Positions 1-64,000 of a stretch of 64,000 nucleotides of DNA are shown here, one piece after another. Position numbers and translations under genes: made by a program. The stretch is from Octopus sinensis. Lineage: Eukaryota. The notes below the pieces were generated by a model. The model worked only from the letters and a program-made list of their open reading frames with translations. It was not told the origin of the DNA and did no database searches. The stretch lies in contig NC_042997.1 of the NCBI RefSeq assembly GCF_006345805.1, positions 181,660,001 through 181,724,000 of the forward strand, in the 5' to 3' direction. The first letter of the stretch is position 1. Each line of letters starts with the position of its first letter.

Positions 1-159
1 TGCATTAAATTCTCTCATGCACCAAATTTCAATTGCTAAAAAGTATTCGTGAAGCAAAATCTTGTAGAAACACCAAATGGCGATGCCCCAGCATGGCCAC
101 AGCTCGTGAGCTTAAACTAGATGAAAGATAAAAAAAATTAAATATATATATATAAAGAG

Positions 160-202
<43 letters not shown>

Positions 203-315
203 AAATAGATAGATAGTAAGATAAATAGAGAGGCGCAGATAGAATGTAAAAATGCTGATGACTGGTGGTAACGAGAGATAATAACAAACACACACACATA
301 TATATATATATATAT

Positions 316-369
<54 letters not shown>

Positions 370-732
370 AAAAATAAGTGTGAGTGCGTAAGTCTGACTG
401 AAACAAAGATGCCCGTATGCAAACAAATAATTTTATCCCAGTATAGGTTTTTATCGTTATTGCAGACGACACAGTCGCTGTCTCAAGTGTCGTCTGCTAC
501 TCGTTTGAAAGAATATGAACACTTTGAAATATTTTTTTTTTCACTAAGTCGTCTCTTTGAAAATGTCACTGTAAGTCTGGAAGAAAAGAAATAGCATGTT
601 TTCATTTGTGGAAGCATGTAGATTGAAAGGTTATATTGTTTGTAGTTTTCACTTATAGTTTCCTTGCACTTGTGTTGGTTTCTTGAATGTTTTATGATGC
701 AAATATGAGACAGATGAGTCATATAGACATCT

Positions 733-1040
733 GGCACTCCGTCGCTTACGACGACGAGGGTTCCGCTTGATCCGATCAACGGAACAGTTTGCCTGTGAGG
801 TTAACGTGCAAGTGACTGAGCACTCCATAGACACATGTACTCCTCCATACACTTCTCAGGGAGATTCAGCGTGATACAGAGTGTGACAAGGCTGGCCCTT
901 TGAAATACAGGTACTACACATTTTTGCCAGCTGAGTGGACTGGAGCAACGTGGAGTAAATATATATAAAGCGCCACCGGGAATCGATCTCGCGACACTAC
1001 GATCACGAGCCGAATACCCTAACTACTAAGCCACGCGATT
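733..1040 (-). mobile_element. tRNA-headed CORE-type SINE (head1 + CORE + tail X)
   Basis: Reverse complement matches the + copy at 15122-15441: tRNA-like head, CORE-like 'ctccagtccactcagctg', tail ending 'ccctcgtcgtcgtaagcgacggagtgcc'. Confidence 0.8.
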
Positions 1041-1137
1041 TCACAATATATACATATGTATGTATATATGTATGTATGCATGTATGTAAACATGCATACA
1101 TACGGACACACATATATGTGGATTAAAACAGTTTGAT

Positions 1138-1201
1138 TCAAATTCGTTAGTACTCTTGAGTTTCAAGCGTGATGCTAGTCGTCAGCCATTTCGAATTTGA
1201 A
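1138..1201 (-). ncRNA. Type I hammerhead ribozyme motif with extended stem I
   Basis: Minus strand: UUCAAAUUCG-aaa-UGG CUGACGA cu-AGC-aucac-GCU-u GAA ACUC-aa-GAGU A^ CUA-a-CGAAUUUGAA. Core, three stems and a GUA cleavage triplet are present; the base of stem II is imperfect. Confidence 0.65.
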
Positions 1202-2242
1202 TGAAAGAAGTTGATTGCTATTACCGTAAGGTGGGCTGCGATTGATCGAGGTAGATCAGACAATTTCATGGTTTGATGTTGGTATATGGGTAATCGTTCG
1301 TTGGAAAATACCGCATGGTGAACAGGAAACTGACCACGTGGCGATTAGGAAATCGGTCAGGTTGTTTGAAGGGTGGAAGCAGGAAGGGGCGGCATGTGCA
1401 AGTATATAGTTCTATATGTGGGTGTGCAAATGCGTTCATATGGTTTTGCGTGTATGTGTGTATTGATGAGAGCGTGCGCATCTGTACGTGGGTGCGCACG
1501 CGCATGTCTGCACACATACACACACATACACTCATGCACGCACACACAAGCGCTTGGGACACTTTCACCTTTGCGTTTAAGTCATAGCATTTGACAGAGA
1601 CAACCACACCCTACTGTCAAAATTGTATAACATTGGAATGTATGAAAATCCGTTGTACTGGATGAAACATTTCTTGGTGAATAGAGCCTAACTGGTTAGG
1701 GTCAATGGAATTTACTCAAGCCGAATAAAAGCACCAGTGATATTTCCGAAGAGAAACAACTATAGTCTCTTCTTTCTGGAGAACCACTTATAACATCCAG
1801 CAATATCAGAGTCTTAGAAGTAATTTTGGCAACAACTTCAGCTGGAGCGGTTCGCCAGATGAACTTCTATATCGTCAGAACTTTCCAACCTAGAGAGCCA
1901 GGTTTCCCCTGTGGCATCCCCATTTCAAACAATACGTTATGAGAAATGAGACGCTCTACAAAGTAATTACTAAAATAAATAAATAGGTTATAATAAAGAA
2001 TATGAAATAAAAATTTAAAAAAATATATAAATGACAAGACTGATCTTGATTACAGTGACAACTTTATAAAATTTTTAAGCTGTTTTCTCTAACGCCACCC
2101 AAAGCGCTACATCATTTACATAACGAGGAAAATAAATCACCGGCATTGTCTAAACCCTATTAAAATCATATTGTTATATTTGGGAATGATCATTTTCTTG
2201 TTACCAAATAAACCCATGCACTATACACCCGTTCTTCACTCC

Positions 2243-2874
2243 AGTTTTATTCTTATTATCTTTATATCGTGCTTTCACTTCACTACCGAGCGCAGCTCTG
2301 TGTGCCTTGGGTATGTGCTGTGATTTGTTGTGATACTCTGATGATTATTGTATGGAAAGTGTTCTGCGTAGGATGTGTGCAGTGCCTAGTAGTGCAATTT
2401 TCTGTATGTTATATGTGTTTGTAAGTCCTGGTGTTTTTCTTATGTATTTGTCTGAATATTTTTTTATCATGCCTAATGCACCTATTATGATAGGAATTGT
2501 TTCTGTTTTTAGATTCCACATTCTGGTTACCTCTATTTCCAGGTCTTTGTATTTTGAAAGTTTCTCCATTAAGGTATATGGTAAACTTTGACAGCAGCTC
2601 ATACCATCTTTTTTCTGTTGTTATTCCATAATGTTGGCATAGTTTCCAGTGTATATAGGTCCCAACTCTGTCGTGTCTGTGAATATATTCCTTCTTAGCC
2701 AGAACTGGGCAGCCAGAGATAATATGATTTATTGTTTCTTGTCCATCTCCAATATTCTGCAGTTACTTGTTATATTTCTTTTCATTACATGTTTTTGGTA
2801 TATTCTGGCTTTGGTCTTGTGCTGCAATTTAAAAATCCTTGTGTCTCTGCTTTGAGTTCTGAGCTTCTCAACCA

Positions 2875-2875
<1 letters not shown>
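2243..2875 (-). mobile_element. 5'-truncated R4/Dong-like non-LTR retrotransposon (RLE endonuclease C-terminus + 3' UTR)
   Basis: ORF 2345-2602 EKLSKYKDLEIEVTRMW...IPIIIGALG...QKIALLGTAHILRRTL is typical of the R4-clade RLE domain; (TTA)n at 2876-2906 abuts the 5' truncation. Confidence 0.8.
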
Positions 2876-2906
<31 letters not shown>

Positions 2907-3391
2907 GTATCCTTTGTCTGAAATCCTTTGTCCCACATCCTGTAACCTCTTCAGTGACTCCCTATTCCACGTGTCGCCTCCTGTCTTGAAACAGGAAATA
3001 TAACAGTATCTGTTTCAACACACGATTTCACATCCGGAATTTTGCGAAACAGAAACATAAACGATATTAACATCAAGTTTACAGTTAATCCTGTATCATG
3101 CACAAGTCAGGCTCACAACACAGAACTACATTGCAACACAGTTACTTTTCCTCAATAGGCTTTGTTCTGTTTCTTATCACAAAACAAATGAAAGACGAAA
3201 TTATCCCATAATCTTTAAACGATACCCGGACAATTTCTTCAAAGAAGAGAAGACAAATCATCTATATCTGGATACATCTTAGTCAACAACAGCTCACCAC
3301 TTGAATGTGCCTTAATACAACAAAATATGCTTTGAAAGGCTTAACAGATTCTATCCTATTAAGTTAGACATATAACCTAGGCTAACTTTGG

Positions 3392-3590
3392 CCGAGTGCG
3401 ACCATGCTAGAGCACCAGCTTGAAGAATTTTAGTCGAACAAATCGAACCCAAACTTTTTTTATAAACCTTGAAATTAGCCTATTCGTCTCTTATGCCGAA
3501 CTGCTAGATTACGGGGACGTAAACGCACCGACACCCATGGTTAAGAGGGGGGGGGGGTAAACACAGACATAAAGACACACACACACATAT
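3392..3590 (-). mobile_element. SINE group A, 3' half
   Basis: Diverged reverse complement of the 3' half of the copy at 3598-4012. Confidence 0.6.
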
Positions 3591-3597
3591 ATATGTA

Positions 3598-3759
3598 AGC
3601 GCAGGCGTGGCTGTGTGGTAAGAAGCTTGCTTCTCAACCACAAGCTTCCGGGTTCAGTCCCACTGCATGACGTCTTGGGCAAGTGTCTTCTCCTATTGCT
3701 TCGGGCCGACCAAAGCCTGGTGAGTGGATTTGGTAGACAGAAACTAAAAGAAGCCTGTC

Positions 3760-3794
<35 letters not shown>

Positions 3795-4012
3795 TGAGTG
3801 TCTGTGTTTGTCCCCCCACCATCGCTTGACAACCGATGCTGGTATGTTTACGTATTCGTAACTTAGTGATTCGACGAAAGAAACCGATAGGATAAGTACT
3901 AGGCTTAGAAGGAATAAGTCCTGGGGTCGATTTATTCGACTAACACCGTTTCAGGTTGTGCTCCAGCATGGCCGCAGTCAAATGGCTGAAACAATTAAAA
4001 TAATAAAAGAAT
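3598..4012 (+). mobile_element. SINE group A (tRNA-like head, internal microsatellite, 3' half)
   Basis: A-box-like tggctgtgtggtaag, B-box-like ggttcagtccc, internal (TA)n, tail ccagcatggccgcagtcaaatg...aaaagaata; more than 10 copies in the window. Confidence 0.85.
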
Positions 4013-4017
4013 ATGAA

Positions 4018-4245
4018 TGGTGGAGGCGCGTGGCTTAGTGGTTAGCATGTTGGACTCATGATCACAAGATTGTGGTTTCCATTCCTGCACCGGGCGATGC
4101 GTTGTATTCTTGAGCAAAACACTGCATTTCACGTTGCTCCAATCCACTCAGCTGGTAAAAACGAGTAAACCTGAGATGGATCGGCGTCTCGTCCAGGTGG
4201 GGAATATATACATCACTGAACCCGGGAAACCGGCCCTCATGGCTC
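4018..4245 (+). mobile_element. CORE-type SINE (head1 + CORE + tail Y)
   Basis: Same head and CORE as 15122, but 3' tail cctgagatggatcggcgtctcgtccagg is shared with 23915-24168 and 60185-60470. Confidence 0.75.
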
Positions 4246-4331
4246 GAGAAGAAAACATTTGTTATTTATTTTTATATTGCATGTATATATATGCATATAT
4301 ATGCATATACATAATATATAATATATATATA

Positions 4332-4374
<43 letters not shown>

Positions 4375-4460
4375 GGTCCCGGGTTGAGTCGGGGTTAACC
4401 ACAGTAAATAAGGTACTCAATACATAGCAGAGTAAATTAATTTAATTATTTTATAGAAGG

Positions 4461-4511
4461 AGCTTCTACAGGACTAGAACTGTTTCATTCAAAAGAAATC
4501 ATCAGGAAGCT
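4461..4511 (-). ncRNA. Type I hammerhead ribozyme motif (mirror copy in the palindrome)
   Basis: Identical to 4536-4586 on the opposite strand. Confidence 0.85.
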
Positions 4512-4535
4512 AGGTGACACCTATTCTTGTCACCT

Positions 4536-4586
4536 AGCTTCCTGATGATTTCTTTTGAATGAAACAGTTCTAGTCCTGTAGAAGCT
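4536..4586 (+). ncRNA. Type I hammerhead ribozyme motif
   Basis: AGCUUC CUGAUGA u-UUC-uuuu-GAA-u GAA ACAG-uucuaguc-CUGU A^ GAAGCU: 6-bp stem I, 4-bp stem III, intact core, GUA site. Confidence 0.85.
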
Positions 4587-4602
4587 CCTTCTATAAAATA
4601 AT

Positions 4603-4681
<79 letters not shown>

Positions 4682-4801
4682 AATAGATGAGTGTATTTTT
4701 CCTTTGTTAAAAATTAACATGGAAAAAATAGATAAATAGTTATCAGGGTAGCAAAAAATCACACAAGTAAAGAGGTTGTAACAATATATGTATATATATA
4801 T

Positions 4802-4832
<31 letters not shown>

Positions 4833-4836
4833 ATAT

Positions 4837-4897
<61 letters not shown>

Positions 4898-4913
4898 TAT
4901 GTATATATGCAAA

Positions 4914-6173
4914 TATTAGGTCATCAAGTATGAAATTTGTAGAAAAGAAAAAAAGTTTGCTAACGCTTTATAAATGCAAGGAATAGTTTTATTCATGAAA
5001 GTATGCACCCATATTGTCAATACACTTTTGCCATATCAGCGACAGCTTGACTAACCCGGAACTGTGAAATCCTGGTAATCTAGAGTCAATAAGATCTTGG
5101 AAGGCCTGTTTTACAGCATCGTCGGAATTAAATTTTTTCCATATCAGAAAGTTATACAAATTCCGGAAGAAGTGGCAGTCAGTGAGGGCAAGATCAGGTG
5201 AGTATGGTGGATGATAGAGAACTTCCAATTCCAACTCCTGTAGTTTCGTCAATGTCTTTTTTGCGATGTGTGGTCTGGCGTTGTCTTGCAATAAAATCAG
5301 AGTGGATCTGTTGACTAATCTAGGCTGGTTTTTTTTTGTAATTTTCTGCATTATTTGGTCCAATTGTCTGCAGTATACTTCGGCCGTGATTGATGAGCCA
5401 GGTTTAATGAAATCATAATGGATCACACCTGCGCCAGATCACCAAACACACCATCAGCTTCTTTTAATGAATTTTGCTTTTTGGACTGTGTTTTGGTGGC
5501 TAGTCTTTGTCCAACCATTGTGCTGAACGTTTACAGCTGTTGTATTGGATCCATTTCTAATCACATGTGACAATTCGATTCAAAAAGGATTAATTTTTGT
5601 GACGAGAAACTAGCATAATGTAGGCTTCCAAACGTTGCTGTTTCTGATTTTCCTTGAGTTCATGTGGAACCCACTTATCTAACGTTTTTTCACTTTACCG
5701 ATTTCAACTAGGTGAGTCAGTATTGTTTGCTTGCTAACACCAAACAACAACGATAATTCACGGGTACTTTGAGATGGATCTGACTTTCAGTTCGTCATTA
5801 TCCGCCTTTGTTTCTGGTCGACCGCGTTGTTCATTTGTGAAGTCAAAGTTATCAGAACGAAATTTTGCAAACCAATTTAATACTGTCTGCTGTATAATAA
5901 CATTAGAATGAAATACCCCCGTAATATTCCGAGCTGTTTGTGATGCTGTATTTCCAAGAAAGAACTCATATTTCAAAACTCTAAACAAAAGTAGCAAAGA
6001 GCGATTTATAAATACTTTATAAAGCACAAAATGAGTTAGAATAAAGAAATGGATGTGTCAGCTTTCTAACAAAATATAAAGATTATCAAAATATTATCAA
6101 AATGGCGCAAAATGAGCTGCTGTCAAAGTTTACCATATACCTTACTACAAATTTCCTACATAACGACCTAATA
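4914..6173 (-). mobile_element. Near full-length degenerate mariner transposon
   Basis: ORF pieces LLQDNARPH...HPPYSPDLA..DCHFF...D (DD34D-type) and N-terminal HTH with GRP; imperfect TIRs tattaggtc..gta.gaaattt at both ends; about 1.26 kb; frameshifts and stops. Confidence 0.9.
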
Positions 6174-6599
6174 TATATGGATATGCATATATGTATATAG
6201 TCGCTGGAACATAGAAAAGGAGCTAAATATCTCTATAGCTATTTATCCATAAATCCATCCATACATACACACACGTATACACGCGAGCAAACAAAGATAT
6301 AAATATGTATATGTATCAAGATGTTATCCCATACATACATTTATAAATGAATAAATACATGCACACATACAGACATATTTATATAGTATTATATATGTAT
6401 GATTTAATTTATAGATTTGTATATCAGATATAGATTTAATTTACTTGTTCGTTTTAGAACTAAACAACAAGTATGAGTGTTTATGCGTATGTCTGAGTGG
6501 GAACTTGTGTGTCGTATGGAATATATCAATTACTAATATGAATGTATATTCTGAATAGAATATATACGCCTGCACATAATTGTGTGTGTGTGTGTGTGT

Positions 6600-6630
<31 letters not shown>

Positions 6631-6663
6631 CGTCCGTCCGTCCGTCCGTCCGTCCGTCCGTCC

Positions 6664-6695
<32 letters not shown>

Positions 6696-6756
6696 GGCTA
6701 TCTATATATTTATCTATCTATCTATATATAGGCAAAAGCACACTAACATTGATTTC

Positions 6757-6910
6757 AAATTTTAGTATAAACCCAACAATTTCGGAGCCACATAGGGTGG
6801 GAGTGGGGGAGAAAGCCAGTTACATCGACCCCCTCCATCGTTCAAGTTGTACTTATTTTATCGACCTCGAAAGGATGAAAGGCAAAGTCGAGTTAGGCGG
6901 AATTTGAAGC
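6757..6910 (-). mobile_element. SINE group C fragment
   Basis: Reverse complement of caaattccgcc...gactttgcctttcatcctttcg.ggtcgataaaataagtac. Confidence 0.7.
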
Positions 6911-7123
6911 ACACACAAATATTCCATAGTCGCAGCTATGGCCGGGTCCCTAAGAAGTTCGCTTTGCCACTGTGTGATTCAGTCATCGATTGCACAGTGT
7001 AAGGACCATGAGCTTATAGTGGAAATCGGTGCGTAGAATCATATTCACGGAAACCGTGCAGAAAACTCTCTCTGTCTCTTTCTCTCTCTCGCGATCGTGT
7101 GTATTCTCAGACACACACACGCG

Positions 7124-7217
<94 letters not shown>

Positions 7218-7333
7218 CACTCTCTCTCTCTCTCACACACACACACACATACGAAATATCCGCATAAATGAATAAGATGAAAGTCAAGAGTAAACAAGGC
7301 GATACATTTCAATGCAGAGAAAGTAATAAACTG

Positions 7334-7439
<106 letters not shown>

Positions 7440-8381
7440 TTGTCTGTCTGTCTCTCTCTCTCTGTATATATATATATGTGTATGTGTGTGTAGATAGATA
7501 GATAGGTAGGTAGGTTGGTAGGTAGGTAGGTAGTTAGATAGATAGATAGATTAATAGCAAGATAGACACTGATAGATGAAAATGGTGTCGCTTAACCCTC
7601 GGTTAATTCTGATGGCGCAAACACATGACTAGAGGCATTTGAAGCATCTCACATTTTTCCAGACTCGGTGTATGCAAAACAACATGATTCAATATGTTCT
7701 TCCTTTTTTAAACGGTCGGGTATGAGGTCAAAGAGACTTGACTGCTATTTCTGTCAGCTAGGACGACTGCGTTGGTCTGATAGAAAGAAACAAATAGATA
7801 GATAGATGGATGGACAGACAGATATATAGATAGATAGATAGATAGATCGATAGATAGATAGATAGATGGACACTTTTTCTCTCCCTATGTGTGTGTGGGT
7901 GTGTATGGATGTGAGTTGTGTATTTGTGTATGTGTGTATGTATGCACGCGCTCGCCGGATTCAGAAACAGTATTAAAGGTAGCCACCCTAGTCTGGCCGA
8001 CAGTGCAGCTGTACTCATCGTTTGGTTGAAGGTAATAATGGATGTCTTTGTACGTGTATGCATTCGTGTTTATGTGTGTGTGTGTGTGTGGTTGAATGTT
8101 TGTGAACATTCGATATGTGTGTTTGTGTGCGTGTGTGTGTGCGTGAGGTGGATAGACTGGCTGATATGAAGACAAAATAGAGTGGGGGGGGCAGGAGGAG
8201 AGTGTGAAAAGAGACTGAGAGTAAGAGAGAAGGAGGGAGGGAGGGAGAAAGAGAGAAAAAGAGAGAGAAATGGAAAGAGACAGACAAATATGTTAGTAGA
8301 GAGATGACAGAATTAAATTATAAGAAAACAAAGCGAAAAGGGAAAAGGACGAAGAGATGAAGAACGAAGAAGGATATGTGT

Positions 8382-8421
<40 letters not shown>

Positions 8422-9085
8422 CTGTGTATATGTATATACGTATATATGTATACACACATATACACACATATATACATGTTTAGGGATAGATAGATAGAAA
8501 AGGGAGAGTGATATGAGAAAGCCAGGAGAGCAAAAGAAAGTAAAAACAGAAATAGAGAGGGAAATTTTGAAGAGCAGATGTAAAAGGAGAGCAAACGGAG
8601 AAACGGGAGAAGTAGATAGATAGATAGAGATAGAGAGAGGGGGGACAGAGAGCGAGAATAACAGAGAGAGAGAGAGAGCGAAATATAGCGTGTGAGGAGA
8701 AACATTGGAGAGTAGCAGAAGGTAAAATTGAAATAGAGATGAGGAATTGAAAAAGAATTGTGAAGGGTAAGTAAGAGGAGTGGTGAAGGAGTAGAGGAGT
8801 GGGAGAAGAACTAGAGAGAGAGAAAAATAAAGAGGTAGAATTTAGAAGGGAGAGAGAGAGAGAGGAGATGGATAGAAGAGAAGAAAATGAGGAAGAATGG
8901 AAAACGAATGATATTGAATCGAGAGAGAAATTGGAGGACGAAGTGGAAGAATGAAAGGAGAAATGAATTCAAGAACAGTGAAAGAGAGAAGGAATGATGG
9001 AGAGAAAAGGAAAGAGAGACAGAGAAAGACAGACAGATAGTGTATGAGTGTATATGTATACATACATATATATATATATACATAC

Positions 9086-9117
<32 letters not shown>

Positions 9118-9144
9118 CAATATCAGGGTAGCAAAAAATTCAAG

Positions 9145-9236
9145 AGAAATTTTTCGCCACCAGCGGTTTGAGTTTAGCTGCTCTTTCTAGTGGGTCGAAT
9201 GGCCTATCAAAGCCATTCCTTAATATTGTTGAAATC

Positions 9237-9267
<31 letters not shown>

Positions 9268-9501
9268 ATTGATTTCAAAAGAAATTTTTCGCCACCAGCG
9301 GTTTGAGTTTAGTTGCTCTTTTAGTGGGTCGAATGGCTATCAAGGCCATTCCTTAATATTGTTGAAATCATATATATAATATATATATAATATAATATAT
9401 CTATGATTTCAAAATAAATTTTTCGCCACCAGCGGTTTGAGTTTAGTTGCTCTTTCTAGTGGGTCGAATGGCCTATCAGGCCATTCCTTAATATTGTTGA
9501 A

Positions 9502-9535
<34 letters not shown>

Positions 9536-9786
9536 TAAACAGTAAAATTAAATACAGACATGGACAAGAACATGAAAACCCACAGAGACGACACAAGAAC
9601 CACAGGACGGGACATTCGAAGCCCTCAGTCATCAGTCAAGAACCAGATCATCTTAGCAATTTCGGCTGTATAATATATATATATGATTTCAAAAGAAATT
9701 TTTCGCCACCAGCGGTTTGAGTTTAGTTGCTCTTTCTAGTGGGTCGAATGGCCTATCAAGGCCATTCCTTAATATTGTTGAAATCA
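9145..9786. repeat. Array of four ~106-bp units separated by (TA)n
   Basis: Units at ~9145-9240, 9269-9372, 9402-9507 and 9682-9786; ends TATGATTTCAA...TTGAAATCATA form an 11-bp inverted pair; internal hairpin GAATGGCC-tatcaa-GGCCATTC. Confidence 0.9.
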
Positions 9787-9839
<53 letters not shown>

Positions 9840-10400
9840 ATATATATATATATGTTTAGATAGACAGATAGATAGATAGAGAGACAGACAGACAGACAGA
9901 TGGAGAGATATAGATAAATATATAGAGGGAGAGGAGAGAGAGAGATAGAGAGAGGAAAGAGACGAAATGTGTTGACACCAATGTTATTGCTTCAGTGCAG
10001 CACGGGACCGGATAAAACTTGGTGCTGTTGTGTGTGTTTGGTTGCAAGTTGCTTCAATTATCACAACCTCTGCTGGTGCTGCTTGTTTTGTAATCAAATG
10101 AAGAACAGATCACGATGATGCCAGTTTTACATACTCATATACAGAACACATACTCCATCCATCCATCGGAAGGTCCGCCTGTCCGTATGTCCGTCCGTCC
10201 GTCCATCCATCCATCCGTCCATCCATGCATCCGTTCATCCATCCATCCATCCATCCATTCGTCCATCCGTGCATTCATGCATCCATCCATGCATGCATGC
10301 ATGCACGCACTCATCCATCCATCCATCCATGCATCCATCCATCCATGCATCCATCTGTCCATCCGTCCGTTCGTCAATCCACCCTTCCATCTACACACAC

Positions 10401-10431
<31 letters not shown>

Positions 10432-10496
10432 TCTATCTATCTATCTATCATCTATCTATATGTGCGTGTATTCATACTTATGCATATGCATGTATA

Positions 10497-10529
<33 letters not shown>

Positions 10530-10608
10530 TTAATATACGTATATATATATGTATATATATATATATATATATATGTATATAGGTATATATATATGTATGT
10601 GACTTATT

Positions 10609-10652
<44 letters not shown>

Positions 10653-11281
10653 CGTGCGTTTGTGTATGTGTGTGCATGCATGCATATGTACACATACATG
10701 TATATACATAAATACATAAACATACATGCACACACAGAGACACACACATACATATACATATATGCATATATGGAGACACACATATTAAAATGATGCATGC
10801 AAGCCAACAAAGCGACCTCTAAGTGGTTGTTCGACATACTAGAAATGTCAGCTAAATCTCACATAGGTATCTTTAAAAAAATAGGACGCCGCGTATAATG
10901 AGATCCTTGGTGTCCTTCACATAGGAAATAGCCGGGATAATTTCGGCTGACATGCCCTTGATCATAGTTTTGATACACGAGTACTGACCTGGGGCTAAAT
11001 AGCTACAAGGAGGATGTGTATATGTGTGTGTGAACGGCCGCGTGCACTAGTCAATCGATCAATAAATCAATCAATAAATCTATCCATCTGTACGAATGCA
11101 TACACACACACACACACAATCACATACATAAAATACTCACACACTCACAGGCACATACATACGCAGGCATTCCCACACTCGCATATATATATATATATTA
11201 TGTTATGTTCAACCCTAAAGTTACACCAATAGAAATACGTCTTTTGAATTTTACTTAGCCTTTCACATAAGCTTTCGTTCC

Positions 11282-11367
<86 letters not shown>

Positions 11368-11380
11368 ATATCTATCTATA

Positions 11381-11455
<75 letters not shown>

Positions 11456-11736
11456 TTTTCTTTCTGTGGTCTTTATAATCTGATATTTCTAATACCAATT
11501 TGTTTATATGACTGTATCTCTTGGCTTGGGTTTGTGCATATACACATACATTTCCTCATCAGCGTGCACTCTCCATAAACAGACATATATGCATTTTTAT
11601 TTGCAATACACACACGTGTATATGTAAGTATTTAAAATACACGCACACACACACACACGCACACAGAGTTAGAAAACGAAATCATTATAATGATCACAAA
11701 GGGGAAAACTAAAGGCACTAATTATCTATATTATTT

Positions 11737-11818
11737 ACATTTGACGGATATTTGTCCTCATCTTTGTTGTTAACACAACGTTTCGGCTGATATACCCTCC
11801 AACCTTTATCAGGTGACT
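11737..11818 (-). ncRNA. Hammerhead motif in the 3' pLTR, G8A mutant
   Basis: CUGAUAA instead of CUGAUGA; otherwise homologous to 13003-13064. Confidence 0.65.
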
Positions 11819-13002
11819 TGGGGAAATTTCGATAAATCTAATATTTTCCTATCCTTCCTTAATACCGGTTCCCATATGCTATTCATATCTGCACTCGGTC
11901 TGCTTAGGAGGTTGTTGTGTCCTAGCATATGTGCTGCTTCTTTTAGTTTTCGTATATTCCAGTGGTGTTCTCTATCTGTTATTTTAACTTCATCCCACAA
12001 GGGGAGGTTGTCTCCAGATTTCCATACTTAATTAGCTATACCTGATTTATCAATATCTCCTCGCGTCACAGCTTTGCAATGTTCCTCTATCCTTATTTTG
12101 AAGGGACGGCATGTTTCGCCTTTGTATAACCTACCTCAGCTGCATTGGATGGAGTACACGCAGTTTTTGGTCATGTTCTCTCCTATTGGTGGTTTTACCC
12201 GAAGGAGGTATTTGTGAAGTGGTGTATTGCTCTTGAATGCTGTCCTGATGTGATATGGGCCGCATGTCTTTTGTATCTTTTCGGAGAGTCCTTTCACATA
12301 GGGTAGACAGACTGTGGACAGTTTATTGGATTCATCCTCTCTTTTCTTCATAATTGGAGTAGATAGTATGTTTATGCCGTAGTCGTTGCTTAATAGATTG
12401 TTACTGAGCTTGATCATTTCTTCGTGGTGTGTTTTAGGCACTGAGCAATCTCTCTCTTTACACTGTATGGAGGGTGGGAATTGAAGTTAAGGTATCGTCC
12501 ATTGAAGGTCGGCTTGCAGTATACGGATGTCCTGAATCCATACTTGGTGCGTGTTATTAATACGTCCAGGAAATCTAGCAGGTTGTCTTTTTCCTTTTCC
12601 ATTGTGAACTGTATGGATAGCTTTATTGAGTTCACATGATCTATCAGCACTCGTCTCTTGTTATTTTCCTAAGTAATGAAGATAACCTCTCTTTGATTTC
12701 GCTATTTTGTTGATGTTTTTATACAACGGTTGTAATGGATCCTCTCACGGACGAGGGCATGTCCTGCTCTTTCCGCTACTCTTCTAGCTTTATATGAATC
12801 CACTGTCTGGTGTCATTATATTCAAGCTAGGTGGTATTAGCTTTGAGTCTTACATCTACACAAGACAGTTAGATGGTTTGAAAGACGAGATAGTTTTTGA
12901 TGGAGTTTATCTATATGTCTCAATTGAAGCCCAATGTAGACCCCGTACCGATTAGATAATACAGTTCTATATTTAAGAGATGAGGAATTATGTACATTAT
13001 TT

Positions 13003-13064
13003 ACATTTGACGGATATTTGTCATCGTTTCGGCTGATATACCCTCCAGCCTTCATCAGGTGTCT
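13003..13064 (-). ncRNA. Hammerhead ribozyme motif in the 5' pLTR
   Basis: CUGAUGA a GGCUG-gaggguauau-CAGCC GAA ACG...CGU C^; core and stems II/III are good, stem I is poorly paired in cis. Confidence 0.75.
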
Positions 13065-13136
13065 TGGGAAAATTTCGAACCTGGGTTCTCATTCCTAAGG
13101 TATTTTTCGATGTTATTATTATTATTATTATTATTA

Positions 13137-13234
<98 letters not shown>

Positions 13235-13555
13235 TCACTGCCCGGAATCAATAAAATAGAATAGTTAAATAAAATACAATATACCGCTTTTTTATATGCC
13301 ATAGTTATATTCATTATCGCCGCTTTTGGCTTTATCGTAATACCAAATGGCTGTTAAAATTCGTTCAGGATAACAACCAATCGTCTACTATTCTTAAAAG
13401 TAAGCAACCAAGCGTTCTTTTTTTGTTTGAATTCAATTTTTGTATTTTATTCTCAGCCAGAGGAACAGTAATCAAATCTTTTGCAGGTCTTTTTCAGAAG
13501 TCAATATCGTTTGATGTTCTGACTATATTTCTTACAATTCACACACGCATGCACG

Positions 13556-13646
<91 letters not shown>

Positions 13647-14246
13647 GCACACACATAAATATATGGGATGATGAAGAATGGTTGTGAATTCTCAAGGACA
13701 ATGAAGTTACAGCAGTGAAAGATCTGAGCAGAGATTTTAATACGGCTTTTGAATGCGAGACACAATAGGCTTGATGTGAGAAGGGAAGATTGGTGCAGGA
13801 ATAAGCTTTTGTTTCTTCCAATTAAACCCTGATGCAGTAAAACGTATGATGGATTGCGTTACTGCCATATTATCCTTTTGGTGTTTCCTCCATTTAAAAC
13901 GGCAAAGTGATACTTGATTCAGGTTCCGATACTATTTATATCAAGTAGCTTTCGATCCAAGTAGCGAGAGACAAAAAGAAATCATAGGTAGGATTGTTAG
14001 CTCGGAGGTTCGCGTACTGGACATGCTTTTGTTGAAATTCTAAAAGAGCTGGGATTCACTAGAAAGTATCACAGGAGAACAAGTTCACCTGAGATATGGG
14101 AGAGATAATCAAGGTGATAAAGAAGTTAACAACATTTTAATCATCTGTAAGATACTGAAATTAGATGCAGAAGTCAACAGTTCACAAGGACAGATAGCTT
14201 ACGTTTTGGTGAGAATGAGACACATGTTTGCAAAGATTTAAATAAC

Positions 14247-14317
<71 letters not shown>

Positions 14318-15121
14318 CAGAGAAAGAAAGAGAGAGAGAGAATGTATGTGTAACGTTTAATATAAAAATTCTAATTTTCGGATCTATGTCCCAAACTTTT
14401 GGCCACAAATGTAGTATTTTTTAGAATATTAGCTGTGTGCACTTATGATAATGATTACAAGAAAAATTCTGTAGCCTAGATATAAGAATTAAAGGTTTCT
14501 TATTAGTTACCCATAAATGTTCTCCAATTATTGACGAGGCATTCACAAACGCCGAACATTATATAACCATAGCTCCTTGTCCCAATATCTGGCCTTTTGT
14601 GCTTACACCAGGTTGTGGTTTTAATGGGAAGTTCCATCACTATTCTTCATTTTTAAAAGAATAGATGCATTCTGGTACTGTTGTCTTTGATATAACCGTC
14701 AGAATAATCCTTTAGTAGACGGTTTTACCGCAATGTAATATCTCATGTGGTTTGCGGACTGTTTTCGACAGCCAAGGAGGATATGGACGACACGTTTCTC
14801 ACCGACATAACGCAATCGACATTTTTCAATACATCATGGTTCTAGAGGTCTCGTTTTCTCCCTTGTTAATCGGATATTTAGTACATGTATTCATTTCCTG
14901 GAAGGCAAAGGCGTAACCTTCTAGGTGAGATATGATGTTTTTATAACAGGTTTAGGAAAAGATACAATTCATGTCGATGTGGTTGGAATTCACTATCACA
15001 ATTCTTTGGCTAATGAGTTGAAGTTGTTTCAGGAGACATGGGGTGGTGGAAAATGTGAGGAATATGTGAGTTGGGTTACTCCAGTATGTATGTATGTATG
15101 TATGTATGTATGTATGTATGT

Positions 15122-15441
15122 GAAGGCGCGTGGCTTAGTGCTTAGTGCTTAGGACAATCGGCTCATGATCGTAAGGTCGTGAGTTCAATTCCCGGCGGCG
15201 CGTTGTGTCCTTGAGCAAGACACGTTGCTCCAGTCCACTCAGCTGGTGAAAATGAGTAGTACCTGTATTTCAAAGGGCCCGCCTTGTCACACACTGTGTC
15301 ACGCTGAATCTCCCCGAGAACTACGTTATGGGTACACGTGTTTGTGGGGTGCTCAGCCACTTACACGTTAATTTCACGAGCGAGCTATTCCGTTGATCGT
15401 ATCAGCTGGGACCCACGTCATCGCAACCGCCGGAGTGCTCC
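15122..15441 (+). mobile_element. CORE-type SINE (head1 + CORE + tail X)
   Basis: ggcgcgtggcttagtg...gagttcaattccc head; gttgtgtccttgagcaagacac CORE; tail X; flanked by (TATG)n. Confidence 0.85.
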
Positions 15442-16907
15442 TATGTATGTATGTATGTATGTATGTATGTATGTATGTATGTTGTATGTATGTATGTATG
15501 TATGTATGCAGGCATGCATGTATGTACGTATTTATGTATGTATGTATGTACGTACGTATGTATGTATGTATGTATGTATGTATGTATGTATGTATGTATG
15601 TATGTGCGTACTTATATATGTTTCCATAGAATTTGCATGAAATCGAATCGAGTATAGAGTACAACATTTATTATTTAGATCATTGCTTAAAAATCCTAGG
15701 GTTTTGTGCAGGATAGGGGCAGGTGGTGTATGTGAGTTGGGTTGGTCTTGATTTAAGCACCGGTCATATGATCCGACTAGAATAGATACGGGGATGGCAA
15801 GGTAAAGAGCTGGTTTGGAGTTGAGAAAGTAATCAATGTGTCATTTCGCTGAGCATACTAAACTGGGACAGAGAGAAATGCTGGAAACACACTCTAAAGA
15901 TTAGGTTCGATTATCAGCTTACATCAAAAGATGTCCATACCTAGTTGCCTCCCCATTCATTTTGGATAACTCATATATCGTGCTAGTAGCAAGATTTGTT
16001 GCCATTTGATCTATGGGACTTGAGTTGGTTTACACGGAAGAAAAATGAAATAAGAGTCAACTTGAGATTTTTATTTGGAAAAGTAATTCTTGTTGCGGCC
16101 ATTAACATAAGTTCCCCCACCTTCCGCTTTCACCGTTCGAAAATAGCGCTAATATTTAGATTTATATGAAATTTTCTAACGGAAGCGCGTAGATTGAGAT
16201 CTGCTTTGAAGTAATGGTCAATAAACGCGAAATTGTTAAACATTTTATTAGCTATCGACTTCCTTCAGATATTAGAAATTATTGATTAGTGTTTCTCTAC
16301 TAATGGTTTACAGCACTATTTCGGCATTTTGGAATCTCTCACGAAATTTTACTGCAACTTTTAGTATGGCTGTTTTAAGTTTAAGCGCCTGTTCTTGTTA
16401 CTTTGATGCACCCTCAAAACACATATCATTCTGAATTGCAACCTAATTGATAAAGATCGATTACAAGGTTAAAGGCCCCTTTTTCTTCAAAATAGTAGGC
16501 AAGCACCAATTCTTCAAGTATACTTTGCAACATCTCTTCTTTTGTAATCAGGCTTTGCTCACTTCAAGTTTTGTGGTTCGGCAGGAAATGTAAGGAAACG
16601 AAACACTTGTCAATACAACAGTGTCTCGATCATCAAACATAATAAATTGTACGTCTCTCCATGATTCAATATTTAGCCAGAAGGAAGATTTTATTTCACT
16701 AAAGTTTTGTAGGTATGTGCACCAAAAACCAATATGAGAGTTTTTCTCGTGGTAAATACCGAAGTATTGTTTGTTCTAACACAACATCCACGTTTAAGTG
16801 CGGAAAAATATTACCAGTTTGTGTGTGTGTGAGTGTGTGTGTGTGTATGTATGCGTGATCGTAATTGTATCTGCGGATGCCTGTTGGACATACAGTTTTT
16901 ATATACA

Positions 16908-17082
16908 GGAGTGGCTGTGTGGTAGGTAGCTTGCTTACCAGCCACATGCTTTCGGATTCAGTCCCACTGCGTGGCACATTGGGCAAATTTCTTCTACTAT
17001 AGCCTCGGACCGACCAATCCTTGTGAGTGGATTTGGCAGACAGAAACTAAAAGACGCCTTTCGTATATACATATATATGTAT

Positions 17083-17142
<60 letters not shown>

Positions 17143-17360
17143 GTTTGTGTGTTTGTGTGTCTCTGTCCCCCCAACATCGCTTGACAACCGACGCTGGTGT
17201 GTTTACGACCCCGTATCTTAGCGGTTCGGCAAAAGAGACCGATAGAATAAGTACCAGACTCACAAAGAATAAGTGCTGGGGTCGATTTGCTCGACTAAAG
17301 GCGGTGCTCCAGCATGACCGCAGTCAAACTACTGAAACAAGTGAAAGAGTAAAAGAGTAT
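16908..17360 (+). mobile_element. SINE group A
   Basis: Full copy with internal (TG)n. Confidence 0.85.
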
Positions 17361-17849
17361 CCGTATTGACTTTCTCATTGCTAACGCCGTTCCCTGTATA
17401 CGCACAAATGTAATTCTTTCCCAAATAAATTGCAATTTATGTGCGAGCTTCCGATGAAGCTATAAAGTGTTATTCAGGCACTCAACAATGAGTCCACAGC
17501 ACCTCATAGCATTAGTAGCTTTAAGCTAATGAAATTCATAAGATAATCACTTATTCCTTTGCCAATTCTTTTTCTTATATATATATGTATATTTATATGA
17601 ATATATGTTTACATATTATTTAATGTACTCAGTGTAAGGTTACGAGATACTAATAGTTTCTCAGAACCTAAGATTGCTTGTAAACACAGGGCATGTAATA
17701 AAAACTAGCCTAGACAGGTGTCTTCACAGCAAGAAACTACCAGTAGCTCCTGTGTTTATACTGTGTACATAAAAATGATATCTAGTTTTCGTTGGATGGA
17801 GTACATTTCTTGTTGATCCTACACACACACACACACACACACACACATG

Positions 17850-18000
17850 GGGTGGCTGTGTGGTAAGTAGCTTGCTTACCAACCACGTGACTCCGGGTTG
17901 AGTCCCACTGCGTGGCATCTTGGTCAAGTATCTCGGGTCGACCGAAGCTTTGTGAGTGGATTTGGTAGACGGAAGCTGAAAGAAGCCCTTCGTATATATA
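17850..18000 (+). mobile_element. SINE group A, 5' half
   Basis: Head through gaagcccttcgtatata, then microsatellite. Confidence 0.8.
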
Positions 18001-18011
18001 TATGCATACAT

Positions 18012-18047
<36 letters not shown>

Positions 18048-18062
18048 GTGTGTGTGTGTGTG

Positions 18063-18435
18063 TATTCTTTTAATTGTTTCAGTAATTTGACTGTGGCCAT
18101 GTTGAAACACCGCATTTAGTCGAACAAATGGACTCCAGGACTTATTCTTTGTAAGCCTAGTACTTATTCTAATAGTCACTTTTACCGAATTGCTAAATTT
18201 AGGGGACGTAAACATACCAACATCCGCTGTCAAGTTATGGTGGAGGTGACAAATACTGGCACACACACATAAATATATATATACGACGTGCTTCTTTCAG
18301 TTTCCGTCAACCAAATCCACTTACAAGGCTTTGGTCGGCGGCCCGAGGTCATAGTAGAAGAGACTTGCCCAAGGTAGCTTGCAGTGGGACTGAACCCGGA
18401 ACCATGTGGTTGGGAAGCAAGCTTCTTTCCACACA
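18063..18435 (-). mobile_element. SINE group A
   Basis: Full reverse copy, inverted relative to 17850-18000 and 16908-17360. Confidence 0.8.
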
Positions 18436-18488
18436 AACCAATGCATATATATATATATATATGTATATATATTATATATATATATATA

Positions 18489-18525
<37 letters not shown>

Positions 18526-18603
18526 GCATATACATGTATATATATGTCTTTGCACACACACACGCATATATGCATGTGTGTGTTTCTGTCTGTGGTGTGT
18601 GTG

Positions 18604-18641
<38 letters not shown>

Positions 18642-19199
18642 TTGTGCATGTGTGTGTGTCTATGTAAAGACATATAAACCAAGGAAAACGCGGACCGTTT
18701 CACCTTACTGGCGGTAACCTAACAAAAGCTGGATTGTGAAGAATTGATTTTACGTCGAGTGTTGGCGCCACGGGATACAATTCAAATATTGACAGCATTT
18801 TACTTATGATGTGAATGCAAATAAAACCATAAAAGTGTTTCTATTCCTCATATATAATAAATGAGAATAACCACGACCCAGTGAGGTTTGTATATACATG
18901 GTCACCAGATATGTTTGAAATATCAAACAAAGTTTTCTCTTATAACAGTGTAGTGCCTTAAATAAGGAACGGTGACATGTGAAAAGATGAAAGGATTATC
19001 ACAGATGAATCGGGTATATATATCAGTATTGCTGGCAACAATAATATGATGTTATAGAGATAGAAAATTGGGCACTCAGCCGAAATTTGAGGATAATTTA
19101 TTGATCTGCGGAAACTGATAATTTTAGAATTTACTGCCGAATTAATAAAAAAATATTTCCTGGATATTGTGTGTGTGTGTGTGTGTGTGTGTGTATAGG

Positions 19200-19500
19200 A
19201 ATGACTGTGTGGTAAGTAGCTTGCTTACCAACCACATGGTTCCGGGTTCAGTCTCACTGCGTGGCACCTTGTGCAAGTTTCTTCTACTATAGCCTCGGGC
19301 CGACCAAAGCCATCGCTCGACAACTGATATTGGTGTGTTTATGTCTCCATAACTTGACTGTTCAGTCAAAGAGACCGATAGAATAAGTACCTGGCTTACA
19401 AAGAATAAGTTCTTGGTCGAATTTCTTCGACTAAAACCCTTTAAGCCGGTGCTGCAGCATGGCCGCAGTCAAATGATTGAAACGAGTAAATGAATAAGTC
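19200..19500 (+). mobile_element. SINE group A with internal deletion
   Basis: Head joined to the 3' half; the microsatellite-bearing middle is absent. Confidence 0.75.
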
Positions 19501-19911
19501 TGTTATTCACAAAATTAAATTTGCAAAAAAATAATACATAAAATAAAATAAAAAGTAAAAGTTTCCTCAAGAAGGCGCCGGTACCTGGTGCATGCGTTCC
19601 TCATTGTGTCTCTTTGGAGCTCTTCGAACACCTTGATTTCGGTCACAACTCAGCCTTGGTGTTACAGAGAGAGCGGTTGGTGTCTTTCTAAACCGCAGCC
19701 CCCCCCCCCCCACACACACACATAGAAAAATCAATAGAATTATGGATTATAATCAGAGGAATTAGGAGGCTAATTAGAAATTCTCCGAAAACCACTTCAA
19801 ACTCTTTCCGGCGATATGGCAAGGAGATGAACCCTGCTGCCATACGTATGGCATACCATCAGCAGTTCTCCCCAGCCAGGGTTTGACCAAAGTCTCCAGC
19901 AACATCACAGT

Positions 19912-20100
19912 GGAGGCGCAATGGCCCAGTGTTTAGGGAAGCAGACTCGCGGTCGTATGAACTCGGCTTCGATTCTCAGACCGGGCATTGTGAATGTTTA
20001 TTGAGCAAAAACACCTAAGATCCACGAGGCTCCGGCAGGGGGTGGTGGTGAACCCCGCTGTACTCTTTCACCACAACTTTCTCTCACACTTTCTTCCTAC
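19912..20100 (+). mobile_element. SINE head2 + body2 fragment
   Basis: ggaggcgcaatggcccagtg...aaacacctaa...ctctttcaccacaactttctctc matches 27123-27502. Confidence 0.8.
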
Positions 20101-20439
20101 TTCTGCCACAAAGCAGAGGAACCATGGTGTAACCCACTATGGTGTGGTAAACCTTCAGACCCTAGTCTAGATTGCGAATCCTCTGTACCCCAGGATGGTT
20201 CAGCTCTCCACTCGCTAAAAACCACTGTTTAGAGAATGAGGATAACAACGTAGCTTTCACGCCTGTGCAACCGCCAGTCTATACCGTGTAATGGGTGGAT
20301 CTTCAAGTTGCCACACGCATTCTTAGTAGCTTAGAGTAGGCTCGAATTAGAGATTATTCTTTGCGGCTAATGGCGTGACTCCTTATAGGAAGGAGAAGAA
20401 GAAGCAACATCACATAACCATCTGAACTGAGTCTAAAGG

Positions 20440-20690
20440 CACGTTCATAGCTCTGAGGTAATATCTGGTGTGCAGACGCAGTCAGAACGCCTCCTGTGTT
20501 CCTTCGTGCTGACCATAGTTTCGTAGTTTCCGTTACAGCTATCCATGTCATGTCTTACAACCTTTACAGTGTTCACAGAGCATTGAGCAGCAGTCACGAT
20601 ATCGGTATTGTTACCCGGTGCAATACAGATAACTCTTTTCTAAAAGCCCTCTTTTGTTGCTGTATTTCACATCCTATCTGGAAATCTGCT
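20440..20690 (-). pseudogene. Degenerate Tc1/mariner-superfamily (maT-like) transposase N-terminus
   Basis: Manual translation KRVICIAPGNNTDIVTAAQCSVNTVKVVRHDMDSCNGNYETMVSTKEHRRRSDCVCTP resembles the HTH plus 'RKEHSRRSD' region of these transposases (from memory). Confidence 0.45.
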
Positions 20691-21511
20691 ATTCTCGTGC
20701 CCTGTGTCAACCTTTCTATAACATTATTTATCATTATTTGTGTTTCTTTTTAGTAATTTTGTTCTGCTTTTAGTTTGGATCTGACTGTCGGTTGGAATCA
20801 TTATGAATGGAGTAACCATATCAATGCCATTATTTGTTAGGCCATAATGACATGTCTTGGATTGTCGCCATAAATTGTGCTATTTTCTTTCTTTTTACAC
20901 ATGGAAAGAAGTTCAGCCTTCAAGAAAATAAATGATAACAATTACGTCGATATTCTTGTGTCTGTATGACTGACAATTGATTGTGGAATTTTGAAATTAC
21001 GTATTTTCTTAGCTGTACACGTTTGACACTATATTATAAAGTCGTCGATAAGATAGTCCTTGTTCATACTTTATAGGACTGAAATTTGCTGTTGAAAAGC
21101 TCTTTCAAATATTTCTTGTTGCCTTTATGTATGGGGGCCATTAATTTAATGGTTTCTTGTATCATTAATTAACTTTCAAATCGAGTTAGACGTAATGCTG
21201 TTCGTTTATTCCATCAACCGGACAAATTATTCATTGATTAGCATGCGAAGTGGTTGAACGTTCTATAGACACGTGTACTCATATTATTAGCTCGAACTTG
21301 CTGGACCTTTGCGTTACAAGCACAGTCCATTCAATAAACTTTTACACAGCTTCTATCTGCCCTAATATCATTTATAATATTTAGGTTGACCCGAGGCTAT
21401 GATAAAAGTACTTGCGCCTAAGGTGCCATAAAGTGGGATTAAACCGAAGCGAAATTCTTATCAATTCAGCTAAACATGCTTCTACGAGTTCTATAATATT
21501 CACCTAAACTA

Positions 21512-21820
21512 ACATTCCGTCGGTTACGACGACGAAGGTTCCAATTGATTCGACCAATGGAATAGCCTGCTCGTGAAATTAACGTGCAAGTGGCCGAGCA
21601 CTTCACAGACACGTGTACCCGTAACGTAGTTCTCATGAAGATTCAGCGTGACACACAGTGTGACGAGGCTGGCTCCTTTGAGAAACAGGTACTACTCATT
21701 TTTGCCAGCTGAGTGGACTGGAGCAACGTGAAATAAAGTTTCTTGCTCAAGGACAAAACACGTCGCCAGGAAATGAACTCACGGATACCCTAATAAATAC
21801 CCACTAAACCACGCGCCTTC
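21512..21820 (-). mobile_element. CORE-type SINE (head1 + CORE + tail X)
   Basis: Reverse complement of the 15122 family. Confidence 0.8.
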
Positions 21821-22004
21821 TAATATTCATCACAACAGTCACATCTCTCTCAAAAGTAACGAATATTAAGATGTTTTTATTCTGTTGGATTTCATTGTGC
21901 TTGCATGCTTCTGATTTTCAGAGCAAATACCTTTTGACTACTTCTAATGTACCGCCAAACCTTACAGATTCTTCCCCGAAGTGAAACATACCTTTTATCT
22001 TTTA

Positions 22005-22242
22005 TCTTTTACTTGCTTCAATAATTTGACTGCGTCTATGCTGGAGCACCACTCTGTATGGGTTTTAGTCGAGAACATTTTATTTTTAAGCCTGGTACTT
22101 ATTCTATCGGTCTCTTTGGCTGAACCACTTAGTTACGGGGACATAAACATACCAACACTGGTTACCAAACGGTGATGGAAGACAAATACCGATACAAAGG
22201 CACACACAAATAGACACACACACACACATACACACACACACA

Positions 22243-22308
<66 letters not shown>

Positions 22309-22462
22309 CGACGGACCTCTTTCAGTTTCCGTTTACCAAATTCACTTACAAGGCTTTGGTCGGCTCGAGGCTAATGCAGAAATCACTTGCCCAGGGTGCC
22401 ATGCAGTGGGACTGAACCCGGAACCATGTAGGTAGGAAGGAAGTTTCTTACCACACAGCAAT
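22005..22462 (-). mobile_element. SINE group A
   Basis: Full reverse copy with internal (CA)n. Confidence 0.8.
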
Positions 22463-22955
22463 ATCTGCGACTATATACTCATTAAAAAAACAACTTTTCC
22501 TTGAGTTTTTGTTAGTTTTCACAAATGAGAAAGTGGATGAAGTCTCCCTTCAAAATAGAAAATTATCGGTAATCTAATAAAAAGAGGAATATTATATTAA
22601 AACCACATAATAAACATATGGAATGACAAAAATATCTATATAGAGTTACGAAATGAAATATGTGTTTTAGATAAGGAACCAATAAGCGAACTGAAAAAAA
22701 AAATGCAAAAACGCTATGCATGTTGATACAGATTCTGATATCTCAGTCAGTAAGCCTACAGTTGCTTTCTGTACAAAATGGCTGACATTACTGAAATATA
22801 CGTAAATACACTAAAAGGAACAAATAATTGTAATCACGCCAGTGGCAAAGGACGTTAATTTCGATTAGCAATATTAATTCTGCTTTCCAAGTGAGTCTAC
22901 CGCAATGTACTTATTCAACACCTGACAATACTTATCGTCCAGTTTGCCAGAAATA

Positions 22956-23414
22956 GTTAGTTAGTTAGTTAGTTAATTTGGCTCAAAAGCAAATAGCAAG
23001 GCCATGTAGGGGGACATGGAGTTAAGTACAGGGTGGTGTTCATGTAAAGAGTTCAGGCCACTTGAGGTCCAGGGAGGCTTTGAACAAAGCGGTCGTCGGC
23101 ATCTTTACCATCTCGTCTGGCAGCTTGTTCCACGGATCCGCAACCCGGACGGAGAAAGCTCCTCTCCTTCGATTGAGATGAAATCGTCGCAGGTAGAGCT
23201 TTTCGGAATGACCCCGCAGCCGACGCTCTGGAGCAGGAGTGAAGAACAGCTCTTTCGAGAGGTTACACTTTCCGCTTATGATGTTGTGGGCGAGAATGAG
23301 ATCACTACGGCGGCGGCGTTTTTCAAGATAATAAAGGTCGAGCGTCCTCAGCCTTTTCCACAAACAATACCTTACACTCTTTAAAACGTATTGGATAGCG
23401 TAGTCCATGGACAT
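22956..23414 (-). mobile_element. CR1-clade LINE 3' end
   Basis: RLRTLDLYYLEKRRRRSDLILAHNII...LRGHSEKL...FSVRVADPWNKLP..V....FKASLD is the canonical CR1 ORF2 C-terminus; (TAAC)n tail at ~22956-22975. Confidence 0.9.
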
Positions 23415-23914
23415 ATTAACCTCGAAAGAAGAAAAAATTAAAAGGTCACGCTAGAACGTTTTATCTCTATGCAATTAGGGATATCTGTAACTAAGTAACA
23501 ATTAAACGATTAAACAACAGTCTAGTCTCATTCAAAACATTGTGTCAATGGAAACACGAGATGTTCTGTAAGGAAATGTAGAAGAAGGTGAAAGACCATC
23601 TATGGAACAGAACGACAAGGCTCCATCTGGATTTCTGGTAGCCTCTGCCTGGGATTGGATTCGCCAGCTTTCCACTTTTGAACTTCTCTGCACTATGATC
23701 TGAAATGTGAGATCTATTGTACCCTGATGACGGAGGCTCGTTTTATCCAAGGTTGATTCTATTATGGCTTTCATATTGTGATGAACTACATCAACCGACA
23801 TTATTATGATGGATCTCCGAGCCCCAACAAACAGGTGTTGGACTTATAACACCTTAATTTTTCCCCACTCTAATTTTCTCTGTGGTTTGTACTCTGTGTA
23901 AGTTTGTTCCTTCT

Positions 23915-24168
23915 TGAGCCATGACTGGCTCATAAGGATCGGTTTCCTGGTTTCCATGGAGTATAGGTTCCCCACCAGGACGAGATGCCGGTCCGTCACA
24001 GGTGAGCTGCAAGATGCAGGAGGAAAGAGTGAGAGAAAGTTGTAGCGAAAGGGTCAGCAAAAGTTCGCCATTACCTTCGGCCGGAGCCGCGTGGAGCTAA
24101 GGTGTTTCGCTCATAAACACACACATCGCCACGAGTCTTCTGCTCTAACCACTAGGCCATGTGCCTCC
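23915..24168 (-). mobile_element. SINE (head3 + body2 + tail Y)
   Basis: Matches 60185-60470. Confidence 0.75.
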
Positions 24169-24394
24169 ACACTATGTGTAAGTATGATCTATTAATATAA
24201 ATATCTATATATTTATATTCGAATATTCATCGTCTGAAAGTCTCCACTCTTTGCTTTCTCTCGTTTTGCATGTATACATATATACGTATATACATATTTA
24301 GTATTTTATACTCAAGCTTTAATTTGTTGATCCACATAATTGCCTCCATATTTGCTCAACTTAATTCCTCTTCCATACAAAGGGAATACAAAGG

Positions 24395-24474
<80 letters not shown>

Positions 24475-24477
24475 AAT

Positions 24478-24718
24478 GGAAAGACGAGAAATGGAAAGAC
24501 AGGAAAAGACGTCAACAAAAAACTATGACATTACAACCAGCCAGGAACAGTCTTCGCTATATTTGTGGCATCTGCCAGAGGGAGTGTTTGTCCGGGATAG
24601 GACTACACACCCACAGCTGGAAATGTATTTGGACATGAAATATAAAAGCCGGACTAGATTATTTTATGCGCAACTCCATTGTCTCCCGAGACAAAAAAGG
24701 ATTCCAACCAACCAATCC
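24478..24718 (+). mobile_element. RTE-clade LINE 3' end
   Basis: RYICGICQRECLSGIGLHTHSWKC is an RTE-type terminal zinc knuckle; short 3' UTR ccattgtctcccgagac and (CAAC)n tail. Confidence 0.75.
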
Positions 24719-24867
24719 CTCTTACAGCCATTCTTTACCCCTCGTAATTGATCCCATGTAAATACATCGGAGGCCAAGTTTGAATCATTTGAGCGCTACT
24801 GAGTATCTTCTATACTGAGAATCTCTGGATCTCATCTGTTGACTATATACATCTGTATATATGTGTA

Positions 24868-24925
<58 letters not shown>

Positions 24926-25506
24926 TGTGTGTGTGTGTGTGTTTATGTGTGTGTGCACGCGCGTGAAAACATACGTGCCCAAACACTGTGTGGAATATAT
25001 CATTCCTGTTTGGCACCTAGATGCAATAGCGTACATATATGAACACGCACAGCGACGGCAAATATGTCAATTTTACCGACAAAACCTTCAGCGCGCTGAA
25101 ATTTATCTAAAGCGCAAGGAACGCCTTCTCAATTAAGCTGTTTCTCACAACTGCAAACTAACACAATCAGCGATAATATTACATCGAGTAATTGCGAAAC
25201 CGATATTGTTTGTATTTCTGTAAATATTATACAAACTGTATTCTTTATTTCCCTCTTGATTTATAAACAGGTTTTGTTTATTTACTAGGAAACATTTAAT
25301 TTTATTGAAACACATTTTCCCTTTTTATTTTTATTTTTTATTTTTTCCTTGGAAGAAAAATTATCTTTAAAATGGTAATAAATGGCATTCTTTTGGTTGC
25401 GAAATTATAGACAAGGCGACATCATAAATTATTGAATTATTGCAACAGTTTTGCAGCCAGGAAAACATCTATGTATGTATGTATTTATGTATGTATGTAT
25501 AATATA

Positions 25507-25552
<46 letters not shown>

Positions 25553-25837
25553 GTAAGACGATATAAGTACTGGTTTGTCGGCTGTTGATTTCTCTATTTA
25601 CACATTTATATCCTGTTGAGAGAGGATGTGAGTGCGAAAGGGATATACGTAGATAGTTAACATCATACATGTAGGATACTACATGCACATACTAGGTTTA
25701 CTGCCAGGCAATGAGTAAACGAAAGATGCGCATACTGTAAGTGAGAAACAATCAAAGAGACAGAGAAGGAAGAGCATGTGGTAGAAGGGGGAGGATGTGG
25801 TAGAAGGGGAAGGATGTGGTAGAAGGTAGAAGGGAAA

Positions 25838-26150
25838 GGCGCGAACTGGCAGAAACGTTAGCACGTATTTCGTCTGCCGTTACGTCCTGAGTTCAAATTC
25901 CGCCGAGGTCGACTTTGCCTTGTTTGTCCTCTCTGTTTAGCCCCTTGTGGGTAGTAAAGAAATAGGTATTTCGTCTGCCGCTACGTTCTGAGTTCAAATT
26001 CCGCCGAGGTCGACTTTGCCTTTCATCCATTCGGTGTCGATAAATTAAGTACCAGTTACGCACTGGGGTCGATATAATCGACTTAATCCGTTTGTCTGTC
26101 CTTGTTGGACCCCTCTGTGTTTAGCCCCTTGTGGGCAATAAAGAAATAAG
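25838..26150 (+). mobile_element. SINE group C, partial dimer
   Basis: Head, deleted first body, junction aagaaata|ggtatttcgtctgcc, second full body. Confidence 0.85.
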
Positions 26151-26382
26151 AAAGGGAAGGGGATAACGGGTGTAAATGAAAGTGATTATGGGTGAAATCA
26201 TACAAATAAGAAATTTGTTTCCTTCAATTTTGTTTTAAGGTAATATCTTTCTTTTGAAAATTATTATTCATTTCGTCATTTTGTATAAGTACGGAGAAAT
26301 ATGATAACCGTTAGATTATATATATTTTGTGTATGCTATATTTCTTGATGTTAACCATGATGGCAAAAGTATATTTTATGAC

Positions 26383-26540
26383 GAGTGGCTGTGTTAAGAA
26401 GCTTGCTTCCCAATCACATGGTTCGGGGTTCAGTCCCACTGTGTCGCACCTTGGTCAAGTGTATTCTACAATATCCTCGAGCCGAATAAAGCCTTGTGAG
26501 TGGATTTGGTAGACGGAAACTGAAATAATATCTTCATATA

Positions 26541-26604
<64 letters not shown>

Positions 26605-26810
26605 TGCGAGTCAGTTTTTGTGTCTGTGTTTGTCCCCACAGTCCGCTTGACAACCGGTGTTGGTGTGTTTACGTCCCCGTAACTTAACGGTTCATGTATA
26701 TGTACGAGGTTTAAAAAAGGTAAGTCCTCAGGTCAATTTGTTCGACTAAAACCCTTCAAGGCGGTGTCCCAGCATGGCAGCACTCAAATGCCTGAAACAA
26801 GTTAAAGATA
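26383..26810 (+). mobile_element. SINE group A
   Basis: Full copy with internal (TA)n. Confidence 0.8.
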
Positions 26811-26882
<72 letters not shown>

Positions 26883-27122
26883 TGTAGACAAAGTATATAC
26901 ATTATATGTGTATGTGTTACCAGGTATGTATTCTATTGGTTATTTTCGTATTGTGTGTTTTGTGATTTTTCTTCGAAAGTCTGTCACAGGGACGATCTAT
27001 CTATCTTTCTGTAATAGAGGTAGTTTATTCTTATCGTTCATAAGATTTTGATTGACATCATATCATTTTTTGCTGTATTGTTTATTGTCGGATCTCCAAA
27101 TGGCTCATCATTAATATCTGGA

Positions 27123-27502
27123 AGCACTCCGTTGGTTACGACGACGAGGGTTCCGGTTGATCCGATCAACGGAACAGCCTGCTCGTGAAATTAACGTGTA
27201 AGTGACTGAGCATTCCACAGACACGTGTACCCTTAACGTAGTTCTCGGGGATATTCAGCGTGACACAGAGAGTGACAAAGCCGGCCCTTTGAAATACAGG
27301 TACAACAGAAACAGGAAGTAAGAGAGAGAGAAAGTTGTGGTGAAAGAGTACAGCAGGGATCACCACCATCCCCTGCCGGAGCCTCGTGGAGCTTTTAGGT
27401 GTTTTCGCTCAATAAATACTCACAACGCCCGGTCTGGGAATCGAAACCGCGATCCTACGACCGCGAGTCCGCTGCCCTAACCACTGGGCCATTGCGCCTC
27501 CA
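27123..27502 (-). mobile_element. SINE (head2 + body2 + tail X)
   Basis: Well-preserved tRNA-like head ggcgcaatggcccagtggttagggcagcggactc...ggtttcgattccc; tail X shared with the 15122 family. Confidence 0.85.
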
Positions 27503-27577
27503 CTCATTAATATCTATATGTATACATACAAATATGTGTGTATTTATCTTTACATTACGTGTATATCGATATATCTA

Positions 27578-28600
27578 CATACGAGGATTCTATCTAAAGA
27601 GTTTCCTTCACAAGTGATGTATTTCTGTCATCGCTGAACTCATCTTTCAAACCTACTTCCAAAATATTCAAATGTGCACTGTTGTACACACTTTATCATA
27701 ACCAAGCCACCTTCACTTATTCTCTTTCGTCAAACTGTTGTCTTCAAAGGCTATTCTTCATTAGACTGAGCAGAGAGCTCCAGATAATGGATATATGGTG
27801 TGGAGGAGGATCACGGACCAGCCTAGTTGCCGATTGTCTGATCTATTGCCAAAGATGTGTATGGCCATGTATTCTTATGGTGAATGTCAGCTTCTTGTTG
27901 GCCTCTTCTTCCTAGCAGTTTCTAGTGTTTCAGTGATTTTTGAGTGTCTCAATGTACCGCCCACTCTTCATGATAAACTCATGGTCCAGAAAATCAAGGA
28001 GAATTACCTCCTTATGAAAAAATTCCCAGCTACCACAACTTTCTGCGTGCCGATTGCAGGCTCTTGAATGTCTTACATCTTCGAGAAGAGGCGTGACGCC
28101 ATTCCATAGACCGGACCATAAACATCATTCCAGGACCATAAACAAACGCCTATGTTTCATCTCCTGTCACCAGGTCAGGGTTACGTGCCTTCATTGGCTC
28201 CAAACACTTCTAGACATCAGAGCAGGCTTCTATTCTTGTCTTCCTCAAATTGGCTGTCAGCTACCGAGGTATCCACTTTACACACTCTTGCCGAAACCTA
28301 AAGACTTCCACCACCTTCGGTAATAGATTTTCACTGTAAGAGTCTCCTAGCCCACATACTGACAATTCGTCTCAGTGATCGCAGCTGGTGGTCTCCAACT
28401 GCATGGTTCTTTTCAATACTAGTTTTCGTTACTTGAAACTTCAGCATCTATCTGTCAGTGGTACCATGTCCGTAAACACACTATAAGCTACTGTGAATGT
28501 TGGACGACCTGCATCCCTCCTTTACCAAAACCCCAAAAACGAGTTTTGACAGGGTTTGCTGTGGTTAGGACGTGTTACTTGATTGCAATTAAAATTAAAA
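27578..28600 (-). mobile_element. Highly degenerate mariner remnant
   Basis: Broken frame HHKNTWPYTSLAIDQTIG...PYIHYL aligns by eye to HDNARPHT...HPPYSPDL; terminus tacgagg at ~27579. Confidence 0.55.
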
Positions 28601-28745
28601 GGAAGTAGAGTTACTACAGAGGAAGAGTTGCTCCATCAACACTTGTAATTTGAACGACCTATGTCAGTTAATTAAAAAGTTCTGCCCACTTTCCCATTCC
28701 ATTCGGTACAATACTGGCGCGCACACGCACGCACACACACACACA

Positions 28746-28816
<71 letters not shown>

Positions 28817-29300
28817 GCAGATATATATGTGTATATTAATTATTCGTAAACATGAATATTATAGACAATGTCTTAGAAGTTTCGGCGAGTTAACCTATCG
28901 TCGGACTATATATATATATATATATATATGGCCCAAAAGTAGGTTTACAGTTATCATGTAGGTACTTTAAATTTCTTTTAAAACATTTTATTACATTTAA
29001 ATTTCTTCCTTACAAACTGAAAATGGAGCTTGACAAAATTAACTAAATTAGCATAAAATAATGATTTCATATATTTTTATAATTAAGACCTAAACTGTTA
29101 ATATATGAATGGAAAAGAGATAGTTGAAAAACTGTAAACCTACTTTTGGGTCACCCTATACATATATATATATATATGTATATATAGATCCGTCTGTCTG
29201 CATGTATGTATCCATATATGTATGTATGTATGTTTGTATGTACGTATGCATGTATGTATGTGTGAGTGTGTGTGTGTGTGTATTTATATATATATATAGA

Positions 29301-29844
29301 TTGGGTTGTCCGGAAAGTTCGTGCCGATCTATAGTAGCTTACCTTTCGACATATTTTAGAGCATGGTTGAGTCCATAAAATAGGATTTGACTACACCTCC
29401 ATTTAGAGCACAGTTTCAGCTATGTTCCTATGACCTGTGTAGACTTTGTAACTCTTTAAAATGGAAGATAAGAAAGTTCATTTTCGGCACTTCATGCTTT
29501 TGGAACCAGACAAAAATTGCTGCAGTTCGGCTGGGTTGTGTTACCCCACCCTCCATATTCACCAGATATTGCTCCTTCGGATTTCCACTTATTCAGATCT
29601 CTGCAGCATAGTCTTAATGGTAAAAATTTCAATTCCTTGGATGACGTAAAATGATACCTCGATGAATTCTTTGTCATGAAACCACCTCAATTCTGAGAAG
29701 AGGGTATTTTCAAGTTAAAGGAAAGCTAGAGACGCATTGTGCAACAAAATGGTTCATATTTGGGTGATTAAAAATGTAATGGCAAGTATATATTGACCTT
29801 TTTCTTTCCTTTAAAAATCGGCACGAACTTTCCGGACAACCCAA
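29301..29844 (+). mobile_element. Internally deleted mariner (MITE-like) with perfect 28-bp TIRs
   Basis: TTGGGTTGTCCGGAAAGTTCGTGCCGAT at 29301-29328 and its reverse complement at 29817-29844; internal HPPYSPDIAPSDFHLFRSLQHSLNGKNF. Confidence 0.92.
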
Positions 29845-30469
29845 TATATATATTGCATTAAAACGTTACCAGTTATCTTATACAACTATAAATGAATATA
29901 ACAGTACGCAAAAAAGGCGTTCAAGGGTAGATAGTTTATTTAACAAAATTCCTTTCACATAACTCGAATTACATAAGCATACATACATACATACATACAC
30001 ACATACATACATATACATGTGTACACACATACACACACATATATGTATGTATGTTTCGTAATGTCTAAGACATATAGATGTATGTTAAACATTTATTAAA
30101 TATTATCCGATAGAGAACTTAATACACAGTATGTAGGTATTTGTATATTATATAGCATAACTAAATGTTAATTCTTGATTTTAAGTTATGACCTTCCGTA
30201 CTACTGGCCCTCGGACTGTGAGCTCACGAAAACGTTCTTACCTCTATTAGTATTCAGAAAAAAAAAGAAAGTAGGCTAATTACTATATTGCTTAAATGAA
30301 AGGTAGAGACAATTAATTACTGGATAGAATAAATAGGTTTGATTGTCAGCGATCTATTGTCTTTAATTACACTAGATATTTCAGGTTAGAAATGGGACAG
30401 GAGCAAATTTTGTATGCTTACGTGTACTTGTGTGTGCGTATGTGTGAGTGTGCGTATGTGTGAGTGTGC

Positions 30470-30500
<31 letters not shown>

Positions 30501-30764
30501 AGTGTGCGTGTGTGTGCGTGTGTGTGTGGTGTGTGTGGTGTGTGTGTGTGTGTGTGTGCATGCTCATGTGTATGGGTATGTCTGTCAGTGTGTTTTTGTG
30601 CGCGTTAGTGTGCGTGCGTGTCGTTTTGGTTGAAAATGCTTGTTGGGAAAAAAATGCTTGGGATGGGGAAAAACGTTTGGCGGCATTTCGTCCGTCTTTA
30701 TGTTCTGAGTTCAAATTCCGCCGAGGTTTAACTTTGTCTTTCATCCCTTTTCGGAATCTCTTTT

Positions 30765-31135
30765 ACTCTTTTACTTGTTTCAGTCATTTGACTGCGGCCA
30801 TGCTGGAGCACCGCTTTTAGTCGAGCAAATCAACCCCATGACATATTCTTTGTAAGCCTAGTACTTATTCTATCGGTCTCTTTTGCCGAACCGCTAAGTT
30901 ACAGGGACGTAAACACGCCAGCCTCGGTTGTCAAGCGATGTGGGGGGACAAACACAGACACACAAACACACACACACGCACACACACACACATATATACA
31001 AATACATATATACGACGGGCTTCTTTCAGTTTCCGTCTACCAAATCCACTCACAAGGCTTTGGTCAGCCCGAGGCTATAGAAGATGACACTTGCTCAAGG
31101 TGTCACGCAGTGGGACTGAACTCGGAACCATGTGG
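30765..31135 (-). mobile_element. SINE group A (abutting a group C head fragment at ~30650-30755)
   Basis: Near-consensus reverse copy. Confidence 0.85.
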
Positions 31136-31577
31136 TGTCGATAAAATAACTATCAATTGGGTACTAGGGTCGTTGTAATCGACTTACCTCTTCCCCGAAA
31201 TTATATCAGCTATGGTAGATGTGTTGGCATGAATATTTAGAAAGAAAGGGGGTGGGGGAGAGATGGGGTGGGTAGAGGAAATGAATGAATAATTTTCGAA
31301 GTAAGAAATTATGAATGAGGATGGAATTTCTACTTTCATTGCTTAGATGCATAAATAATGTGGATTTATTTAGATGAACTTAACTGAAATTTATTCAAAT
31401 ATCGAACTGTATAGCCATAGACATGCGCGCATGTGCGGATATACACTTATAATTATGTTTAATGTTCTGACATTTATATACATATAGATCTACATATGCA
31501 TACTCCCACATCCAGATATGTCATACACATATACAGTATACACATATAAAATGTGAACTCGCGGAGGTTTGTGTACA

Positions 31578-31609
<32 letters not shown>

Positions 31610-31614
31610 ACATA

Positions 31615-31840
31615 AACGACAAAATAGGACAAGAACGCAAAACATCCAGCCAACTAGGTGATACAAAATGGGACAACAAAATATCCAGATAGACGATACA
31701 AAAAACACGGAGGGGTTATTCGAAGCCTTCTATCTTCAGTCAAGAACCGGATCACCCACGCAATTTCGGCTGATTAATCTTGAGATTGCTCCAATCTGGC
31801 CAGCCCCAAGGAAAAACTAAGCTAAGAGCATTAGATTCTT
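31615..31840. repeat. Interspersed repeat family R in (TA)n
   Basis: ttcgaagcc...cagtcaagaacc.gatca...gcaatttcggctg is shared with 9535-9670. Confidence 0.65.
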
Positions 31841-31874
31841 TACATACGTATATATATATACATATATATATTAC

Positions 31875-31924
<50 letters not shown>

Positions 31925-31928
<4 letters not shown>

Positions 31929-32108
31929 AGAATTCACAAGAAAACAAAAGAGGAAGACAGGTGGTGTAGACAAACAGATGTATTAGTTTAACGCTCAGGA
32001 AGTGAAAAAGCTTTTAACGTTTCGAGCCTACGCTCTTTCACTGAGAGGAACACAGAAAGAAACAGGGAGAGAAAATAAAGAATGCGTAGTGGCTAGCGAT
32101 CTATCATG
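31925..32108 (-). mobile_element. Short HHR-bearing element family Q (degenerate core)
   Basis: Homologous to 37549-37730 and 46245-46405; stem II GAGC-guag-GCUC GAAACGUU is retained but the core is mutated. Confidence 0.75.
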
Positions 32109-32754
32109 GCGATATATACATATATATATATAACAAATTTATTTTGTGGAAGTTTTGAAGAGGTTTAGGCAGAAATTTCGTCGCAAAATGCACCAATCCA
32201 TACTTCCAGTCCTCCGAGGGACATATATGAAGTCGAACTGTTGAATATGTTAATGTAAACTGCATACGTTTTTCTCTGGCTCTCTTCGTAAAACTAAACT
32301 CTTTATGGACGGGAAACCTAAGGTAATCCCATAAACTTGCCGTCTCCATTTGTCATATATATATATATTACGGAGATGCACTATAGCAAGTGACCTGATC
32401 TGAGATCGTGTACTGGAACGAAAACAATTGCAGCGTGGAAGGTGTTTATAAACCATTTAAGAAACACACGGAATTTTGCTGCACGGAACTTTGTCAGTGA
32501 ACAGGTCGCGGTCTCAAAGCGACGAAAATATTTTTACAAATGAAATTTAAATGTTGAAGTGAATCTAACGGTTTTTGTGTGTTTCTTAAATGGCTTATAA
32601 TCTCCTTCCACGCTGCAATTGTATATATATATATATATATATACATATATATGTGTGTGTGTATATGTACATGTAGAGGTAGGTACGTACATATATGTTT
32701 ATATATATGCATATATTTTATTTCATTTATTAATATATATATATATTATATATA

Positions 32755-32804
<50 letters not shown>

Positions 32805-32883
32805 TTTGATACTTTGATAGGTTTCGGCCATTATTGGCCCAGGCCATGTCTAACTTAATAGCACCACCATATATATATATTTA

Positions 32884-33113
32884 AAGGCGGCGAGCTGGCA
32901 GAAACTTTAGAACGCCGGGCGAAATGCGTAGCCGTATTTCGATTGCCGTTACGTTCTGAGTTCAAATTCCGCCGAGGTCGACTTTGCCTTTCATCCTTTC
33001 GGGTCGATAAATAAAGTACCAGTTTCGCACTGGGGTCGATGTAATCAACTTAATCTCTTTGTCTGTCCTTGTTTGTCCCCTATATATTTAGCCCCTTGTG
33101 GACAATAAAGAAA
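32884..33113 (+). mobile_element. SINE group C monomer
   Basis: aaggcggcgagctggcagaa...gagttcaaattcc...aataaagaaata. Confidence 0.85.
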
Positions 33114-33116
33114 TAT

Positions 33117-33202
<86 letters not shown>

Positions 33203-33932
33203 GAGTTCATGAAAGTTTTATAGAGAAATGAGTAGACAATAATAATAGAACTGTGATATTTAAATGTTCCCAAAATATCAACCTTTAATAACACGACAAT
33301 TTTGTTGACAAAACGTTTTGACAATCAAATCCACTGATTTCCTGTTTTTCGTGCATCAGCAGCTAATTACAATTTCGGGCACTTTTTAACTTCACTTTAG
33401 TTGGACAGGAAATGAAACGAGAAGTTTGCAACGGTATTATATAATGAATACATGAGATTTTAGTTTTAGATTCGTTACCCAACATCAGTTACTGCTTAAC
33501 ACCGCCGCCGCATTTGCAAATAGATAGCATGTTATATAAATACAGAGAAAAATAATAAAGAAATTACATGTAGATAAGCTAATTAGCATAGGAGAAGTAG
33601 TTTGACAACTGTTAAAATTTACATTTTCTTTAAGGAAGGTTAGAGTTTGCAAGCCAAGCAACATTTTTGGAATTGTTATAGAATGTTATTTTGTTATATA
33701 GAATATCGGTTAAAAGCGGAGACAGACGAAGAAAGATGGGTTAGAAACCGGTTTTACTAGTTTCCATGCTATTTGACCCCTGTCTTGCCTACAAGCCGTT
33801 CCACTTTAGAATTGCGCATATTTTAAATATAATTACAGTTTGATATACTAAATTTTAGATTCCGTAGTGTACCTCTAGGTAATCTCGCTCTCCCACTCTG
33901 TCTCTATCTCCATCTATCTGTCTGTCTCTCTG

Positions 33933-34018
<86 letters not shown>

Positions 34019-34042
34019 TATTTATGTATGTATGTATATACA

Positions 34043-34810
34043 TTTAAAATAATAGGGGTGAAAAATTGAACATTAATTTGATTAATATCAATTTAAAACC
34101 ATTGGTCTAGCGTATTGAAAAGTCTGAAGACTCAGAAAAATTATATAACATATATATATGAGGGATGACCACTAAGTGAACATCCATTATGCTAGAAGTA
34201 GACCTCCTATGGTCTTACCATTAAGAAAGGATTGTTCTCAAGAAAATTTAGCAAACGCCAGAACGTAAGCGAGCAAGAATGAAAAGATACAAAATATAAA
34301 GATTAATCACATACCCGATTTCGTTGCTACCACTTACGTAATTACTTACGTAATTGTCCGCAACTCATCAGTGTGGTCGTCATAGCAAAATATAATTTGA
34401 AGAACTATACACGAGACGTCCGCATGAGATTGAACATGTATACAGTTGTACCAATTACATTTGGGTCTATCTTTCAAAAGTCTTCGTTTTAGCGCGCCAA
34501 AATACCGGAAATAATTCTGCAGAAAATAATTCTCTGCGGTGAATTTTGCCGGTTAGAGAACATGGTTATTTAAATTTAAATTTAAAATAATAAAACCGAA
34601 AAATTGAATATTAATTTGATTAATATCAATTTAAAACTATTGGTCTAGCGTATTGAAAAATCTGAAGTTTCAGAAAAATTATATTTCATACATTAAAGAG
34701 GGATGACCACTAAGTGGACATCCATTATCCTAGAAGTAAACCCCCTCAAGAAAATTTAGCAAACGTCAGAACGTAAGCGAGCAATACAAATGAAAAGATA
34801 CAAAATATAA
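34043..34810 (-). mobile_element. Direct-repeat element with a hammerhead (pLTR/retrozyme-like)
   Basis: Direct repeats at 34043-34298 and 34581-34810 (offset 538 bp); flanked by (TA)n; HHR adjacent to one repeat. Confidence 0.75.
34308..34375 (-). ncRNA. Minimal type I hammerhead ribozyme motif
   Basis: CACA CUGAUGA GUUGC-(32 nt)-GCAAC GAA AUCGGGU A^ UGUG; perfect 5-bp stem II, 4-bp stem I, very short quasi-palindromic stem III. Confidence 0.8.
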
Positions 34811-34851
34811 GTATAAATATAAATAAATAAATATATATATATACATAAGCG

Positions 34852-35225
34852 TATTTGTTTCAGTCATTTGACTGCGGCCCTACTGGAGCATTGTCTCGAA
34901 GGGTTTTAGTTGAACAAATCGAACTCAGAACTTATTTCTTAAGCCTAGAACGTATTGCAGGCTTAATTTTGCCAAACCGTTAAGTTATGGGGACGTAAAC
35001 ACACCAACACCGGTTGTCAAGTGGTGATGGTGGGGGGGGGGGGCAAACACAGACACAGACAGACACACACAAAAACGCACATATATATGTATGTATGTAT
35101 ACATGGCGGGCTTCTTTCAGTTTCCGTCTCTCAAATCCACTCACAAGGTTTTTGTCGGCTTGAGGCCATATTAGAAGACATATGCCTAAGGTGCCACGCA
35201 GTGGGACTGAACGTGGAACCATGTG
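34852..35225 (-). mobile_element. SINE group A
   Basis: Reverse copy. Confidence 0.75.
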
Positions 35226-36248
35226 GATACACACACATTCATGCACACATACATACACACAAATACATTGTACACAGGTATGCCTGAGGATAGGTTACTT
35301 CTGCTTTTAGGTGTTACAGTCACATGCACTTTTTAATGCGCCGTTGCTGGGTTGTCGTGAGGCATACTCTGGGTTCATCCATCATTTTGACAGGCCTTGT
35401 TTTTGTCCTACATAATTTCTAGTCTGGTGGGCGTCCCAGCTCGTTCTCCAATGACCCAACCAATGAAACAGGTTTTACTAGGTTAGATGTTATCAGTAGT
35501 ACTCACAGGTAACCTGAGATAAATGTATATACATAAATGCATTTATACGTACTTACATCGTTCAGTACAAACATTAAAAAATACATAACGCATACACACT
35601 CACATACATACGCGCACCCACACAGGCCCATACACTCACACGCACGCGCGCACCAATATACAGACACACACACACACTTATGCATACATTTATGTATACG
35701 TATGGGTGTACCTATCCTTGCTTTGCTTGACAGGAGTTGTCGTCATCGTTTGTGATGTTGATAAATGATGAAAAATATATCACGTAGCTGAAAGAAATAT
35801 ATAAGAACATATCTGTGAATTTAATAGAATTTAGAACAAAAATTAAGAAAAAAACCTCTAACAAAAACCATCAATATTGTTTCGTAACATTCAGCACTCT
35901 CTGAGGCACATAGAGGCACACTCTCAGACGCAAATAGAGCCTTTTAGAACTATTTTTACTCAATGATTGATATTGAAATGTTATGATTGTTACAGTAAAA
36001 CCACCAGATCTGAACGTTGCAATGGCGTACGGATGAAAAAGTATACGCAAAAAGTAGTGTCGTCTGATCTGTTTCAATTTTGTTACAGTAACTTTTTTGT
36101 CACAATAATCTCCTTCTGTAACAATATCGTCTGAAATATGCGTTTATATAAATAGTTTATTCAAATACTTGTTCCCATTACTAAGTCCATTAACCTTATT
36201 TAATCTTGGCTATAGCACTATAAGACACCTCCTTTACGACGTCGAGTT

Positions 36249-36332
<84 letters not shown>

Positions 36333-36533
36333 CTAAAGTTATAGCTGTTTAGAATTTTCATTTGATAATCTTGCAAATTATCTTCATCATAGTAGGTAAT
36401 CAGTTATATCATTGATAGGGCCTGTGAAGTTTGAAGTATCCAACAAGCTGACAAAAACTTGATTTATAAGTTCATGCTCACTCGATATAACCCCATCACC
36501 ATTTGGAAATTCCCAAATCACCATGAAACTAAC

Positions 36534-36815
36534 AATCCGTCGGTTATAACGACGAGGGTTCCCGCTGATCCGATCGACGGAACAACCTGCTCGTAAAATT
36601 AACCTGCATGTGGCCGGGTAGATTCAGCATGACACAGAATGTGACAATGTGGGCCCTTTCAAATACAGGTACTGCTCATTTTTGCCAGCTGAGTGGACTG
36701 GAGAAAGATGAAATAAAGTGTCTTGCTCAAAGGATACAACACTCCACCGGGAATCGGACTCACGTCTTTACGATCATGAGTCGAATACCCTAACCACTAA
36801 GCCATGCGCCTTCAC
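36534..36815 (-). mobile_element. CORE-type SINE (head1 + CORE + tail X)
   Basis: Reverse copy with internal deletion. Confidence 0.8.
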
Positions 36816-37284
36816 CGCCTACAAACACAATTATCTTGACACTAAACTGTCAATCATTTTTCGAAAAATTCACAACATAGGCATGAACAGGCCACCACAT
36901 TTTTTTATTTTACTTCTAAACAAATCAAATACCAGTTTCAAAACTATTGTCATCTCGCTGTTGATATCAATACTGCAAACATAATCCTTTCTAATGGAAA
37001 CTGGAATATTGCAAATTGAATGAACTGTAGAACTACATTTCTAGAACAATGCAGTGAACCGTGGAGATGCAACTGCGAAAAATACTTGACTCAAACATGT
37101 CTGATTGAAATACGTCTTTCTGAAGGCTATGATGAACACCAAGGAGAAGAAAAGATCTGAACTTGGGTTGTTTCCGTCTATGCTGTCCATTAACGTGTCA
37201 AAAGCATATCGTTTCTCTTGGTTAAATGCATATGTATTTAGGTTAAATGTTTCTTTTCGGCGGTTTGTTTTAGTTATCCTACGT

Positions 37285-37490
37285 TGCACTTTTATCTTTC
37301 ATCTTTTGCCTGTTTCAGTCATTAGACTGCGGCTTTGCTGGGGCATCGCATTGAAGAATTTTTAATCAAATTATTTTTTAAACCTGATACTTATTCTTTA
37401 AGACCCTTTTGCCGTACCGCCAAGTTACAGGGACGTAAACACTCCAACAATATCGGTTGTCAAACGATGGTGAGCTACAAATACAGAAAA
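37285..37490 (-). mobile_element. SINE group A, 3' half
   Basis: Tail only. Confidence 0.65.
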
Positions 37491-37548
37491 AAATGCTCAC
37501 ACACACACGTACACACACACGCACACACACACACACACACATATATAT

Positions 37549-37730
37549 AGGGAGAATTCACAAAAGAACAAAAGACGAAGATAGGTGTTGTAGACAACAA
37601 ACTGATGTTTTATTATAACGCTCGGGAAGTGAAAAAGTCTTTAACGTTTCGAGCCTACGCTCTTCCACAGAAAGGAACACAGAAAGAAACAAGGAGAGAA
37701 AATAAGAATGTGCAGTGGCTAGCGATCTAT
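37549..37730 (-). mobile_element. Short HHR-bearing element family Q
   Basis: ~180 bp between TA repeats; contains the HHR motif at 37639-37674. Confidence 0.8.
37639..37674 (-). ncRNA. Minimal hammerhead motif with variant core CUGUGGA
   Basis: CUUU CUGUGGA a GAGC-guag-GCUC GAA ACGU U^ AAAG; palindromic stem III; A6 replaced by U. Confidence 0.6.
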
Positions 37731-37743
37731 TATATATATATAA

Positions 37744-38121
37744 AGGAACGATTTTTTGCCAACCTAATGTGGCAGTCCCATTTTGGTGTGAATGCTACTG
37801 TTGTTTAGCTCCAGGAGACATCACCTCCAGCTAGCTATACGACACACGATCTGTGTCCTTATATTTTCGAACAGGATAGGTTAGTACCCCAACCCAGTAC
37901 AGAATTATTTTGTGCCGACGAAGAGAAATAACCCGGAAACCGTATGGTTCACAGATACTGCTTTGTGCTAGGTGGGAATGCTAACCTCCCTTATTCGAAA
38001 ATATAAGGAACCAGATCGTGTGTTGTATAGCCAGCTGGAGATGAAGTCACCTGGAGCTAAACAATAGTAGCATTCGCCCCAAAATGAGACTGCCACATTA
38101 GGTTGACAAAAAATCATTCCT
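37744..38121. mobile_element. Foldback MITE with ~130-bp TIRs, Kolobok-like ends
   Basis: 37744-~37870 pairs with ~37995-38121; ends (ATAA)|AGG...CCT|TTAA. Confidence 0.8.
37909..37955 (+). ncRNA. Hammerhead motif (U4C core) in the MITE spacer
   Basis: UUUGUG CCGACGA a GAG-aaauaa-CCC g GAA ACC-guau-GGU U^ CACAGA; 6-bp stem I, 3-bp stem III, one mismatch in stem II. Confidence 0.6.
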
Positions 38122-40021
38122 TTAAAGTGCTGCTATTGAATATCTCTCGTTGAGAGATTTAGGAACAACTATGTCTATATATATGTGTATGTTTGTATAC
38201 GACGGTCTTCTTTCAGTTTCCGTCTACCAAATATACTCAGAAGAATTTGGTCGCTCGAGGCAATAGCAATAGAAACTTTCCTAAGTTTCCATGCAGTGGG
38301 ACTGGGCTTGGAGTCATGTGAGACATGATTCATATAATCTTATGATATAAAATTTAGCAGGTAAGCTAATCAAAGGAAGTTATACTTTAGAGATAGGAAT
38401 TTTATATATCTGATATCATGCCTGCGACTTTACAGCAACATCATTATCGTTAAAATGCTGTGATCCATGATTTTCTGTCATAGATAACTTGCTGATATGA
38501 AAGAATAACAAGTGATCTAAGATCACAAAATGGTAAGATTGACATCAAGAGATCTTGAATTTGAGGGTCAAAAGAGTTTCCAAATTCACATATCTTTAAT
38601 ATTTCTGTCTAATATTTTATAAACGACGTTGTACTTTGTATTAATATTGATATGGTGATTTGGGTTTTTCGAGACATATTCCCAAGACATATTCTAAAAG
38701 ACTTCATGCTACAACGTTAAAAGAGAATTATCAGGTAAGAATTAGAGTAAGGCTTTAATATTATTCAGTGCACTGGAAAATGGGGTGACTTCAAAACCAA
38801 ACTTTAGGAATCCTACATCAGAAGAATTTTGTCAAGCAAGTGTGCATGGATGTTATATTTTAATATCCGAAGGAAATTATTTGACTTGGATTGATTCCGT
38901 TATTTATTACTCCCTCTGGCTTATTGATATTTCAATGCGAAAATGGCATAATTTATAGCTGATATATTTCTATCTAACCTGAAAGTAAATATATTAGCTT
39001 TCATGTTGTCTATCATATATTGTAGGTCGTTATATATGCGAGGAAAAAAATGGAATAGGGGACTGTATTTGAGAAGCCTCATAAATTAATCTTGTTCGGA
39101 TTGAAGATAAAGAAAGCCAAGAAATATGTTATCGTCTTCTGCATCTTGCCCACACCACTAATACTATATAACATTTAAAAATATAATATATAATTAAATC
39201 GATTGCCGGAATCAAATTATATGATTAACATTTTATCTATTGATTAGATGTGGGTAAAAGTAGCAGTCAGAAATATCGGAAGCCACTCCTCTTAGTGTTG
39301 AGTATAGGATTAATTTACAGCGCAAAATGTAATATATTTCGTCTGAAATTTGGATATACCGACAATATTGAACGTTAATGAATTTCACAGTTTTTTCCTT
39401 GGAAGTATTTTCGGTATAATAGTGTGTGTGTGTGTGTGTGTGTAAGTGGATGTAGGAAATTTCGTGGAAGAATGTCTGATTGTGCATTTTCTTAGGAACG
39501 TGGCATGTAATTTGTAAGATCCTATTGCAAACCTTCTGCGTATTGAATATATTTTATTTCGCAGTTCCCTGAAAGTGAGACCGGCAGTTTTGAGATTGCT
39601 TCATTCAATTAAAAAGTTGTGATAACAACAATAACGTTACAGAAAGGAGAGCAGTATTGTTTCTGCTTGACAGAGCTATCCTCATTTCTCAAATGTTATA
39701 TTAATGTTACCCGAGCCTCAAATCCGACACATCGTATCCATAAATAGCCACTTTGGCGAAGATATTACATTGAGAACATCGTAACCATATCACTTTCAAC
39801 ACCACTAATACTCAATCACTATCCATAAGGACTATATTGTACCTTTCCTGCTTGAGACATGAATACCACACAATTTAGATACGCCAAATCTACATAAATA
39901 CTAAAGCTTGCAATCCCTGAAGATATCTCTATAAGCTATGGAATATTTTAGTCTTGTCCAGTTAATGCTAAAATAAATGCCACTATAGAACACCTCTCAT
40001 AAATCTGGGACAGTACTGCAC

Positions 40022-40099
<78 letters not shown>

Positions 40100-41357
40100 C
40101 CTACACCGAATCCAAAAGGAACTCCATTCAATTGTTTGACGAAGATATCCATCACCAATAAACACCGACCACCTGCTCACAGATAGACTCTTTTTTTTTA
40201 CTCTGCATCTTTAGTCACTAATTCATTGGTATCTGCTTATCTACATTAGAAACAGCATACCTATCTGTTCACACACGCTAGTGTCTGCTGTCTTTCTATA
40301 TCTTGTGACTTTCACTGAGTGCACCCTCACTCTTTCTCAAACCCTGATACTTAATAACTTAATAATTATCCGTTCCTTTTCTTCACAGATAGCAACCTCT
40401 TAGAATTTTCTCAGAGCCCAAATTTCCTCTAAACACAAACACTTAGCTGAACATCACTCACACTAATACAACGAGTTTGCAATGACTTTCAGTTATCATC
40501 CTCCGTTGGTTAACTTATAAATACCAAATAAGGTAAATGTTACAAACTTCGAAGCCTCTTACATTCTTTCTGCTTTTTTATTTCATGATATAGTGCATAT
40601 AGCTTACAACCATGCCAGCCGCTCTAAATTTTTATTTTTATTTTTGTATTTCTTTACAGAAGGAAAGAAATCAATGCTAAGCCTTTCCTGAAGATGTAGC
40701 AGCTTTTAAGAATTAATTGCTCGGTTCTAATTTCAATCGATGGTTTTCTTGTCTACATGATTTATTTTCTTAATTATTTACGTGTCGCAGAACGGTTTTA
40801 GATGTCGTATAAACTCATAGGCCGTTTGTGTTTTCTGGTGTGAAAGTGATTAGTTCGTACAAAATATTTTTGCATTCGTTATTTATGCATGAGGTATGGT
40901 TTTCTAATTTTGTAATCAGAGTAGATTGCATTTTATTTATTTTTTTTTATGTAGGTGATAGGTACTTAAATCAACTACACAATTTCTCGAACAAGCCCTC
41001 GGTCTCCATCTTGTCTTCGTTATGTAAGCCAGCATTGATTAACATTTCATTCGTACAGTCTGTATCTTTCGCAGTTTTAAATTCCATATTTAACGACACT
41101 TCGTGATACATATCGCAAAACATCTTATTACTGCTATATTAATTTCAATAAAAAATATCTTAAGAACCTCAAAAGTCAACCAGTAGAAATTACTTAAGCA
41201 CCGAGCAAAAGATGGAAATAAATTATCTTGTTAATTAGTCTAAATCGATAGATTTCGATGATAACAATCTCTTCGTCAAAGCAAGTTTCATTACTGCACT
41301 AATTATTGGTTGAAAGGAAACCTGGTCATTAACATTCAAAAGAATCATTAAGGCACC

Positions 41358-41358
41358 T

Positions 41359-41412
<54 letters not shown>

Positions 41413-41449
41413 ACTACTACTACTGCTACTGCTGCTGCTGCTGCTGCTG

Positions 41450-41484
<35 letters not shown>

Positions 41485-41491
41485 GCTACTA

Positions 41492-41535
<44 letters not shown>

Positions 41536-41545
41536 AGTGTTGCTG
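41358..41545. repeat. (CTA)n/(CTG)n compound microsatellite
   Basis: Direct reading. Confidence 0.95.
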
Positions 41546-41788
41546 CTTACTTATTTACTTAGATACCTGTTTATTTCATAGCTAATCTTTTGAACAGATA
41601 AGTTGAAACATTTAGAAATAGCTACGTGCGAATTTGCTTCGCTGATTTCTGTCTTTTTTTTTTCATTCTTCTGTAAAAGGGAAATATTTAAGTCTTTGAT
41701 GACGCTTTATTGTCATGCGGTTAATATATTTCAGTTGGAAAACATTTTAGATAAAAATCAAATGTTTCCTTCCTTTGACAACTTTTGT

Positions 41789-41790
41789 TG

Positions 41791-41822
<32 letters not shown>

Positions 41823-42052
41823 GTGGTAGTGATGGTAATGATGATGATGATGACGATGATGATGGTGACGATGACGATGACGATGACGATGATGATGATG
41901 ATGATGATGATGATGACGATGATGACGATGACGATGATGATGGTGACGATGACGATGACGATGACGATGATGATGATGATGATGACGATGACGATGATGA
42001 TGATGATGGTGGTAGTGATGGTAGTAGTGGTGGTGGTGGTAGTAGTAGTGAC

Positions 42053-42090
<38 letters not shown>

Positions 42091-42702
42091 CGATGACGAT
42101 GACGATGATGATGGTGACGATGACGATGACGATGATGATGATGATGATGACGATGACGATGACGATGATGATGATGATGATGACGATGACGATGACGATG
42201 ATGATGATGATGGTGGTAGTGATGGTAATGATGATGATGATGACGATGATGATGGTGACGATGACGATGACGATGACGATGATGATGATGATGATGATGA
42301 TGATGACGATGACGACGATGACGATGATGATGGTGACGATGACGATGACGATGACGATGATGATGATGATGATGACGATGACGATGATGATGATGATGGT
42401 GGTAGTGATGGTAGTAGTGGTGGTGGTGGTAGTAGTAGTGATGATGATGATGATGAGATGATGATGATGATGATGACGATGACGATGATGATGGTGACGA
42501 TGACGATGACGATGATGATGATGATGATGACGATGACGATGACGATGATGATGATGACGATGACGATGACGATGATGATGATGATGATGACGATGACGAT
42601 GACGATGACGATGATGATGATGATGATGATGACGATGATGATGATGATTATGATGATGATGATGATGATGATGACGATGATGATGATGATAACGACAATG
42701 AC
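41789..42702. repeat. (GAT/GAC)n compound trinucleotide array with 390-bp higher-order duplication
   Basis: Landmarks ggtggtagtgatggtaat (~41822, ~42212) and ggtggtagtgatggtagtagtggt (~42008, ~42398) recur 390 bp apart. Confidence 0.9.
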
Positions 42703-42944
42703 CTAGGAGATGCTGAAGTTAATATCATTATAAATAACCATATTCAGTGTTCGACTCGATTGTGTGCAGCGTTGAGCGAAAAAAAAGGCACATCAGCTGA
42801 TAGCTGCGACGCTTGGCTATCGGAAGTTACTTTCCTAAGAATATTTAATATCAAATCTTCTATGAGATAGAGACAAGAAACATTCGTATTAGTAACTGTT
42901 GTCGTAATTTTGTCTGCCAGCTCGTCACCTTTCTGTTGATTATA

Positions 42945-43527
42945 ATCTTTGCTACTCTAGGCACAAGGCCCGAAATTTTGGGGGAGGGAGATAGTCGATT
43001 ACATCGACTCCAGGATGCAACTGGTACTTAATTTATCGACCCCGAAAGGATGAAAGGCAAAGTCGGCCTCGGCGGAATTTGAACTCAGAACGTAGCAGCA
43101 GACGAAATACCAATTTCTTTACAACCCGCAAGGGGCTAAACAGAGAGGGGACAAACAAGGACAGACAAACGGATTAAGTCGATTATATCGACACCAGTGC
43201 GTAACTGATACTTATTTAATCGACCCCGAAAGGATGAAAGGCAAAGTCGGCCTCGGCGGAATTTGAACTCAGAACGTAGCAGCAGACGAAATACCAATTT
43301 CTTTACAACCCACAAGGGGCTAAACAGAGAAGGGACAAACAAGGACAGACAAACGGATTAAGTCGATTATATCGACACCAGTGCATAACTGGTACTTATT
43401 TAATCGACCCCGAAAGGATGAAAGGCAAAGTCGACCTTGGCAGAATTTGAACTCAGAATGTAACGGCAGACGAAATACGGCTACGTATTTCGCCCGGCGT
43501 GCTAACGTCTCTGCCATCTCGCCGCCT
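42945..43527 (-). mobile_element. SINE group C trimer
   Basis: One head plus three bodies joined at aaagaaatt|ggtatttcgtctgctg; the last unit has an alternative tail. Confidence 0.85.
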
Positions 43528-43659
43528 TTCTGTAGATTATAATGATAGCTAGATGTTAGTTTCGTGTACTTTGTATTTTGTTCTAGAAATATTATCTCAT
43601 ACTTTCTTAGAGGTAACAGGACTTCAATATATAATGATTTTTAATCTTTTTCAAGACAG

Positions 43660-44075
43660 TAGGCGCAGGGGTGGCTGTGTGGTAAGTAGCTTGCTAACCA
43701 ACCACATGGTTCAGGGTTCAGTCCCACTGCGTGGCATCTTGGGCAAGTGTCTTCTGCTATAGCCCCGGTCCGACCAATGCCTTGTGAGTGGATTTGGTAG
43801 ATGGAAACTGAAAGAAGCCTGTCGTATATATGTATATATATATATGCATGTGTGTGTGTGTGTTTGTGTGTCTGTGTTTGTCCCCCTAGCATTGCTTGAC
43901 AACCGATGCTGGTGTGTTTACGTCCCCGTTACTTAGCGGTTCGGCAAAAGCGACCGATAGAATAAGTACTGGGCTTACAAAGAATAAGTCCCGGGGTCGA
44001 TTTGCTCGACAAAAAAGGCGGTGCTCCAGCATGGCCGCAGTCAAATGACTGAAACAAGTAAAAGAATAAAAGAAA
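43660..44075 (+). mobile_element. SINE group A
   Basis: Near-consensus full copy. Confidence 0.9.
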
Positions 44076-44944
44076 AAGAAAAGAATAGTATTTTGGGATC
44101 TGCGGAAGATTTGACAGCTTTTTTTCTTCCACAGACTTTCGCGTGTGAGATTGTGCTGTTTCCTCCATATGTATAAATAGAATATATTCTTGTGGTGCAC
44201 TCAACTTTGGAACTGTTTAGTTAAGACACGCAATGAAAATAAAAAGGCAGCAAAGTCCTTGTATGGCATGCGCGGTATTAATATTCGCTACCTGTATTTG
44301 TTGAGCATTTTCGTTCACTTGGGCGTGAAAATATATGTGGTTGTAATAAGAAGACATCATCAGAAATATGTCAGGTCTATGTATGTGCATTTGTACGCAA
44401 GTGTATATATTCGTGGATGAGAGCGCGCAAAATCGGTTAGTGACGAAAGATATTTATAACCAAATTCCCAAAACAAATAACACTCCCCCCCCCATCAACG
44501 TTTTGTCACCCACGAGAAAAAGAAAGCAAGAACTACATCCGTGATTCATATTATCAATTACAAAAACATGCATGTATGTATATACATATGTATATGAATA
44601 TACGTGTGTGTGTGTGTGTGTCTACTTATATGTATGTATGAAAATATATATATATATATATATAATATATATAATATATATATATATATAATATACATAC
44701 AACACACATATATATATATATATGTACATACACATACATGCATATATGCTTATGTATATGTGTGTGGATGTCTATGTATGTATGTATGTATGTATGTATG
44801 TATGTATGTATGTATGTATGTATGTATGTATGTATGTATGTGTGTTTGCGCTCGTGTGTGTGTGTGTGTAAATATTTATGTGTCTTTGTATGTTTTCCAG
44901 ATGATAACTTTTGAAGTATCAGAACTGTCATTGTGGACGTTTGT

Positions 44945-45068
44945 TGTATTATTTATTATTATTATTATTATTTATTATTATTATTATTATTATTATCATT
45001 AGTATCATTATTATTTTATTTTATTATTATTATTATTATTATTTATTTATATTATATTATTATTATTA

Positions 45069-45104
<36 letters not shown>

Positions 45105-45112
45105 TATTATTA

Positions 45113-45145
<33 letters not shown>

Positions 45146-45181
45146 GATTTTTATTATTATTATTATTATTTATTATTATTA

Positions 45182-45219
<38 letters not shown>

Positions 45220-45440
45220 CATTATTATTATTCATTATTATTATCATTATTATTATTATTAATTATTATTATTATTATTATTATTATCTATTATTATTAT
45301 TATTATTTATTATTATTATTATTATTTATTATTATTATATCATATTATTATATCATTATTATCATTATATTATTATTATTATTATTATTAATTATTATTA
45401 TTTATTATTATTATTATCATTATTATTATTATCATTATTA

Positions 45441-45474
<34 letters not shown>

Positions 45475-45525
45475 CATTATTATTATTATTATTATTATTA
45501 TAGTAGTAGTAATAGTAGTAGTAGT
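44945..45525. repeat. (ATT)n degenerate microsatellite
   Basis: Direct reading. Confidence 0.95.
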
Positions 45526-46017
45526 TATCACGTTGGTGGTAGAGAATAGATGTTCCGGGGACGTCGAATATACAGGTGTAATTTGGTAAAGGAGTTGTCT
45601 CGTGGGGGAATCACTGAACTGTTTAAATCGCATTCCTGTTTTATATTTAGATGAAAGATTCGAAGAAGGACGCTGTTACACTATCTTTTTTTCTACTGTT
45701 TTCTACTATCTTTTGTTCTTGTTTTCTCTTTTCATTTTCTTTCTGTTTGTTTCTCTTCGAAGTTGACATCAAACATAAAAGATAATATTTGTTGTTAAGC
45801 TTCTTATGTTACATGCTTACACGCATGTTCATGTACCAATCAACACGAACATCAACACGTAGGCATGAAGAAACATGCGCGTATATACACACACACCTAG
45901 GCATACACAAACAACCAGACTCAGAGAAATATGTGTATGTGTGTGTGTGTAGATATGCGTGTGTATATAGATGTGTATATGAAGTCTGCATGTCTTTATA
46001 TATATAGTTAATCCAAA

Positions 46018-46212
46018 CATGAAAACACAAAGAGAAAACACAACAACGCGAGGACGTGGAACAAATATAGTATTATTGGACGCTCAGGAAGGAAGCGAAG
46101 AAGGAGGGTTTAACGTTTCGAGCGGAGCTCTTCGTCGGAAACATAGGAGAAGGAAAGATCCAGAGAAGGGAAGACAGAGGAAAAAAAACCGCCAACGGTA
46201 CACACGCGGTCA
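46018..46212 (-). mobile_element. Short HHR-bearing element family P
   Basis: Related to family Q (shared acgctcaggaag...tttaacgtttcgagc); contains the HHR at 46108-46142. Confidence 0.7.
46108..46142 (-). ncRNA. Minimal hammerhead motif (U4C core)
   Basis: GUUU CCGACGA a GAGC-ucc-GCUC GAA ACGU U^ AAAC; all stems pair. Confidence 0.75.
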
Positions 46213-46244
46213 CATTTTATATATATATATATGTACAGCCATGA

Positions 46245-46405
46245 TAGATCGGTAGCCACTACACACATTTTTTCTCTCCTTGTTTCTTTCTGTGTTCCTT
46301 TCTGTGGAAGAGCGTAGGCTTGAAACGTAAAATACTTTTTCACATCTGTTTGCTCTCTACACCACCTGTCTTCGTCTTTTGTTTTTTTTCGTGAATTCTC
46401 CCTAT
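46245..46405 (+). mobile_element. Short HHR-bearing element family Q
   Basis: HHR motif at 46298-46333: CUUU CUGUGGA a GAGC-guag-GCUU GAA ACGU A^ AAA. Confidence 0.75.
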
Positions 46406-46640
46406 ATATAATATATATATATATATATTATATATATATATATATATTTACAAACGCACACATACACACGCAGGCACGCGCGTATGCACACACGCAAGCA
46501 TATTAACACACACACACACACACATATATTAATATATATATATATGTGATAAAAACTTCTTTAGGTTAAAAGAATGCAAAATGAAATATAAAGGTGAAGA
46601 CAGAACAACAACTGAAGTTTAACTCTGTATTTCTTCAATA

Positions 46641-46670
46641 TTTCGGGGTTAAAACCACTTCATCAGGCAC
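46641..46670 (-). ncRNA. Partial or degenerate hammerhead core
   Basis: CUGAUGA a GUGG-uuuuaa-CCCC GAAA; stems I and III not recoverable. Confidence 0.4.
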
Positions 46671-46677
46671 ATAAAAA

Positions 46678-46858
46678 GGTAGGGTGGCAGAATCGTTAGC
46701 GGAATTTTATGTGTCTTTAAGTTCAAATTCCGTGGACATCGACTTTGCCTTTCATCCTTTCGGAGTCGATGAAATAAGTACCAGTTAAGCACTGACATCG
46801 ATGTAATTCACTAGTCCCCTTCCCCTAAATGTTAGGTCTTGTGCCTATAGTGGAAAGA
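46678..46858 (+). mobile_element. SINE group C variant (alternative tail)
   Basis: Head and body as group C; tail cccct...gccttgtgcct... as at 42945 and 62599. Confidence 0.7.
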
Positions 46859-47248
46859 ATATTGTGTGTGTGTGTGTGTTTGTGTGTATGTGTGTGTGTG
46901 TGTGTGTGTGCATGTATGAATAAACATGCACAAATACGCATGCACAGGTAAAATACCCAGGCACTCCAACTGCATATAAACTTAATAGTAAAGTAAGTTT
47001 CTACCTTGGTTGGTGTATTAAACCAATAAATTTTATCTATTTGAAATTCCCTCTCTTTCGTGCTGGGTTGGATCATTATCAGAGTGGCTGAGGTTAAGCA
47101 AATGGGGATGGGATGTCCTGGCATGTTCAGGTCTTGTTGAGACTCATGAAGTCTCAAACTGCATTTCATAGTTGCTGGTAAGTGCGCTTGTATGGCATTC
47201 CTACAGTTAAGTGAAAGTGCAACAGAAAGATACTGAACCGAACTAATG

Positions 47249-47660
47249 AAGGCGGCGAGCTGGCAGAAACGTTAGCACGCCGGGCGAAATGCGTAGCCGT
47301 ATTTCGTCTGCCGTTACGTTATGAGTTCAAATTCCGCCGAGGTCGACTTTGCCTTTCATCCTTTTGGGGTCGATAAATTAAGTACCAGTTGTGTACTGGG
47401 TCGATGTAATCGACTTAATCCGTTTGTCTGTCCTTGTTTGTCCCTTCTGTGCCCATTGTGGGTAGTAAAAAAATTGGTATTTCGTCTGCTGATACGTTCT
47501 GAGTTCAAATTCCGCCGAAGCCGACTTTGCCTTTCATCCTTTCGGGGTCGATTAAATAAGTACCAGTTACGCACTGGTGTCGATATAATCGACTTAATCC
47601 GTTTGTCTGTCCTTGTTTGTCCCCTCTGTCTGTAGCCCCTTGTGGGTAGTAAAGAAATAA
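47249..47660 (+). mobile_element. SINE group C dimer with ~15-bp TSD
   Basis: AGAAAGATACTGAAC at 47224-47238 and 47660-47674. Confidence 0.85.
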
Positions 47661-48448
47661 GAAAGATACTGAACTATATAATTACTTCAACGTTATTGTT
47701 GTACGAGATTTATCTGAACTGTCAAAGGATTATGCTTCAATCCGTCTGACAAAATAAACTCAAAGCTTCCTGGGTAGCACAAACAAATGCATTTATCAGA
47801 ATTGCTATCGTTCTGAACGCGTGTCTATTACCACTGAAAATAATAACTTAAGCTCAGTTTAGAGCTGATGATTCCACAAATTCAATGTCGAATAGAAGAT
47901 GAAATTACGGAGTAATATTTCATTATTCATATATCACTACATCTTTTAACTTTTACTTCTTTCAGTCTTTGGACTGTAGCCATGCTGTGGTATCGCCTTC
48001 AATGTAACAAAATATGTAATGTTTATTAAATTTATTACCTGCAAATATTTAGTTCAATCCTTCTCATAACTGGAGATCATCTCAGGGAATAAAACCCTCA
48101 ATCTTAAAATGATATCCTTTTTCTCACCTGAAATCAGTTGCCGTTGACATTCGACATCTATTTAGCTTGTGCTGAAGCAAAGAATTTGTATGGTATTTAA
48201 TATATCTCTCTTCGTCATTTTTGACCAAATTCATGCTACTGGCTAAGCTCAATTTTGTTTCAATTTTGCAAATTTCATAAAGCCATAAATATTGCCCACT
48301 CTTTATGTAAACGTCTGAATTCTATGTTTTGCTGAAGTCAATGTAGAGGAGCGCTGTTGACGTTACTTAGCGCAGAAACGCTTATGCACAGCAGTCTCCC
48401 CTGTATGTAGAAAATCAGATTGCCTTTTCCTTAACGGTATGTTAATTC

Positions 48449-48683
48449 AAGGCGGCGAGCTGGCAGAAACGTTAGTACGCCGGGCGAAATGCGAATCCGT
48501 ATTTCGTCTGCCGTTACGTTCTGAGTTCAAATCCCGCCGAGGTCGACTTTGCCTTTCATCCTTTCGGGGTCGATAAATTAATTACCAGTTACGCACTGGG
48601 ATCGATATAATTGACTTAATCCGCTTGTCTGTCCTTGTTTGTCCTCTCTGTGTTTAGCCCCTTGTGGGTAGTAAAGAAATAGG
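48449..48683 (+). mobile_element. SINE group C monomer
   Basis: Near-consensus; TTAATTCAA(G) on both flanks. Confidence 0.9.
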
Positions 48684-49675
48684 TATATTAATTCAAGAAA
48701 CAGATTATTTTGAAACGATGGTACTTTCAGTAATTCTATAATTTTTATAGAATGATATTTAGTGTAACTTTTCTCTTATCTATCTCCCCTCCCCCTCTCT
48801 CTTCCTATGCATATACTCTATGTTTGTACCATAGTTCCATGCTGGTATCCTGTAATTTGGACACAGCGATCTTATGCTGTCTCTGTCGTAGTTATTGAAG
48901 CAAAATACAAGAAATGGCCGTATCACGTGATGTTGACGTCTCCATTGCTGTACCAAATTCCCTCAAGAAAGTGATATTCCTCACTATAGCTTTTCACTAC
49001 GCAATATTTGCCGTCGTGATCAAAGCGAAAAGTATGTTCTTGTTTAATCTTAGAGCAAGCAGCCAATGTTATTTTTCTTCCAATGTCAGTTATGTTTTTA
49101 TTGTGAAATTCCATGCTTGTGGATGCTTGTATCATTTTCATATCGTGCAATATTATCATGTTTACTTAAATGCTTTATATATATTACTTACATCATAATA
49201 ACTGGTACCTGTTTACATGCAGAAAAATCACAAACGTAACAAATACAACAGCGTGTCTTTTGTAATACAACCGTACAACTAAGATTTCTTAAAGTACCCT
49301 GGGCTTTGAAAAATATTCTAATTGTTTACGTAACTTTACGCTGGTGATATTGTTTGGTTTACTATTCGACTGTATACGCAACGCTTTTTGGACATTTACA
49401 CACGGCATGTAGCTTAATGCCGTCACATACTTTACTGAGGTTGAAAGGCATTGAAAAGTTGTTTCAGCTTTGCATCAAATTATTAGCTATTTATAGAATT
49501 GTACAATGGATTTCATGCATTAAATTAACATTTTTATAATAATTTGCAAATTATTCCCATTACGTATTAAATAATTAATATTTATGGCTTTCGCCTAGTG
49601 AGAAAGAACCTACCTCACCAGCCCAGAGGGCACATTCCTGATGCACAAGCGTACGTGAAAACATGCAAATACACG

Positions 49676-49743
<68 letters not shown>

Positions 49744-49839
49744 ATATTTATGAATTTGTATTCAAATATTGGGAGATTATACACAGATATATACTCATTT
49801 ACGTTCACATATGTATGTACGTGTGAATGTATGTATGTG

Positions 49840-49871
<32 letters not shown>

Positions 49872-50291
49872 GTGCGTGCATGTATGTATGTATGTATATA
49901 TGTATGTATGTATAGTGCGTGTATTTGTGCAAATATTATCATGCATAAAGGAACGACCAGAGATAGGAAAATTTCAGCTATTTTTTTGCACACCACACTT
50001 CTTTAAATATACAATCTACGCTTGGTAGAATCGGTGCAAAATGTCTATAAATACAGCATCACGATTTCTTTGTAAATAACATTTCTACATATACTGAATG
50101 ATACTATTACAATGCTTAAAATATCTGTGCATGCTTGCTGCCGTACACACAATATCGGTGTGGCGTTCAACATGTTTATATACACTATATCACTATTACA
50201 CTATTATCATACATATCTGATGTCTATGTATATTGCGCCAGTATCACTATGGATGCACAATGTCTTTATACATACATACACACACACACAC

Positions 50292-50369
<78 letters not shown>

Positions 50370-51597
50370 TATATTATATATATATATGTATGTGTGTATG
50401 TGTGTGTGTGAGTATGTGTATGTTTGGACTTATATATATATATGTGTGTGTGTTGTTGTGTGTTCATTGTATGTACTTTAGCACACCGATGGTAACTTCT
50501 TCAATCTATGGTAGCCAAATGCCAAAGCAAAGGAGGCTTGTGTGTTGGTATGGGATCTTCTCTATGCTCATGATTGTTGCTTTACCTCTCGCATTCTTGA
50601 AGCTTCCCAGGATATCGTTGGTGACTTTGTCGGTGCCACTGTTCAGTATAGCCTGAACATCACTTTAAAGAACACGGTAATACTGAACTACCAATTTATC
50701 ACCGACACACTCTCCACTTATCCTATCCTCAACTTCAGCACTGAACCACGTAGGTCCATGGGCAAATTGTGTTTCCACAGTGGTGCAATTTAGCGGAATA
50801 CCAAGATCGATCGCGAGAAGGAACGTATCACCAAATCACAGTGTGATTTGGACGTCAAGTGCCGTAGGGTGATGGGAAAATGTTTGCTCATGGCAGAATA
50901 ACTCGGACGACAGTAATCGAGAGAAATGTCATTACTATGTAACGGAAAAGAGCGATGGATCGGCGGAATTGTTAAAGCATCAAGGGAAAATATATATTAG
51001 TGATAGATATTGATTGACAGATAGTTTGATAGAAGAATGATGTAAGAATAGGCGGTATATGATGATAAAAAATGTAAAACAGCCAATTTGGTTAAAGATA
51101 TCAAACGTGTAAATAAATTATCCAGAGATCTTATCTGAATCAAAAGTAATGAATTGTTCGATTCTACGTTTAGGTATAGAATGTATGGGGATCGAAGCCA
51201 ATATATTATTAGATATATCAGTAGATATCTTCTAAGAGAGTTTTCGAATGCTTTCCGTTTAATTAACGTAGAGTCTCTGTATCATTCAGCCAGGCGGAGA
51301 CTATTGTTACATTAGATGGTATATGTTTGTGCTGACTGAACTATGCAATGTAGCTCAATTGGGACCCGTTTAACAGTCTCACCTAGCACATTGGGCACCG
51401 TTTGGAGGAGTCCATAATGTTATAAGTATTCACGTCTTGCCTCTGCTTTCAGGACGTAGTGTTTCTTCTTCTTCTACTAGACTCAGAGGTTCTGTAAAGG
51501 TTCATGAGCGTCACATTCCCTTTCGATTAAAAGGCTATATACATACGCATATACACAAGCACACGCACACATATATATCTTTCTTTCTTTTTTTTTT

Positions 51598-51970
51598 TAT
51601 CTTTTTACTTGTTTCAGTCATTTGACTGTGGCCATGCTGGAGCACCGCCTTTAGTCGAGCAAATCGACCCTAGGACTTATTCTTTGTAAGCCTAGTACTT
51701 ATTCAATCGGCCTCTTTTGCCGAACCGCTAAGTTATGGGAATGTAAACACACCAGCATCGGTTGTCAAGCGATGTTGGGGGGAGGGGACAAACACACACA
51801 CACACATATATATATACATATATACAACGGGCTTCTTTCAGTTTCCGTCTACCAAATTCACTCACAAGGCTTTGGTCGGCCCGAGGCTATAGTAGAAGAC
51901 ACTTGCCCAAGTTGTCACGCAGTGGGACTGAACCCGGGACCATGTGGTTGGTAAGCAAGCTACTTACCAC
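51598..51970 (-). mobile_element. SINE group A
   Basis: Near-consensus reverse copy. Confidence 0.85.
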
Positions 51971-52419
51971 TGCGTGTGTATGTATATATGTGTGTGTGTG
52001 TGCGCGCGCTAACGGACGTTGAATTGTGTCAAATAAATTAGACAGGAATGCTTGCTACATGTTTGTAAGATTTAGTGTAGGTTTCTTTTTATATATTATT
52101 CTTAGGTTTGATAGTAATCCATTATATGTTAGAGAGCTTATTAGTCCTACCTGAATGGACATGTATTTTTTGCCATCGTTGGCCAAAGAATTTAGGCAGA
52201 TTTTTAAGTGTTTTTGGAATCTACTTTGCTCTGTCGAAATTTGATGTGATTTTATAAGGATGAATAAATCCCTTTCAAAGGAATTCAGATATTTGTTCGG
52301 AGGTGAACTTTTGCAGAATTAAACCATATTTCGTATCTTCATCGGATTCAAGTTTACCGTTGTCTATGAAATACGTCTGCCATTTCAGCCTTTCGGATAA
52401 TATATCAAAGAAGGTATAC

Positions 52420-52832
52420 TCTTTACTCTTTTACTTGTTTCAGTCATTTGACTGCGGCCATGCTGGAGCACCGCCTTTAGTCGAGCAAATCAACCCCGGG
52501 ACTTATTCTTTGTAAGCCCAGTACTTATTCTATCGGTCTCTTTTGCCGAACCGCTAAGTGACGGGGACGTAAACACACCAGCATCGGTTGTCAAGCAATG
52601 CTAGGGGGACAAACACAGACACAGAAACACATACACACACACACATATATACATATATATACATATATACGACATGCTTCTTTCAGTTTCCGTCTACCAA
52701 ATCCACTCACAAGGCATTGGTCGGCCCGGGGCTATAGCAGAAGACACTTGCCCAAGATGCCACGCAGTGGGACTGAACCCGGAACCATGTGGTTGGTTAG
52801 CAAGCTACTTACCACACAGCCACTCCTGCGCC
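52420..52832 (-). mobile_element. SINE group A
   Basis: Near-identical reverse complement of 43660-44075. Confidence 0.9.
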
Positions 52833-53133
52833 TATGTAGATACTCTTGATAGGAAAATCTAACGGATATGTTTCCATGTCCTGCTGTCTCCTTTGTATGA
52901 ATTGCAATGCTCTATACAGTAAACGGGAGCAAATATTTTGAATGAAAACACAAAGGTATAAACATGAAAGAAAAACAATACAAAATACAAAATCTAGTAT
53001 TATCTGCAATAAGTCTAAATTACATACATGAAATACGCGCTTCTAAGCGTCAAAACAGAATTTGATATTTTGTTGCGATCTAACACAGTTTTCTTTCTGA
53101 ATATTCAAACCAGCATAATTTTAGCACACAATC

Positions 53134-53189
<56 letters not shown>

Positions 53190-53299
53190 CACACACACAC
53201 ACACATACACACACACACGCACGCACAAATAAAGAAGATCTAACTATAAAGCGATATACGTTTGAATCTTAGTGGCCGACATATTACAATTGAGAAACA

Positions 53300-53490
53300 T
53301 TGGTTTCTAATTTTGTCACAAGTTCGGTGGAGGGATAAGTCGATTATATCGATCTCAGTTCTCAACGAGTACTTATTTTAACGACTTCGAAAGGCTAAAA
53401 AGTAAAGACGACCTCGTCGGAATTTGAACTCACAACGTAAAAAGCGGACGAAATAATGCTAAACATTTTGTCCGACGTGCTCGCCGCATT
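53300..53490 (-). mobile_element. SINE group C variant, diverged
   Basis: gaatttgaactc and acttattttaacgacttcgaaagg motifs. Confidence 0.6.
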
Positions 53491-53769
53491 ACAATTGGGA
53501 AATATTGACAAACGAATGATTTTCGTTTATGACATTTGAATAAGCAGCGCTGATAGAAAACGACTTTGCAGTGTTTACTGAATGTTCTTGACGTTCTCAA
53601 TTCAAACCCCTTCTGTTTTCGCCTTTTCCGTCGTTAATAAATTATGGTTGCATGTGGACACAATCTCACTATATCTTAATATGCGTGGTCTTGTGCCTAT
53701 ATTAGAAACCAATACACGTGTGATTGTGGTCCGGGTTAGAATCCAGCCATAATAATAATAATAATGATA

Positions 53770-53923
53770 AATTGCACTACTAGGCACTGCACACATCCTA
53801 CGCAGAACAATTTCCATACAATAACCATCAGAGCATCACAACAAATCACAGCACATACCCAAGGCACACAGAGCTGCGCTCGGTAGTGAAGTGAAAGCAC
53901 GCTATAAAAATAAAACTACTGAA
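53770..53923 (+). mobile_element. R4/Dong-like retrotransposon 3' end in (TAA)n
   Basis: Same sequence as the 3' part of 2243-2875; (TAA)n at 53749-53769 and 53924-53940. Confidence 0.85.
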
Positions 53924-54101
53924 TAATGATAATAATAATAGCAAAAAAAGAAGAGAGCCATTGTTATCAAGTTATCGATATTTCGACATCTCCTGTGTTT
54001 TCCACAGGTTCAAAAAATAGACTTGTCAATCTACTTCATTTTGGTTAATATTTATAGGATTGAGGTAATACCTCCAGAAGATGCATACACACACACACAC
54101 A

Positions 54102-54132
<31 letters not shown>

Positions 54133-54136
54133 CAAC

Positions 54137-54193
<57 letters not shown>

Positions 54194-54260
54194 TATGATA
54201 ACAATGGCAGTTTTCTTTTTTTGCTTCTATATCTTCTGGAGGAGTTACCTCAATCATATA

Positions 54261-54297
<37 letters not shown>

Positions 54298-54386
54298 TAA
54301 TAATAATAATAATAATAACAATAATAATAATAATAACAACAACAACAATAATAATAATACTAATTATAATAATAATAATGATGAGG

Positions 54387-54424
<38 letters not shown>

Positions 54425-54452
54425 TATTATTATTATTATTATTATTATTATT

Positions 54453-54655
54453 GTTCAGTAGTTTTATTTTTATAGCGTGCTTTCACTTCACTACCGAGCG
54501 CAGCTCTGTGTGCCTTGGGTATGTGCTGTGATTTGTTGTGATGCTCTGATGGTTATTGTATGGAAAGTGTTCTGCGTAGGATGTGTGCAGTGCCTAGTAG
54601 TGCAATTTTCTGTATGTTATATGTGTTTGTAAGTCCTGGTGTTTTTGTTATGTAT
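54453..54655 (-). mobile_element. R4/Dong-like retrotransposon 3' end in (TAA)n
   Basis: Near-identical to 2267-2445; (TTA)n at 54423-54452. Confidence 0.85.
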
Positions 54656-56038
54656 TTGTGTATGTATTTATGTATGTATGTATGTATGTATGTATGTATG
54701 TATGTATGTATGTATGTATGTATGTATGTATTATTATTATTATTATGATAATCACTATCATGTATGTGATGGGTATTATCTAATGTAATGAAACAAAGAA
54801 AATCGTAACACCTTTCAAATCCTTTTAGTTCTCTCTTTTTCTATCGTGTCCTCTACTTTCGCTTTTTATATAACTATTTAAGACCCTCCAGACAGCACAT
54901 TCGATGTACTTGTTTCGCCTTGCATTCATTGCCGCGACCAAAAATCACGTAAAACTGAGTACCTCTTCACTTAGAAAGTAGCTTGTTAGAAATTATTCTT
55001 CGCTGATATTAGTGAAAAGCAGCTGTCAGTGAGTGGCAACGTTATTTCATTGATCAAGAGGCTCTTGAACAATATGATAAATGTTAGAGATATTTGATAC
55101 CACTGCAGAGAAGAGAAATTACGGTGTACAATTTAGAATAATGTAGAGTTTGTACATATGTAGTTTCTTTCACTAAAGTGGTAAATTTTTTAATGTGTAA
55201 GTAATTGAGGAAATTCGTAAACGTATAAAGAAGAGTTACAACCACAGCCGACTATTTCGGTACTACAACCGTTTGTAGATTCTGCACTCTGTATATTGTC
55301 GCCCTGCTGTTGCCATGCCCAAAACTCTTAACTGCAGCTAATTTATCCACCTTTCAGTGAATATAAATTTTCATATGTTATTTCTTACTGCAAAGTACTG
55401 TGTAATCAGCTGCGAATATTTCATCATTAAAAGAGTTTTGCATAACCAGATTTGTCTAATCCCAAAATATTTCTATAAATGCCACGTGATAAGAAGGTAA
55501 TAACGATCAGTTTGACTTTATCTCAAGTATACTACACAAATACAAGATAGTCTTCATATAGGGTCACTATTTCTTAATGAGTCGTATATTTTATTACATA
55601 CTGTAATTTGTTAACAACAGTACCTTTTGCTACAGGTTCTCAACGAGCCAATATCTGCTTCATTTTACTTTCGACTGTGAGAGTAAAAATGAATTGCCTG
55701 TAACACAGTGAATTTCGCGAATGCTTATATCCATCAGATATCTGAAAAGTCTTCTGAAATAATCAGACTGCAAATTTTCGCAACTGATGCAACCAGGGGT
55801 ACCCAGTTAATTCCGATTCAGGCTGACCTAATAAATTATTTACTTTTAATTCTGTTACACATTCTCCTATTCGTTGCAACTATCTTATATATATATATAT
55901 CCGAGTTTGTATGATTGCATATAGAAGAATATATTATTCAATGAAATTCCAACCTAGTCTGATTTTAACGTTTTATTATTTATAATTAAAACTAGTACTT
56001 TCATGCGTTGACCACTATCAATTGTGGAACACGACTGT

Positions 56039-56084
<46 letters not shown>

Positions 56085-56094
56085 GCTGCTGCAT

Positions 56095-56132
56095 AAACCT
56101 GATGATTGCGTAACGCATGAAAGTACTAGTTT
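56095..56132 (+). ncRNA. Minimal type I hammerhead ribozyme motif
   Basis: AAAC CUGAUGA u UGCG-uaa-CGCA u GAA AGUACU A^ GUUU; palindromic stem III, CUA site. A truncated inverted copy lies at ~55951-56009. Confidence 0.8.
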
Positions 56133-56268
56133 TATCACAATAAATATATAATATTCTACTATTATAATATAAGATTGTAAATAATAAAACGTGAAAATCG
56201 GACTAGGTTAGAATTTCATTGATTAATATGTGTGTGTGTGAGAGAATGAATATTTATATGTATGTATT

Positions 56269-56334
<66 letters not shown>

Positions 56335-56748
56335 TGGGATTCAGAACACTTTCTGTTTTCCTAGTTCCATTCACAAAAGTAGCTGAAACTATTGTATGAG
56401 ACATTTGCCCAAGGTACTGGGCAATGGTTTCGAACGCTGAACTATATTAAAATGTAACTAAGCCATTAGCTACAGAGTAATTCTAGCACCCATCTATATA
56501 GATGGGTTATAAAATTTCAGTGAGCAAACACACATGCACATAAGCTATTTTTCAATGATATTTCTTTTTCTGAAGCAATATTTGAAACATCCTTAGCTGC
56601 CGCATGCAACATGGTTGAAAAGATTAAGTGCTGAGATGTATACTCGGAATCATGAATGATTGATATACGAATTTCATGAATTCGTGGTTTGTTCTGTCTT
56701 TAGTCAAAATATTTGACACCATTTTCGTCATGTTAGTCAACAGGAAAA

Positions 56749-57392
56749 TATGAGGGGAAGTGAAAAGTTATCTGCACTTTCGCTATAACATATCTTTATT
56801 ATTGTTACACTGCCTTCTACGCATGCGTGCTTATAGTTGGTATTATTGTGGTCACGTAATTGAAATTTAAGCCTGATCACCCCATTTTTCTTTCTGTCTT
56901 TGCAGTGTAAGCATAGCCTCTCCACTAGTAATGCTCACCAAAGAAGAACAAAGATTAGTGATCCGATTTCTCTGATTGAAAGGTGTGTCTGGTGCTGAAA
57001 TTCATCAGAGGCTTTTAGAACAATACGGAAATAGTGTACTGCCACTTAGAAGTGTGTATGAGTGGATCGAGAGCTTTAAAAGTGGCCCGACAAGCATGAC
57101 GCACGAGGAGAGAGCAGGACGCTCGTCAACCTCCACCAATGACGAGAAGATTCAGGAGATGATACTGGTGAACCGGTTCACCATTACCATCTCTCGGATC
57201 ATTGCTGTTTGTTAATCTTTAGTGCACATTGCTAGTGTAAAGCCAGAAAGAAAAAATGACGCAATCAGGCTTAAATTTCGGTCACGTGACCACAATAGTA
57301 CCAACTATAAGCGTGCATGAGCAGAAGGCAGTGTGATAATAATAAAAATATGATGTGGCGAAAGTGTGGATAATTTTGAACTTCCCCTCATA
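56749..57392 (+). mobile_element. Mariner-derived foldback element with ~170-bp inverted repeats
   Basis: 56749-~56915 pairs with ~57225-57392; the centre encodes a mariner HTH (GAEIHQRLLEQYG..V...RSVYEWIESFKSG.TS..HEERAGR). Confidence 0.85.
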
Positions 57393-57499
57393 TTTACTAT
57401 TAGCAAAATTTAATCCACAGTACACTCATGTATTATCTCGGAGTTTGGGCATTTGTTCTCTCTCATCTTGTTATTACATTAAACTTTATATTAAAAAAA

Positions 57500-58250
57500 T
57501 ATCTTCTCGACTTCAAGGAAAAAACTTCGATATCTTAATTTTGTACATAAGGAGAGAGACAAATAGCACATATGATATTCTCAGTGTTGGTCGTGGTAAA
57601 AATAAAAAGAATCGATTTTAAGAGAGAATCGATAGGGGTTGCCGATTCAAATCCCTGAAAGCTTCTTTCTTTACGCTGGAAACCTAAAATTCCTGGAGCA
57701 GAGGATTGCAGATTCAAATCTCCGAAATCTAAAATCTTCAAAGGATTATTTATTCGGGCCACTTCGAGATGAACTAGGACAAAAATGAAATATTCAAGAG
57801 TAAAACATATTTTGAGAGATGTGTGTAGTGAGAGATTGATTTTCGTTGATGCAGTTGGAAAGAAATGTGAAGTGTTGTTTCCAGTTGCTAAATCGATTGG
57901 ATACTTTACACTGTATAATTAATTTCATGTATAAGTATCGCCACTGCCAATTCGTCAGTTCGTGGTTTTGTCTGGAGGAAGGATGTAAAGTGAACGGAGT
58001 ACAATGTTCAAATTCCATATTTGACCTAGACTGAATGGATTAAGTTCAAGTGGAATAAGCGCAGTGTTATTATCGAATATTTTAGAAGATAGTAATTTTC
58101 TGAGCAGCATAATAACATGGTCAAATGACTGAACTTAAAGCGTTCGTCGAATGGATTTGACAACGGCAGAGTAGTTAGTTAAAATTGGCGGGCAACGTTA
58201 AGAATATAGGGTGAGTTGTACGACAAGGAACCATTTTCAAGTTATTATGT
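57500..58250 (+). pseudogene. Possible highly decayed LINE (L1/Tx1-like) ORF2 remnant
   Basis: A stop-riddled single frame with weak by-eye resemblance (SVRGFVWRK, EWIK) to post-RT regions. Confidence 0.25.
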
Positions 58251-58405
58251 TGAAATATTGGGATAGTACTTACTGCTGCATAATATGTTTCTAGGGAAGT
58301 GACTAAGATGTACTGTGAAGGTTTGATAGCGAGATATGTATTTATAACGTGGAAGCACCCTGAATTATTAGTCAGTTGTCATACATACATGCATACATAC
58401 ATACA

Positions 58406-58818
58406 TAGAAGAAAAATACGTACTGTCATAGAAGTCAGCTGTCCTGGTGATGTGAATATTTCTTTGAAAATCAAAGAGAAAGATGATTGTGGACAATTAC
58501 TTCGAAACCTCCATCTTCTTTATTCGGGTTACAAATTTACGTTTATACCAATAATAAATGGAACACTTGGTTTTGTAAGTAAATGCCTAACTGTCAGTCT
58601 GGATAAGCTTTTGTTTTCAGAAAAAGAAATCAACCAACTGATTCGCACATTGCAAATACAATCTGTAAGCAGAACAATAAAACTATGCAAGACTTTTCTC
58701 AGTTTTAAAATGTGACATTATTTTTGTTATTTACATTCCAAAGATGGAGCTTTGTATCATTGTTAGAAACCAGCTTCTTCAGAGCAAAAATTTAAATGAT
58801 TAAATACAGAAGAGACAA
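58406..58818 (+). mobile_element. 5'-truncated RLE-type non-LTR retrotransposon (second family) in (TACA)n
   Basis: VIEVSCPGDVNISLKIKEK.D.CGQLLRNL..LY.GYKFTFIPII.GTLG is RLE-like; (TACA)n at ~58380-58405 and 58819-58898. Confidence 0.75.
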
Positions 58819-59815
58819 TCATACATACATACATACATACATACATACATACATACATACATACATACATACATACATACATACATACATACATACATCT
58901 AATTGAGAAGGTGTGTATATATATATATTTTTTTACTGGCTTCGCCCTAGTTCATCTCTGCCGTCTGGCCTCAGTGTTAATTATAGCTGCACAAACTAAG
59001 CATCCATTTTTTCTTACGCATTTTACATACAATACCAAAACCACATTATCTATTGTAGCCTTCTTTTTGAAAATGATGAGATGTAATTTAAGGAAGAATT
59101 CTCTACTATTTCCAACAAGTAAAGCAGCGGAGTAGAACCTTCTGCCACGATGGTTCGTTTCATGTTTGTAAATCCGGCTTGTTATCATGATGGAATTCTC
59201 TAATCGCTGAGCAAATTAAATGATATCACTTTAAGTATAACATAAAACATTTAATCATTGAAAATTGTCGCTATTTTAATCGACGTTTTACGAGCTAATG
59301 AAAATGTCTTTCATCATATTTTCTTTAATGATATGCTTAATGCAATTCAAAAAATTCAAGGGCTGTTCCAATATTTTTGGAAGTGCAATACATTTTCTCA
59401 TGTTCTAATTTAGCCGTTGATTGCTTCTGAATGCACAAACCCGTAATCAAAGGCATACTAGCCTTGACGATGTCGACTTCTTTCACTCAATAAATCATGC
59501 ATTCGGGACTATTTATCTAATATGATTTTTAAAAACTTTACTGGAATGATGTGAGGGAACTTTGTAGGTCAACCAACTACGCAGATGCTCAGTTGCTGCT
59601 CCTGTAAGTTATTTTGTATCTATGCAATCGATTCCACCACCATTTTTGGTATGGTCAATACTGAAGTTATGTTCCTTTGTAGCTGCTTCTATCTCACCGA
59701 GCTTTGTTTTGAATCCATCGATTATAACCGAAGAAAATAGCTAAATTGCATCATCAAATACTGGTTGCTCTCGTTGCTAATTTTCAAGGTTTACTTTTAC
59801 CGCATTGGTCTAGAT

Positions 59816-60074
59816 CAGCGATTCTCTACCATTTCTTTTACTGGTGGACCCCCTTTGGTTCATATTTTGCTCGGCTGGACCCTCATAGCCATTGAATATT
59901 TAAAAAATCTTATTATATGTTTATAATTAAATATTATTAAGAATTGTACAAGAAAGATTGTTAAAATATTTTGTACATTAAAGAAGTTATAACCAATGTA
60001 TTGCACATAAATGTTAACAATAAAATCTTATGTGGACCTACAAGGGTCATACAGACCCTATTTGAGAACTACTG
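59816..60074. mobile_element. hAT (Charlie/Buster-type) MITE
   Basis: 8-bp TSD GTCTAGAT at 59808-59815 and 60075-60082; imperfect CAG...CTG TIRs. Confidence 0.88.
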
Positions 60075-60184
60075 GTCTAGATGTAGGGGTTGGACTTCTG
60101 GCCTTGGTTCGCTCTTCGAGGTCAGAGAGACTCCTTCGGTTATTGTTTTTGTATTGTTTTAGTGTTTCCTAGCGTGGGTTGTTT

Positions 60185-60470
60185 GTTCCTTCTCAAGCCA
60201 TGCCTGGCTTATAGGGCCGGTTTCCTGGTTTCCTTGTCGTATAGGTTCCACACCTGGACGGGATGCCGGTCCGTCGCAGGTAAACTGCAAGATGCAGGAG
60301 GAAAGAGTGAGAGAAAGTTGTGGCGAAAGAGTCAGCAGAAGTTCGCCATTACCTCTGCCGGAACCGCGTGGAGCTTAGGTGTTTTGCTCATAAACACACA
60401 CATCACCCGGTCTGAGATTCGAACCCGCGATTCCGAATTCGCCGCTCTAAACACTAGGCCATGTGCCTCC
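60185..60470 (-). mobile_element. SINE (head3 + body2 + tail Y)
   Basis: Matches 23915-24168. Confidence 0.8.
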
Positions 60471-60879
60471 ATCCTAGCGTGGGTACCACTAGTTAATGTA
60501 TTTTTTAATAGCTAAAATGTATTGCATTAAAAAAATAGGATTCATTTTCTTCATCATAAGTTAGGCGATGTCTAGTGTTGTCTTCAGTTAAATGTACGTA
60601 CCACAACGGATAAGATTTCCAACTGTGCGGGGCTGGTGGTAATAAAGTACGTACAGCAAGCCGGAGATCATAAAGTGTTGCCTTCAGTCGCAGGCATGTG
60701 CTTCGACAGGGCACCGACTTCATCAGTTCACTATGAAATGATTGTATTGGCATCGTTTTGTTTCGGGTTGCAACTTATATCTTTGTAACTTAGGTAAATC
60801 ATTTTTTAAATGCATTTTAATACAGACTTTTCTTAATAGGTATTCAAGTTTCTACAAATTCTATTATGTAATTGATTGA

Positions 60880-63095
60880 TAGTTAAAATATGGCTCGTTA
60901 AAGAAAACTGGAGTTGCTCATAATGAGAAACTAGAGGAAACGCAACATGTATAGAAGACAGAGAAATTTCAGAAAAGAACCCCAGTGTTTTCCGATTCTG
61001 TGCAGATATTTATGGAAAATCCTAAATATGATACTAATTACTTGTCATTGTTTTTTTTTTAATATTGGTTATAAAGGAACTCTTGGCGTAAGAAAATATT
61101 TGCAAAGAGTTCTGTAGCATCTGAAAAGTTACAGTGGTATTTAGAAACAACTTCCAAATTTCTTTCCTTTTTAAAGAAAATGTGTAAATCATAATTCCAA
61201 AAGCTTCATATTTACAAAATTTAAAAGAAATAACGAAAATATGACAAATATGAAGCATATTGCCACATTGTTCTTGCTAGCGAAACGCTTATTGGTGAAT
61301 CGCTTATTAAACTTTATATAAAAGATACCGTCTCGCGTATACTTGTTGCAATTTCTCTTAAAGAATCGAATCTCTGTCTCTTACCAACACTTCAGTAACA
61401 AGGCTTGTTTATGGTACTGCTGATGATATTAATCTGGAATTTATCTCATGATTATGTACGCAAAACTTACGAATTACATAGAAGATGCTACAATTTTATT
61501 TCTTTTTGTTCGATAAGACGTTAAGACAAAAATTTTGAAAATTTACTTGCATGTGAAGTTTGTAAATACACATCACTGGAAATAACAAAGGTAATTGCAT
61601 GGATAATTTTATGAAACATACAAGATACATCGAGATAAATATATTGTTGACAGGAAAAATGATTAGCGCTGTAACATTATAAGAGAGTATTACCAAAAAA
61701 AAAAAAAAGTAGCAGTAATCATTTTAATCTTTACAGATAGGAATAGTAAAAAAAAATGGTTACAATATAATCAGTTTCAGACGAAACTGCTGATTATCAA
61801 TTTTATTATTTCTCAGTCATTGCATTAGCGATTTTATTTAAGCCTTCAATGAAGATATGGTTAGTTTTCACAAAACTTTGCTTTTACATACAGAAGCTAT
61901 ATGTTTATCATGAAATGGTATTCATGTGAGAATGTATGAATTGCGGAAAGAACTGTTGGCAAAATTTATCGATCATAAATTTCGATTATCTAAAGAGACT
62001 AACAAATACAATTTGGGCTATCAATAGCATATTTAGCCAATATTTTTATAAAATGGAATGAATCCGATTTATCTTTGCAAGGGAAAGAAGTAACTGCTTT
62101 TCAGTCCAAAGATAAGATGTTAACGTTATCACGTAAATTGCAATACTGGGTCTCAGCTGCGAAATAAAATACTTTGACAAATTTCAAATATTTAGCGACT
62201 TCCGACAAGAATCTGAACTGGATTTAGATTTTAAAATCCGCTATGATATTACAAATCCCCTCTTAGAATCACGAACTGAATATTTAACAAATCTGAAGAA
62301 CCAAGATAACTATTGGATAGAAAGAAAATCCATTCAAATTCAAAGGAGAACTATCAGAATTTCTGGTAGTGGGTTATAAAAATTCGATGTAAGTTTATTC
62401 ATATCCTCAGTAAAAAATAAAAAAGTTCCGGTAGCAATTTTCTGGTGCCATATATTTGACGAATATCTAGAACTATCAAAACTGGCTACTTGAGTTTTCT
62501 TACCAGTGTGTAAAAATGGCTTTTCGAAATATTAGCAGAAATATAAACCGGAAGCTGTTTCACTCATACCGATTGAAAAAGCAATATTAAATCAAAGTAA
62601 GGTGGCGGACCGGCAGAATCGTACGTACTCCGGGCGAAATGCATATCGTCCATAGTTAGCTTCTTAGTTTAAATTCCACCGAGATCGACATTACCTTTTA
62701 TCCTTTCGAGGTCGATAAAATAAGTGCCAGTTGAAGACTGAAGTCGATGTGACGAACTTACCCACTTCCCCGAAATTGCTGGCCTTGTGCCAAAATTTGA
62801 AACCAATAATAAATCAAAGTTTTAGAGGAGACCAGAATCCCAAATGATATAACTTTCTTTACATTAATACATATTTAATATTATCTATTTCATACCTATT
62901 ACATTCTATTTACAAATGAAAACATGTTTTAAAATTTTATTTTAGTGTCTCTTCATACAAGTAAATTTTACCTTTGAATTTTAATTATTTATTCATTAAA
63001 CGTCTTAAGGTAGCAAGGTTTATTTGCAAAATGTTGTAATTGTTTTAGTGAAAAATCGTATATGCGGGACAAAAGTTTGAGTTTGATAACCACTG
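60880..63095 (+). mobile_element. Degenerate hAT Buster/Charlie transposon
   Basis: Broken frames resembling Buster motifs (ETLIGESLIK..KDTVS..L; AYLANIF.KWNE.DLSLQGKEVTAFQSKDKM..L.RKLQYW); 3' terminus ...aaccactg followed by ctctggat. Confidence 0.6.
62599..62809 (+). mobile_element. SINE group C variant nested in the hAT remnant
   Basis: 11-bp TSD TAAATCAAAGT at 62588-62598 and 62810-62820. Confidence 0.85.
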
Positions 63096-63142
63096 CTCTG
63101 GATAACCTCAATGAACTCATGGTCGTTAATCATATATATATA

Positions 63143-63530
63143 TTAGCTTATTAGCCGCCCCAGAGGGCGACTTATAAGCTAGCTCATGTGGAGGGCTCTT
63201 CACTGGGCCTTGGGCCCGGCAATGACACTTTTAAATTTTATTAAACTTGAACAATATTTTTCAAGCAATGAACAATTTTCATCAAAGCAATGATATAATT
63301 TGTCGACTTGGAATTTATTGCAAAGCTGTATGATAAACTTTTCTTGTGTTACCATTCGGGCTCAGTACAAATAGTTTGTTTCCATTTCCTACCCTTGAAC
63401 AAGAAACATATATCTGGCCGTAGGCAAAAATAAACATATCTTTTAAAAGTTCATCGATAATTCTTCTGCCGCCACTTAATTTAAAGACAGTTTGATGTAT
63501 GTAGGGTCTTCCTTTTCGTACAGACAATTA
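63143..63530 (-). mobile_element. Helitron 3' end (PIF1 helicase C-terminus, hairpin, CTRR)
   Basis: FAYGQIYVSCSRVGNGNKLFVLSPNGNTRKVYHTALQ matches the Helitron helicase end (FSHGQLYVACSRV...); GC hairpin at 63154-63171 followed by CTAA. May extend to the window end (long hairpin at ~63722-63781). Confidence 0.8.
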
Positions 63531-64000
63531 TTTGTAGTAGCTGCTACGTATCTAAACTCCTGTTTGTAGTTTGAAGGAAAATTACACTACTGTTACTAAA
63601 CACTATTTTAAAGTGCGATTTTTATGGTTTGAAATTTCACTAAACGTATTTGACCATCAAGACGTTTGAAATTTAGTAGCTTTAGTATTTATTAAGGTAA
63701 TAATAAAATTGGTCGATTCTATTTTCATGCAGTCGGAGTGCACTAAGTTTCGATAGCTCCGACGACCGACGGCATGAAAATAGGTCCGACAAGTTTTATT
63801 GATATCCGAAAAATTAATAAGCTTCCAACATTTTTATGATAGTGAGTTATGAGAGGTAATATTGTATGAGGGAATGAGTTCAATACGTATTTCAGTTCCG
63901 AACGTTACGAAGCCCGTGTTATAGTTAAATTACTTGATACGGTTATAATATTTAGAGAAAGATTTTTTTTAAATGTCTATTTGGGAAATTACTTTTGGAA

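What the first reader, a model, noticed from the sequence alone, without database searches (positions are those of the whole stretch)
37744..38121. Hammerhead motif inside a TTAA-flanked DNA-transposon-type foldback element
~130-bp TIRs with AGG...CCT|TTAA ends (Kolobok-like; left target ATAA) enclose a ~120-bp spacer containing a fully foldable HHR. HHRs are normally linked to retroelements. One in a cut-and-paste MITE could be a captured pLTR or a hybrid mobile unit. Cleavage in the loop would open a long hairpin RNA into dsRNA with defined ends.
Basis: partly seen in the sequence, partly recalled or inferred. Interest (0 to 1): 0.75.

Follow-up and report, generated by a model that had tools for sequence, protein, structure and literature searches.

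The report
Foldback transposon relic, no real hammerhead
This is an ordinary, decayed hairpin-shaped miniature DNA transposon sitting in a TA repeat; the "hammerhead ribozyme" in its centre is a chance near-match that fails the tests I could run here.

Summary
The foldback is real. It has two 161-nt arms (37741-37901 and 37964-38124, 86% complementary; 90% over the outer 130 nt) around a 62-nt centre, and its RNA fold z-score is -30. A second, 76-80% identical copy found in public read assemblies stops matching exactly at the same terminus, so this is a discrete repeated element. Its ends (AGGAAC / AGGAAT) fit the AGGRR terminal motif of Kolobok-type T2-MITEs. The TTAA target is intact at only 1 of 3 observable termini (ATAA at the other two), and a plain TA duplication fits all three.

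The hammerhead is not confirmed:
- The motif (37909-37955, + strand) reads CCGACGA instead of CUGANGA.
- Helix II forms only 2 of 4 pairs (pair probability about 0.01).
- The hammerhead fold is less stable than the competing fold (-2.8 vs -6.9 kcal/mol).
- No Rfam hammerhead model matches, even at E<=10 on 111 nt.
- Motifs this loose occur 0.30 times per shuffled window (P>=1 = 0.27).
- The other copy has the same deviant core, keeps GAG (not GGG) in helix II, and changes helix III without compensation.

Verdict: an ordinary MITE-like foldback of low interest. The ribozyme reading is not supported.

The parts
37741..37901 (+). Left arm of the foldback (long terminal inverted repeat). The element proper starts at A37744 (AGGAAC..., TTAA reading) or A37743 (AAGGAAC..., TA reading).
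   Evidence: the repeat finder pair I1, 161 nt, 86% complementary. The outer 130 nt are 90% identical to the other arm. Similarity to the Logan copy starts here.
37964..38124 (-). Right arm of the foldback, the reverse complement of the left arm. The element ends at T38121 (...ATTCCT) or T38122.
   Evidence: It is 76% identical to L001:895-1118.
37902..37963 (.). Non-palindromic centre of the foldback. Compared with the Logan copy it lacks a 35-nt central hairpin, and it keeps a 28-nt asymmetric piece (37922-37949).
   Evidence: Identity to L001 over the centre is 81%, no higher than expected for the family.
37909..37955 (+). Hammerhead-LIKE motif (not a ribozyme): helix I 37909-14/37950-55; CCGACGA 37915-21; unpaired 'helix II' 37922-35; GAAA 37936-39; helix III 37939-48; U17 37949.
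   Evidence: Descriptor scans. Energies and pair probabilities. No Rfam hit. Chance expectation 0.30 per window. No covariation.
37740..37743 (.). Left flank ATAA, at the end of a (TA)n tract (37723-37742). It is either a mutated TTAA duplication or T + TA duplication + first A of the element.
   Evidence: Sequence. Comparison of three termini.
38122..38125 (.). Right flank TTAA. It is either an intact TTAA duplication, or last T of the element + TA duplication + A.
   Evidence: Sequence.

Best explanation
The feature is an old, decayed copy of a non-autonomous cut-and-paste DNA element of the foldback / MITE type. It is about 380 bp long and is almost entirely two long inverted arms.

It inserted into a (TA)n tract. 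That tract lies inside the microsatellite core of an abundant SINE-like repeat, in a repeat-rich non-coding stretch of what looks like a cephalopod genome.

Mobilisation (inferred, not shown) would have been in trans, by a DDE transposase that recognises the AGGAA... termini. The best available assignment is the Kolobok / T2-MITE type (TTAA target). A TA-duplicating transposase is not excluded.

The element encodes nothing. If transcribed through, it would form a roughly 160-bp imperfect hairpin RNA, a possible Dicer substrate. No ribozyme is involved.

The hammerhead resemblance is a coincidence. The foldback supplies 'helix I' for free, and the loop happens to contain a 6-of-7 match to the CUGANGA box, a GAAA and a 3-bp hairpin.
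For: Shown:
- Foldback geometry and extreme fold stability.
- A second family member at an unrelated locus, recovered from four sequencing runs, 76-80% identical. Similarity begins exactly at the terminus and the flanks are unrelated.
- Termini AGGAAC / AGGAAT match the published AGGRR / RR..YY Kolobok signature. Kolobok is reported in molluscs.
- The insertion lies within (TA)n, after a 190-bp repeat unit that is followed by plain (TA)n at its two other copies in the window.
- The arms differ by 16 transitions and 7 transversions, as expected for neutral decay.

Against a ribozyme:
- C at core position 4, in both copies.
- Helix II unpaired.
- No Rfam hammerhead hit in either copy at E<=10.
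- Chance expectation 0.30 per window.
- No compensatory change, and one double non-compensatory change.
- The motif is no better conserved than the arms, 79% vs 76%.
- In the Logan copy the 'core' CCGAC and the 'helix I' 3' strand are paired to other parts of the rod.
Against: - Only two family members could be compared, so there is no true consensus. The Logan contigs also break inside the right arm.
- The CCGACGA and GAAA boxes are identical in both copies (11 of 11 positions; about 6% expected at 77% identity). This is mildly more than average, although they sit in a longer conserved block.
- No autonomous partner was found, and no empty site was available, so mobility and the target duplication are inferred.
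- Two of three termini have ATAA, not TTAA, which weakens the Kolobok assignment.
- The organism was recognised only from my memory of its repeats.
Confidence: 0.82

Rival explanations
1. The centre holds a degenerate relic of a true hammerhead. It would have been captured from a Penelope-like element or an animal retrozyme before the family spread, so the ancestral element was a ribozyme-carrying hybrid.
For: - The order of the boxes is that of type-I animal hammerheads: helix I 6 bp, a short helix III with a tetraloop, and H17 = U.
- Both boxes are retained in the second copy.
- Loop 2 (AAAUAA) resembles, from memory, the CAAAUA loop of the Schistosoma ribozyme.
- Weak helix II bases (a U.U mismatch) exist in active axolotl hammerheads (PMC7229834).
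Against: - The deviant C4 and the unpaired GAG strand are shared by both copies, so they are ancestral as far as can be seen.
- No covariance-model signal in either copy.
- Helix III changes without compensation.
- There is no tandem arrangement and no pLTR-like flank. Animal hammerheads occur in tandem repeats or in PLE terminal repeats.
- Conservation is not elevated.
- The motif quality is at chance level.
Confidence: 0.05
2. The element is a TA-duplicating (Tc1/mariner/pogo-type, Stowaway-like) foldback MITE with ends AAGGAA...TTCCTT, not a TTAA / Kolobok element.
For: - TA directly flanks AAGG / AAGT at all three observable termini, whereas TTAA is intact at only one.
- The insertion is in a (TA)n tract.
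- A mariner-like element with a DDE_3 / Transposase_1 remnant is present in the window.
- The subterminal TTAGGTTGG (37760-37768 on the minus strand, 38098-38106) recalls, from memory, mariner TIR starts.
Against: - The window's mariner has unrelated TIRs, TTAGGTCATCAAG....
- The ends fit the published Kolobok / T2-MITE AGGRR motif exactly.
- ATAA as a mutated TTAA is documented for a Kolobok copy in the same table.
- The TTAGGTTGG stretch points outward and is not preceded by TA.
Confidence: 0.3
3. It is not a mobile element but a locally formed palindrome, or a dedicated long-hairpin RNA (endo-siRNA / miRNA-like) gene.
For: - There is only one copy in the 64-kb window.
- It is a very stable hairpin.
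- No TE protein lies nearby.
Against: - A related copy with the same terminus sits in unrelated flanking DNA.
- The ends carry a transposon-type terminal motif and a TA/TTAA flank.
- Arm decay of 14%, with a transition excess, argues against selection on pairing.
Confidence: 0.07

Closest known systems
T2-MITEs (e.g. [quoted passage not shown]
   Same: - The terminal AGGRR motif (AGGAA at both ends here) and the RR..YY termini.
- TTAA next to one end.
- Short, non-coding, with inverted-repeat architecture.
- The superfamily is reported in molluscs (PMC6004289; PMC9587614).
   Different: - TTAA is intact at only 1 of 3 termini.
- The arms are unusually long (about 130-160 bp of a 380-bp unit), so it is nearly a pure palindrome.
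- No Kolobok transposase partner was identified.
- There is no sequence similarity to the published Xenopus TIRs beyond the first 5 bases.
Tc1/mariner-derived MITEs (Stowaway-like, MADE1-like)
   Same: TA flanks at every terminus, insertion in a TA-rich tract, small size, hairpin-forming.
   Different: The termini do not resemble the mariner element in the window or the usual CAGT / TTAGG starts (from memory).
Type-I hammerhead ribozymes of animal retrozymes, Penelope-like elements and Schistosoma Sm-alpha
   Same: The order helix I - CUGANGA-like box - GAAA - short helix III - H17, and an AU-rich loop 2.
   Different: - C at invariant position 4, no helix II, and no G10.1-C11.1.
- No tandem or pLTR context.
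- No Rfam match and no covariation.
MITE-derived long hairpin RNA loci (hpRNA / MITE-derived miRNA precursors)
   Same: A read-through transcript would form a long imperfect duplex. The second foldback in the window hits MITE-derived miRNA families generically.
   Different: No expression or small-RNA data were available. Nothing shows that this locus is processed.

Membership tests
Hammerhead ribozyme (Rfam clan CL00010) | Invariant core boxes C3-U4-G5-A6-N7-G8-A9 and G12-A13-A14 | tested here: not met
   The box reads CCGACGA (U4 replaced by C) in the window and in the Logan copy. GAAA is present.
Hammerhead ribozyme (Rfam clan CL00010) | Helix II closing the core (normally starting with G10.1-C11.1) | tested here: not met
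   In AGAG / CCCG, A.G and A.C are mismatched and only 2 isolated pairs form, with pair probability 0.01. In the Logan copy the middle pair is A.A.
Hammerhead ribozyme (Rfam clan CL00010) | Helices I and III with A15.1-U16.1 and a non-G nucleotide at the cleavage site | tested here: met
   Helix I is 6 bp, helix III is ACC / GGU, and U is at position 17. However, helix I is supplied by the foldback, and in the Logan copy those bases pair elsewhere.
Hammerhead ribozyme (Rfam clan CL00010) | Significant score against a hammerhead covariance model | tested here: not met
   No hit at gathering score. None at E<=10 on 701 nt, on 111 nt, or on the Logan copy.
Hammerhead ribozyme (Rfam clan CL00010) | Helices maintained by compensatory changes among relatives | tested here: inconclusive
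   Only 2 independent copies are available. There are 0 compensatory pairs, and one helix III pair changes C-G to G.A.
Hammerhead ribozyme (Rfam clan CL00010) | Self-cleavage 3' of position 17 | not testable with these tools
   This needs in vitro transcription of 37880-37990 (+).
Kolobok superfamily / T2-MITE | Terminal RR..YY, specifically AGGRR in T2-MITEs | tested here: met
   AGGAAC (37744-) and AGGAAT (reverse complement of -38121). The Logan copy has AGTAAC. The definition comes from PMC6004289 and PMC9587614.
Kolobok superfamily / T2-MITE | TTAA target-site duplication on both sides | tested here: inconclusive
   Right flank TTAA, left flank ATAA, Logan copy ATAA. No empty site was available.
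Kolobok superfamily / T2-MITE | An autonomous element with a Kolobok DDE transposase sharing the termini | not tested
   No eukaryotic genome collection could be searched by DNA. None was seen among the window's ORFs of at least 120 aa.
MITE / non-autonomous DNA transposon in general | Dispersed copies with the same termini in unrelated flanks | tested here: met
   One further locus was found (L001-L004). Similarity starts at the terminus and the flanks are unrelated. The copy number in the source genome is unknown.
Tc1/mariner-type MITE | TA target duplication | tested here: met
   TA abuts AAGG / AAGT at all 3 termini. This is not discriminating, because TA is part of TTAA / ATAA.
Tc1/mariner-type MITE | TIR similarity to a Tc1/mariner transposon | tested here: not met
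   There is no similarity to the TIRs of the window's mariner-like element at about 4915-6175.
Animal retrozyme / Penelope-like pLTR | Hammerhead-bearing unit in tandem repeats or PLE terminal repeats | tested here: not met
   It is a single inverted unit, with no tandem copy. The context definition comes from PMC7229834.

The most novel reading that the evidence does not exclude
The family's ancestor carried a working, non-canonical (C4) minimal hammerhead in the loop of a cut-and-paste foldback element. Read-through hairpin transcripts would then be nicked at a defined point. A possibly related observation is the second, unrelated foldback in the same window (4433-4614), which carries a perfect-core hammerhead-like motif in each arm. 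Together these could hint that foldback elements of this genome recurrently host such motifs.
Probability: 0.03. Interest if true: 0.7.

Novelty: new member of a known kind. Interest (0 to 1): 0.1.

Why it matters
If the hammerhead were real, it would be the first self-cleaving ribozyme tied to a cut-and-paste DNA transposon rather than to a retroelement. It would also suggest a ribozyme-defined route from hairpin transcripts to double-stranded RNA. The evidence indicates it is not real.

What remains is one more unclassified foldback MITE family, useful only for repeat annotation of this (probably cephalopod) genome. The practical lesson concerns motif reading in foldbacks. Palindromic elements supply 'helix I' for free, so loose hammerhead matches in their loops are expected by chance. 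Here there were 28 helix-I-less matches in 64 kb.

Tried and rejected
1. Other copies inside the window: none (blastn).
2. Exact-pattern scans of the metagenome and viral collections with an 18-mer shared by both arms: 0 hits.
3. A second metagenome scan with a 17-mer shared with the Logan copy: more than 120 hits, all chance. None had extended similarity.
4. Treating arm ORFs as proteins to reach read assemblies:
   - The word-indexed search found nothing with the 49-aa ORF.
   - It found nothing with a concatenated six-frame query either, and that query did not even recover P0001, so this negative result is uninformative.
   - The index-free phmmer search of representatives did find one copy, P0001. 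A search with P0001 returned only itself.
5. Exact look-ups of window ORFs, to find the source contig or species: not on record.
6. Identifying the species of the SRR118693xx runs through the literature: the only hit was an unrelated accession.
7. A paralogous empty site from the two other copies of the 190-bp left-flank repeat: their downstream flanks differ, so no empty site could be reconstructed.
8. The mariner element in the window as autonomous partner: rejected, because its TIRs are unrelated.
9. Hammerhead on the minus strand or in other registers: no box within 1 mismatch plus GAAA.

Full report
**The observation**

The repeat finder reports arms 37741-37901 and 37964-38124, 161 nt long, 86% complementary, with 62 nt between them. 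The outer 130 nt are 90% identical between the arms and the inner 31 nt only 68%.

Either strand folds as RNA into an almost continuous rod: -236.1 and -248.7 kcal/mol, z = -30 and -25, with none of 100 shuffles folding as well. The ends read AGGAAC... and ...ATTCCT, with ATAA to the left and TTAA to the right. No second copy exists in the window.

**The hammerhead motif**

Strict scans for CUGANGA, a helix II hairpin and GAAA found nothing on either strand, even with one core mismatch allowed.

- helix I UUUGUG (37909-14) / CACAGA (37950-55)
- CCGACGA (37915-21)
- AGAG-AAAUAA-CCCG (37922-35)
- GAAA (37936-39)
- helix III ACC-GUAU-GGU (37939-48)
- U37949 as the cleavage-site nucleotide

The motif therefore has C in place of the invariant U4 and essentially no helix II:

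- The helix II pair probabilities are 0.01.
- The hammerhead fold scores -2.8 kcal/mol, or -0.9 with helix II forced.
- The MFE is -6.9 kcal/mol, and in it the 'core' CCGACG is paired.

The hammerhead is defined by 15 highly conserved core nucleotides framed by three helices (PMC6155905). From established mutational work, core substitutions strongly reduce cleavage. I did not test that here.

**Covariance models**

Rfam 15 gives no match in the whole window at gathering thresholds. It gives none at E<=10 in 37600-38300. It also gives none at E<=10 when only the 111-nt centre is searched, which is the most permissive filter setting. That setting does report weak hits: on the other foldback in the window it listed 32 matches, including a 15-bit Hammerhead_3 hit.

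**Chance expectation**

I wrote a descriptor just loose enough to accept the candidate:

- at most 1 core mismatch
- exact GAAA
- at least 2 of the first 4 helix II positions paired
- helix III of at least 3 bp with A-U at its base
- H17 not G
- helix I of at least 5 bp

In 400 block-wise dinucleotide shuffles of the window it finds 0.30 hits per 64 kb on both strands, with P(>=1) = 0.27.

Shuffling removes inverted repeats, so this understates the real rate. Without the helix I requirement the real window holds 28 such motifs, about one per 4.6 kb of strand. A foldback provides helix I automatically. The motif is therefore not more than chance would give.

**Related sequences**

The DNA collections on hand hold no eukaryotic genomes. 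Exact 18-mer and 17-mer scans gave nothing, or only chance hits.

The route that worked was to translate the open frame of the right arm (54 aa) and run an index-free phmmer search against 1.84 billion representative proteins. One hit, P0001 (E = 2.6e-7), is an ORF called across another copy of the element in Logan read assemblies. Its DNA was recovered from four runs of one project, as the same locus (L001-L004).

This copy is 76-80% identical to the window element. Similarity begins exactly at the TAAAG terminus, and the flanks are unrelated. That shows a discrete repeated element rather than a local duplication. The contigs break inside the far arm, as expected for assemblies of a palindrome.

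In + sense, the two copies read:

- window: GUG|CCGACGA|AGAGAAAUAACCCG|GAAA|CCGUAUGGU|U|CACAGA
- Logan copy: GUG|CCGACGA|AGAGAAAAUAAUACU|GAAA|GCAUGUGAU|C|CACAGA

The comparison gives five results:

- The deviant C4 is shared, so it is not a private mutation of a once-canonical core.
- The helix II 5' strand is GAG in both copies, and the 3' strand is UAC rather than CCC.
- A helix III pair goes from C-G to G.A by changes on both sides.
- Counting the named structure on the alignment gives 0 compensatory pairs.
- The motif is 79% identical between the copies and the arm 76%, so conservation is not elevated.

The Logan copy gets no hammerhead hit either.

It also carries an extra 35-nt central hairpin. 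In its MFE fold the CCGAC of the 'core' and the CACAGAUACUGC of 'helix I' are paired to distant parts of the rod, and the remainder is an asymmetric internal loop.

With only two copies this is not a consensus. Still, every comparison points the same way.

**What the element is**

[quoted passage not shown] These features are shared with Kolobok, which makes TTAA duplications, has RR..YY termini, and is reported in molluscs (PMC6004289; PMC9587614).

The target duplication is unsettled:

- The three observable termini are flanked by ATAA, TTAA and ATAA.
- A TA duplication with AAGG... ends fits all three without invoking mutation.
- The insertion lies in a (TA)n tract.
- A mutated ATAA is documented for one Kolobok copy in the cited table.

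I give the TTAA / Kolobok reading about 2:1 over the TA reading. No autonomous partner is in the window, and the mariner-like element at about 4915-6175 has unrelated TIRs.

**Context**

The foldback lies in the (TA)n that follows a 190-bp repeat unit (37551-37740). That unit has two other copies in the window, each followed by plain (TA)n.

The whole insert splits an abundant SINE-like repeat. Its two halves (about 37290-37490 and 38170-38320) are adjacent in at least 10 other copies in the window.

The window is microsatellite-rich. From memory, it carries repeats I recognise as octopus-type. I could not verify that.

**Mechanism**

- Shown: the structure, the termini, and the existence of a second copy.
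- Inferred: trans-mobilisation by a DDE transposase, old age (arms 14% diverged, 16 transitions to 7 transversions), and hairpin RNA formation if the element is transcribed.
- No evidence: ribozyme activity, or the proposed 'opening' of the hairpin.

**Verdict**

The foldback MITE is real and ordinary. The Kolobok-like label is plausible but unproven. The hammerhead is a chance near-match. Interest is low.

Noticed in passing
window 4433-4614: A second, unrelated foldback: 87-nt arms, 97% complementary, 8-nt loop, embedded between (TA)n arrays, with TTAA next to both ends.

Each arm carries a type-I hammerhead-like motif with a perfect core and a GUA cleavage triplet: AGCUUC-CUGAUGA-UUUC UUUU GAAU-GAAA-CAG UUCUAGUC CUG-U-A|GAAGCU (+ strand 4536-4586, mirrored on the minus strand at 4511-4461).

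Helix II starts with a U.U mismatch, as in the active axolotl HHR_Amex2 (PMC7229834). Perfect-core hits are expected 0.02 times per shuffled window.

Against it: Rfam gives only Hammerhead_3 at 15 bits, E = 1.5, in another register. The motif is not the MFE fold, and in a read-through transcript the two arms would pair with each other. No other copy could be searched for.
   Followed up: partly
window 4915-6175 (minus strand): A decayed mariner-like DNA transposon. The ORF at 4989-5426 matches DDE_3 and Transposase_1. The TIRs are TTAGGTCATCAAGTATGAAATTTGTAG / its complement, and they are TA-flanked.
   Followed up: partly
window 37290-37490 + 38170-38320; also 30759-31134, 51587-51930, 52420-52791, 21992-22414 and others: An abundant SINE-like composite repeat with an internal (CA)n(TA)n microsatellite, present in at least 10 copies in the window. 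The copy around the finding is split by about 680 bp, made up of the 190-bp unit, the foldback and a short tail. From memory, the repeat resembles the common octopus repeat. This is not verified.
   Followed up: partly
window 37551-37740, 31927-32118, 46241-46401: A 190-bp repeat unit (GGGAGAATTCAC...GTGGCTAGCGATCTAT), always preceded and followed by TA / CA microsatellite. Its nature is unknown.
   Followed up: partly
window 37760-37768 (minus strand) and 38098-38106: A subterminal TTAGGTTGG/A in each arm, about 20 nt from the end and pointing outward. From memory, it resembles the 5' start of mariner / MADE1 inverted repeats. It is not preceded by TA and is probably a coincidence.
   Followed up: no
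window 53769-53947 / 54430-54608; 56746-56889 / 57252-57395; 17168-17351 / 18063-18246: Other long inverted-repeat pairs (179 nt at 97%, 144 nt at 84%, 184 nt at 79%), with spacers of 360-710 nt. They are possibly inverted SINE pairs or further MITEs.
   Followed up: no
window 41791-42690: A roughly 900-bp (TGA/GAT)n array that reads as a 367-aa poly-Asp ORF. Adjacent to it is a (TAC)n array at 41359-41547.
   Followed up: no
window 42993-43478 and 9139-9533: Tandem arrays of a 184-bp unit (2.6 copies; it contains a tRNA-derived SINE-like sequence...GGCGGAATTTGAACTCAGAACG...) and of a 135-bp unit (2.9 copies).
   Followed up: no
window 23040-23414 (minus strand) and 58299-58715 (+): ORFs of 124 and 138 aa that, from memory, look like C-terminal tails of non-LTR retrotransposon proteins. 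They have no Pfam hit.
   Followed up: partly
L001:1104-1169 (Logan SRR11869385): The related copy carries an extra near-perfect central hairpin (TTCGGCTGAGAT-GGTGC-GATCTCAGCCGAA) that is absent from the window copy. Among generic miRNA-precursor models, the best hit on it is MIR391 at 22.5 bits.
   Followed up: partly
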